The notes: generated by a model not told the origin, from the letters alone. A stretch of DNA of 64,000 nt from Euprymna scolopes (GCA_053919585.1 CM132798.1), one strand, 5' to 3'. Positions 1 to 64,000 are shown, numbered from the stretch's first letter. Translations and numbers: made by a program.

Positions 1-737
1 CTATCAAACAATCATGAGGTTGTTTGCTCTGCAACTGAGAAGGCTAACATGCTTGCCAGTCGGTTTGCCTCCAACTCCACACTAGACCCTGCCAACCACG
101 TCCTCCCTGACTTTCCTTTGCAGACAGACGCCACACTAGACAATCTGAAAATCACCCCTTCTCAGGTGCATGCTATCATAAGAAATCTTGACACTGCAAA
201 AGTATGTGGACCTGATCTCATCCGGCTGTACTATTAAAAAATAGCTCCAGTTCTCTCCAAACTTTACAACAAATAGCTTAATGAATCTTGCTTTCCTGCC
301 TGATGGAAAACTGCTTCTGTAGTACCAGCTTTCAAGAATTCTGGCGAAAAAACTGACCCAGTAAATTATCGACCCATTAGCCTTCTCTCACTTTTCGCCA
401 AAATATTTGATATAATAATTAAACAAGCTCTAGTCCATCACCTTACAGATGCTCTTCTGACTTACCAAAAATATGGATTTAGAAAAGACTGTTCAACAGC
501 AGACATCCTAACTATAATCTATGAACGTACATACCAGTTACTGGACAAAGCAGAGTAGAGTAGAGGTTTAGATATATCTAAGGCTTTTGACAGGGTATGG
601 CATGGACGTCTTCCCAGGAAAATGAGATCATATGGTATCACTGGAAGAATACATGAAATAATTAAATCCTTCTTAGATAAGAGAAAAATCCAGGTTGTCC
701 TCGACAGTCGTACATCTAAACAATACTGACGTTAAAT
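1..737 (+). mobile_element. CR1/Zenon-like LINE family A, degraded RT N-terminal part (continues at 1773)
   Basis: Translates in pieces to RT motifs (KxCGPDLI, NYRPISLL, YGFR, LDISKAFDRVWH) with stops; collinear with family A copies at 36372-38209 and 48252-51410. Confidence 0.9.
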
Positions 738-1772
738 TTGAACTCAACCTCAGATCAAATGTCTGAAACTCAAATCCAAGTGTTCTCTTCTCTCTGCACT
801 TTCACCATTGGCGCCCAAAATAAAGAAGACGGCTCGTTTATAAAGAGACCCAACCACATCTCATTTGCATACCCCATCCCCCCTCTCGTCACATCATGTG
901 ATTTTCAGTCCATAAATACCAGGGGGCGGCCATTTTAATTTTTGCTTTTTGTCTTTCCTAACACGAGCCGCACGATGCATGAGGCAAGGTTCTTTACCTT
1001 TAACCACACGCCCCCTTGATCTCTAAGATCAATAATTAGTATCATAGTCCGCCATCCATGCTGGGCGTCTTCTTTCGTAGAAGAGGCTCTTCTTTAGACA
1101 CCTCAACATCAGCATCAACCTCCTCTTCCTCTGATGGCAAGGAGACTCTCCGTATATCTAAAATGTGACGAGGCATTCCGTCAATCGCTACTTTGTTTTT
1201 CGAGAGTACTTCAGTCACTGTACCTTTTCCCCAGCGAGTCGTGCAACGAGAGTTGTGTGGTTTCACCCACATCTCTTCACCAACTGCGATGTCCACTCAG
1301 GCCTGTTCTTCTCTCTGCGTTACATCCAATGGATGTCGCTTTTCATAAGAGAAAAAAGACCGGTGCGGCACTGAATTTCGTCTTGACCAGCCTTCGGCGT
1401 CATATTGTAAAAGAAAAATGCTTCTTGGGGCGAAATCTGGCTTCTTGATGCCACAGCTTTTATAGTGCGATGGTGCCTCTCTATAATTCCATTTCCACTT
1501 GGACGGTATGTAGCTCTAAAATATAATCCCACATTCCACTTCACACATAAGTCTCTAAAAACTTCCGAGCGGAAAGACGTATCATTATCCACCAACACCT
1601 CTTCTACTTGCCCTATTTCCATAAAAACCTCCTCGACAACTTTCATTACCTCTTCTGCTGTTTCATTCTTAATTTTACGCAATATCGTTACTCTCTCAGG
1701 CCCGCAATAAATCATAGTTAGATGCAGTTCATGTTGATAATTTGTGATGATGGCCAATCTCCGCCAATTCTC
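738..1772 (-). mobile_element. Gypsy-like LTR retrotransposon fragment: integrase core/C-terminus, polypurine tract, partial 3' LTR
   Basis: ORF 1320..1757 has integrase motifs (VLVDND..F, YRPSGNGIIERHHRTIK); ORF 1042..1296 resembles the integrase C-terminus of the element at 9753-10200; purine run AAGGGGG followed by TGTGG near 1008 on the - strand. Confidence 0.85.
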
Positions 1773-2790
1773 TAAATGCGGGAGTGCCTCAGGGGTCTAT
1801 CCTGGGGTCTCTGTTATTCCTAATATTCATAAATGACCTCCCTGACAAATTGCCTGTGAGATGGGTATATATGCTGATGACACTACACTTTATAACAGAC
1901 ACGACAGAAAAACAAATGAACACATAACTAATGAAATGGCAGAAGCACTAGAGGATGCCCTCAGATCTGTAGTGGAATGGGGACATAAATGGATGGTCAC
2001 ATTCAATGCTGCCAAGACAAAACTCGTTTCCTTCAATAATTACAAGACACCTTCTCTACCACCGATATCAATGGCCAAATACTCTTTATCTGAAAATACA
2101 TCCTTTAAACTCCTCGGCCTAACGCTCTCAGGAAACATGAGTTGAAACAATTACATCGAGAGTAGCGCAAGGACCGCTGCGAAAAAGGCAGATTTTCTCC
2201 ACCGTGCCAGAAAGGTACTAACGCCGAAAGTATCATGTACCTCTATAAGGCCACCATTCGCCCATGTATGAAGTATTGTTGTCATATTTGGGCTGGCGCA
2301 TCTACCACTAGTCTCTCGCTCCTAGACAAGGTTCAAAAGAGAATCGCCAATCTGATAGGGCCTGAACTGTCATCTAAACTTCAGTCCCTGTCCCATCGAC
2401 GAAATGATGCATCCCTCTGCATTTTCTACAAGTACTTTAACGGTGAATGCTCTTACGAACTGCAAGCACTTGTCCCCCCTCGAGGTAAATACCCCTGACA
2501 AACCCGACAAGCAACTAAATTCTACCTCTTCACAGTAGAGATCCCTAGATGTAAGAGAGCCGTCTACTCCAGTAGTTACTTCCTCAGCACAGCCCAACTT
2601 TAGAATTCCTTTCCAGGTCCTTGCTTCCCCAACTGTACTGACATGCAGAAGTTCAAGTGTAATTGAACCGACATCTTTCTGCCCAACTCCCTACACAGTA
2701 CCTCTGATGCGCATGTCACTTATAGTATCCCCCTACAAAAAAGTGGAAATATGCTGTGTTTGGTGTGAAAATGTAATAAAAAACAAAAAA
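1773..2790 (+). mobile_element. CR1/Zenon-like LINE family A, RT core to 3' end
   Basis: GVPQGSILG, YADD (ORF 1861..2145), YKATIRPCMKYCCHIWAGA and HRRNDASLCIFY (ORF 2235..2498); ends GGTGTGAAAATGTAATAAAAAACAAAAAA like other family A copies. Confidence 0.92.
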
Positions 2791-5095
2791 CTAAGACATT
2801 GGAAATCAATGAAAGCCAATTCTTGAAAAATGTGAACGGAGGAAATACGAGAACAGAACGACCAAACCCGACAGAAACAACGCTCTACTCAAATAAAATA
2901 TAGGAAGAACGACGGGATCACAATAGAAATATTGAATTGCCGATAGACATGAAAGAAGAATTACAACACATCAAATACAGAACATTGAATGAAATCAGCA
3001 AGGACACCCATAAGAAAACCATAAGAAATTGACAGGGCACAACAGGAGACATGCGTACTGGTTTAAAAAAATAACAATATTACACGAAAATCTAATCTAA
3101 AATCTGAGAAATTTTATACAGTTAGCAAACGTGCCAGATTGGATGAAAAAAGGTAGAACTACACTGATTCAGAAAAACACAGAGAACAGAAACGTCCCGA
3201 GAAACTAGATGCCCATGACATGTTGAAAATACTAACAGTACAGCTGAGGGAACAAATCTACCACTCCCTGAACAATCGTGGATTTTTCCCAAAAGAACGG
3301 AAAGGGTGCAAAAATGAAAATAGAAGAACACATGATCTGCTTTATAAAGCTCCAAACATCTTGGAGGAGGTAAACAGGAGAAAGAAATAAGCTATGGCAA
3401 GGATCTACTACAAAAAAAAAACCTATGGCAGGATCCTCCAAGTACGGATAATATAATGCGTAAAAAAGTATGAAATACCAAGCATGATCACCAATGTGAT
3501 TGAAAATGCAATAACAACATGGAGTCTGGAACTGACAACTGATGGACAACACATAATAGAAATTAGCATACAAAGAAGCATATTCAACATTACTGTTTAT
3601 TACATCCATGGTGACCCTGAACAGTATACCGAGAAAGTGTATAGCCAGATACATGTTCTTTAATACAAAGGTAAAATGGACCACCTGATGTAAATGGAAG
3701 ATCTGAAACTTTTTGCAAGGAATGAAAAGAAACTAGGTACACTAATAACAACTACCAGGATCTGCAGCCAGGATATCCAAATAGAGTTTGGAATAGAAAA
3801 GTGCGCATTACTAATCATAAGAAAAGGGAAACAGTAGCACGGAATTACCCAACCAAACGGAGATTGAGGCACTAGGGGAACAAGACACATATAAATACGT
3901 GGGAATTCTGAAAGCAGACACCATAAAAAGCAACATAAATTAAAGAGAGTATTAGAAAGCAAAACCTCAGGAGAACAAGAAAACTCCTGGAAACAAAATT
4001 ATATAGCAGAAACCTTAAAAAAGGTATAAACACATGAGCAGTATAACTAGTGAGATATTCTGGGAAGTGCGTAGGGTGAACTAAATAAGAACTGCGACAG
4101 CTCGATCAGAAGACCAGGAAACACATTACCATGCACAGTGCACTGCACCCAAAGTACGATGTTGAGAGAATCTTCGTTAAAAGAAAAGACAGCGAGAGAG
4201 GATTGGTTTGTGAGAATGACATAAAAAAGAACTAAAAAATACATAATGCAAAATATTGGAAGGATACTTATGGCTGCAAGGGAGACTGAAAAAATCAACA
4301 AAACAGAAAAGAGCGGGACAAAGGATAAACAAAGAAAACGAGACGAAAAGTAACGGAATATTTATGAGAATGACAAAAGATGAAAATGCCGAAAATACAT
4401 GGACACGAAAAGGACAGGTACATCGAAAAACTGAATCCCTTATAACTGCAGAACAAGATAACTCGATAAGAACAAATCACATCAAAGCAAACATCGATAA
4501 AACACAAGAAAACAGCAAATGGAGACTCTGCAGACAAAGAGACAAAACGGTAAACCATATAGTAAGAGAGTACAGAAAACTGACGCAAAATGGAATACAA
4601 AAACAGTCACGACCAAGTGCGAAAGGCAGTACACCGGGTATTATGCAAACAATTACATCACGAATGAACAGACAAATGGTATAAGCATAAGCCAGCAATA
4701 ATGATTCAAAATGACAATCACAAACTCCTATGGAACATGGACATACACACAGATTAACCCATCTAATCAAGAAGACCGTATGTCGTAATAATTAACAAGA
4801 AAAAAACATCCTGTAAAATCGTAGGCTTTGCTGCCCAGATTACCACAGGGTGAATGTAAAAGAAATGTAAACACGGAGCAAAAAAAACAAAAAAAAACAG
4901 AGTTAGCCAGAGAGCTGCAAGTGATTTTGATGACGGAGAAAATCAATGTAATACGTATGATAGTAGAAGCACGAGGGACAATTCCGAACAAATTTAAAAA
5001 AAAGAATGTGAGAAATTGGAATCAGAAGAATGGATGCAAAGATACAACAAATAATAATAACTAAAATAGCTGAAATATTAAGGAAACCCCTTGAA
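2791..5095 (+). mobile_element. Degraded R4/Dong-like non-LTR retrotransposon (RT plus CCHC/restriction-like endonuclease region)
   Basis: HLM*MEDLKLFA (YMDD-type RT motif, about 3681-3717), TESLITAEQDNSIRTN..KWRLCRQRDKTVNHIV (ORF 4256..4684), IVEARGTIP near the C-terminus; many stops and frameshifts. Confidence 0.75.
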
Positions 5096-5574
5096 TGCGG
5101 CGATTAAACCAGATGAGCCACATGCGCGGGCCAGACAAAATGCATCTAAGGCAAAACGTGAAGAAGCGTTACATAGAACCACGTATATTAAAGCTGCATA
5201 TCTATACGTTCTCATCCCCCCCATCGCTTTCCATTATCCAATTACTGGCTTCCCTAAAAAAAGTGATACATAATAGCCGGGAAAGATGAAAAGGGATGGT
5301 AAAAGCGAGGAGAGAGATCTGACCAGACCTCCGCTGGATAAGTGCGAAGAGAACTGGAGCTTTGGGGAGTCTTATCCCACTAAAATTCCAGTGGAGAGCA
5401 ATAGCCGCTGCCAGTGAGAAATCAATGTTAAAATGCATTTACAATAATGCAAATTCATTTTCAAATGTAATTACAAGAGGTGGAGAGTACTGGAAATCTG
5501 GCGAGACTTGTTATCATTCAGCTTCCAGGGAGGTAACAGGTTGTTTTCAAGCTGAGATCTTTGATGACACGTGT

Positions 5575-5708
5575 NNNNNNNNNNNNNNNNNNNNNNNNNN
5601 NNNNNNNNNNNNNNNNNNNNNNNNNNNNNNNNNNNNNNNNNNNNNNNNNNNNNNNNNNNNNNNNNNNNNNNNNNNNNNNNNNNNNNNNNNNNNNNNNNNN
5701 NNNNNNNN
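5575..5708. other. Assembly gap (N run); others at 25805-25935, 26580-26724, 43829-43956, 47621-47778
   Basis: N bases in the sequence. Confidence 1.
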
Positions 5709-6439
5709 AGGAAAAAAGGGCATAAAATATAAATATAGCTATATATAGATATAGTTAAGCTTACTGTTCTAGCAAGAGTTACAAGCAGAGAAGAATTATA
5801 TTCGAGTCAGTGGTAATTATTTAATATTAAAGTTATTTTATTTACTGTTAAAATCTTATATTGTTATTTTTGTCGGTGGGGGGATAAAAATACAGCTATA
5901 CGTAACTAAATGTCCTATTGACTCAACATGGGAGCGGGATCTATTGTCAAACTTTCTCTTTAAACATCAGTTGAGGAGTCAAATTATAAGTAGATATAAT
6001 TAATAATAATAATAGATGATAATCTATGTGCCCTTTGTAATAGGCACTTGTCTCTAAATGAATATATTGAATCTGTTAAAATCAGTACAGTGAAACGCAA
6101 CCAGCCCCAACGAAAGCTCAATAAAATAACAAGAAGATGCAAATAAGCTTACAGGTAAAATTATCAACTTAATTTGGAGGGAGACGTAGATGCTAAGTAA
6201 ATACAATCCCGTGACAGAACCATAATTTCAGACTTGATTTTTCCATAAACACTGAAATATGAAAATGTCATTAATGAATAATACAAATCGTGGGACCCAA
6301 ACCTTGCTGTCGAGTTTGAGGACCCAGTTGGACTGCTACAAAGGTTGGCCCCTCTTCTAATTTCAGAAACAAAAATACCAAAGAAAGAAAAAAATGTATG
6401 CACCCACTATAAGTTGAGGTAACACAATATTACGGATCA

Positions 6440-7188
6440 AACGCGGAAGAACCAAACAAACTAATATTGATAAAAAAGCCAGAGCAATAACTGTACAACT
6501 AAAGAGACTAATAATAGAATGCTATTCAGACTTCACTCCAATGACCAAGGGCATTTGAAACGGATAAAGAAGTTGTGATTAATGTCCAGTGGCTACCATA
6601 CAGTGGAACAAAACATTGCGGACCAAATGAAACTGATTCTCAAGTATAGTTGCCTGTCAGATTTAGAACTTATAAAAATACAATGAGAGATAGATGATGA
6701 AACAGACCAAGAAATGCCTCTCAGTGAAATTCCAGGCATAGAAACTCTAACAGCAGTAAAAGCTCAAACATAGTAAACAGGAAGACCGAAACCAACGAAA
6801 CTCCACGAGAATCAAACAGCTGAAATAGCAAACATATCACCTCATGAACGGAAGAAAAGACAAAAAACTGCCATCCCTCCTCAGCAACCAAGAACGGAAA
6901 AAACAAAAGCAAAACAAGGTGTATGAGCTGTTCCAATACAGCCAAACAAATAATATTACATATTTTATAAAAATAATTTACAAAGAGGCCAGGACAGTAA
7001 GTATGAAGCTAAAAGAGCGACCAAATTATAATAAAAATGCCGAATGTCTGAAAGATATGAAAGAATCGTAGCAAATGGAAGATTGTACAGAGAATGGAAG
7101 CAATAAGCGAAACTTAAAGAAAATCTATTAAAAATGACTAACCGGGGAACACCAGGTCATGAAAAAATACACGCAGATTGGTTGGAAA
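6440..7188 (+). mobile_element. R4/Dong-like non-LTR element, degraded N-terminal region (resumes at 10556-11160)
   Basis: IECY...EQNIADQMKLILKYSCLSDLELIKI resembles the R4-clade N-terminal motif; later PGHEKIHADWLEK and RTTLVQKD RT-entry motifs. Confidence 0.65.
6870..7188 (+). repeat. 319-bp direct repeat, copy 1 (copy 2 at 10556-10874)
   Basis: GCCATCCCTCCTCAGC...GATTGGTTGGAAA occurs twice; I saw one mismatch (GACCAAAT vs GACCGAAT). Confidence 0.97.
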
Positions 7189-7204
7189 CTTATAGAGTAG
7201 TGAT

Positions 7205-7255
7205 CACGTGAGTTAGAAGAATATGCAAATAGAGGTGAAGATTTTGCGATATAAA
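7205..7255 (+). promoter_or_regulatory. LTR promoter motifs: E-box CACGTG, octamer ATGCAAAT, TATA box
   Basis: CACGTG 7205-7210, ATGCAAAT 7223-7230, TATAAA 7250-7255 upstream of gag; same order in the related LTR at 837-900 (- strand). Confidence 0.6.
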
Positions 7256-7465
7256 AAGCCTGTGTTGTTAAGAGGAGGGGCAGACTGTTGGCAGAAGTCA
7301 GTGCTGTCAGACGTGCTTTAGAGTTTTGTTATTATATGCTGTGTTCGATTGTTGGGAGAGAGAAAAGAGAAGAGGAGGAACCAAGAAGACATTCTGCAGA
7401 TACTTGACTTTGTGTTGGTTTTACAAAGATAAGCTATTTCGGCGCTTGGTGTGCGGTTACTAACA

Positions 7466-8224
7466 ATGGACAGATTCGACATTCGCTTAATACCCGAGTT
7501 CGACGGATCTACCACTGGACCGGCTGTCGTTGAATGGATTGAAAAGGCAGAGAAAATCTGTAAACTGTGCAAAATTAAAGAACCAGCCACAGTTATCCCT
7601 TTGAGGCTAACCGGAGGGGCCTATGCAGTCTACCAACAACTCGGGGATGAACCAGACTGGGATGAAATCAAGCAGAGCCTGTATACAGCGTTTGGTACAG
7701 ATCCATTTGTTGCGTGGCAACAGTTCACGAGCCGGACACTTCAACCCAAGGAAACAGTCGACGTGTACCTAGCCGACCTGCGAAAATTATCTGTACCGTT
7801 TGGTGGGGTCAACGATAAAATATTAAGCTGTGCTTTTTTGGTAGGCCTACCCGAGGAGGTCAGTAAACTGTTGCGGGCATCATCAAGAATCGATGAATTG
7901 TCAACTGATGAGTTATTGGCCCGAGCTCGAAACATCTGTAAGGAACAGGAACCAATTGCAGCAGCAGCTCGTTTTCGACATGGAGGCAATGTGGACTCTC
8001 TTCCAGATAGTAATAAGCATGCCACCCCAGTGTGCTATAAATGTGGGGAGGCCAATCATTTTGCTAAAGAGTGCCGGAGTGATAGGAGAGGTGTATATCC
8101 ACAATCAAAGAGACCAGTGCAATGCTATCGCTGCAATAAGTTTGGGCACATATCTCGCAACTGTTCGGGAAACGAAGTTGGGGGCAAGGTACTATCGCTA
8201 CCCTTGCCCCCTGCCAACCAATAA
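7466..8224 (+). CDS. gag: Gag polyprotein (intact ORF)
   Basis: ATG at 7466 within ORF 7451..8224; CYKCGEANHFAKEC and CYRCNKFGHISRNC zinc knuckles. Confidence 0.9.
   Translation: MDRFDIRLIPEFDGSTTGPAVVEWIEKAEKICKLCKIKEPATVIPLRLTGGAYAVYQQLGDEPDWDEIKQSLYTAFGTDPFVAWQQFTSRTLQPKETVDVYLADLRKLSVPFGGVNDKILSCAFLVGLPEEVSKLLRASSRIDELSTDELLARARNICKEQEPIAAAARFRHGGNVDSLPDSNKHATPVCYKCGEANHFAKECRSDRRGVYPQSKRPVQCYRCNKFGHISRNCSGNEVGGKVLSLPLPPANQ
8167..8211 (+). promoter_or_regulatory. -1 programmed ribosomal frameshift signal (gag to pol)
   Basis: G GGA AAC heptamer in gag phase, 6-nt spacer, then 10-bp stem GGGGGCAAGG(8180-8189)/CCTTGCCCCC(8202-8211); the -1 frame is open into the protease ORF. Confidence 0.85.
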
Positions 8225-10200
8225 ACACAGGATTGCCTGTCATTAGCGTTAAACTTGATGATGTGCAGTGTTCAGCACTTATAGACACGGGGTGTTCCCG
8301 GTCTATAGTTAGTGCCCATTGCTGTCCGGTGTGGCGGAGGAACCCAGTTGGCGTTATGACCATCAATGGCTTATCACGGGTATGTTGTGGTGAAGGGACA
8401 GTCACAATCTGCACTGAGAAGGGTGACACAGCTAAAGTTGACGTTCTGGTGATGCAGGAGAAACCCCTTGGCTACGACATGTTGCCTGGAATTGATGCAA
8501 TACAAGCACTAGGAGGCGTTACAATCACAGCAGCTAGAGGTATCAGGCTTGGAGAAGGGAAAGGCGTCTGTGCAGCCATGTCGATTGAAGAAAAGGACTT
8601 CTGTGCTACATTTGATGACAACGAAAGGGTGTGGACTGCAAAGTGGAAATGGGCCATGGGCCAGGAACCAGATCGGCTGTGCAACACGATTCCAGAGTAT
8701 GCAGTTTCTACCAAGAATAGGGCCGCATATGAAGAAGACCTTCAGATGTGGATTGACAACGGTTGGTTAATACCATACCCACAGGAACGTCTGGGACGAT
8801 GTTGCGTATGATGATTCTCTCCAACAAATGATGGCTGAAATGTTGTCCAGAGTGCATAGGAATGACCCTGCCCGGGGTGAGTGGCAAGTGTCTGGAAACG
8901 AACTAAATTCATGGGTTGACGCAAGTTCGTTGGCTACAGGTGTCGTGTTGGAGCAACTAGGTGTTGTTGTGGAAGATGCATGCTGGCTTCGTCCGAAAAA
9001 TGATGCCCAACATATAAATTTGGCAGAACTTGATGCCACGTTAAAAGGTCTTAATCTCGCATTGCAATGGCAGACTAATGTTGTGCATCTCCACACTGAC
9101 TCATTGTGTGTTTACCATTGGTTAACCGACACCTTGACTGGAAAGGCTCGAGTTAAGACTAGAGCTGCAAGTGAAATGCTAGTACGAAGGAGACTAGCAA
9201 TAATTAAGCGTCTAGTTGACGAATACAGCTTGCAGGTAGACATTACGTTAGTCTCGTCGATGCAGAATTTGGCTGATAGCTTAACTCGAGTACCAAAGAG
9301 GTGGATCGATGCAATGAGGCAGGGATCCGATCTTCAACAACAAACATGCGCGACTGTAACGGATCAATTAACACCTGACCAGATCCGTATGATACACCAG
9401 CAGATTGGACATCCTGGAATTCAGAGGACTGCATATTTTGTCCGAAGAGTATGCCCTGCAACTACAAAAGCATCAGTGAAAGCAGCCATACGTTCGTGTG
9501 AAGAGTGTCAGAGAATTGATCCGGCACCATCCCAATGGCAAAAAGGGAAGCTCGAGGTGGAGGGCAACTGGCAGCGAGTAGGGATGGACATAACACATTA
9601 TGGGGGCAAACATTTTTTGACCATGACGGATTGTGGCCCGACGCGTTTCACAATATGACGCCTGTTGACACGACAGGATGCAGCCAGCATTATACAACAG
9701 TTGAGAGCCGTCTTTTTTGAACGTGGTGCCCCGATTGAAATTCTGACTGATAATGCCGCCACATTTCGATGTCAAGAATTTCAGAAATTCGTGGGGGATT
9801 AAAATGCATTATCGGTGTGCATATTATCCCGAGGGTAATGGTATAGCAGAACGGTGTCACCGCACCATCAAAAGAATTGCAGCCAGGACGCAGTGCTCTA
9901 TTCCAGAAGCTGTGTACTGGTATAATATAACACCCAAGGGCAATGCAACACCAGCAACTGCACCAGCCAATGGGATTTACCAATATGAACAGCGTGTGAA
10001 AGGAGTTGATGCCATACCATCAGTGGTGAGTGTTGTCAATACACCATATCAGGTGGGAGACCTTGTTTGGATAAAACCCCCAAATGCTGGGTGCACTACG
10101 AAATTTTTCCGGGGAAAAATAGATGAAATCATAAGTCCTCAGACCATGTTGATTGGTGGCATACCACGTCACGTAAAAGATATCCGCCCTTGTTATACCT
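8170..10200 (+). pseudogene. pol: pol pseudogene: protease, RT deleted at about 8791-8796, RNase H, integrase with stop and frameshift
   Basis: ORFs 8233..8811, 8828..9658 and 9753..; TGA at 9656-9658 where Trp is expected; frameshift near 9770. Confidence 0.88.
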
Positions 10201-10345
10201 CTTCTGATTCTGAGGACGATGAGGAGGATCACACACCGTTCAGAGATGATCCTGATCACTTACTGCCCCTTCAGGTGAGCATAGAAACACCACCAACAGA
10301 ACCAGATGAGGGAATGATGGGACATACTGATGACAATAGTGAGGA

Positions 10346-10555
10346 GAGCGATGGACACAAGGAAGTAATGCCTCATCGAAATACTCGACAGAGACGAATA
10401 GTGCCCACCCCCCGTGATTGCGAAACCCAGCGAGAAGGGATGATGGAGCATACCGAGGAGATGACGCCTCCGATTCTTCGCAATCACGGGGGGTGGGCAG
10501 TATTCGTCTCTGTCGAGTATTTCGATGAGGCATTACTTCCTTGTGTCCATCGCTC
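10346..10555. repeat. 79-bp inverted repeat (10346-10424 / 10477-10555)
   Basis: GAGCGATGGACACAAGG...GATTGCGAA and its reverse complement, one mismatch seen, 52-bp spacer. Confidence 0.95.
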
Positions 10556-10874
10556 GCCATCCCTCCTCAGCAACCAAGAACGGAAAAAACAAAAGCAAAA
10601 CAAGGTGTATGAGCTGTTCCAATACAGCCAAACAAATAATATTACATATTTTATAAAAATAATTTACAAAGAGGCCAGGACAGTAAGTATGAAGCTAAAA
10701 GAGCGACCGAATTATAATAAAAATGCCGAATGTCTGAAAGATATGAAAGAATCGTAGCAAATGGAAGATTGTACAGAGAATGGAAGCAATAAGCGAAACT
10801 TAAAGAAAATCTATTAAAAATGACTAACCGGGGAACACCAGGTCATGAAAAAATACACGCAGATTGGTTGGAAA
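10556..10874 (+). repeat. 319-bp direct repeat, copy 2
   Basis: Matches 6870-7188 and runs on into the continuing R4-like sequence. Confidence 0.97.
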
Positions 10875-11444
10875 AATTCACATAACTACATAAAATGCTA
10901 ATTCATAACCTGACAATATGCATAAATAAAGAAAATTGCCAGAATAGATAATTAAAATTAGAACCACACTGGTGCAAAAAGACACAGCGAAAGTTAACAA
11001 TTAATTAAATTTTCATTCCCTCAATAATTACGGATTACCCCGTGAGCATTATAAAATATAAAAAAGGAACACATGAGGTACTATATATAAACCACAAAGT
11101 CCTTAAGTGGGTAAGAAGCAGAAAACATTACATAGACATGACATAGGTCGACTACTATAATACGCACAGCGTTTGATCAATTATTCGCAAGGAACTAAAC
11201 TCTTGTAAAAGAAATGGTATTTAAAAATTAACAAACAGTAAATTTTATTTGATAAAAAACAGGAAAACTAATATGATTTATTACAATTGAGTTTTTTGAT
11301 TTGTTAATAAGATTCTGTTCACAATTTGAATCATTGTTTTATTTAAATCCGATCACAGCTTAGCTTTGCCCGTTGGTTATCGTACGCTGTCGGTATCACC
11401 TGCACTACGTGAAGAAATCCTGACCAAATGGTGCACAAGTACCG

Positions 11445-11565
11445 AAAGCACTTTGCACATTTCCAAAAGATTTGCCAGTAATAACTAGGAGGAATAGGAA
11501 TCGACGGCAAGACTGGCAAATTACAACGGTTGGTAATGCAGAGTACACGTGGAATTATAACGATG
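11445..11565 (+). mobile_element. C-terminal remnant of an R4/Dong-like element
   Basis: LCTFPKDLP..LGGIGIDGKTGKLQRLVMQSTRGII (with a lesion) resembles the LGTIPK..LQK..LLGTARIL C-terminal pattern. Confidence 0.45.
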
Positions 11566-12041
11566 CGAAAACTAAACCACGCAAACTGCAAACGCTAACA
11601 AGCCAAATGAAAACCCTAATAGATGTAACACAAAAAATGTGGTACCCCACCTTGAATTAATGTAACTGAAACTGCAAATTACCTTATAAAATGTACCCTT
11701 TCACCATCAAAATATAGCATAAGCTCAGCAGATTACACACAACATAGACAAGAGAGTCAAGGAGGTTAGCAAGGTTACGGAGAGGAAACACGAACTAGTC
11801 ACGCACGGGATAAGTGCAAAAATGACTTGGATCGAAATGTAAGTGGAGACCTATAGTCCTCTCCAGTGAGAAGTTAATGGTTTGTAGACGTTGCAATAAC
11901 GCAAAGTAATATGGGATTAAAGTATTTTGCAAGCTAAATGCTAAGAAATACTATCGTTTATTGTCAGAGCAATCATTTTCGATGATCTGCCTGAGAAGTA
12001 TGACTAAGGACAAATAATAATGGTGTTTATACTAATAAGAT

Positions 12042-12042
<1 letters not shown>

Positions 12043-12072
<30 letters not shown>
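12043..12072. repeat. (TTA)n microsatellite
   Basis: Direct observation. Confidence 0.95.
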
Positions 12073-12087
12073 GATTTTTAAATATTA

Positions 12088-12338
12088 GTTTTTTTTGTTT
12101 TTTACATGGGGGTCACCACTTATCAAGGCCAGAAGGCCACTCAGGCATAAGGGTTATTGCGTGTACAGTAATCAATGAGATAGTATTGTAGTAATCATTA
12201 GTGTTGGTGGTTTTGATAGAGTGTCTTACTTGAGGTGGCTGTTTGTCAGGAGTTTGTTCATGTTGGACTTGAAGACATCTAAGTTGTAGTCAGGTGGGAA
12301 AGAGGCAAGCGGCAGATTGTTCCACTGGCGTGCAGTTA
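12088..12338 (-). mobile_element. LINE family B 3' end fragment
   Basis: Poly(T) then CACCACTTATCAAGGCC..CCACTCAGG..TAAGGGTTATTGC, the reverse complement of the 3' end of the element at 22488-24323. Confidence 0.88.
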
Positions 12339-14787
12339 AGTAGTAGAATTAGCATTATAAGTCGAGTAAATATGACAACAGCGAAACAGAAAGTTTGCTA
12401 GCAAACTCATTAATATTAAACAAATGAGTAAAGGATGAAATAAAACAAGAAAACTAAAGCAGGTAAAACTGATTAATGAACGCCGAACAACAAATCACAA
12501 CTATGAAAGATGATGAAACAACTTTAAAGAAGAAACAAATGACTTAATGCAAAAAAAACAACATTTTCGTTAAATTTGCAGAGCAAAGATATCGACAAAT
12601 AAACTATTATTCTCCGTTTTATGTGTGATTTTATTTTTTCGATCAACAAAAGAACATAACGCTTTTCATCTATTTGCTCGGGTTAATCTTTTCTGTTTTA
12701 TTCGAACGAAAAGTGATTTCTACTAATTATTTTAATGATGTCTAAGTTTTACTCGAAAAAAGTGCTGTTCGTTGACTTTTGTTGCTCTACTAAAATTATT
12801 TTACTGGCGTTATAGGAAAAAACGGGAAAATTTAATCAAGGATAATCACGATATAAAACATGCATTATACAAAATACTGTTATTATTTGCGCATTTAATA
12901 CGACTCTTTAAGAGAACATGTGTAAAGCCCGAACTTAATAAAGACATATCTTGACCAAGTGACCCAAAAACTTTTTAAATCATCTGAAAAAAAACGACAA
13001 GACAAGTCATTTGCATCCTCGAAATAAAGACTTCCTTCAAAATTGTTTTGTTAACAACCTCTTATAAATAAGTGTAAGAAAACATATGAGTTAAGAGCAT
13101 GTTGATTACTGTCAATCATTTTAAGATATAAATGCTGGGTGCAGATATTTCTGAAATCAACTACGTTTTGTTTGTATATACAATTGTACGGTAGGTTCTG
13201 TTAATATAACTACAACTCGGGTTTTTCCGTTTTTAAATAATCTCATCGTTGTTTAATACATTGAATGCGTGATACACAGACAACATAGAAAAATGCTTCC
13301 TAACAAATTGGTTTAATTGAAGGATGAGAGAAAAGTGAGATGGGAGATTACTTGTGAATTAATATCCAAAAAAGGTATTCGTAAGGTGGCTGATTTAAAA
13401 CGGGTGATTATATATGGATTTAATATGGCGACAACCCTGATGATATAATGCAGCAAGCATATTGTAGAGTTAAGTATAATAATCAAAGAAGAAAGCGCCC
13501 ACGTGTATTTTATCTTGCGGTCAGACAACTTATCTTTATTCAACAGCAACAAATTATAGTTAATAAAATATCCTTTTTCAAAACCATTATACAAGATATC
13601 AGTTTCATCAAATATCTTGCTGGTACTCAGCAGCCATTGACACCAAGGCTGGTAGCCACACATTGCTATGTAGTGAATTTGCAGCTTTACAGCAAGCCAG
13701 ATAGCATTAATCACAGAACCTTTTAAGGAATTTAACTATTCTCTTATTTATTATGCCCCAGTTCTTCTGTCTCCTGATTTGTTTAAAAAATTAGAATCAT
13801 ATTTACTGTGAAAGTTAGTTTTTTTCCAATTCTCTTGTAGTTGTAGGATCTGAGAGAAAAATAAATTAAAGATGGCAGCCATGGATTTATAAGGTGTAGT
13901 CTCGTTGAATCTCACGAAATCTCCTCTTCCACTGCACACGTATGCCAATGGAATGGTGTCAGTTTTCTAGTAAAAAACTTGTTGGCAGAGGTAGTGGAGA
14001 GAACACGTGCTGAAAGTTGAGAGGGAAAGTTGACAGTGACGAATCCTAGCTGAACTTTAGCGTATTGTATTTATTTTATTTTGTTTTACTCTTTACCAGC
14101 CCATTTACTTCACATATATAGTGAAGAATAAAAGCTATTACCTGCAATATTTATGTTTCGTATTTTTGCAAATCGTTGATGCAATCGTGTGTATAGAATT
14201 TTTTTTATATAAATCGAGCGGTGATATCAGGTACGAGCGAAAGTTGTTGAGAACCGCCGGCAAAATAAAATAAAATGAAATCAAAATTTAAATAATTAAA
14301 AAAAAACGCGAATTATTTGTTACGATTTTTTTTTCTTCAACATATAAACATTAAGTCTTTAACATTAGATTAGAGTTCAGATTTGTGAATGTTTCTTTAA
14401 AGATAAAAAATTGACCCTCTGTTAAAGATTATCCTAATCATCATAAAACGTAATTCATTATTATATCGAGCAACTTATTATATAAATAATCCGCAAAATG
14501 AGGAAGAAAGAACCCCTTTAAATTTACACGGTTTTACCTGTTTATATATTTATAAAGAACGTAGGCATGACGTTGGAACAATTATCGAATTAGTAGAATA
14601 TGTTCATTAATATACCTATATATACGACTCTTTATTTTAGGTCTCCTCGCTGGCCATTTTGAAATGCATTTTATTTGTATCTATAAGTCCCTCTCAATTT
14701 ATTGATTATCATTTCAAGCGTGATTTATACTTATCGTCCGATTAACATATTATTAAGAAACATGTTGTTTCTGTAAGGTACAAAAGG

Positions 14788-14789
<2 letters not shown>

Positions 14790-14864
<75 letters not shown>
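14790..14864. repeat. Compound (TA)n(GA)n microsatellite; further long (TA)n tracts near 15462, 19814, 36188, 39988, 40125, 42207, 43617, 45334, 45525, 47165, 47290, 47507, 47997
   Basis: Direct observation. Confidence 0.97.
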
Positions 14865-14871
<7 letters not shown>

Positions 14872-15457
14872 GAAAAACATGACATGAAGAGACAAACACG
14901 TTAAACATAATACACTTTTCTTGTAAATAAATCGGCAGTTTATCGATTATCGAAAAGTTGATGTAATCAATAATAACTCGTCGTTCTATTTTAAGCAATA
15001 AAACCATGTTATCCTTTTTTCCACATGTTTATAAATTGTATAATTTTATACTTTTAAATATAAAGAATTAAGTAACAAGCCGGTTTATTGCTTAAAGATT
15101 CGTAATTCAAACACATTATTCTATGATAGTGTAAATTACATTAAGATGTATCAGCACGATCGACATTATTCTCTGATATGTTTTATCCATTCTCGAATAA
15201 GGTACTTACAAGGGTAATACATGAAGTTTGTTAAGATTAATAGTGATATATGTGCTTAGAACCGACCGACATCGAGCATTGGCACACCCGGATTATTTAC
15301 TGTAGCATCGTAAGTTCTCGATATCAGAATTGAAAATAAATCTCTTATCATTAATTTATTTTTATTTCGGACTATTAGTCTCATCTGAGACTAATAGTCC
15401 GAAATAAAAATAAATTAATATATAATGATCATCTCGAAAAATGAATTCCAATTAAGG

Positions 15458-15534
<77 letters not shown>

Positions 15535-15620
15535 AATCGGTACGGACCCGACTATGGAAGATCAGATAATAAATAAACGTGGATTTATAAGATCAAAGAA
15601 TCCAACCTTGATCGCCCTTC

Positions 15621-15705
15621 GGGGCCCGTGGCGCAGTTGATAGAGACTTTGAATCTCTACGGTTACAGATGAGAATTGTCATAAGATAGCGGTTTCAATC
15701 CCACC
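15621..15705 (+). promoter_or_regulatory. tRNA-derived (SINE-like) Pol III A/B boxes
   Basis: GGGGCCCG then TGGCGCAGTTGA (A box, 15629-15640) and GGTTTCAATCCC (B-box-like, 15691-15702); no complete cloverleaf. Confidence 0.6.
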
Positions 15706-15820
15706 CAAAGCGTGCCAGAGGTTAATTCGTCAAAATGTGGTGAGACGACAGCAACTACGGATGGCAGTGATGGCTGAGAATGCAGTTAGGATATTCGAAG
15801 TTCCTATCCGTCGCGGTTAC

Positions 15821-15862
15821 CACCTGACGAAGACCAGAGGAATAGTTGGCCGAAACGTTGTG
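15821..15862 (+). ncRNA. Minimal type I hammerhead ribozyme motif
   Basis: CAC-CTGACGA-AGACCA..TGGCC-GAAA-CG-TT-GTG: core boxes intact, stem I CAC/GTG, stem II with one mismatch, palindromic ACGT stem III typical of minimal dimeric hammerheads. Confidence 0.7.
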
Positions 15863-16169
15863 AATAAACAAACCAATAAAAAGATTTAAAAAAACAACTA
15901 ATAAAGATGAGACTAATAGTCCAAAATATAAAATAAATTAATATATAATACTCATCTAAAAAAAATGAATTCCAATTAAGGAATAATATAAATCTCATTA
16001 TTCGTCCCATGTAATTGGTGTTACCCGTTTAGTCTGTGTTTGTTCATGGTATATAACACTGTTTATAATGCAGCATTAGTCAGAGACGATGAAATACCAT
16101 ACAGATGTCGTCAGATAAACGGGCTGCTGTTCAGTAAGTTTCTAGATTATTCTTGTTATAAGATCTTTT

Positions 16170-16420
16170 ATTCAAAAACTTTACCTTCACTTGATGTATC
16201 GTCATAACAATTTCTGGAACGTCACATTGAAGTCCTCTTCTGTGACTGTATAAATGAATAGTTAATCTCCTGAATTGTCCCCAAACGGCAACCTCTAAGG
16301 TTTTCCTGGAATGGAGGCATAATTAAAAGTCACAGGGTGCAAGGAGTTGACTATATGAAGATTGAGGAACTGGCTTGATATTCATCTTGGTCAAATTGTT
16401 TTTGACAGGGATGGAGTTGT
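16170..16420 (-). mobile_element. mariner transposase C-terminal remnant
   Basis: IKPVPQSSYSQLLAPCDF matches the YSPDLAPxDF motif, followed by LRGCRLGTIQEI and EEDFNVTFQKL. Confidence 0.7.
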
Positions 16421-17771
16421 GAACTGGTGTATTCACATCTTAAGTTCCTTGCGAATACTTGATCAAACTGTGTGCGTATTGTGTCTATTGACACGCCATG
16501 GTCCACATAAAAATCTTTATTTGGGCAATCAACTCTGGTTGTATGACTGCCTTACTCCTCCCACAATTATAACCATTCCTCACAAACCCCCTTCCTTCCT
16601 TCAATCTCTAATATTACTCAAAAACTGATGGTCAATTCAGGCATGATTGTCCAAAAGCAGTCGTAAGCATTCAACACATTACTGTGGAATTTTTGCAATG
16701 TGTAATCCAGAATTTTATTGCATATCCTTCTTCCAAAATGTCCTTATGTCTGGATTGCATTTTTGAAATTCATCAACTGTGCAAATCAGGCTTTAGCTGT
16801 TGATTTGGACCATGAAATCAGAAAAATTGGTCAATTATCTCATGTAATGTATAGTAATAATATATTTCCAGGAGTCTGCGGCAATTTCAAATGTCTGTAA
16901 AATGTCCAAAACTTTATTACGTCATCAATCAAACAATAACAGTATCAACAGTTCTTAAAGGCGTTGATTTTAATATATAGAAAGTATCTAATAATCTAAT
17001 TTGGTTGATTTGGTTAATAGGAGTGCGTGCAATAACACAGGAAGTCGCGAGACGAATGAACTGTCGGTAGGCCATGTATTATATATTATATGGGGAATAA
17101 AAGGCGAAAAGGATGTAAAAGGAAAGTATTAGTAAAGTGAAACAATTCTAATGCTGGCGTAAGTAACACATGTTAATGATTGCCTCTCTGATACGTCTCC
17201 ATAGCATCAGGCTTTAATAACTGACGTACAATTTTGCTACAATAATTGGCGTTTCATAATAGACATAATACGGATGTTTATGTCTTGAAACGATGAATTT
17301 ATTGCTGTAAGTAAACAAAACTACAGCTTTACTTTAAAACTTTCATTGAAAAATCAATTGATATAATTTAATTATGTAGTAGAGCTGACATCTATTCAAT
17401 GTAGCCGCCATCAACCTAAATCCCTGCCTCGATACCTGTCTGGAAATTGGAGCCTGCTTTTTAGCTTGGCGGGAGCTCGGCGAATACTTTGCGAATAGCG
17501 GCGGTCAGCCTTGCTTTTATGTTGTATGAGCTCATAAATATGCGGTTCTCAGCGTATGCTTGAATTTGGTTCATAATATTAGAAATTTGGATTTTTCATC
17601 TGCGAAATCTTCTGAGAATAACATTCAAGATGAGACCAGCAGTATTTAATATTTAAATATTACGCCAATATTTTATCATTTTCTTGGTTTTAAAGAATAA
17701 TTACATATCAAATCAATAAGTCAACGTGACCCTGATCTCACATATACTTATCCCATTTAAACCACGTATAG

Positions 17772-18100
17772 TTTTTTTGCCTGTCGGTCAACCCGAAAAT
17801 TACTCGAACATAAAGGTTAATGAATGTAAGATGGTATTGTAGTAGTCGTTAATGGTGTAGATTGAGTCGAATTTGATTGTTTATGGGAAAATCTCTAGAA
17901 GAACTTGTTCACATTGGATTTGAAGGTTGCTATATTGTAGTCGGGAAGCAGGACAGTGGAATAGTGTTCCACAGGCTGGCAGTTCTTAGAAAGAAAGTTT
18001 TTTCATTCAATCTGCGTTTAGATTTAAACACAGCTGGAGAGTGTGGGATATCATATACAGTGGTTGTAGCTAGTCAAGTGTTTCTTCTGTAAAAGTTTTG
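17772..18100 (-). mobile_element. Diverged LINE (family B-related) 3' fragment
   Basis: FFLRTASLWNTIPLSCFP..FKSNVNKF on the - strand, ending in an A tail. Confidence 0.75.
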
Positions 18101-18847
18101 TAAGGTTTGTTATAAATTGGAATTCAATCAAACATTGACATGAAAGGATCAATAGAGCAGAAATAGGCTCGAAACGTCTGTGGGAAAGAAGTTACAGGGA
18201 AGAAAAAGAACATAATTTCCGTGGTTTTGAACTCTAGCATACACACATCTTCTAAAGATATGGTATTTAACGAAAATCAGGTCAACAGATTAAGTGAATA
18301 AGTGTCCTATATAATACGAGCGACATCTTAAATGATTTCCTCTTACAATTATAGCAATATTCTGCAGCTGCCTTGAAATGCTACGTGTTTAATATCCTGA
18401 TTAGTAATATGATAGGTATTGATTGATCAGTACTCCTAACTTGAGTAGTACTCATTTTTTACTCTATAATTTTAAATCTTTTTTCACCCTAAACAAGACA
18501 GCTTAAAACTTGGACGTAAGGTATGAATATATAGGGACGTGTCTAAAAGGGAACTTTAAAGAACTGAGTAGCGGTATCTGTTCACAATACATTTAAATTT
18601 CTGCACGTTACACCAGTCATGAAAGCAGAAAACAAGGTAGGATTTCAAGGTTCTAGCAGTCCCAGTATCCAAGCTATAGGATAAACAAACTTTACGGAAT
18701 CTAGAAACCTCCACAGTAAAGGGGTGAGATTTTGCTGTTTGTTCAGTAACTATGAAGTAAGTACGGTGAGGGTCACATGTGCTATGAATTGATTTTCAAC
18801 ATTCACACAAATCAGGATTCGCTAGAGGTACGCGATATTACAAAATA

Positions 18848-19655
18848 TCTATATAATTATAAACTCATATGACCTTGTATGTAATCCACTTTCCGGTTTA
18901 CGACATCCGGTTGCGAATGCGCGCATAAACATTAATCCATAACAACGTAAACAAATAAACGCAAATCACTTCTTTTGAAGATCTTGACCTGCACACTGAA
19001 ATATTAACGTTATTATTTCAAAATTATTATTTAATATGGGAAGAGTGATGTTTAAAATAACTTAAACGTAATACAGAAATGAACGATGTAAAAAATAATG
19101 CAGACAGTATTAACAGTTGTTTATTTGGATAATTAAAACGTGAAAAAAACAAAAACGAGATAACAATTGGGACGCTGAAATATTAACGTTATTATTTCGA
19201 AATTATTATTTAACATAGGAAGAGTGGGGGTATAAAATAAACAAAAGACAAAAGAACAATTGGGACGCTGAAATATTAATATTAAGCTTTCGGAATTATT
19301 ATTTAACATGGGAAGAGGAGGGTATAAAATAATTGAAACCTAATACAGAAATAAACGATGTAAAAAAGTAGATATATCAAAATTTGAATTTAACTATAAG
19401 TATTATGGTATCTGTTCAGTGCACATTTACCTATAAGTATGGTCAGTAACTGTAATTTTTTTTTAAATAATCAATTATAATAAACAGAACGACTCATAGA
19501 AATATATTTATATTCTTTTTTCATTTTAATATACTTTCATAGAAATGTTTCTGTTATGTAAAAAAACTATTTTCTTTACGTCACAAGTGTCACTCTCATA
19601 CATGAATTCAATAGCTAATATAACATACTGACCCAACGGGTCACGGATAGTCTAG
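18848..19655 (+). mobile_element. Non-autonomous Helitron-like element with internal repeats
   Basis: A|TCTATATA 5' end, subterminal hairpin TGACCC-AAC-GGGTCA (19629-19643), CTAG|T 3' end; three copies of CTGAAATATTAA..AATTATTATTTAA..GGAAGAG inside. Confidence 0.75.
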
Positions 19656-19810
19656 TATTTATATAAAATTGAATCCAGCCGTACTGGAAAAATAGAAAAT
19701 TTTCACCGAAAATGTTTAGTGCGCCAACTCGAAGAAAAAACAAATCACATAGAAAGCAAAGTTTTTAGATATAAAAGTTTTTATACTATTCCGACATGCG
19801 TGGTATTTCT

Positions 19811-19884
<74 letters not shown>

Positions 19885-20759
19885 CATGTGGTAACTGATT
19901 AATTATTTTACAATATGCTTTACAATATCAAATGTAGTGGAACATATACTTTTTCTTTACTCATCGAAGAACAATAAGCAATCAAAAATTGGTATTTATA
20001 CATTATCTCTGGAATACACCTGAAAAAGTCTAGTATGGTTTAGTAAGCGATGACGTAAGAGTTATGATACTATTTTAATGTTTTGGTTGTTTATATTTTT
20101 ATTACGCACTATATTCTTAAAAGATAAAACAGTACAAAAGCAGGGAAACAAACAACATATTCACGTTCGGAAAATATATTGCCCTTATATTTGTAAATAA
20201 AGTGTAGTAAATCAACCAGTATTGTTATAATTTCTGTAATTTATCTCATGTTATTAAGTACTTTTTTGCGTATTTACTGATGGCTCGACTAATGCTATTT
20301 ACTGCACTACAACGTGTTCCATCGCAATTTAGAGATATTTAGCGTTTATGGGGTGCATATTACACTAACCATTCTCTTTATCAATAACTGCAATCATAAC
20401 ATACCATTTAATCGAAATTATCTATCAAAGAAGTCGAGAGAATAATTATGCTTCAACGAATTCAACAAACGGGAAAATATTTTGAGTCTAAGATATAAAA
20501 TACGAAGAGATTATGTAAAATCTATCAAATTGTCACTAAAATAAAAAGTTTCTATTTTCGTTGTGTTGTGCATATTCAGACAAATCGTCGATTTCCAATT
20601 ATTTCTCTCTGTGGAACGATTCAAAAAGAGTCGCCAATCTAATATTTCCTGCACAATCAGCTTGGCTTCACTTTTTCTGTCCCGTTGACGGAATGTATCA
20701 TCCTTCTGCCTGTTTTACAAGTATGTTAATAGTAGCTGCTCCAACGAACTATTAGCCAG

Positions 20760-21055
20760 TGTACCCCCATCTACGTTAATACTCTCGACAAGCCCGCCAA
20801 GCAGCAAAATCCCACCCCTAAACAGTAATCCCCAGATACCAGAATGCCTTCTACTCTAAAAGTTTATTCCCTAGGAGTGCAAGACTTTGAAATTCACCTC
20901 CAGATTTTCCTTCCACTGACTACTTACATGCGGAAGTTCAAGAGCCATGTAAACATATTTCTTGTTGGTAAAATCCCTACAGAGACTCCATTGGGAATAA
21001 CATCTCAAATAGTAGCCTGCTACATAAAAGTTGCCCTGTGCCTTGTTTTGGATAA
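20760..21055 (+). mobile_element. Old LINE family A 3' fragment
   Basis: Degenerate match to 2480-2765 (CGACAAGCCCGCCAAGCAGC, ACATGCGGAAGTTCAAG, TGTGCCTTGTTTTGG). Confidence 0.7.
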
Positions 21056-21967
21056 ATATCCAATAAAAATGCCGTTTATGGATCCTTGCTGGCACATTAT
21101 CGTGATTCTAATATATCGAAAAAAAAACACACATTATGTGTAAAACCAAAAAAGTATATTGCTTATATTGGAGAGAAAAGTTGAAGAAGTTGATTGATGC
21201 TAAGTTTTTAAACACATTTGAAACTTTTATTCACTCAAACAACGTTACAAGCGAAATGTGAATGCAAACATTGTTTGTTTCATGTCTTTCCCAAGAAACA
21301 CAATTTTTCGTGTAATCATTTACACGCTAGAAATTATAAATCGCTTTAAATTAATTCTTGATCGTTATCTTGTTTAATATCAAACAGTAGATAACAGTAA
21401 GAGAAACACGTGACAATGTTCTCATTATCTTGTGTTCAATCCGAGCTATAGATAAATGAAACAAAAAAAAATCCTCTAATAAAAGATCAATACCTCTCTT
21501 CGCAAGATATTGTCATATCTACATAAAGACAGGATTTGTATTAAATATTTGAGAAATTCAAATTCTCAATAAGGAATACACTAACTTAGCATGTTTACTG
21601 CATAACAAAATAATAAAATTAAACCATATTACTTATTGTAAAATACATTTTTATAATAAATGTATGTTAAAACTGTTAAATACATGGCAATTACAATAAC
21701 ATTAAGGTGTAAATAATAATAGCGTGTAAAACATGTAAACAACTTTCGGCGAGGCACATATATCTCTAATATAGAAATCGTTTTTTCTATGTATGCACAA
21801 TTGTACTAATATTCCTTACTTTTACAAATAGATTATTGAACATAACAATGTCCGGGATAAAATATCTCAAAATAATTTCATTAATTATAAAATTAAATTA
21901 ACAAATTAAATTAATCATTATTATATATTATTCAAGCAATATATATATAGACAGCATATCATTCATC

Positions 21968-22487
21968 ATATCATAATAATAAATATATGCCAAATATAGT
22001 TTTTACAATTATACACAAACTACACAATATATCATAATGAACAATATATGTCAAATACAGGTTTTACAATTATACTCGAAATAAACAATATATCATAATA
22101 AACAGTATTTATCAAATATAGCTTTTACAATTATACACAAAATAAAAAATATATCATGATAAACAATATATGTCAAATATAGTTTTTACAATTATACACA
22201 AAATAAACAATATATTTTAATAAACAATATATATCAAATATTGTTTTACAATTATACACAAGATACACAATATATCATAATAAACAATATATATTAAAAT
22301 AGGTTTTAAAATTGTATATGAAATAAAAAGTATATCATAATAAACACTATATATCAAATATACGTTTTACATCCATGCACAAAATAAACAATATATCATA
22401 ATAAACCATACATGTCAAATATAGGTCTTACAATTATACACAAAATAAACAATATATCATAATAAACAATATATATCAAATATACAA
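21968..22487. repeat. About 61-bp AT-rich minisatellite, left part (roughly 8 units)
   Basis: Unit TATCATAATAAACAATATATGTCAAATATAGGTTTTACAATTATACACAAAATAAACAATA in tandem. Confidence 0.95.
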
Positions 22488-24323
22488 ACAAATAGGATCC
22501 TGAACAGAAGTGTGCGTTCTATCCCAACCATTATCAATGGACCAGAGGTTATCTCGTCAGCGTCAGACAAGGCCAAACTATTTGCAAAGAACTTTGCAGC
22601 TAATTATACCCTATGCGACGAAGGCCATCAACTCCCCATATTTCCTCCTATAACACAGAACAAGCTAGGTAATATACAAATATCCGTGCATGTGGTCGCC
22701 AAGCTAATAAAGAACCTAGATTCCAGTAAAGCAACTGGCCCTGATGGCATCCCAATTATAGTGTTAAAAAAGCTTCAACCAGAACTTGCTCCCATACTTA
22801 CGAAACTATTTAAGCGCTGCCTTAAGGAGAAGTGCTTTCCGACCCCCTGGAAGACCTCATCAGTTTGCCCTGTATTTAAGAATTCAGGTGATAAGTCATC
22901 TCCCTCTCAATACAGACCAATAAGTCTTCTCTGTGTTATGAGTAAGTTACTGGAATCAATATTAAATAGAGAAATAGTCAACCACCTCAGCAGAAACAAC
23001 CTTCTTAGTGACACACAATATGGTTTCCGCTCTGCAGGATCTACCGCAGATGTGCTGACGGTTATATCCCACAGGATTAGTGAATCTCTTGACAAAGGCT
23101 TCCTTTCTAGGGCAATTGCTCTTGACATATCAAAGGCCTTTGACAAAGTATGGCATAAGGGTCTACTTCACAAGATTTCCAGCTACGGTATAACTGGAAA
23201 TGTTTTCTCAATCATTAAATCATTTCTCTCCGATAGGCTCATAAGAGTAGTGGTAGATGGACAAAAATCGGAGGCCTGCAATATAAATGCTGGAGTCCCT
23301 CAGGGGTCAATCCTCGGCCCAACTCTCTTCCTGATCTACATCAATGACCTCCCTAAACACATACTTAAATCATTCGTTGACATCTATGCTGATGACACGA
23401 CCATCTACGGCAACACATCAAAGGCTGTAAATGACGAAGTTCTCTCGGATTCTCTCTCCTCTGATCTCGAACGCGTGGTTCAGTGGGGGAAGATGTGGCT
23501 AGTTACCTTTAATGCATCTAAAACCAAACTCCTATCCTTACATCATCAACGCTCTGATCCCCAGCTGGCATCAATTGTGATGGATGGCTCTCGTCTGGGT
23601 GAGGCCCCGTGTTTTGACAAGCTTTAGGGTTTGACCTTTACTCCTGATCTGAAATGGAACACGTACATCAAGTCTGTTGCCAAGGTCGCAGGAAAGATGG
23701 TGGGATCCTTCTACCGCTCCAGAAGATATCTCACTACTGATGCAATTCTCTATCTATATAAAAGCCAAGTACGGCCAAGGATGGAATACTGTTGCCATAT
23801 CTGGGCAGGAGCTGCCAAAAACAGCCTATCATGCCTTGACAGAGTACAAAATAGACTTCGTGGTTTAGTGGGGGATGCCCTTTTCTCTACCCTGCAACCC
23901 CTCTCCCACAGAAGAGACGTTGCGAGCCTATCCTTGTTTTATCGTTATTTTCATGGCAGGTGCTCGTCTGAACTCCAATCCCTGGTGCCCCCTCGCCAAA
24001 CTTTCACGAAAAACACCCGTCTAGCTGAATCCACTGTGAAAAATTTCCCCCACTCTATATCTGTGCCTAAATCAAAACGCGGATTTCATGAGCAAAGCTT
24101 CTTTCTTAGAACTGCACGCCTGTGGAACTCTGTTCCGTCTGCCTGCTTCCCTCCGGACTACAACTTGGATGTCTTCAAGTCTAATGTTAACAAATTCCTA
24201 ATGAACCGCCCCCTAATTAAACACTTCATAAAATCTCCTCACTAACGTGATGTACTTGCAATAACCCTTATCCCTGAGTGGCTTCCGGGCCTTGATAAGT
24301 GGTGATCACTGTGTAAAAAAAAA
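22488..24323 (+). mobile_element. 5'-truncated CR1/Zenon-like LINE family B, RT with a single in-frame stop
   Basis: ORFs 22512..23627 and 23631..24245 are in the same frame, separated by TAG; GVPQGSILGP, YADD, YKSQVRPRMEYCCHIWAGA, RRDVASLSLFYRY; A tail. Confidence 0.95.
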
Positions 24324-25310
24324 TATATATAGTTTTAAATCATACACAAAATAAACAATATATCATAATAAACAATATATGTCAAACATAGGTTTTACAA
24401 TTATACACAAAATAAAAATATATTATAATAAACAATGTATGTCAAATAAAGGTTTTACAATTATAGACAAAATAAACAATACATTATAATACACAATATA
24501 TATCAAATATAGTTTTTACAATCGTATACACCATAAACAATATATAATAATAAACAGAACATGTCAAGTATAGGTCTTACAATTATACACAAAATAAACA
24601 ATATATCATAATAAACAATATATGTCAAATATAGTGTTTACAATTATACACGAAATAAATATATATCATAATAAAAGTACATGTCTAATGTAGATGCTAC
24701 AATTATACAAAATATAAAAATATATCATAATAAACAATATATGTCAAATATAGGTTTTACAATTATACACAAAATAAACAATATATCATAATAAACAAAA
24801 CATGTCAAGTATAGGTCTTACAATTATACACAAAATAAACAATATACCATAATAAACAATGCATATCAAATATAGTGTTTACAATTAAACACAAAATAAA
24901 CAATATATAATAATAAACAAAGCATGTCAAATATTGGTCTTACAATTAAACACAAATTAAACAATGTATCATAATAAACAATATATGTCAAATATAGTTT
25001 TTACAATTAAACACAAAATAAACAATATATAATAATAAACAATATATATTAAATATAGGTTTTACAATTATATACAAAATAAACAATATATTATAATAAA
25101 CAATATATATTACATATAGGTTTTACAATTGTATACAAAATAAACATTATATCTTAATAAACAATATGTATCAAATATAGTTTTTACAATTATACACAAA
25201 ATAAACAATATATCATAATAAACAAAACATGTCAAATATAGGTCTTACAATTAAACTCAAAATAAACAATATATCATAATAAAAAAAAATCCATGTCAAA
25301 TAGAGGTTTT
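24324..25310. repeat. About 61-bp minisatellite, right part (roughly 16 units)
   Basis: Same unit as 21968-22487. Confidence 0.95.
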
Positions 25311-26159
25311 AGAATTGTACAAAAAAGGTTAAAGACTGCTTGAATATTGTGCAGGCAGAAACGAATAAAACATTATACTCATTTTTGTCTTTCTGTTTCG
25401 CATAATATAACAAAAGAAAATTATATTGTAAAACGAAAATCTCCAGGGAAAATTTTATAAAAATCTTAATGAATAATGATATTTTGATCGCTATTAATTG
25501 AACTTTCCGCTTGTTTATTAACAAAATTACTCGCATGTTTTATAACGCAGATGTTTACTATGAATACAAGAAGCTTAACTTATGTTTGTGATTCACATGT
25601 CGAATGCTGTAACATTTATATTTCATTCATCTCAAGTTAGCCGTATGAATGGCAATTAATTACTCTGCCAATAAATTCATAAAGAGATGCCACGTATTTC
25701 GTGCATGATCCTAATGGATAAAATTGTTAATATCAAATGTACTCTTTATATTTTGTTATATTTATTACACAAATGTATATTTTTATGTAGTTTAAAATGA
25801 TAAANNNNNNNNNNNNNNNNNNNNNNNNNNNNNNNNNNNNNNNNNNNNNNNNNNNNNNNNNNNNNNNNNNNNNNNNNNNNNNNNNNNNNNNNNNNNNNNN
25901 NNNNNNNNNNNNNNNNNNNNNNNNNNNNNNNNNNTTAAAATACTCATTTTAAACTGTCGGTTTTTGTATTTTTAGCTTCCGAATTGTAATAGAACTTTTT
26001 ATAAACACAGAAAATATATTGAAACTAAGATGGGAACAATGGGAAAATAAAAAAAAATAATAATCTAACACAACGCGAACAGAACACTTAATAATTAGCA
26101 ACGCAAAGGTGTTCAGGACATTTACAAAATAATATCTAGTATTTTATAGCATAACCATT

Positions 26160-26508
26160 ATTGTTTATTACAGCTTGAAGACGTGTTGATTAATCTACAA
26201 ACATTTTACATGTGTCTCGTGTTATTTTATTGCATTCCTTCACACAAATTCTCTACAAATCTCGCAGATTGGAGGGTTCTTTTCTATGGATCCGTAATTT
26301 AAATTTCCTCCATAAATTTTCTATAGTGTTGAGATCGCGTGACTGACTAAGTCACTATAATACATTCACTTTATTTGAATTAAAACAACTTTGCGTGAGT
26401 TTCGCAGTGTGTTTCGGATCTGCATCATGGTGAAAAATCCAGTCTGATTTAAATTTGAGCAAATTCACATTTTTACTGTTGGAATGGTGTTTTTGACTGG
26501 TATTAAGC
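26160..26508 (-). mobile_element. Tc1-like transposase pseudogene, C-terminal part
   Basis: [35 protein letters not shown] (Tc1 QDNDPKH and SPDLNPIENLW motifs). Confidence 0.88.
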
Positions 26509-27941
26509 AGGGTAAACCGGGGTAATTCCACCCCAACTTTACGAAAAATTGTTGCCAAAGACAAAATGATAGTTTTTCCNNNNNNNNNNNNNNNNNNNNN
26601 NNNNNNNNNNNNNNNNNNNNNNNNNNNNNNNNNNNNNNNNNNNNNNNNNNNNNNNNNNNNNNNNNNNNNNNNNNNNNNNNNNNNNNNNNNNNNNNNNNNN
26701 NNNNNNNNNNNNNNNNNNNNNNNNTCAAAAAATTATTGAACTCATGGAACAGGGTCAGTGAAAAAACATGCTTTAAATCAATTTCAATATTTACGAGAAA
26801 AGGGGCAATTCCCTCCCCCCACATCTTTCTTCCATTCCCTTGGTCTCGTTTCAGCATCAGAAGTTTAAGTAATAACATAACTGCCCTATAGTGTCGTTAC
26901 AAAACCAACTAACATGAGTAAAGCAAACTCTACATTTCACAAAAGGTAGTCTTGCCCATTGTTTGACTGAAAAGTTTTCGAAGAGGTTTCTTGATCGGGT
27001 TGATGGAGTTTGTTCATCATTGTCGTCATCATCACCATGGGGTGAATGGTTTAACCAGCCCTCATCACTGTCCCCGATTTGTGAATCGTCATTAGTGATG
27101 GTAACATGTTCTTTCCATTTCTCTTTACTTTCTTATTTCCTGCTGAGGAAGTTTAATCTACATCGTTGTTGCCAACTCGGGCTGACCATTTTGGCTGCCA
27201 ATCTTCATCACTTTCAGTGTCACAATTGAACGCTAGCTCGGACCCGTCATCAGAAGATATTTCCAATCTTGATTTCTTCCCATTTCCTTTTCACTTTCCC
27301 TTTCCTTTTCACTTTCCTTGATCCTTTTCTCTTCCCTTCCCTCTCATTTCTTTCCCTCCCTCTTTTTAGCTGGCCCGAGTTTTGCTCTTTAAGGCTGCCT
27401 TTCTTCCTCTTCTTGTGCCATCCTCTGAATAAATTCGGCAGATGTCAGATTCTTCCCATATATCCTAGCAACTATTGTTGCTAGCATAATCCTTTAGGAC
27501 TTCACAGAATTGCTGTTGGGAAATTCCATCCCCCTAGAGGGTGGATTTCCCCTAAGGGGCATATATGATGAAACCCACCCATTGTATTTACTATACCTGA
27601 AATAGAAAGATTGAGTGTTTCAAAGTGAAGAAAAAAGGGTAACAAATTAGTATAAAATGTGTCAGATTAAGAAAGCAACATCTTGACTCTATGACCTCAT
27701 CATAAAAAGTGCGAAAGGCGGACTTACTTGATGGGTGAAAAAAGATGATCTTTTCAAGCTTGAAGCAGTCAAATCTCCCACCAACATTCCTTCTGGAAAG
27801 GAAATGCTATTCAACGGAAGCAACTCTATTAAATGGACGACTTAAGTAAGGAATGAAAATACACTCCTGATAACAGTTATTTGCCATTATATGAAAAGGG
27901 GGTTGAATTTCCCCGTCAGTGGAATTACGCCGGTTCACCCT
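26509..27941. mobile_element. TIR DNA transposon (non-autonomous, contains a gap) inserted into the Tc1 gene
   Basis: AGGGTAAACCGGGGTAATTCCAC (26509-26531) and inverted GTGGAATTACGCCGGTTCACCCT (27919-27941), 2 mismatches; Tc1 coding sequence is collinear across it. Confidence 0.85.
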
Positions 27942-28460
27942 ATTTTTTCCTCAAAACATTAGGAGTTTTTGGAGTGCAAAACAAGTCAATTTTGGTCCCA
28001 TCTGATCAAAGCACGCTATGCCAAAACTTTAGAAACTTTCCTGCATTCTCATTTGCAAAATGAAGCCTAGCATGAACACACTTTGGCTTAAGATGTGGCG
28101 TTTTTGTTGCTGATCTCGAGAAGATGTCTTAGAGGTGAAGGGTTCGAATGGTCGCGTCCTTGCTAGCTTTAATTTCACTGTTTTCTAATTCCTTATGCAG
28201 CCCTCATAGAGTAATCTAGGAAAATTCACAACCTTCCCTCTAAATAACCTTTCAGCACGTTTGATTATTTTTCGAGGACGATCTGATCGAGCCAAAGGAA
28301 GGGTTGATTTGTGAGACTTCCAGTGCCGAATTATTGTTCCAACAGAATTCAATGGACCGATCAAGTGATTGGATATAATTCTATATCACAATCGACTTTG
28401 ACTTACAACTCGTTTTCTGAGCTCTCAACCAATCTGTTTATTCTTTCCCTTGATGTGGTT
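27942..28460 (-). mobile_element. Tc1-like transposase pseudogene, N-terminal part
   Basis: SVGTIIRHWK..LARSDRPRKI (GRPR-like), KTPHLKPKCVHARLHFA, FWHSVL*SDGTKIDLF (WSDETK). Confidence 0.88.
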
Positions 28461-29156
28461 ACCTACAATACGGTTATTAAATAAAGAATGACACCATACT
28501 TTTACTAATAACTTACTTCGATCTTTATTTGTTGTGGGGCTCATTTGGCTCCACAGGAACGAGGCGAGAAAACATGTAGTAGGTGGTTTACAAGTGTATT
28601 AAAAAAATTACAAAGATATAGAGAAAGATAAAGAGAATAGTAGTATTTGCAGGTATCAGTAACATTTCGCTCCCCGAGGTATAATTATCGTTGAGATCTC
28701 GCTCCAGCGTACCGGCCTAACAACACTATTGCATATTGCAGAACATTCTAGAAGCTTTTAAGCATTTTACCATGATAAACCGTCATGAAATCATTAGGAA
28801 ATCTAATGAATTTTATATGTTTTGCAAACTTTTGTGATGCTAATTATTGAGTTTTCTCTTCGCGTGTGGTAAATTGTTATTTTTAAAATTTTTCCTATCT
28901 TAGTTTCAATACATTTTCTATGTTTATATAAAGTCTCATTACCAGTTCGAAGCTAGAAATAAACAACTGACAGTTTCAAATGTGTATTGTAAATTGTTGC
29001 GGGGCACTTTATATAAATTTAAAAATGTAAACCTCATATAGGTTACATAATTTGACTAGAAATATATTTTAGTTTAATTTTTAAGAATTACAAAATGTTT
29101 TAATAAGGAATAATACATATTAGACCATTGCAATTTTCAAAGTTAAAATAGAAGAA

Positions 29157-32100
29157 TGCAAACGCCCCACCGGTGAGTAATGGTATTACTCCCCTCACTT
29201 TGCCTGTAATTTATGTGAATACATCTTTCGTTCCTAAAAATACTGTTCCTTTGTTCTTATTACCATTTAATTCCATAACAACTGGCGGCGAGGATTCAAC
29301 TTTCACACGGGTTAACTCCACAAAAAAAAAGAAAAAATAGCTAATTGACTTCAAAGAACGTCGGATTTACAAGCTAAGATATTCGCTGACAATTACGTTC
29401 TAAAAACATTAAAAAAATGAAAACGAACACAAGGCAAAGTTATCGACGAAATTTTAATTACTCTTTTTGTCTTTATATTTAAATTGGAAAGAACTGTACA
29501 AAACGCATTTTGTAATGTTTACAAATGAAGAAGGAAAAGAAAATAAAGATAAAAATGTTGACCCAATTTTCACCGCGAAAACAATCCTGTCGTAAATGTC
29601 GACTGTTTATCCGCATACAAATTTGAACATTTGTCAAAGGAAGTGAAAAGTCTTTTTTCTACTTTGTTTTGCTGTTAATTTATTCAATATTTTAACGAGA
29701 GAGAAATGTTTCTTTTTCTTCTTTTCGTTTTATTTGGACAAAAAGAAATACGTTTTTTCATTGAGTGAAATTTTATGAAATATACTATTTGTTACTGTCG
29801 GTCCTAAAGTGAAAAACTTTTTTTCTGTCGTGTGGCTAGCCCCTCCAACACACATAAAAACAGCCATGTTGGTTAAATTCGATATAATTCCACAATTATT
29901 TTCATTCTTTTGCAACTGTAGTGTACCACAGTACATTTTCTCTTGTTTTTGCTTCACAAGTTAATTTTTTTGTACACCCTCATATTAGGTTATCTAGGAA
30001 GTTTTTACCAACAAGTAAGAGACACATTGCTCCCTCCTTTATACGTATACACTCAAAGAAAGCACATTTTATTTTTTTTATTATTTTATCTCTTTTCCCC
30101 AGTCAAAAACGGAAATAAATTTTTCTTCGTGGGTTTGGAAAAGCCAATAAAGTTGAAGTACGTTAAACCAGTATTAATAAAGCTAATAAAGTCTCAGATG
30201 GCCGCGCAACAGAAAGCTGAGCAACATTTAACGGGATAAACAGCTTCAGTTACAATTTCAAGAAAGGGAACAAACGTTGTGAGGAGAGAATGTTACTTCA
30301 ACAACAGAGGCAAGGGGGGCTATTGTTTAAAATAGTTGATAGAGCGGAACACAGGGACAACAGTTTTGCTTTTTCTCCAAGTACAATATATATGGAACGC
30401 TACAGAAACGTAAAAGTACCAATCAAAGTTGGGAAGGGACGTTTTACGCTTTCTATCGGATATATAAGGACGTATTCACCGTAGATTGTAAAGAGTGGAG
30501 CAACGCTAAGAAACTTCACCTACTTTTGAGGAAATTAAGGACCACAGAACATAGCAAGTTATAGGGTTGTATTCTCCCCAGGGAGATGAGTGAATTGGAA
30601 TTTTCTGAAGCGGTCAAACTTTTCTGTGAACTGTTCAGTCCGAATTCTACGCTTTTTCATAGAAGATGGAAGTGCTTGAACCTGCAAAAAAGTGACGACG
30701 ACGATTACCTAACCTACGCGTACGTGGTAAATAAACACTGCGATGATTTCCATCTATCTGACTTATCGGCAGAGGACTTCAAGTGTTTAATTTTTACGCA
30801 GGGTCTAGTCTCATATAAAAATGCTGAGATTAGACAATGTGTTTTCTCTAGACTTGAGGGCGAATTGGGCCTCACCCTCCAGTAGTTGGCCGAGGATTGT
30901 CAACGGGTAGTCTGAGTAAGGAAGAACTCGAGACACGTCGAGGATTCAGGTGTAACAGTCATTAGAAGGACGACCTTCAGACCAGAAAAATACTCACCCC
31001 GAAAAAGCAAAGCTGGATGTAAGAAAATTCAGGCTACAACCAATAAGTACCATCCAATCACACGACCCAGATCCCCTACAAGCCCGTGCTATCGCTGCGG
31101 TGGAAAACATTGGTCGAGTTAATGTTTTTACAAATATAAGTACTGCCACGAATGTGAGAAGAAGGGCCACAAAACAACCCAATGCAGGGAGAACAAGGTC
31201 AAAAACAGCGTCTGAAGGACTAGATTCGACTTGGATTCGAATAAGAACCGGCGCAATATGTCAAAGCTAACATCGCAAATAAAACTTTGCATCTACAATT
31301 GGATTTCTGATCATATCTGCCCATCATTAACCTTAAGACATGGAAACGCCTAGGGGAACCAACCATGCTGAAGACGAACAAATCAGCTTAATCTATGACA
31401 TGCGATAAAGTTGAATTTGAGGGAGAGCTCACACTCTTGGTGATCGTAAATGATGTTACTAAAAAGTGAAAGTGTATGTACATAGGACATCCGAAAACAT
31501 GTTCGGTACTGATTTGATGGAGCGATTCGAATTGTAGGACAAACCTATGAATAAATTCTATAATAGCGTTGATGAATCGTCTACGGAAGCGCAACAACTA
31601 AAGAACGAGTTAAAAGTGGAATTACCGGAAGCATTCTAACTTGGACTAGGAAAATGTACAAAGGCTATAGCAAGATTCGAACTAAAATTTAAAAAAAACA
31701 CTGCTCGTTTTCAAGGAGAAACGAAACGTCCTATTTGCAGCAACAGAGAAATCAAAAAAGAAAGCTTCAACAGAATTTGCCAGAGGAGGCATAAAAAACT
31801 GAAACTACAAAGCCGGAAGCTAAAAATAAAACCCGCCCCCAAAAATTCCCCAGACCAAAGCAACAATTTTTACACGTGTATAGGATTACACCCGACCAGA
31901 ACACAGCAACAACAGTCTCACCTGCAGAAACTGTTTGCGCGGAAAGTTAGATCCGTTTTTGACAAGGTCTTACCCAAACAGTCAAATCCAATATTGACCA
32001 CTTATGTACTCAGTAAACGTCTCATACCAGGTGAAAGAGTGTTTTTGAAAAGTTATAAAAACAACGCCTCATTCTGGGAGGTGGTTACAATTACTAAGAT

Positions 32101-32620
32101 AATCTGTGACATGGTATATATCATCCAAGGACCAACATATACCCACAAACGTCACCAGAACCAACTAAGAAGATGTCGATCAGTTGAAACCAGACGACAG
32201 CTCACCATTGGAAGATGAACCGATGAATAATGTCTTCGAAATTTTTTATCTTGAACCTTCTCAACCAACACCTGGACTACGGGGGTTGTTCCGTAAGAGA
32301 AAGTTTTCCGAGATATTGATGGTAAACCATAAAAGGAAGATTTACGAACAAAGAGCTTGGGAGGGGGTGTTGCAGACGCCCTTCCATGGGATAAAAGGAC
32401 TATCTCTTGACATCACTTCCTCTGGTGACGTAACTTCCGGCATCGAGTACAGGTGCCGGCAGTCTGAAATTGGCACTCGACTAAGCCGGTCGGGTGCAAA
32501 CGCCCCATCGTTGAGTAATGGTATTACTCCACTCACTTTTCATGTAATTCATGTGAATACATGTTTCGTTCTTAAAAATCATGTGTTCCTTTTTTCTTAT
32601 TACCATTTAACCCCATACTA
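29157..32620 (+). mobile_element. Old Gypsy LTR retrotransposon with internal deletion of RT/RNase H/integrase core
   Basis: Partial 5' LTR 29157-29280 ending ACA, PBS-like TGGCGGCGAGG 29283-29293; gag pieces (ORF 30586..30885, CYRCGGKH..C and CHECEKKGH..C), protease remnant, integrase C-terminus (ORF 31994..32218); PPT GGGAGGGGG then 3' LTR TGTTGC about 32367-32620. Confidence 0.88.
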
Positions 32621-33329
32621 CCTCCATTAAAATATTCCTAGTAAGAGATATTATTTTCTTTTAATTAAACCAAATTAAATCTTGTGTTGTTCATAGCATT
32701 GGCGTATAATGAAATCCCTGCATCATGACTGTTGTTACGTTAGGCAGTTTCCTAAATCTGTTTTAGACTGTTGTTCCTATTAGATCGGCCTTTTATATAT
32801 CATCGTGTAATCCTGTTTCGACAAAAAATGTACTTGGGAATACAAAGTTGTCGGGCTTATCTATAGCAGTGATGTTCGCCAGACAAGCAGACTTATTGTG
32901 TTCAGGGCACGGACGGCGAAACGAATTCAAGACAAAACTTTGTTTAGTAAATTGCCCACAGACCAGTGCATAATTTTATAGATCGTCTTAATGTAAAAAA
33001 AAGTATGTGTAGGTTTAAAATATGTTCAAATTTTTCTGTCAAGCAGGCTATAAATTCTTCACTAATTTTAAAAACAGGAGAGACATGGCATCTTCACAAA
33101 AGAAGTTTGGCCTTGGGTGATGGATCCATAAATAATGGTATCCGCAGTGAAGTTATTCTACGTGTTATTTGTTTTATATAATGTTCATATCTTTATATTT
33201 GTTCTTTATATGTTTTTGTATGTGTTTATAATTGGCTTTTAATTAATATTTTATTTTTGGCTCTTAAGTTGATATGTGCCGCGGATGCTCTTTTTTCTTT
33301 GCCTGATTAGATATTTTATTTCTTGTCTA

Positions 33330-33600
33330 TTTTCGTCTATCAGATCGATGTTGGAAGTTCTAGTGAATAATTAATCGGCATAAACGAATGCATATTTGGC
33401 TATGAAGTTCACATTGTGTAAAACAGATGCGCTACATAAAGCAATTCATATGCATTACCATTATTGCGAGTAACAATTCAAGATGCATAATATGATGAAT
33501 TTGACAAGATTCGTTCTGACGTTAAGACTAAAAAGGAACAAATAATCTTTCTTCTTGGTGATCGTAATGCGAGAATTGGTAGTGATTCTGGAGTTGACAA
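33330..33600 (+). mobile_element. RTE-like AP endonuclease remnant
   Basis: YDEFDKI..IIFLLGDRNARIGSD resembles the GDFNARIG motif. Confidence 0.6.
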
Positions 33601-36182
33601 GGAAAACATAAACAAATACAGCATCGATAAAATAAAGTTTAATCGGACGTGTTTACTGTAAAAACGTGCTAATTTAACGTCTCGTGTGACGACCTGTCCT
33701 CTCACGATTAATATATCACAATAGTAGGCCGCTGTCGCAACGAAGTTACAAATTTAGTTCTAGTTAGTTAGTACCCCTACCGGAATTCTGCGACACAGTC
33801 GTTCTCATTAAAATAAGGTTGATATTACGTCAGTCACAGCAGTGTATGATCTATACTATTTTCCTTTCTCTGCTTGAAAATTAGAATTATCTAACATGAT
33901 TGTTCTTCTTTTGAGTTTGCTGCTCAGCATTAATAATAATAACGCCGGTTGTATTTTCATATAATTAATTATTCACAAAGGAGAAACATACAAATATTAT
34001 GTACTGTTGTTCACGGGAGCATCAAAATAATAAGGAATAAAATGCCGTTTGCAAGTTTTCTCTTTCTGTGTGTTACACAGTCGACGAACGGGCCTTAGTC
34101 AGTTTCTCTTCAATAACCGATTCTCGCTTCTAATCGATTAATTGACGAGTGCTTATCATACGGCGGGGTGGGGAGCGGTTGTCAGTTTTCACGGATTTAC
34201 TCAATCACGATAATCTGCAAAAACTGATTTTTACTTGCTCTGCACGAGCTTATGTATGGCAGGTTAGGGTGAGTGGTACTGCGCCACAGCGTCCAAGCCA
34301 ACTAATCCCCGTCCAATTTGACACATTTTAATTTTCTTGATTGGATAATCAAAACACTTCCCCCCCACATCCAGATTAGGTAACATTCCACCAACGTTAT
34401 CGATAATCGTCTTACGTACTCGGGAAACTTTAGTTACCCCTGAGTCATCTCCAGACCCGAAAATCCGCTAATATCTCCAAATAATCAAGTTTCATAGCAA
34501 TATTGTTTCATAATGTCGACATTATTTTTATTTTTACAAAGGAAATGCATTTTACATGCCTTGCCATACGACATCCCCGTTTCAACTGGCAGGGTGATCC
34601 AGTGTTTTCCGCGTCTGCCATTAAAGTACAAAGAGCTCAAATTCCTCTTTCCCTGGCTCCTTCGTAGGGCAATTTTCAACCATAGAACCTATTTTTCTCT
34701 GTGTAATCCTTTTCATTATTAATCTCTTCTTACCGTTGCTGGTTGGGTCACATTAAGTACAACTTCATTATCGTAAAAAAGCTTTTATTTTTAGAAATTG
34801 CGAGGAATGCAAACCCATTTAGCAACACCAGCTTTCAAAGTAGACAAATTATACCTTTTATCAGCGTTCGCGAACAAAGACAGGAAATATTTTTAATGAC
34901 AAATGCTGGAAAAATAATCGTCGATTATTTAATATCACTGGACTACAAAAAAACAATTTTCATGGTGCCCAAGATAATTAACTTTTTGTACCTAATTTAA
35001 GGGGGCTGATTTAAGAAATCCTGCAACTTGTTTCTATTAGATAATACAAAACAGGCGAGATGGCCGTGCCCCAAAATTTACGCGATGCTCATATTTGCAG
35101 CCAGTTGATGAAGACTTATGTGTTATATTTCAAGTAGCCTGTTTTCGTTGGGCGCTTTTATTTTTACCAAAGAATAATTGTACTACATTTGTAAACGCGG
35201 TCCAGACACTCAATTTCCGGGTGCATACAATTAGAAATTTGTTTCTTTCATTAAGTTTCGAATCTAGAGTTCATAAAAATATCTAGCTTTTAGTTTTCTT
35301 ATGGTTAGCTCTGGAAATTCCATGCAGCTATATTTGAAAGAAGTGCTATAATTCTCAAGAGATTTCACAAATTGTTTTATGATTCCAAGCGTTATGTGAA
35401 GAGGAGGAAACACAATTTTGAAAAGCTCAACCTAAGGCGGAACAAAAACACCGAAAGAGCCAGGAATCAGTTCACTGCTCACAGGCGAATTTTCTTTTAT
35501 CGAGTGTTTTGTTCTTACCTTGCTATGCTACAAACACAAGAAGCAAGGGAATTTAGGGTAGTCACCTTGTAGCCCGAGGAGAAAGTCATAAAATCTATAC
35601 TAAAAAGTAAGGAATCTGAAAGCAAGTACGTAATGTACAGGTACTGTTTATTTAAAAGTAAAAGTTAATACTGAAAGGGAATAAGTGACAGATATGAGAA
35701 AGCAAAAATAATAACTAAACTGTAGGAAAAGTAAGTAGTTAAAGAAATCAAAAGTTCGTAAAGAAATTGAACATAAAATATCAAGTTGTATAACAAAGTA
35801 AACAAACACATTGTCCAGAAGAAGAAATAAGTAAAACATACCATTGATGCCGGAAATAAGAGCAGAAAAAGAAGAAAGAAGCCTGGTGTGTCGCCAGTGG
35901 TTGTAAAAAAATGAACAAAACAAGATCACAAAGGAAATTAGAAAAAAAAGTAACTTTTTAGTTATGGGTGACGTAAAGGAAGATAATGGGCCAATCAGAA
36001 CACCCAATATATAGGTAAAAATATATAAAATAGCAAATACCTCAAGAAATTTACCTGATGAGAACAGAATAATATAATTTTCGGAATCAGTACCCCAAAA
36101 TTAGTCTAAATCAGCTTAGAAACCTTGGGCGCCAAAATTTGTTTGCCAGTGTAATGTAAGTTAAAATGAAGCATAGATTAAA

Positions 36183-36258
<76 letters not shown>

Positions 36259-36371
36259 AAGCTTAAATTAAGAGTCGATCTGCTGAGATAAGCTACTACA
36301 CGTCTTCAGCAATGACGGTTTATATTCATTTCAAATTACCTAGACAACACGGCTAAAGAACATTGGAACAT

Positions 36372-38209
36372 TTATTTTATTTCATTTTATTTCATTTTAT
36401 TTCATTTTCATTTTATTTTATTTCATTTTCATCCCAAACACGGCACATTGCCACTTTGAAGTAGGGGGCTACTATCAGAGACATGAGCTACTGGGGTACT
36501 ATGTAGGGAGTTGGGCAGCAAGATGCCATTTCACGTTACACTTGAACTTCTGCATGTCAGTACAGTTGGGAAGCAGGGACTCAGAGGGAATTCCAAATCT
36601 AGCGGTTCTGAGGAAGAAACTACTAAAGTAAAAATCTCTCTATCATCTACAGATATTTACTGTGTAGGAGAGGGATTTAGCTGCTTGTCAGGTGTGTCGA
36701 GGGTATTTACGTATTGGGGGCACAAGTGCCTGGAGTTCGTCAGATAATTCACCATTAAAAAAGTAGTAGAACAGGCAGAGAGATGGAACATTTCGTCGGT
36801 AGGATAGAGGCTTGAGCTTAGATGACAGTTTAGGACTTATCAGATTGGCAACACTCTTTTGAACCTTGTCTAGGAGGGAGAGACTAGTGGCAGATGCACC
36901 AGCCCAAATATGACAACAATACTCCATACATGGGCGAATGGTGGCCCCATAGAGGTGCAGGATACTTTCGGGCGTTAGTAGCTTTCTAGCACGGTAGAGA
37001 GAGCCTACCTTCTCCGCGGTGGTTCTGGCAATGATCTCAATGTAATTGTTCCAACTCATCTTTCCTGTGAACGTTAGGGCGGAGAGTTTAAAAAAATACT
37101 TCCAGATAATGAATCTTTGGCCATTACTATTAGTGGTAGAGAAGGTTTCTTGTAATTATTGAAGGAAACAAATTCAGTCTTGGCAACATTGAATGTGACC
37201 ATCCATTTTTCCCATTTCACAACAGATCAAAGGTCATCCTCTAGTGTTTCTGCCATTTCCTTAGATATGTGTTCTTTTTGTTTTCCTGTCGTGTCTGTTA
37301 TAGAGCGTGGTGTCATCAGTATGATACCCGTCTCAGAGGCTATTTTATCAGGAAGATCATAGTTGACTATCAGGAATAATAAAGGCGCAAGGATAGACCC
37401 CTGAGGCACCCCGAATTATATCAGCTCTTTATATGTACGACAGTCGAGGACAACCTGGAGTTTTCTCTTATATAAGAAGGATTTAATTATGTTAAGTATT
37501 CGTCCAGTAATAACGTGTGATTTGATTTTCCTGGGAAGGCCATCGTGTCATACCCGGTCAAAAGCCTTAGATATATCTAGAGCTATCGCTCTACCCTCCC
37601 TTGCTTTGTCCAGTGAATGGTATATACTTCAGAACTTGCAGTTAGGATATCGGCTGTGGAACGGGCTTGCCTAAATCCATATTGTTGGTCGGTTAGAAGT
37701 TTAGCATCTGTAAGATGATGAACTAGAACTCTGTTAATTATGGACTCAAAGATTTTGTCGAAAAGGGGGAGGAGGCTAATGGGGCGATAATTTACTGGGT
37801 CAGTTTTTTCGCCAGAATTCATGAAAACTGGTAGTACAGGATCAGTTCTCCAGCAGTCCGAAAAGCAAGATTCATTAAGGCATTTGTTGTAAAGTTTCGA
37901 AAGAACTGGAGCTACTTCGGCTGAGCACTTTTTTAATAGCACAGTCGGGATGAGGTCAGGTCCGCATGCTTTTGAAGTGCCAAGACTTTTTTATGATAAC
38001 ATGCACCTGAGAAGGAGTGATTTTCAGATCATCTAGTGTAGCATCTATCCGCAAAGGAAAGTCAGGGAGGGGTGGTTAGCAGGGTCCAGTGTGGAGTTGG
38101 AGGCAAACCGACTACCAAGCATGTTAGCTTTCTGGGTGTCTGTGCAAACAACCTCATGATTGTTGGATAGTGGGGAAATTGTTAATTACCCATTATTTAC
38201 TACACTGTT
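36372..38209 (-). mobile_element. 5'-truncated degraded LINE family A with tandem (ATGAAATAAA)n-like tail
   Basis: ORFs 37583..37942, 37227..37409 and 36688..37059 carry RT motifs; tail 36372-36430. Confidence 0.92.
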
Positions 38210-38639
38210 ATCCACCTTATTTAGGTTTGGAAAAAGTCGATTTCTAAAGAAATATAAGAATTAACACTCATTTGAAGACAACTATAAAATTCGTTACTTT
38301 TCTAAACCAGATATTATTAAGAGAAAGTTTCTAATTATTTAGCCGAGGTTATTATTGTGAATGTAATCCGTGATATTGTGATGTATGATACGAGCGGAGG
38401 AGGTCGCCTGGCCTTGGACGGTCGTAAAATGCGCTTGAATATAATATTTTAATTTTTCCAGATATTGTATATATTATTATAGACTCGTAGATTCAAAAGT
38501 AAAAAAAATCTATTTGGCTGCAATCATCGAGAACCGAAACCGAAAAAACATTATAGCATTCAAAGCTGGTGACGTTATCACTGGCATGCATATGCACTCA
38601 GTAAAAATAGGCTAAGCTGAATACAAAAATGTTTATTTT

Positions 38640-38833
38640 ATTTTTACCCCTTTTTAAATCATAACTTATTTCATCCTCAAAGACCCATAAATAAACAGTC
38701 CATAATAATTCAATCATTTGAGACCCTTAGCGCAACTGCAGGACTTTTAGTTTCTGAATTGATAGAGTTTAATAATATGGAGACAGACAGAGACAGGCAG
38801 GCAGTCAGACATAGTGAGTTTTATTAATTAGAT
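38640..38833 (-). mobile_element. Helitron-like 5' end
   Basis: - strand reads ATCTAATTAATAAAACTCACTATGTCTGACTGCCTGCCTGTCTCTGTCTGTC (TC start plus CTGT-type microsatellite); 3' end not clearly found. Confidence 0.45.
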
Positions 38834-39983
38834 GACAAAAAAGCGAGAGAGATATATCAGATAATTTTTTTTGCCGAAACGCTTCATAGAGTATCATTCT
38901 TTAAGACCGTTCTTATAGCTACGCATGGAGAATATGCTAGGATATTATGTAAGTAAATTATATACTGGAAATGAAAAAAATACTTAAAATAATAGTTTAA
39001 TCTCAAATAATCACATTGTATTATCATTGACAACTCCTATTAACCAATAAAAATCACAACGAATAAAAATAATTGTTAAAAGATGGAAATCCTTGCTGCT
39101 TCCCCTGAATTTTAATCCAACAAGATTCTAAGTATGTATGGAAATGTTTCGCGGAAGAATGTTTTCTTACGTACAGTTAAAACATACATATTATGTTAAT
39201 TGAAAAAAATAATACATTCACCCGTAAAAGTGTATACCTACGCTTATATTTTCGTGATAAACTATTCCGTAGAAATAATTAAATTCGACACTAAAATTAA
39301 TAAAATGATTTAAATATATATATAGAAACGACATTTCTCTTGTAAATGGAATGGGTATACTATATCGTCAAACCAATGTTTACGTGTAAACTATTTTATG
39401 ATAGATGGAAGAAATAAACAACTTCTTTTAAACGACCATTCGAAATGTTTTATTTAAACAATACAACGACTTGGTAAGTGTCTATTGTGATCAAGTTTAT
39501 AGAATATGTTCAAGCGACTACTTTTAGATAACTATGGAAATAAGTTGTTCCCACGCACTTTTTCATAATAATAAGATCTAGACAGATATTATGAAGGATT
39601 AATCTAAAATAACAATTGAAAACAAGCCATTAAAGATTGTATTTAAATGTGATAATTCCAAGAGGCTTTCCTAAATGGATAATAGATCTAAATTATATAT
39701 TATTAACGATTTGAATATGGCTGTTATTTGCTTCTACTGGGTGTATTATTGTTATTAGTCGATTAGTATATTAAAATTAAATTCATATATCGTAAAATAA
39801 GATGGCATTTTGATATATATTTAATCATAACTTATTTACACAATATGAACTGTAGGTTCACAGGAAATACGGTATCTTTGCAAGTATATACAAAAAATTA
39901 CTTTCTGACTTCAGATATCTGAAAAAAATTCAGGGCAAAATTAACGTAAAATTGAGAAACATATACACACATGAAGTTATGTA

Positions 39984-40040
<57 letters not shown>

Positions 40041-40130
40041 TTATATATATATATATATATTCGGTTATTTTGTGCACATGTTCCTTGCTAGATTTATAGA
40101 ATAGTCGTTAAGTCCATTTGTGTGTATATA

Positions 40131-40190
<60 letters not shown>

Positions 40191-40699
40191 ATAGTGCGTC
40201 GTTATAATTTTGTCTTTCTATTGTTTTAGTTATGTATATTTATTTGTGTTTATTTTTCTTGTCTTGAAAACTAAGATGAAAATTACCCCCCCCTCGAAAG
40301 GGGCAAAACACTACGCACCCATGCAATGTTCAAGTAAACTAGCGATAAAAAAGGCTAGGCAAAATTCCAGAATGTTCCACAAACCAGGAATTATTTTTCA
40401 TATATAGGAAACTAGGAATTTATTTAACTAGTATACTTTATATCTATTACTATAAGCTCGCTTGTATTGAAATGTTGCTTCCGTTCTAGCTATATCGAAT
40501 CGCTGAACATTGTTTTACTTTCAATTATATTTGTAACTTAAACGCAGTGACCATAGCTACGTTACTAGGACTTTTACTGAGCCGTAACAAACTGACTGTA
40601 TTTTACTATGAATCCCGACGCGCCGTACACTAATCGTTTTTCTCTCATTACGGTACAAACCCATGCTAGATTCTATGTATATCCAATATATATACTTTA

Positions 40700-41250
40700 C
40701 CTCCAAGGCGACTGCCTATGTCTGATTTGCATGTTAAATTAGATTTAAAAAAATATTTTTCTACTTCTAACTAAACTTTAGTTGACACTTAAAATTCTAA
40801 TAATAAATTTTACTTTATTCTGTATGTTTAACCCTCTCCTTAAAACTAACAATCTGCCCTACTCCCCAAGCTGCCACTAACACGCATATATTACACACGA
40901 CTTGGATGGGGGGTCCTCAGCTTTCAGCCCATAACCTTCGCATGCTGACCGATTGGAAGCCAAACCATCTATTCATTTCTAACTCTAAGGCATTCATTAG
41001 GTTGTTCTTAACCAGGAAGCTAATTACTAACTATGGTCTGTACTTAGATTTACAGCTATCTATATTGCATATCAATAGCTGCCTCTTCCTTAGCCTTACA
41101 ATGTTAAATGCAAACACTATGACGCAAAATACAATTTCCTGATTTATAAACGTAAGCTGAAGATATCCTTATTAGAAATAGAAACCTACTTAATACCCAT
41201 AACCCCCATACATTCGAATATACTGGAAATCTTACGATATATCTATTTAC
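40700..41250 (+). repeat. Diverged homolog of the putative LINE 5' region at 54620-55178 (- strand)
   Basis: Collinear shared words, e.g. CATCTATTCATTTCTAACTCTAAGGCATTCATTA vs CATCTATACATTTCTACCTCTAAGGCATGCATTA, and AATACCCATAACC..ATTCGAA..ATATATCTATT. Confidence 0.7.
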
Positions 41251-41264
41251 TGTATTATACATAA

Positions 41265-42204
41265 TGTATATTCATAAATGACCTCCCTGGCAAAATTGTC
41301 TGTGAGATGGGTATGTATGCTGACGACACCACGCTCTATAACAGACACGACAGGAAAACAAATGAACACATATCTAAAGAAATGGCAGAAACACTCCGAT
41401 CCGTAGTGGAATGGGGACTAAAATGAATGGTCACCTTCAATGCTGCAAAAACTAAACTTATTTCCTTCAATAATTGAAAGAACCCTTCCCTACCCGCAAT
41501 AGCAATGACCAATGACTGTATATTTGAAAGTACATCTTTTAAACTCCTTGGCCTTACGTTCACAGGAAACATGAGTTGGAACAATTACATTGAGAACATT
41601 GACAGGACCGCTGCGAAAAAGGTAGTTTCTCTCTACCGTGCTAGAAAGCTACTAACGCCTGAATGTATCCTATCCCTCTATAAGGCCACCATTCGCCCAT
41701 GTATGGAGTATTGTTGTCATATTTTGGTTGGTGCATCTACCACTAGTCCTTCGCTCCTAGACAGGTTCAAAAGAGAGTCGTCAATCTGATAGGTCCTGAA
41801 CTGTCAGTTAAACTTCAACCTGTGTCCCATCGGCGAAATGTTCCATCCTTCTGCCTGTTCTACAAGTACTTTAACGGAGAATGTTCTGACGAACTGCAAG
41901 CACTTGTGTCCCTACGATGTAAATACATCCGACAAACCCGACAAGCAGCTAAATTCCACCGCTTTACATAGAGATCCATAGATGCAAGAAAGCCTTCTAC
42001 TCCAATAGTTTCTTCCTCAGAACAGCTTCTTCAGTATTCCCTTCCGGGTCCCTGCTTCCCCAACTGCACTGACATGCAGAAGTTCAAGTTCAACGTGAAC
42101 TGACATCTTGCTGCCCAACTTCCTACACAGTACCCCTGATCCTTATGTCCCCGATAGTATCCCGCTATAACAAAGTGCCAATGTGCCTTGTTATGGTGAA
42201 ACTG

Positions 42205-42208
<4 letters not shown>
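41265..42208 (+). mobile_element. LINE family A 3' fragment ending in (TA)n
   Basis: FINDLP, YADD, YKATIRPCMEYCCHI (ORF 41505..41789), family A 3' UTR. Confidence 0.92.
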
Positions 42209-42247
<39 letters not shown>

Positions 42248-42479
42248 AAATATTAACAAAGCCTCTACGAAATGATATATAAGTTCCTCTTTAATTATTT
42301 TAATATATCTAGCAGCGTTTTATGTATTAATCAATTCAATGGATTAATTGAAGCAACTATAATAATTCGGCAGCAAAAGGGATTCTTGGTTGACATTTGT
42401 TAGTCTAAAAGACTAGTGGGTTGCGCCAGTAGAGGTAGTTGAACACAGTTTTCTCTGTACAAATAAGCCTATTTTCGAC

Positions 42480-43036
42480 TTACAATGTCGGTTTCAGACG
42501 TCGCAGGTTAAGATTAGTTCATCAAGTTGGTGGTCTGTTAAATTTTCCTTACTGGCCGTCCTAAATAGTCTTTTGGTGTCAGTCCGTTCTGCGGCGGACC
42601 TTTCCCCTAATGGTCAGGCTTTTGGTTATTGTTCCCTTCCAGGTTTTGTTTACTTTAGCTTTAGGCTCCCAGCTGGTAGAGTTTATAAGGTATGCTTTCA
42701 TGTTGCATTTGCACGCGTCGAAATAGCGAAGGTGAGGACGACTAATTTTCTTTTTGTCAGTAATGAGTTCACCGTACGGAATGTCTTTTCGGATTCGCCC
42801 ATTGTCCCTGCGGTTCACATAGCCTATCCAGCGTAGACGTCTTTAGCGAGGGACGAGCACAACATTGTTTGTGGCGTTGTGTCTCTTAGAAATTACAAGC
42901 AATCTTCGCAGACTACGCCTGTTCTGTTTTCGTTCTAGGTGGCTGTAGGTTGTCGATGTTTCGCTTCCATACAGAAGTGTGCTGATGACATAGACCATGT
43001 AAGCTTTCTTTTTTGTGATGATGGTAAGATTGAGTA
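42480..43036 (-). mobile_element. RTE/BovB-like LINE 3' segment
   Basis: ISTLLYGSET, RRLRWIGYV.R.DNGRI.KDI.YGEL, RPHLRYFDACK (ORFs 42843..43052 and 42579..42818). Confidence 0.88.
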
Positions 43037-43037
43037 T

Positions 43038-43614
43038 CAAAGATGCTGCCACTCATTGGCTGCTCTTTCAAACTCTCGAGCCTTATAGAGTCATTTCATT
43101 GTAGGATGAGCACATGCAATTTATATGGAGACGCCTTTGATGTATTTGGTGTAAAAACAATGAAAAACAGGAAGGCTTGCTTACCCATACGCTAGTTGTA
43201 ATTTTATTTGTCTTTATTTCAAGTCGTTCCTTCTAATCGTCAGATCAGATAGGTTCCTCTTCAACAGCAACCTCCTTCCAGGACAAAAACCCAACAGTTA
43301 TCAGGGGCCTATTGTTTCCTGATGATGCGATGGTAGCATTACACACTAAAACAGGACTTCAAAGACTTATGGACAAGTTTTCCAATTCCTGCAATAAATT
43401 CAGACTCGCTATCAACTTGAGGAAAATCATGGCTATGTGCAAAGGAAACTTATAATCTTCCATTATCACAATGGATGGGCAGTGCTTAGATGTAGTCCAT
43501 CAATTACAATATTACGGGTGTACAATTTCAGACAACATATCTCTTGATGTAGAATTTAACAAGCGAATTGCAAAGGCATCCACCACTCTTGAAAAACTGA
43601 CACTTAGGCAGTGG

Positions 43615-43617
<3 letters not shown>
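43038..43617 (+). mobile_element. RTE/BovB-like LINE RT segment, inverted relative to its 3' segment
   Basis: KMLPLIGCSFKLSSLIESFH, LLFPDDA (FADD), [42 protein letters not shown]. Confidence 0.88.
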
Positions 43618-43681
<64 letters not shown>

Positions 43682-43761
43682 CATATATATATATATATGT
43701 ATATCTCTATATATATATGATTGTATAAACGTGATGAATGAAATCCGACGATATGAAAAAT

Positions 43762-43828
43762 AGATTGGAGGTGGAAGGACCTAAACGCTCGAATGTGTTG
43801 AGCGTTCAGGTCCTTCCACCTCCAATCT
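43762..43828. repeat. 29-bp inverted repeat abutting a gap
   Basis: AGATTGGAGGTGGAAGGACCTAAACGCTC / GAGCGTTCAGGTCCTTCCACCTCCAATCT, one mismatch. Confidence 0.9.
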
Positions 43829-43956
43829 NNNNNNNNNNNNNNNNNNNNNNNNNNNNNNNNNNNNNNNNNNNNNNNNNNNNNNNNNNNNNNNNNNNNNNNN
43901 NNNNNNNNNNNNNNNNNNNNNNNNNNNNNNNNNNNNNNNNNNNNNNNNNNNNNNNN

Positions 43957-44270
43957 ATATGGGGTGTGCAAGTATCTGGGTAGTTAACTTCATGTTCAAA
44001 ATAAAAATATACATAAACTGAACTGCCAGAATTGTAGTGCGTGCACTAAAAAGCACAACATGCAACAAATCCAATATAGGCGCCAACAATAGCATCAGGA
44101 ATAGAGTGACCTACATAAAAGTTGTAAAAAAATAACAGAAAACAGGCTCCTATATATTGTGCATGCTGGGGCGGATTTCACTTTACAACAATGTCAATAT
44201 ACTAAACCGATAATTAGTTCTAGTTCGGGAACACAATTTTCTAACAAAATTCACTCACGAATCGAATAAA
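43957..44270 (+). mobile_element. Penelope-like GIY-YIG endonuclease remnant
   Basis: IN*TARIVVRALKSTTCNKSNIGANNSIRNRVT resembles a degenerate C..NVVY.I.C..C...YIG.T..LR.R motif. Confidence 0.55.
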
Positions 44271-45329
44271 AGTTAATAGTAACACATAAACAATCACGTA
44301 TGCACAAGTGCGTATGCATGTATACACTCCTACATATAGATCACAACCGACACCTTGAAGCACATATACGCACACGCACGCGCACGCGCATATGCAAACA
44401 CACAGACACTAAATACCCCTTGTCTCTAACGGAACCATTGGTCAATATAAGCCTCACAAGACTATTAGACTAACAACACTAATGATTTTTTTAAATTTTT
44501 ACTTTTGTTTTCTGTCAGTTTAATTTATCTTTATTTATGAATATAGCCATAACAGATGTTATTTTTATCAATTCAAAATAACATGAATAAAATATACTAT
44601 ATAAACGAAGAAGCTAAGAACAAACCAAAATATACAAATCAAACCTGTCAAGGAAAGAGTAATATCTAAAAATTATTAATTATTTATTAAATTAATATTA
44701 TTTCTTATAAAAATATTATGGATGTCTTAACAGACTAAAACCAATGTCAAAACAGAAGGAAAGTAAAATCTAAAAATCAATATTAGATAAAAAATAGTTT
44801 CCCTGTCCCAAAAAAGATTATAGGTATAGCTTATCAAAACTTCAAAAGCATAATGTCAATAAGAAAAACCGATTTATATGCGTATGTGTGTAAAGAGAAA
44901 TACTCTGTGGGCGTGTGTGTATGATATTTATCGAAATGTATCGCACGCACACACACACACACACACTAAACATAATTAGTATTAAAATTTAAAAAATAAA
45001 CAGCACTTATACACCTATGAACCTTATAACCAGTCGATGAACCTGGCTTGCTCTATGAAAACTAAAGGTGTGCCGCATTGTTTCTTTTTACTTGGGAGTC
45101 ACAAAAACGTTAGAAGAAATACCAATTTCAAGATACATAAATTATCGGAAACGCGTTAGACTAATTTAAGTTATTGGGAAAATGAAAATATCTAAGAATG
45201 AAAAAAGTATATAAATACACCACAGTTGTTATTTATTCATTCATTTAAATACACCCCCACACACACGCGTGCGCGCATGCAGATATACACACACACAGAG
45301 ACACACACAGAAACACACACACATATATA

Positions 45330-45373
<44 letters not shown>

Positions 45374-45483
45374 CTAATGAGAAGGATAGAGACGTAAATA
45401 AAATAAATAAATTTAGTAAATTACATCAAGATAAAATTTAAAACGGTAAGGTTGAGGAAGAATCTAGGACCCTAATTTGAATC

Positions 45484-45522
45484 GTGAAGGTAAATGTAAT
45501 GTATCCAATACTTTTGCGTGGC

Positions 45523-45524
<2 letters not shown>
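45484..45524 (-). repeat. Tc1/mariner-like terminal inverted repeat (matching copy at 47239-47279)
   Basis: GTGCCACGCAAAAGTATTGGATACATTACATTTTCCTTCAC in opposite orientations, each abutting (TA)n; 2 mismatches in 41 bp. Confidence 0.65.
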
Positions 45525-45562
<38 letters not shown>

Positions 45563-45929
45563 TATATATATACTCCCATAAATTCGTTTTTCTTTTGTAT
45601 GTATTGATATTCATATTAAAATCCTCTTTTCTATTTATTTAACAAGAAAATACAATTTTCTTATATATGGGTTGTGAAAATACATTCACTATCAAAAGAT
45701 CTAGCTAATTTGCATATTCTTTTAAACATTCATTTTAATTAATTCCGGATTAGTTTTTTTCGGTTTTCTCATGGGATGATCATCTAGAGTTAACTATTAC
45801 GTGTAATTATATTATTGCAGATATTCTACATGATTTATACTTGCATAATATTTGCGTAAAATATTTACAGTAAACAAAAACTTGTTTCCATATATATTTA
45901 TGTATACGTCTATATTTTTATTTAATCTT

Positions 45930-46272
45930 TTTTTTTACATGGGGGTTACCATTTATCAAGGCCCGAAGGCCTCTCAGGGATAAGGGTTATTGCGTGTAAA
46001 GTAATCAATGAGATAGTATTGTATTACTCATTAGTATTGGGGGTTTAAATAGAGGGGGATGTTTGTCAGTAGTTTGTTTATGTTGGACTTGAAGACGTCC
46101 AAGTTTTAGTCAGGTGGGAAACAGGAAAGCGGCAGAGAGTTTTACTGGCGTGCAGTTCTAAGAAAGAAGCTTTGCTCATGGAATCTACGTTTGGATTTAG
46201 GCACAGATAAAAAGTGGGGAAAATTATTGACAGTAGTTTCAGCCAGACGCGTGTTTGTCATGAAAGATTGGC
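45930..46272 (-). mobile_element. LINE family B 3' end fragment
   Basis: Same 3' UTR variant as 12088-12338; FHEQSFFLRTAR on the - strand. Confidence 0.9.
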
Positions 46273-46282
46273 GGTCTATCCA

Positions 46283-47163
46283 TCTATATATCTATATCTA
46301 TCTATATATATATAAAAGTGAACGTGTCTGTGTGTCTCTCTGTGTTTGTCTGTGTACATTTTCCTACGCAATAACTCTGTCAATCTTTAGTCTACAGACT
46401 CGAAATTTGATATACAGAGTACTGAGATTTGGAAAAGTCAATGTGATCGGTTTTTAGCCAGAAATGTGTCGATTAAGGGCTCAGGTTCAACGATTTGACC
46501 CTTGAGAACTCTACAAAACTTCTCCGACAATTTTGGGTCTACGAACTTGAACTTTTAGATAAAGGTTCCTTGGACATGGATCTAACTTAACAACTTGATT
46601 TGAGCCGAACACAATAATTTTTAAGGGGCCATAATAGGGGTTAAAAAATTACCTCTGCGGTCTCTTCCAAATTACTCAGAAAATTTCTGGTCGAAATATT
46701 TGAAATTTTACATAAAGGCTATTCAGACATAGGGCAAGACTTTGGGTGGACAATTTTTAGTTACCAATATATAAGTGTATATATGTATGTATGTCTGTTT
46801 CTATGTCTGCCTTAAACTTTACATAGATCAGTATCGTTATAAAGTTCGACCTTTCATACGACAAATATTTAAGAATTGGCTAAAAACATTAATATTTTCC
46901 CATTCAACTAGGCACTTTTCTACAGAGGGGGGCCACTTTTTTCGCCAATATTTTTGAAAGTTATCCTCTCCTTTAGATTGTCATGTCTTAATTAAAAAAA
47001 AATGTCGCTTCCGGTTTCGCGATGGTTGTAACAGCATAAACGTACAGCATACCCCGTTCTTTTCCTCCTTTGTGGTACGGGTTCGAGCCTGCCTTCCTAC
47101 TACTATTTTTTTTTTGCTCAACACACACATCCAAACAACCGGGCAACTCCGGCTTAAATGCTA

Positions 47164-47164
<1 letters not shown>
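46283..47164 (+). mobile_element. Non-autonomous Helitron-like element
   Basis: TCTATATA.. start with TGTC microsatellite, subterminal hairpin CCGG-GCAACT-CCGG (47139-47152), CTAG|T end at 47161-47164; exact 5' TC ambiguous. Confidence 0.7.
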
Positions 47165-47241
<77 letters not shown>

Positions 47242-47285
47242 CCACGCAAAAGTATTGGATACATTACATTTTCCTTCACAGCTCC

Positions 47286-47328
<43 letters not shown>

Positions 47329-47331
<3 letters not shown>

Positions 47332-47502
47332 ATTTATGAAATATATATGGCGATTAAGCTACACTGAATATTGGGCGTTTCATTCACTGTAGGATTCGTC
47401 AGGCTTATGCGCGAATTCTGTGGTTGTTTCTCGTTTTTGTATATGTTGAGGTTTTAGTTAGCCAATCAGCTTTCTAATATCAACCGCGCCCCTTCCTATA
47501 AG

Positions 47503-47507
<5 letters not shown>
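47329..47507 (-). mobile_element. Hammerhead-bearing short element (retrozyme or Penelope pseudo-LTR), copy A
   Basis: Homologous to 48034-48250; flanked on both sides by (TA)n. Confidence 0.8.
47350..47412 (-). ncRNA. Type I hammerhead ribozyme, copy A
   Basis: TAAGC-CTGACGA-ATCC tacagt GAAT-GAAA-CGCCCAATATTCAGTG-TA-GCTTA; core intact, one mismatch in stem II. Confidence 0.8.
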
Positions 47508-47574
<67 letters not shown>

Positions 47575-47787
47575 TATAGTAAATTATAAATTGGAATGTT
47601 ATTTCTATTATGACATGGCGNNNNNNNNNNNNNNNNNNNNNNNNNNNNNNNNNNNNNNNNNNNNNNNNNNNNNNNNNNNNNNNNNNNNNNNNNNNNNNNN
47701 NNNNNNNNNNNNNNNNNNNNNNNNNNNNNNNNNNNNNNNNNNNNNNNNNNNNNNNNNNNNNNNNNNNNNNNNNNNNNNGAGATGAAT

Positions 47788-47900
47788 CTATACTGAATAT
47801 TCCGTGTTTCATCCACTCTATACCTGAAGAACCCTAAAGTAGATTAAACGCGGAATGTTCAGTGTAGCCTAATCGCCATATATATTTTATAACTTGCTAT
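47788..47900 (+). mobile_element. Degenerate hammerhead element, copy B, preceded by an inverted half-copy
   Basis: CTGAAGA-ACCC taaagt AGAT-TAAA-CGCGGAATGTTCAGTG-TA-GCCTA from 47824; 47788-47820 is the reverse complement of the ribozyme 3' half. Confidence 0.75.
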
Positions 47901-47991
47901 CTCTATCTACGTATTGAGCACTGTTGAAGTAAATACGTAAATTGACGCATAAATTATACTCTCGTATACTATTTTATGTGAGGAAAGTTAG

Positions 47992-48033
<42 letters not shown>

Positions 48034-48036
<3 letters not shown>

Positions 48037-48250
48037 ATTTATGAAATATATATGGCGATTAAGCTACACTGAATATTCGGCGTTTCATCCACTCTAGGAT
48101 TCCTCAGGCTTATACGCGAATTCTGCGGTTGTTTATCGTTTTTATATGGTCCCCTTCTGTTGAGTATTTTGTGAGACAATCAGCTTTCTAATATCCACCG
48201 CGCCCCTTCCTATCAGCCAATGGGCATGCATTTTATCGGACAAAGGATCT
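48034..48250 (-). mobile_element. Hammerhead-bearing short element, copy C, with CCAAT/GC/TATA-like promoter
   Basis: - strand: ATTGG, GGGGCGCGG, GCTGATTG, TATAAAAA (about 48139-48146), then the ribozyme and a tail running into (TA)n. Confidence 0.8.
48055..48117 (-). ncRNA. Type I hammerhead ribozyme, copy C (best preserved)
   Basis: GCG-TA-TAAGC-CTGAGGA-ATCC tagagt GGAT-GAAA-CGCCGAATATTCAGTG-TA-GCTTA-AT-CGC; all three stems and all conserved core nucleotides present, GUA cleavage triplet. Confidence 0.88.
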
Positions 48251-48251
48251 G

Positions 48252-51200
48252 TTTTTTTTTGTTTTTTTTAATTACATTTTCACCCCAAACAAGGCAAATT
48301 GCCACTTTGGTGTAGGGGGCTACTATCAGGGGCAACAACTACTGGGGTACTATGTAGGGATTTGGGCAGCAATATATTGGTTCACGTTACACTTGAACTT
48401 CTGCACGTCAGTACTGTTGGGGAAGAAGGGACCTGGAATGGAATTCCAGAGTCTAGCGGTTCTGGAAAAGAAACTATTGGAGTAAAAAGATCCTTTCCAT
48501 ATAGAGATCTCTACAGTGTGAGGGTAGGATTAAGCAGCCTGTCGGGTTTGTCGAGGGTGCTCACGTCGTGGGGGCACAAGTTATTGCAGTTCGTCAGAGC
48601 ATTCACCACTAAATACTTGTAGAAAATTCAGAGGGATGAAACATTTCGTCCATGGGACCGAGGCTGAAGCTTATATGCCAGTTCAGGGCCTATCAGGTTT
48701 GTGACTCTCTTTTGAACCTTGTCAAGGAGCGAGAGACTAGTAGCAGATGCATCAACCCAGATGTAACAGCAATACTTCATATATTGGCGGATGGTGGCCT
48801 TATAGAGGTACAGGATACTGTCGGGTGGTAGAAGTTTTCTAGCACGGTAGAGAGAGCCCATCTTTCTTGCAGCGGCCCTGGCAATGCCTTCAATGTAATT
48901 GTTCCAACTCATGTTTCCTGTGAACGTAAGGTCAAGGTGTTTGAAAGATGGACTCTCAGATAAAGAGTCGTTGGCCATTGCTATGGGTGGTAGAGAGGGT
49001 TTCTTGTAATTATTGAATGAAACTAGTTTAGTCTTGGCAGCATTGGACGCGAACAACCACTTTTGTCCCCATTCCACTACAGATTGGAGGTCTTCCTCTA
49101 GTGTTTCTGCCATTTCTTTAGAAATGTGTTCATTCGTCTTCCTGTCGTGCCTGCCATAGAGTGTAGTGTCATCAGCATATATACCCATCTCAGAGGCAAT
49201 GTTGTCGGGGAGGTCATTTATGCATATCAGGAACAATAGAGGTCCAAGGATAGAACCCTGGGGCACCCCCGCATTTATATCATATTGTTTATATGTACGA
49301 CCGTCGAGGACAACCTGGATTTTTCTCTTATCTAAGAAGGATTTATGTTAAGTATTCTACCAGTGATACCGTATGATCTAATTTTCCTTAGGAGACCCTC
49401 ATGCCATACCCTGTCAAAAGCCTTACATATATCTAGACCTACCGCTCTGCCCTCCCCCGCTTTGCCCAGTGAATGATATATACGCTCAGAGATCACAGTT
49501 AGGATGTCTGCTGTGGAACGCGCTTGTCTAAATCCATATTGTTTGTTAGTCAGAAGTTTAGCATCTGTAAGGTAATGTACTAGACCATGGTTACTTTGGC
49601 AAAATGTGGGAGGAGGCTAATGGGGCGATAATTTCATGGGTAATTTCTTTCGCCAGAATTCTTGAATACTGGTAAAACAGAAGCAGTTTTCCAACAGCCT
49701 GGAAAGCAAGATTCATTAAGGCATTTGTTGCAGAGTTTGGAGAGAACTGGACCTACTTCGGTTGAGCACTTTTTTAATAGCACAGCTGAGATAAGATCGG
49801 GTCCACATGCTTTTGAAATGTCAAGGTTATTTACGATAGCAGGCACCAGACTAGTGGTGGTTTTCAGATCGTCTAGCGTGGCGTCTGTCCGCATAGGAAA
49901 GTCAGGTAGAGGAGGTTGTAAGGGTCCAGTGTGGAGTGTGAGGCAAATCGACTGACAAACATGTAAGCCTTGTCGGTTGCTGAGGAGACAACCTCCTGAT
50001 TGTTGGTTAGTGGGAGGATTGTTGATTGCCTATTATTTACTACACTGTTGTAGATCTTCCAGAATTCTCGAGTTCCTAGTTTTTGTGCGTCGATGCTCTT
50101 TTTAGTTGTTACCGTAAATTCTCTCTTAGCTTACGCTATTTCCTTCTAAACGTTATTTCTAGCTTCTATATACCTTAGTCTGTTTTAACTGGACATGTCG
50201 GTTAAACCTACGGTATGCATGCTGCTTTTAAGCAATGGCAGTTGCGCAAGTCGACGTAAACAATTGGGGAGAGTGGGGCTTGCTATAAAATTTCCGCATG
50301 GGAACATGCGCTTCGATTGCAGTTTTGAACCAGTCAGTGGTCTCGTTTGCACACTGTTCAGGACGAAGAGAAAAAATATTTCTCGATGGGGCATCTTTGA
50401 TTAGTTCTGTGATGGCTTCCCAGTCAGCCCTTTTATAATATAGCGTTGTTTTGAGAATTGGCTCTTCAGTTTTGGGTCTACAGTTTAGGGCGATTTCAAC
50501 CATTATCACTGCATGATCAGCATTCCGGAGTGGGCTGTGGGTCTGTGTTATGCAGTCATCGGGAACTGTGGTCAAAAACAGATCTAGAAGTGATGCGTGT
50601 TGTTCTTCCTGATCAGGGAAACGGGTTGGAAACGTAACAATGTGTGATAGGGAGTGAGATATAGTGAAGCTAGTAGGTGTGCTGCCCGCTGCATCTGTGT
50701 AAGTAGAGAATCCAGGACAGTTTTTGTGGTTGACATTAAAGTCACAAAATACATGTATTTGTGTGCTAGTGTCGAGGGACAGTCCCGTGTCTATGCTATC
50801 AGAGGCTTTGTCAATTATGGTGTAGTCCTGAGTTTAGGGAGAGCGGTAGAGAAAATAATAGTTGCTAATATTGTGCTGCATGTTTAGTCTACAGCCCATA
50901 AAGGCTTGATCATCTGTTTCTAGGTTTGTTTCTCTAGTCAGGGGGAAGGTATTACGAATGTAAACTCCAAGTCCGTGCATATGTCTGTCAGATTGCTTAG
51001 GCAGAGTGAGATATATCCAGGCATGTTAAAGTGGTAATAGGGGATGGAGGAGTGTAGGTTAGTCTCACTTAGTGCTAAGATATCCGGGGTATTTGTTAAG
51101 AGAAATGCTTGAACATCAGTTAAATTAGATCTAAGCCCACGGATATTTGTGAATGCGAGCGTCAAGGGAGGAGGCAAGTTGAATTTGTTTGCCCCTAAGC

Positions 51201-51408
51201 ATGGTTTAAGCTTATTTTTAGATTGTACTGTCGTCATATTTTTTAAAGTGTTTCGGTTTAGGAAAGGGGGAGCTAAACAAAAGGTTATGCAGAGCATCAG
51301 GCATGCATCACAAGTAGACCATCAGCTGACCATTCTCCGTTTAGGATTGTGGCCTCAGGAAAGCGCACCGGGGATGAGTGCAGGCCCCCTTTCCATGCGC
51401 TTCATGGC

Positions 51409-51410
<2 letters not shown>
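48252..51410 (-). mobile_element. Near full-length degraded LINE family A (single APE-RT ORF)
   Basis: APE start FTNIRGLRSN..LALSET (ORF 50938..51297), DHA motif (50228..50575), RT PQGSILGP/YADD (48628..49266), A-rich tail. Confidence 0.95.
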
Positions 51411-51444
<34 letters not shown>

Positions 51445-53675
51445 GGCATCACCACATTATCAAGGCCCAGAGGCCACTCAAGGATAAGGGTTAAAGAGTG
51501 TACAGTAGAAGTTGGTCAATATAGTAATCATTAGTAATGAACATTTGGTAAATTTAATAACTTATATGGAACGGCTCATCAAGAACTTATTTACTTTAGA
51601 CTTGAACAAAACCATATTGTAGTCAGCCGGAAAGCAGGAAAACGGAAGACAATTCCACAGGCGTGCAGTTCTAAGAAAGAAGCTTTGTTCATGGAATCTA
51701 CGTTTAGGTTTAGGGACAGATAAAGAGTGGGGGAAATTATTGATAGTGTTTACAGCTAGACGAGTGTTTCTTGTGAAAGTTTGGCGAGGGGGGACCATAG
51801 ATTGAAGCTCAGTTGAACACTTTCCATGAAAATAACGATACATCAGAGACAAACTCGCAACATCTCTTCTGTGAGATAGAGGTTGCAAGGAGGAGAAAAG
51901 GACATCTCCTACGAGGCTACGAAGTCTATTTTGAACTCTATCAAGGCAGGACAAGTCCTTTCTAGCAGCTCCTGCCCAGATGTGGCAACAGTATTCCATC
52001 CTTGGACGTACCTGGCTCTTATATAGATAGAGAATAGCATCAGCAGTGAGATATCTACTGGATCGATAGAAAGATCCCACCATTTTTCCAGCGGCCTTGG
52101 CAACAGATTTGATATACGTGTTCCATTTAAGATCAGGAGTAATGGTCAAGCCCAGAAGCTTGTCAAAACTTGAGGCCTCCTGAAGACGAGAGCCATTCAT
52201 TTCAATTGATGACAAATGTGGATTAGAATGTTGATGATGTAAAGAGAGAAGCTTGGTTTTAGATGCATTAAAAGTAACCAGCCACTCCTTTCCCCATTGT
52301 ACTACGTGCTCAAGATCAGAGGAGAGAGAATTGGAGAGCACTTGCTCGTTTACTGTCTTAGATGTGGTACCATAAATGGTAGTGTCGTCAGCATAAATGT
52401 CTACAAATGATGTAAGGATATGAGTTGGAAGATCATTAATGTAGATCAGGAAAAGAGTTGGGCCCAGGGTGGATCCCTGAGGGACACCGGCATTAATACT
52501 GTGAGCTTCTGATTTTTGCCCCTTAACTACTACTCTTATGAACCTATCAGAAAGAAATGATTTAATAATTGAGAAGACTTTTCCAGCTATACCATAGCTA
52601 GCGATCTTATGAAGTAAACCTTTATGCCATATCCTATCAAAGGCTTTAGATATGTCAAGAGCAATTGCCCTAGAAAGATTGCCACCGTCGAGAGATTTGC
52701 TAATCCTATGCGATATAACTGTAAGGACATCTGCTGTAGATCTAGCAGAACGGAAACCATATTGAGTGTCACTAAGAAGGTTATTTTTGTTGAGATGTTT
52801 GATTACTTCTGTATTTAATACAGATTCTAGCAACTTACTCATGACGCACAGGAGACTTATTGGCCTGTACTGAGAGGGGGATGAGCGATCACCTGAATTC
52901 TTAAATACAGGGCATACTGATGAGATTTTCCAGGGAGATGGGAAACTATTCTCCTTAAGACAACGTTTAAACAGTTTTGTAAGTATGGGCGATAGTTCAG
53001 GTTGAAGTTTTTTGAGTACTATAATTGGAATACCATCAGGGCCAGTTGCTTTACTGGAATCAAGGTTTTTGATTAGCTTGGCAACATCACGTACAGATAT
53101 ACGTATATCACGTAGCGTGTTTTCTGATACAAGAGGAAATATTGGGGGTTGGCGGTCTTGGTCGCAAAGGGTAGAATTAGCTGCAAAGTTCTTGACAAAG
53201 AGTTTGGCTTTGTCTGATGCTGACGAGATTACCTCAGGTCCATTGATAATAGTTGGGATGGAGAACACGCTTCTGTTCAGGATTCTGTTTGCTATTTGCC
53301 AAAACTGGTGGGAACCAAGCCGCTGCTCAGCTACTTTGGACTTAACAGATTGAGCATATAACTCTCTTGCGTTCCTTATTACTTTCTTACAATGGTTGCT
53401 GGCAGTCCTGAAAACGGCTTTAGTTTCCATACATCTATTACGTTTGAAGCAGTGGAAAAAGTGATTTCTGTGCGCAATGGCAGCAGCACATTCTGGAGAG
53501 AACCATGGCTGGCTGTTAGGTTTTTTCTGAAACTTTTTAGAGGGTATGAAATGGTCAATACCTACAATTAACCATTCAGTTAGGTCTAATACTATAGAGG
53601 ACACATCCTTTTTAAACATGGAATGCAGAGGTAGATCAGATATAAATGTACGGAAGCTATCCCAGTCAGCCTTAG
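51411..53675 (-). mobile_element. LINE family B variant with long poly(A) tail, endonuclease region absent
   Basis: Poly(T) about 51411-51439, family B 3' UTR, open RT ORF; similarity to the copy at 55178-58670 stops near 53675. Confidence 0.95.
51562..53619 (-). CDS. Reverse transcriptase ORF (685 aa, uninterrupted, lacks APE domain)
   Basis: KATGPDGI, YRPISLL, QYGFR, LDISKAFD, GVPQGSTLGP, YADD, QVRPRMEYCCHIWAGA. Confidence 0.9.
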   Translation of the reverse strand: MFKKDVSSIVLDLTEWLIVGIDHFIPSKKFQKKPNSQPWFSPECAAAIAHRNHFFHCFKRNRCMETKAVFRTASNHCKKVIRNARELYAQSVKSKVAEQRLGSHQFWQIANRILNRSVFSIPTIINGPEVISSASDKAKLFVKNFAANSTLCDQDRQPPIFPLVSENTLRDIRISVRDVAKLIKNLDSSKATGPDGIPIIVLKKLQPELSPILTKLFKRCLKENSFPSPWKISSVCPVFKNSGDRSSPSQYRPISLLCVMSKLLESVLNTEVIKHLNKNNLLSDTQYGFRSARSTADVLTVISHRISKSLDGGNLSRAIALDISKAFDRIWHKGLLHKIASYGIAGKVFSIIKSFLSDRFIRVVVKGQKSEAHSINAGVPQGSTLGPTLFLIYINDLPTHILTSFVDIYADDTTIYGTTSKTVNEQVLSNSLSSDLEHVVQWGKEWLVTFNASKTKLLSLHHQHSNPHLSSIEMNGSRLQEASSFDKLLGLTITPDLKWNTYIKSVAKAAGKMVGSFYRSSRYLTADAILYLYKSQVRPRMEYCCHIWAGAARKDLSCLDRVQNRLRSLVGDVLFSSLQPLSHRRDVASLSLMYRYFHGKCSTELQSMVPPRQTFTRNTRLAVNTINNFPHSLSVPKPKRRFHEQSFFLRTARLWNCLPFSCFPADYNMVLFKSKVNKFLMSRSI

Positions 53676-53679
53676 TGCA

Positions 53680-55178
53680 AACAACCCGATATTATTCAAC
53701 TGTTGATGGAGCAGCCGCTCTAAGCGCTATCAAAGAGTTAGGCTTCCTGTACTACCAGTCTGGAACAGCAGCCAGGAACTTTCAATTCGGTACCCTCAAC
53801 CCATTAGAAGAAGGTCAACCCAATCTAATTGCTTAGGCAATTTCATACTCAAGCATTCCCAAATTATATTTTAGGGGTTGAGCGTGCTGGGAATGGGGAA
53901 AAACGGCGTCCGTTGGCTTAGCCAGAAAACAAGATCTACCGCTGGGTATTTCTGCTGAATCACTGAGATAGTGTCTCTGCGCTTTACTAATAGGCAAAGA
54001 AGGAGTATGGAAGCCGAGCGATAGACAGAACTTATCTACTCCTTAAGCAATTTAGGTTTGCAAACCGGTGAATTTGTTGAGTCACCAGCTCTAGGAAGGT
54101 TGTCATCAAAGACTGAAGAGGCCTCCCTCCCCTTTGGTTTAGTTTCAGAGTTTTCATTCTCTTAGACGGATGATCTGGGAAGACCTACTGGGTCCGTCAG
54201 CACTTAGAGGGTTTTTTTCCGCGCCTAGGTTCTAATCATATTATTTCTGCGACCCCGCGTGGTTAGTTAGTGTTACTGGGTAAGTTTGTGAGGGTTATAA
54301 CTCTACTGATTAGTTACACTCCTCAAAGTGATTTAGGGACATTGCTATTTAATTGTGTAATGGATAAAGGAGGTCAGTGGAGTTCATGCAGTGTAAGCAT
54401 CTATGATTGTAAAAAGGCTTGTTAGGGAGGATATAATGTGGTTTTAGTCTTACCCTTTTTATTTATTTTATTTATGTTAGTTTAGGTCTAGGATAATGTT
54501 ACAGTATGAGTAGGTATAAAGGATTGAGCTACGAGTTGTGCCCAAACGATTTTAGATGATAGGAGGGCTAAGATGTAAGTGCACTATAGTATGGACACGA
54601 CAGCAAGTTTTGAGTCATGCGTAATTAGGTGAATAGATATATGGGCAGGTTTTCAGTAGGTTCGAATAGAGTTGAGGTTATAGGTATTTTCAAATAAGAG
54701 TCATGGGACATTTATAATAACAAGCAGTGTCGTTTCAATAATGTATTATTCGTTGCCAAACTCTCGAGGAGACAGTTATGTAATGACGATAGCTTTGCTT
54801 CTGAGTACTTTGGCTGTTAAATACCTGCCTCTGAGTGCTTAGGCTGTTAAATACTTACTGGATAGGAATGAGCTGTAATGCATGCCTTAGAGGTAGAAAT
54901 GTATAGATGTTTAGTGATGGCTATTAAAACAGTTTGCATGTGAGTGTTAAGGGCTGGAAGTTAGCGATTCCACTACAAATGCTGTGCAATGTGGGAGTTT
55001 AGTGGCGGATAGGTGGGAAGGAGTAGATTATTAGCGTTCAAGAGAAAAGGGGTTATTCATTTACAGATAGATTTCCATTAGAGTTTTGAGTTAATGGTAA
55101 GGTTTAGTTTTAAGAAAGGGGGGAGAAAAATTATTTTTTTTTGCATGGAGGCAAGACAAACGCAATCGTCCTGGAGGT
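53680..55178 (-). mobile_element. Putative retroelement 5' region (long UTR plus degraded ORF1-like start) joined to the RT ORF
   Basis: Dispersed-repeat status shown by the homolog at 40700-41250; broken basic Ser/Pro-rich reading frame from about 54240; identity uncertain. Confidence 0.4.
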
Positions 55179-58100
55179 TTTTTTTTACACAGTAATCACC
55201 ATATATCAAGGCCCGGAAGCCACTCAGGGATAAGGGTTATTGCAAGTCAATTACTTTAGTGTGAGGATTTGATGAAGTGTTTACTTAAGGGGGCGGTTCA
55301 TTAGGAATTTGTTAACGTTGGACTTGAACACATCCAAGTTGTAGTCCGTTGGGTAGCAGGCAGACGGAACAGAGTTCCACAGGTGTGCAGTTATAAGAAA
55401 GAAGCTTTGTTCATGGAATCCGCCTTTTGGTTTAGGCACAGATATAGAGTGGGGGAAATTTTTCACAGTGGATCAAGCGAGACGGGTGTTTTTCGTGAAA
55501 GACTGGCGAGGGGGCCCAGAGATTGGAGTTCAGACGAGCACCTGCCATGGAAATAACGATAAAACAAGGATAGGCTCGCAACGTCTCTTCTGTGGGAGAG
55601 AAGTTGCAGGGTAGAGAATAGGGCATCCCCCACTAAGCCACGAAGTCTATTTTGTACTCTGTCAAGGCATGATAGGCTATTTTTAGCAGCTCCTGGCCAG
55701 ATATGGCAACATTATTCCATCCTTGGACGTACTTGGCTTTCATATAGGTAAAGAATTGCATCAGTTGTGAGATATCTTCTGGAGCGGTAGAAGGATCCCA
55801 CAATCTTTCCAGCGACCTTGGCAACAGACTTGATGTACGTGTTCCATTTCAGATCGGGAGTAAAAGCTTGCCATAACACGGGGCCTCACCCAGACGAGTG
55901 CCATCCATCACAAGTGATGCCAGATGGGGATCAGAGCGTTGATGATGTAAGGATAGGAGTTGGGTTTTGGATGCATTAAAGGAAACCAGCCACATCTTCA
56001 CCCACTGAACCACATGCTCGAGATCAGAGGAGAGAGAATCAGAGAGAACTTTGTCATTTACAGCCTTTGATGTGTTGCCGTAGATTGTCGTGTCATCAGC
56101 ATAGATGTCAACGAATCATTTACGTATGTGTTTAGGGAGGTCAGTGATGTAGATCAGGAAGAGAGTTGGGCCGAGGATTGACCCCTGAGGGACTCCAGCA
56201 TTTATATTGCAGGCCTCCGATTTTTGTCCATCTACCATTACTCTTATCAGCCTATGGGAGAGAAATGATTTAATGATTGAGAAAGCATTTCCAGTTATAC
56301 CGTAGCTGGAAATCTTGTGAAGTAGACCCTTATTCCATACCTTGTCGAAGGCCTTTGATATGTCAAGAGCAATTGCCCTAGAAAGGAAGCCTTTGTCAAG
56401 AGATTCACTAATCCTGTGGGATATAACCGTCAGCACATCTTCGGTAGATCTTGCAGAGCGGAAACCATAGTGTGTGTCACTTAGAAGGTTGTTTCTGCTG
56501 AGGTGGTTTACTATTTCTCTATTAAATATGGATTCCAGCAAGTTTCTCATAACAGACAGGAAACTTATTGGTCTGTACTGAGAGGGAGATGACTTTTCAC
56601 CTGAATTCTTAAATACAGGGCAAACTGATGAGGTCTTTCAGGGAGTCGGAAAGCATTTCTCCTTAAGGCAGCGCTTAAATAGTTTCGTAAGTATGGGAGT
56701 AAGTTCTGGTTGAAGCTTTTTTAACGCTCTAATTGGGATTCCATCAGGGCCAGTTGCTTTACTGGAATCTAGGTTCTTGATTAGCTTGGTGACCTCATGC
56801 ACATATATTTGTATGTTACCTAACTTGTTCTGTGTTATAGGAGGAAATATGGGAAGTTGATGACCTTCATCGCATAGGATAGAATTAGCTGCAAAGTTCT
56901 TTGCAAATAGTTTGGCCTTGTCTGACGCTGACGAGATGACCTCTGGTCCATTGATAATGGTTGGGATAGAACGCACACTTCTGTTCAAACTCCTATTTGT
57001 TATTTGCGAAAACTGGTGGGAACCAAGCCGCTGATCAGCTAACTTGGATTTAACAGACAGGGCATATAGCTCTCTTGCATTTTTTATTACTCTTTTACAG
57101 TGGTTGCTGGCAGTCCTGAAAGCAGCTTTAGTCTCAGTGCATCTATTACGTTGGTAGCTATGGAAAAAGTGATTTCTGTGCGCGATAGTAGCAGCACATT
57201 CTGGGGAGAACCATGGCTGGTTGTTAGGTTTTTGTTGGAATTTTTAGATGGTATGAATTGGTATATGCCTACAAGTAACCATTCGGTCAGATCTGATACT
57301 ACAGAGGACACTTCTTTTTTAAACATGGAGTGCAGAGTAAAATAAGATATGAATGTACAGAAGTTATCCCAATCAGCCATAGAGTATCGGTATACAGTAC
57401 GGTGGAGGGGTACGTCTGGAGGCTTCTTACATTTCGTTTTTATCTTAACTGATACGACGGAGTGCTCGGAGGAACCTAGAGGAGAATGAACGGTACATGA
57501 AGATAGCTCAGGGGAAGTTGAGAGAAAAAGGTCTAGGAGGCTTGCATATTGACCGGGTGTATCCTTATGTAAAACACGGGTGGGTTCGCGAACAATCTGA
57601 GTGAGGTCATAAGCAATGGCAAAATCATGACTACACCTCCCCTCATCTTCTGTCTTATTTTAAGTGGTCAGCCATTCCACGTTATGGACGTTGAAGACAC
57701 CACAGATGTGGATGTTAGCCTAGGGATGTGTAGACAGTATGTGGTCTATTTTCTCAGATATGCTCTCAAAGTAACCCCGCTGTTGTGGGGCCGATAGAGG
57801 GCAAATATAAATGCAGTGGTGTTAGCAAGTGCAACCCTGAAGCACATATATGCTAAAATAAGATCTTCTCTAGAGATATCCCTGCCACACGGAAATCCAT
57901 CCTTTATGTAGGCACATATTCCATGCCAATGGCGATCTTGGGGGTCAGATTTTGATGTTAAATTTGAGTATCCGTTTATTATCAACTCATCTAGGGAAGT
58001 GGTCGGCCCTATTCCAGTTTCCCTTAGAAATATTATGTTCGGTTCTGTCTCCTGTAATTGGGTTTCAACCTCTGGAAGGTTGGAACGTAGACCCCTGATT

Positions 58101-58670
58101 TTGGGGAAGGAGACCTGGAAGTAGAGCTCTACGTTGGAAGATGGGGGTCTAGGTTTAATCGAGTTTTTATTCTGGAGGTATTTCATGTTGAGGTTTTGGG
58201 ATTTGTGGAATAGGTCGGCATACTGTGTTATAGCAGAACAGAGAGGGAAAGTAAGAGAGAAAAAGACAGGACATTTTTTTGTAGCACATGTAAAGGTAAA
58301 GCCGTAACAATTACCCACTAGTATGGCATCGAGAGGCCCCACCAGAGATTACTGCATGGTCCAGATCCACTCACCAAATGGCGATACAGCAGTCCCAGCT
58401 TTCATAGTGGTTAATCCAAGGTGCAGGTCCCGTACTATCTGGCGGATAACGTCAGCCCAGACAAAACGTTTTCCTCCAGCACCATTACTTGTGACATAGC
58501 CACAAGGACATACAGAGAGAGAAACATTTCCGACATCTCAGACTACTGGTCACCAAGTACTACCGACCTTTAAGCAGCTTTTTCTTCACCCTTTGTCAGA
58601 AAAATCACTCATTGAATGAGGACTGAGGGACAAAAAAGGAGAAGCGAGAGCTACTGGAGCTGCCGATAAC
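55178..58670 (-). mobile_element. Full-length-like degraded LINE family B (5' UTR, APE, RT, A tail)
   Basis: APE IRGLRSN..FLRET..LYRPHNS (ORF 57746..58342), RT fragments 56638..56988 and 56116..56550; closely matches 22488-24323. Confidence 0.95.
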
Positions 58671-59146
58671 ACATCCACTGTATTTTCTACTCTCCATTTA
58701 AAAAAAGTGGGGGAGGAGGGGAATGGGTACAAGTGACTTATTTATATCTAAGTAGTAAGTCCGGTGCTAAGTTAACAATTCAGGACACTTTTGATGATAC
58801 TCTCCCCTCCCATATTAATGGGTGGAAGTTTGTCGTTATCTATCTCAAAGTTGAATCATTGGTGTTTCACCTGATAATTAATTAAAATCCAATAATTAAC
58901 TATTATTAATTTGTAAATCTGCTTAATATAAACTTATGTTCGAGTTTAGATAATTATTCAAGGTTTTCCTTTAGGAGGTTCGTTGTCATAGGAAACTTTT
59001 CTTTGCTAATGGTACTGTATTATATTTCGAATGTACTTGAAAATAAAGCTAACTATATTAGATGGTTTGATAGGCTAGCCAGGAAGCAAGCATTTTCAAT
59101 ATAGGCCAGCTTGAAGTAATAGTATATATTAAGTGTACTACTTAAA

Positions 59147-59832
59147 TAAAGTCCTAAGTTTATCTACTCTAATAGAGAATAATTCCCGGAATTTTTTATA
59201 TCGTTAGTTTCCGGCATTTTGTTTGTTTTTATCGTTTACTTTGTAGCATGGGGAAGTGAAGAATAAGACAGGAGAATAGACACATCCATAAATAAAACAA
59301 GAAAAAAAGTTTAAAAACAAGTAACATAAAAAACATTTAAGATGAGTTCAAAAAATACTTAACGTGTTTGCCATAGTGTTCCGTCCGCTGTTTTTTGCCA
59401 ACTGATTGCTGGCATGTCGTCGTGTCTTTCTAGAGCGACAGAAGATTTCTATTTCCGGACAACTTTGACGAGATCCTATATATTTATAGAATAAAAGTCG
59501 TTACGTTCAGATGTGTAAAATATTTAATTTACATTTTGTTTTTATTGTTAAAAAAGTTCTAACTTTTTTTTATATAAAGTCCTAAGTTTATCTACTCTAA
59601 TAGAGAATAATTCCCAGCATTTTTTATATCGGTAGTTTCCGGCATTTTGTTTGTTTTTATCGTTTACTTTGTAGCATAGGGAGGTGACGAATAAGACAGG
59701 AGGATAGACAAATACATCAATAAAACAAGAAACACGAGTTTAAAAACAAGGTAACATAAAAACATTTACGATGAGTGAAAAAAAATACTTAACGTGTTGG
59801 CCATTGTGTTCCGTCCGCTGTTTTTTTGCCAA
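59147..59832. repeat. Partial tandem duplication: about 255-bp copies at 59147-59401 and 59575-59832 (428-bp period)
   Basis: TAAAGTCCTAAGTTTATCTACTCTAATAGAG...CCGTCCGCTGTTTTTTGCCAA twice with scattered mismatches. Confidence 0.92.
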
Positions 59833-60109
59833 TGTATAGTAAGATTTCGTAGCTAGCTATTAGGTTTTCCCCTCCCAGTTATAGGAACAACTAGTTAATT
59901 GGGATTCGGAATTGTAGTCATTAGCGTCAGGCAGAGTTTTGCATCTACTCAGAAAATTAGCCCTAGTATCATAGCTAAGATTATGTATATTGCAGTTACA
60001 CATTTAGTGATAGTTAAAACTATGTAAGTGTTTTTTAAAAATTTTTATTGTTAGTTTATATATAAATATATATATATATATGTGTGTGTACATACATATA
60101 TGAACATAT

Positions 60110-60425
60110 ACAAGATGAGTGCAGCGTCTAGTCAGACGAGTGCCACTCCCTCAGACAATTAAAATCCATGAGCACAAATGCCTGAGGGAGTATTCATACG
60201 AATATGATGTTACAGAGTCTTAGCTTTGTACGACAGCTAAGTCTCTCTCGTTAAAAATGTTGAGATCCAGTAACAAGCAAGAGTCATATAGCCAGCAACA
60301 AATTAAACTGCAGAATAGCCAAATGCGGGTAATGGTCTTCCGCGTAATGGTTTTTTTAAATCAGAGATTTGCTTCTCCTAGAAAGGTTGCCTTCACCACG
60401 GAATACTGGAGCCCTCTCTACCCCA
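60110..60425 (-). mobile_element. Probable RTE-type 5' UTR or SINE remnant
   Basis: - strand GGGTAGAGAGGGCTC..GGCAACCTTTCTAGGAGAAGCAAATCTCTGATTTAAA resembles a motif I recall from RTE 5' regions; hairpin ACTCCCTCAG/CTGAGGGAGT at 60145-60191. Confidence 0.45.
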
Positions 60426-60504
60426 ATACATATATACACACAAACACACAGAAATATACACGGTGCTAGTTGGCCGTCGACCCAGAAACAGAGTTAATTC
60501 GCCT

Positions 60505-61098
60505 ATATATATACATACATATATGTGTGATCGTTTATGTATACTCATGTTTTATAATTTATTTATTTTTTATTTTCTATTGTTTTTGTTAGTTTGAAAA
60601 CTATTTTGTATCGCTATCCTAGAGTGAATTTTATTTCATGCACACAGTTATTTGCTATTTCTCTTCTACAATTTAATAGATGTTGGGGTTCTTTAAAGTA
60701 CAGGATAGCACATTTTCATGAAGGCATAATCTACATGGGTCGTTTAGATGCCTACATGTGGTAGCTTGTCTTATTATTTTCCATTCGACTACCAGCGAAT
60801 GTCCGCTTTATTTGGGTTCCCAATATTTATTCGCTAGTGTTGTTTTTATACGGTGTTTCTTACGGTTAAATGTACATTTGTAGCCATAGTATCGGGTTTT
60901 GAAATCTAAGGAAATCATACCTACGTAATATTTCTTGTTATTCGGGGGTTCTTTCGCAACTATTGTGGCTTGATAAACTTCGCTTTTAATTAGACATTTA
61001 TTTTGAACTGGGCAAAGTGTGCGGTGTCTACAGTTGCATCTATCTTGTTCATTATTAATATTTTTATTTATAGTATGGTTGTTCTTGTCCGGGATTGG

Positions 61099-61167
<69 letters not shown>

Positions 61168-61625
61168 TCTGCTAGTGTTTGTTTTATTTTTGTCTTGGTG
61201 TTTATTTTTTATTGTTTATTTTGTTGTTATTTACATTGTTTTTATTTAATATTTTTATTATTATGTGCTTTAATTATTATCTCTAAATTTTCGCAAGCAC
61301 TGTAGGTTTAGTTTAAGTTATTTTTATTGAAGATTTTCTGTAAGGGGTTGGTTGCGGGAAAGTGTTTGTCAAATAGATCTAGAAATTTCTTGCCAAGTTT
61401 TGTTTTTAACATTTGATTTTATGGGGCCGTATACCAAATTATAATTCTTTTTCTTCTGTTTTAATGTTATTATAGTTATTGGTGTTTTTTTTGCTTATAT
61501 TTGATATCGATATTTTTGTATCCACTATTTTTTGGGATGTTTCGTAGATATTGGTTGACCTGTTAAATGCATTTTTTTTGCTTAAGTTATTACTGGGTCT
61601 ACTAACGATCGAGTTAGGAATGTGT
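60505..61625 (-). mobile_element. Inverted 3' segment of the Penelope-like (Naiad-type) element
   Basis: Reverse complement of about 63005-63975 including the GIY-YIG region and an internal (TAA)n tract. Confidence 0.92.
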
Positions 61626-61679
61626 CGTATATTAATTTTATGTGAGTAAATGAAGTAGTTATACTTAGCTCCTTAAACA

Positions 61680-63326
61680 GTCGAGCACTCTCAAAAGAAT
61701 TTATTTTACCACATTAAAAATAGATATGGAAAGAGTTAATTTCGAAACATCGCTAAAAAACATCCCCACAGACAGCAAGCATAGCTATATTATTAAATTA
61801 ATAAAAAAAAACAGACGAACTAATACGCTGAATAAGATGGCGAGCAAATGTCTTCCTTAAAAATGAAAGCGTAAACAAAAAAGCATCCTATGATTTTAAA
61901 ACCCTTAAATATGCGAAAACAGTAGACCTTTTGATAAACTTTGAAAATGACATTTTAAACGTAATTAAAAACGTAAAATTCCACAATCAACCTAACAATT
62001 TCCAACGGAAACTACACAAAATCGTTAAAAACATAAACAACTCTAATAAAATCTTTGTAAAAGCAGATAAAACTAGACAGTTTTATAAAATAGATAAGCA
62101 AGAATATTACAAACTAATCCCAGAAAACATTACAAAAAGCTACAAAAAACTAGACACAAACGAATGTGACTACATAGATATAATAAATACTGAAAGTAAA
62201 CAAATTACTGATAAATTAAAAATTAGCGATAAAGTTGGCAAATTCAAACCTAGAGAGGCATACATTATGCTTAAAGCCCACAAATGGGACTTTAATAATA
62301 ATCCCAGCATCCGCCTGATAAATCAAACTAAACCAGTAGAATTAGCAAACCAATACTTTCTAGAGTAAAAAAAACAAATCAAACAAAACCTATTATTAAA
62401 CAAGTGGGCAAATACTGAAGAAACTGGTTTAAAAATATAGAAAACAAAGATAAATGTACTTTTATACAGTTTTACATCATAGACATTTATCCCTCGATAT
62501 GTGAGGAACTTTTAACATTGCCCTAGAATTTGCCGAGGCATACACTGATATATTCTCGGAAGAAATCAACATCGTTAAAAAATGTAGAAAATCAGTTCTA
62601 ATAAATAACAATAACCAATGGATAAAAACTAAAATGAAAATTCGTTTGATTTGGCGATGGGTGCCAAGGATTCTGCAGAGGCATCAGATCTTGTGGGATT
62701 ATTCATTCTATATACCCTCACAAGCATATTCGATACTATGGATATCGGCCTATATAAAGATGACGCACTAGCTTTAATAATAAAAAAACTACAACAAAGT
62801 CAAGGGAGAAAACTTTAAGAAAATCATACACAAGGAAATGAAAAAAAAATAGGCCTAAAAGCAGACGTATAAGCTAACATAAAAATAACAAACTTCCTGG
62901 ACGTCACGTTAAATTTAGATAAAAACAAGTATGAACCCTACTAAAAAAGATAACGCTACTGCAATTTACGTAAACCCTAAGTCCAACCACCCACCATCAG
63001 TTATAAAACACATTCCTAACTCGATCGTAAGTAGACTCAGTAATAACTCAAGCGACGAAAATGCATTAAACAGGTCAACCAATACCTATGAAACAACCCT
63101 AAAAATAGTGGATACAAAACTATCGATATCAAATATAAGCAACAAAACACCAATAACTATAATAAAATTAAAAATAGAAGAAAAAGAACAATAATTTGGT
63201 ATATGGCCCCATACAATCAAATGTTAAAAAAAAAACTTGCCAAGAAATTTCTAGATCTTATTGAAAAACACTTTCCCGCAACCAACCCCTTACACAAAAT
63301 CTTCAATAAAAACTAACACTAGCAGA

Positions 63327-63363
<37 letters not shown>

Positions 63364-63975
63364 TAATAATAATAATAATAAACCAACCCTTGACAAGAAC
63401 AACCATACTATAAATAAAAATACTAATAACGAACAAGATAAATGCAGCTGTAGACACCGCACACTTTGCCCAGTTCAAAATAAATGTCTAATTAAAAGTG
63501 TCGTTTATCAAGCCACAACAGTTGCGAAATAAAACCCGAATAACAAGAAATATTACGTAGGCATGACTTCCTTAGATTTCAAAAACCGATACTATGACCA
63601 CAAAAGTACATTCAGCCGTAAGAAACACCGTATAAAAACAACACTCGCGTATAAATACTGGGAACCCAAATAAAGCGGACACTCGCCGGTCGTCGAATGG
63701 AAAATAATAAGACAAGCTACCACGTGTAGGCATCTAGACGACCCATGTAGATTATGCCTTCATGAAAAATGTGCTATCCTGTACTTTAAAGAACCCCAAC
63801 ATCTATTACACTGTAGAAGAGAAATAGCAAATAACTGTGTTCACAAAAAAGACATTACTCAAGGATAGCGATACAAAATAGTTTTCAAACTAACAAAAAC
63901 AATAGAAAATAAAAATAAATAAATTATAAAACATGAGTATACATAAACGATCACACATATGTGTATATATATATG
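61680..63975 (+). mobile_element. Penelope-like element, Naiad-type, near-complete RT plus GIY-YIG pseudogene
   Basis: ATG 61726 MERVNFETSLKNIP, IRWRA, FENDI, VKADKT, YPSI, MGAKDSAEASDLVGL, GLYKDDAL, NFLDVTL, SNHPP, CSC-x5-C-x5-C, VVYQA..YYVGMT..FKNRY..H, CRLCLHEK; several frameshifts and stops. Confidence 0.9.
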
Positions 63976-64000
63976 TATATATATGTGCATATATGTATGT

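What the first reader, a model, noticed from the sequence alone, without database searches (positions are those of the whole stretch)
47329..48250. Cluster of (TA)n-embedded mini-elements carrying a complete type I hammerhead ribozyme: candidate new retrozyme family
Seen: three copies plus an inverted half-copy within 1 kb. Copy C (48055-48117, - strand) has CUGAGGA and GAAA boxes, stem II AUCC/GGAU with a 6-nt loop, stem I UAAGC/GCUUA extended by a 2x2 internal loop and GCG/CGC, and a GUA cleavage site. Within the CUGANGA box only the free N7 position differs among copies (C, A, G). Stem III is long and near-palindromic around GAATATTC, so it could pair within one RNA or between two. Known: hammerheads occur in Penelope pseudo-LTRs and non-coding retrozymes, and stem I/loop II contacts speed cleavage. 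Inference: a self-cleaving non-coding mobile RNA copied by a Penelope RT with a preference for TA microsatellites.
Basis: partly seen in the sequence, partly recalled or inferred. Interest (0 to 1): 0.85.

Follow-up and report, generated by a model that had tools for sequence, protein, structure and literature searches.

The report
Truncated Penelope-like element ends with hammerhead
The small repeats sitting in a TA microsatellite are broken-off tail ends of a very abundant, protein-coding Penelope-like jumping gene of a mollusc, and the hammerhead-ribozyme-like motif they carry belongs to that element's 3' untranslated region, so this is an ordinary example of a known kind rather than a new ribozyme-based mobile RNA.

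Summary
The sequence features are real. Copy C (48055-48117, minus strand) has a full type I hammerhead layout, and it is the only hit of a hammerhead descriptor in the 64-kb window. Copy A has a broken stem II. Copy B is a head-to-head hairpin with G12 mutated and no 5' strand of stem I.

The copies are not an independent non-coding family. They are the 3' ends of a ~2.9-kb retroelement with variable 5' truncation:
- The element has a single 761-764-aa ORF.
- It carries the RWK/RWR, DKT, CxCX5C, CxxC and CxH motifs.
- It inserts into (TA)n and has two alternative 3' ends (a 121-nt "tail").
- It shows tandem pseudo-LTR and inverted arrangements.

These features match the published "Hydra" clade of Penelope-like elements, whose members are reported to carry hammerheads.

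The 3'-end motif occurs about 97,000 times in this 5.9-Gb mollusc genome. A near-full-length copy lies in the same window (61662-63998).

The hammerhead departs from canon: A10.1-U11.1 and a long helix III. Rfam misses it. There is no real covariation, and RNA reads show no ends at the predicted cut.

Earlier notes of this scan describe similar Penelope-derived hammerhead elements on other DNA of this genome. Verdict: a new member of a known kind, of low interest.

The parts
47165..47238 (.). (TA)n tract, first of four that frame the insertions
47290..47328 (.). (TA)n tract at the 3' side of copy A
47329..47507 (-). Copy A: 5'-truncated 3' end of the PLE (element positions 2661-2844, 90% identical to the intact copy in L046). 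It has CUGACGA, stem II broken by a C.A mismatch, and ends at 3' site 1.
47508..47578 (.). (TA)n tract between copy A and copy B
47579..47620 (-). Copy B, left (inverted) arm: diverged 3' terminus of the element, running into the assembly gap
   Evidence: compared with family copies
47621..47778 (.). Assembly gap (N). Its flanks meet in family coordinates. Continuity is unknown and the gap was not filled.
47779..47822 (-). Copy B, left arm continued: antisense of the stem I 3' strand, stem III, GAAA and part of stem II
47823..47897 (+). Copy B, right arm: degenerate hammerhead (CUGAAGA at 47824-47830, G12 changed to U, no stem I 5' strand) and 3' site 1
47898..47995 (+). Optional 'tail' of the element (the sequence between the two alternative 3' ends), attached to copy B
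47996..48033 (.). (TA)n tract between copy B and copy C
48034..48255 (-). Copy C: 5'-truncated 3' end of the PLE (element positions 2627-2844). It is 94-95% identical to an abundant subfamily.
48055..48117 (-). Hammerhead-like motif of copy C. All core nucleotides are present, with A10.1-U11.1. The predicted cut lies between 48065 and 48064.
60504..61631 (-). Inverted 5'-truncated copy of the same PLE (element positions 1348-2465), head to head with the next part
61662..63998 (+). Near-full-length copy of the same PLE (element positions 1-2486, 88-92% identical). It runs off the end of the window.

Best explanation
The cluster is a set of separate dead-on-arrival insertions of one very abundant Hydra-clade Penelope-like element (PLE) into a (TA)n microsatellite.

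**Shown:**
- Copies A and C are 5'-truncated 3' ends of the element.
- Copy B is a head-to-head inverted pair of such ends, and it carries the optional tail.
- The hammerhead-like motif lies in the element's 3' UTR. Its predicted cut is 31 nt before the first of two alternative 3' ends, so any copy longer than about 100 nt carries the motif.
- The element, its ORF, the variable 5' truncation, the two 3' ends, the (TA)n flanks and the tandem and inverted arrangements are all seen directly in the sequence.

**Inferred from published PLE biology:**
- The element's GIY-YIG nuclease nicks (TA)n.
- Its telomerase-like RT starts cDNA synthesis at one of two internal sites near the RNA's 3' end.
- It often stops early or switches template at short self-complementary words. 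This gives the truncated and hairpin copies.

**Inferred only, about 55% likely:** the motif self-cleaves transcripts that read through tandem copies.
For: **Abundance**
- More than 2,378 candidate copies of the 192-nt end were found. The 40 that were scored are 93-100% identical.
- The 28-nt 3' half of the motif occurs 96,736 times at up to 2 mismatches.

**Copies are truncated ends of a coding element**
- 5' ends of 30 copies are scattered over element positions ~1100-2635, all collinear with a coding element.
- Intact ORFs of 761 and 764 aa are present. They carry RWR, ADKT, YRDDGL, CNCRHRTLC (CxCX5C), VVYQA/YYIGMT, CKLC..E and N..CVH.
- A 57-sequence alignment has D114/K115, the CxCX5C cysteines, the CxxC cysteines, E728, N743, C752 and H754 invariant, W38 nearly invariant, and RWK in its consensus.

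**Protein folds**
- The AlphaFold model has pLDDT 87. Its best PDB matches are telomerase RTs (3du5, E 2e-8), followed by other RTs.
- GIY-YIG (PF01541) scores E 0.0019 on the C-terminal 162 aa, below Pfam's cut-off.

**Match to the published clade**
- These are the features listed for the Hydra clade: under 3 kb, DKT, RWK, CxCX5C, (TA)n insertion and hammerheads present (PMC8557442 section 11).

**Architecture of the copies**
- The two 3' ends, 121 nt apart, are used 15:15 in 30 copies. This matches the PLE 'tail' signature explained by internal RT initiation (PMC11167929).
- Tandem pseudo-LTR arrangement occurs in 4 of 11 near-full-length copies. Inverted upstream copies are seen.
- About 40 of the first 100 genomic hits lie in head-to-head pairs.

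**The hammerhead motif**
- It is the only CUGANGA...GAAA core on either strand of the element.
- All variants shared between subfamilies fall at N7, loop 2, the stem I internal loop or the stem III mismatch, or keep the pair (A-U to G-U at 10.1).

**Expression**
- RNA libraries of a mollusc hold the element. Depth is 3'-biased, and raw reads over the ORF are mostly sense.
Against: - Pfam and NCBIfam recognise no RT in the ORF. GIY-YIG is below Pfam's cut-off.
- I could not place the RT in a tree with reference Hydra sequences.
- Rfam does not recognise the hammerhead in any copy.
- It lacks the highly conserved G10.1-C11.1 pair.
- There is no real covariation: only two double changes, both in one old copy and both in CpG context.
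- No RNA ends pile up at the predicted cut.
- Two distant relatives from metagenomes show no clean motif with my descriptor.
Confidence: 0.88

Rival explanations
1. Independent non-coding retrozyme family. In this view a short hammerhead RNA of its own is transcribed, self-cleaved, perhaps circularised, and copied in trans by a PLE RT into (TA)n.
For: - Very short copies such as A (179 nt) exist and are flanked by (TA)n on both sides.
- Animal retrozymes are thought to derive from PLE pseudo-LTRs (bioRxiv 10.64898/2026.07.22.740005).
- One internally deleted derivative was seen in L023.
Against: - There is no fixed unit length. 5' ends form a scattered series into the ORF.
- There is no head-to-tail array with a constant period, unlike the 410-bp arrays with canonical hammerheads elsewhere in this genome.
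- Sequence is the same as the coding element's 3' UTR.
- No circular-junction or cut-site signal appears in reads.
Confidence: 0.05
2. The hammerhead-like motif is catalytically dead or incidental. It would be kept because this 3' UTR segment is a structure that the RT recognises to start reverse transcription, not because it cuts RNA.
For: - A10.1-U11.1 replaces the highly conserved G-C pair (PMC4209133).
- Rfam is silent and there is no covariation.
- No RNA ends fall at the cut site.
- Hammerhead cleavage is dispensable for PLE insertion in vitro, and no reads ended at the cut site in Anolis either (PMC11167929).
- The 568 head-to-head junctions at the cut site can be explained by microhomology alone.
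Against: - Every one of the 13 core nucleotides is present, with the right topology and helix sizes: helix I of 5 bp plus an internal loop, and helix II of 4 bp plus a 6-nt loop.
- About 0.001 such motifs are expected by chance per 3-kb sense strand.
- Subfamily differences avoid core and paired positions.
- Hammerheads are reported as universal in this clade.
Confidence: 0.35
3. Local duplication: the three copies arose by segmental or tandem duplication of one insertion together with its microsatellite, not by separate insertions.
For: The copies lie within 1 kb of each other and all abut (TA)n.
Against: - The copies belong to different subfamilies and have different truncation points and 3' ends.
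- A has CUGACGA, is 90% identical to the intact type, and covers element 2661-2844.
- C has CUGAGGA, is 95% identical to another subfamily, and covers element 2627-2844.
- B is a hairpin with a tail and is 82% identical.
Confidence: 0.03

Closest known systems
Hydra clade of C-terminal-endonuclease Penelope-like elements (Craig, Yushenova, Rodriguez and Arkhipova 2021, PMC8557442)
   Same: - Element shorter than 3 kb with a single ORF.
- RT followed by a C-terminal GIY-YIG nuclease.
- RWK-type and DKT motifs, a CxCX5C linker, and CxxC and CxH around the conserved E and N.
- Insertion into (TA)n.
- A hammerhead motif near the 3' end, and tandem and inverted arrangements.
- The clade is reported in molluscs.
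   Different: - The hammerhead is not 'canonical': it has A10.1-U11.1 and a 6-7-bp helix III, and it is invisible to Rfam.
- The tail is 121 nt rather than the usual 30-40.
- Copy number is very high, with about 97,000 3' ends.
- Clade membership rests on motifs, not on a tree.
Metazoan non-LTR retrozymes (Cervera and de la Pena 2020, PMC7229834)
   Same: Type I hammerhead layout, non-coding short copies, and a likely dependence on a PLE RT.
   Different: - Retrozymes are head-to-tail arrays of 150-450-bp monomers of constant length. They carry canonical hammerheads and yield circular RNA.
- Here lengths vary, there is no array, and copies are collinear with a coding element.
- Real retrozyme-type arrays (410-bp period, GCCC/GGGC helix II, ACUCGAGU helix III) occur elsewhere in this genome.
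Minimal hammerheads in PLE pseudo-LTRs (Cervera and de la Pena 2014, PMC4209133)
   Same: - The motif sits in the terminal repeat of a PLE.
- Most genomic copies are single motifs in truncated elements.
- Pairs on opposite strands 100-700 bp apart are common.
- Helix III is palindromic.
   Different: - Those motifs have almost no helix III, must act as dimers, keep G10.1-C11.1 and carry an extra base after A9.
- This motif has a helix III long enough to fold as a monomer, and an A-U pair at 10.1-11.1.
Poseidon PLE of Anolis carolinensis, studied in vitro (Frangieh et al. 2024, PMC11167929)
   Same: - Two alternative RT start sites internal to the RNA explain an optional 'tail' at the 3' end of genomic copies.
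- No RNA-seq ends are seen at the hammerhead cut site.
   Different: It belongs to a different clade. Its tail is 30-40 nt. Its hammerhead overlaps the start of the ORF rather than lying in the 3' UTR.

Membership tests
Hammerhead ribozyme, type I | Core nucleotides C3 U4 G5 A6 N7 G8 A9, G12 A13 A14, the A15.1-U16.1 pair, and H17 not G | tested here: met
   Met in copy C and in most family copies. Not met in copy B, where G12 is U. Copy A keeps the core but has a broken helix II.
Hammerhead ribozyme, type I | Three helices around the core, with helix I open (both ends of the RNA in helix I) | tested here: met
   The MFE fold of 48052-48118 (minus) is exactly this junction, and the descriptor hits it.
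Hammerhead ribozyme, type I | G10.1-C11.1 pair at the base of helix II (highly conserved, not absolute) | tested here: not met
   The pair is A-U in nearly all copies and G-U in a minor subfamily. PMC4209133 calls G10.1-C11.1 highly conserved.
Hammerhead ribozyme, type I | Score at or above the Rfam gathering threshold for RF00163 or its clan | tested here: not met
   No hit at gathering score or at E<=10. The same model finds other hammerheads in this genome at up to 57 bits.
Hammerhead ribozyme, type I | Compensatory changes in the helices | tested here: inconclusive
   97% of cells are paired. Only 2 double changes occur, both in one decayed copy. The family is too young to be informative.
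Hammerhead ribozyme, type I | Site-specific self-cleavage | not testable with these tools
   Reads show no ends at the site. Junction counts are ambiguous.
Hydra-clade Penelope-like element | Short element (<3 kb) with one ORF: RT followed by a C-terminal GIY-YIG nuclease | tested here: met
   The element is ~2.9 kb with ORFs of 761/764 aa. The model's best PDB matches are telomerase RTs. GIY-YIG scores E 0.0019, below Pfam's cut-off.
Hydra-clade Penelope-like element | RWK motif, DKT in place of DKG, CxCX5C linker, and CxxC and CxH around the conserved E and N | tested here: met
   Read directly in the ORFs and in the 57-sequence alignment, and compared with PMC8557442 section 11.
Hydra-clade Penelope-like element | Absence of the CCHH motif inside the nuclease domain | not tested
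   I had no reference alignment of other PLE nucleases to locate the CCHH positions.
Hydra-clade Penelope-like element | Insertion into (TA)n | tested here: met
   Nearly all 3' ends, and many 5' ends, abut (TA)n.
Hydra-clade Penelope-like element | PLE architecture: pseudo-LTR tandems, inverted 5'-truncated copies, and an optional tail | tested here: met
Hydra-clade Penelope-like element | Phylogenetic placement of the RT with reference Hydra families | not tested
   No reference sequences were available, and the paper's supplements are not held.
Metazoan non-LTR retrozyme | Head-to-tail arrays of non-coding monomers of constant length (150-450 bp), each with a hammerhead | tested here: not met
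   Lengths vary, orientations are mixed, copies are separated by (TA)n, and all are collinear with a coding element.
Metazoan non-LTR retrozyme | Unit-length linear and circular RNA | tested here: inconclusive
   No listed joint matches a unit-length circle and no cut-site ends appear in four runs. The libraries are unsuited to small non-polyadenylated RNA.

The most novel reading that the evidence does not exclude
The non-canonical hammerhead (A10.1-U11.1, monomer-stable helix III) is active in vivo and sets the 5' end of the element's RNA. On this reading, two observations are genomic fossils of cDNAs that ran off a self-cleaved RNA. The first is the 568 head-to-head junctions centred exactly on the predicted cut site. 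The second is a full-length copy (L042) that starts exactly at G1.1.
Probability: 0.2. Interest if true: 0.4.

Novelty: new member of a known kind. Interest (0 to 1): 0.2.

Why it matters
It matters little beyond annotation. Three points are still useful:
- It documents a Hydra-clade Penelope-like element that has reached about 97,000 3'-end copies in a large mollusc genome.
- Its hammerhead variant escapes Rfam, so model-based censuses of ribozymes undercount such elements.
- Short hammerhead-bearing repeats in TA microsatellites should first be checked against coding PLEs before being called retrozymes.

The microhomology pattern of the head-to-head junctions may be of use to people studying how the PLE RT switches templates.

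Tried and rejected
1. **Rfam** at gathering score and at E<=10 on the window, on a 111-nt stretch and on three full-length loci. No hammerhead was found at the site.

2. **Own-genome DNA search with the 5' part of the 3' UTR.** It returned nothing, probably because very common words are skipped.

3. **Pfam and NCBIfam on the ORF, and phmmer against PDB.** Pfam and NCBIfam gave no hit on the whole ORF. phmmer gave only a low-complexity hit.

4. **Distant relatives from metagenomes (L049-L051, L062, L063), to look for covariation between families**.
 - My descriptor found no clean hit.
 - L062 has a core (CUGAUGA...GAAA, then CUCGAG) right after its stop codon, with extra bases.
 - L063 has a (TA)-disrupted remnant.
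 - One contig had no DNA available.

5. **Covariation count.** No support.

6. **RNA reads.** No pile-up of ends at the cut site. The loose ends at L046 2292/2293 are a subfamily indel in loop 2, not cleavage.

7. **Genomic record of cleavage, from counts of head-to-head junctions**.
 - 568 junctions are centred on AGCU at the cut site.
 - Blunt junctions at neighbouring positions number 1-7.
 - 93 are centred on UUAA and 170 on GAAUAUUC.
 - A far more common class of pairs, 102-104 nt apart, would place the junction near the CGCG word by my arithmetic on the spacing (one search list); I did not read those sequences.
 - Junctions therefore follow short self-complementary words, which explains the peak without cleavage. 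I rejected this as proof.

8. **5' ends of near-full-length copies.** Of the seven without an upstream pseudo-LTR, only one starts exactly at G1.1. The others start at -7, +12, +102, +135, +138 and +191.

Full report
**Observation**

The region 47165-48255 holds four (TA)n tracts with repeat copies between them.

Copy C on the minus strand has every element of a type I hammerhead:
- helix I of 5 bp, a 2x2 internal loop and 3 further bp;
- CUGAGGA at 48101-48107;
- helix II AUCC/GGAU with a 6-nt loop;
- GAAA at 48083-48086;
- an 18-nt helix III around GAAUAUUC;
- GUA, with the predicted cut between 48065 and 48064.

Its minimum-free-energy fold is this junction, though it is not unusually stable (z -1.2). 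A descriptor scan of both strands of the whole window finds only this site. Shuffled windows give 0.05 hits each.

Copy A (47329-47507) keeps the boxes but has a C.A mismatch in helix II. Copy B has CUGAAGA at 47824-47830 on the plus strand, UAAA for GAAA, and no 5' strand of helix I, because an inverted arm begins there.

Rfam reports no hammerhead here at any threshold I could set.

The assembly gap lies inside the left arm of copy B. Its two sides meet in family coordinates, so nothing need be missing.

**What the copies are**

The 192-nt end of copy C has more than 2,378 candidate matches in the 5.9-Gb genome. The 40 that were scored are 93-100% identical.

Upstream, conservation continues for different distances in different copies. 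Downstream, copies end either at ...ATAAATTAC or 121 nt later, and (TA)n follows in nearly every case.

Longer fetches lead into reading-frame pieces of a nuclease and an RT. A search with the RT piece gave 17,721 candidates and open frames of up to 780 aa.

Two intact copies encode 761 and 764 aa. One such element has this layout:
- a 64-nt 5' UTR;
- the ORF;
- a ~490-nt 3' UTR, with the hammerhead-like motif near its end and the predicted cut 31 nt before 3' end number one;
- an optional 121-nt tail;
- (TA)n on both sides;
- an inverted 5'-truncated copy upstream.

In element coordinates, the 5' ends of 30 copies chosen only for likeness to copy C lie anywhere from ~1100 to 2635. The two 3' ends are used 15:15.

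Window copies A, B and C map to element positions 2661-2844, 2767-2965 and 2627-2844. The window also holds a near-full-length copy at 61662-63998 with an inverted partner at 60504-61631.

**Which family**

Pfam and NCBIfam see nothing in the whole ORF. GIY-YIG appears below threshold on the C-terminal 162 aa (E 0.0019).

A search of public proteins gave 1,140 relatives of 700-750 aa at 38-47% identity. Most come from marine samples, and one comes from the bivalve Solemya velum.

Their alignment shows RWK in its consensus, with W38 nearly invariant. Invariant columns include D114/K115 of the DKT motif, the CxCX5C cysteines, the CxxC cysteines, E728, N743, C752 and H754.

The AlphaFold model built on that alignment is confident (pLDDT 87). 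Its best PDB matches are telomerase catalytic subunits, followed by other RTs.

Craig et al. 2021 define the Hydra clade of PLEs by just these traits:
- under 3 kb with a single ORF;
- a C-terminal GIY-YIG nuclease;
- RWK, DKT and CxCX5C motifs, and CxxC and CxH around E and N;
- almost all families inserted in (TA)n;
- hammerheads present throughout;
- hosts that include molluscs.

The two 3' ends match the PLE 'tail' signature, which Frangieh et al. 2024 traced to two internal RT start sites.

Tandem pseudo-LTR arrangements occur in 4 of 11 near-full-length copies. Head-to-head pairs make up about 40 of the first 100 genomic hits.

Run labels and earlier notes point to a mollusc.

**The hammerhead itself**

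It is the only CUGANGA...GAAA core on either strand of the element. It sits where PLE hammerheads are expected.

Variants shared between subfamilies fall at N7, in loop 2 (one substitution and one indel), at the first base of the helix I internal loop, and at the mismatched base of helix III. One further variant changes A10.1 to G and keeps a G-U pair. With 17 free positions out of 63, this pattern is mildly non-random (about p 0.02 by my own count).

Against activity:
- The pair at 10.1-11.1 is A-U, not the highly conserved G-C.
- Rfam misses every copy.
- The helices show no real covariation.
- Four RNA runs, one of them raw reads, show no ends at the cut site. The same negative result was reported for Anolis.

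**A test that looked promising**

A full-length copy (L042) begins exactly at G1.1 behind an inverted 31-nt copy of itself. L023 joins ORF sequence directly to G1.1.

Genome-wide counts of head-to-head junctions are:
- 568 centred on the cut site;
- 1-7 for blunt junctions one to three bases away;
- 93 centred on UUAA;
- 170 centred on GAAUAUUC.

The commonest pairs, 102-104 nt apart, would place the junction near the CGCG word by my arithmetic on the spacing; I did not read those sequences. Junctions therefore track short self-complementary words, and the cut site happens to be AGCU. This does not prove cleavage.

**Comparison and verdict**

Classical retrozymes do exist in this genome. They form 410-bp head-to-tail arrays with hammerheads that Rfam scores at up to 57 bits. 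They are unrelated to the window's copies.

The window cluster is a set of truncated and hairpin ends of a coding Hydra-clade PLE.

It is a new member of a known kind, with a hammerhead variant that standard models miss. Earlier notes of this scan reached similar verdicts for other Penelope-derived hammerhead elements on other DNA of this genome.

Noticed in passing
window 60504-63998: A near-full-length copy of the same Penelope-like element lies at 61662-63998 on the plus strand and runs off the window. It is head to head with an inverted 5'-truncated copy at 60504-61631.
   Followed up: partly
L056-L061 (G000:C8:10432194-10435515) and G000:C3:89840417-89842627: Head-to-tail arrays with a ~410-bp period. 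Each unit has a canonical type I hammerhead (GUCUAA CUGAUGA GCCC..GGGC GAA ACUCGAGU C) scoring 48-53 bits with Rfam RF00163. These are classical retrozyme-type repeats, unrelated to the window's copies.
   Followed up: partly
L048 7826-7869 (minus): A second, different hammerhead motif (CCGCA CUGAUGA GUUGU-GAU-ACAAC GAA ACAUUACUGU A UGUGG) with a G-C pair at 10.1-11.1. Rfam gives only a weak Hammerhead_3 hit (22.7 bits, E 1). It probably belongs to another element family.
   Followed up: no
G000 genome-wide: Head-to-head junctions between inverted copies are rare when blunt (1-7 loci). They are frequent at short self-complementary words: AGCU 568, GAAUAUUC 170 and UUAA 93. Many pairs lie 102-104 nt apart, which by spacing alone would put the junction near CGCG. 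This suggests microhomology-guided template switching by the element's RT.
   Followed up: partly
L023 (oriented) 1694-2190: An internally deleted derivative: the 3' end, then the 5' UTR and about 340 nt of ORF, joined directly to the 31-nt terminus that starts at the predicted cut site, followed by the tail.
   Followed up: partly
L062 3613-3750 and 1001-1110: A distant relative (41% protein identity, from an environmental assembly) has a hammerhead-like core right after its stop codon. Its 3' UTR is only ~115 nt and ends in (TA)n, and an inverted copy of that UTR lies upstream of the ORF.
   Followed up: partly
L046 7032-7961 (minus): A 309-aa ORF with the look of a non-LTR (LINE-type) reverse transcriptase lies next to the Penelope-like element.
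   Followed up: no
window 47239-47289: A 51-nt stretch between two (TA)n tracts matches no part of the element. It may be original target DNA.
   Followed up: no
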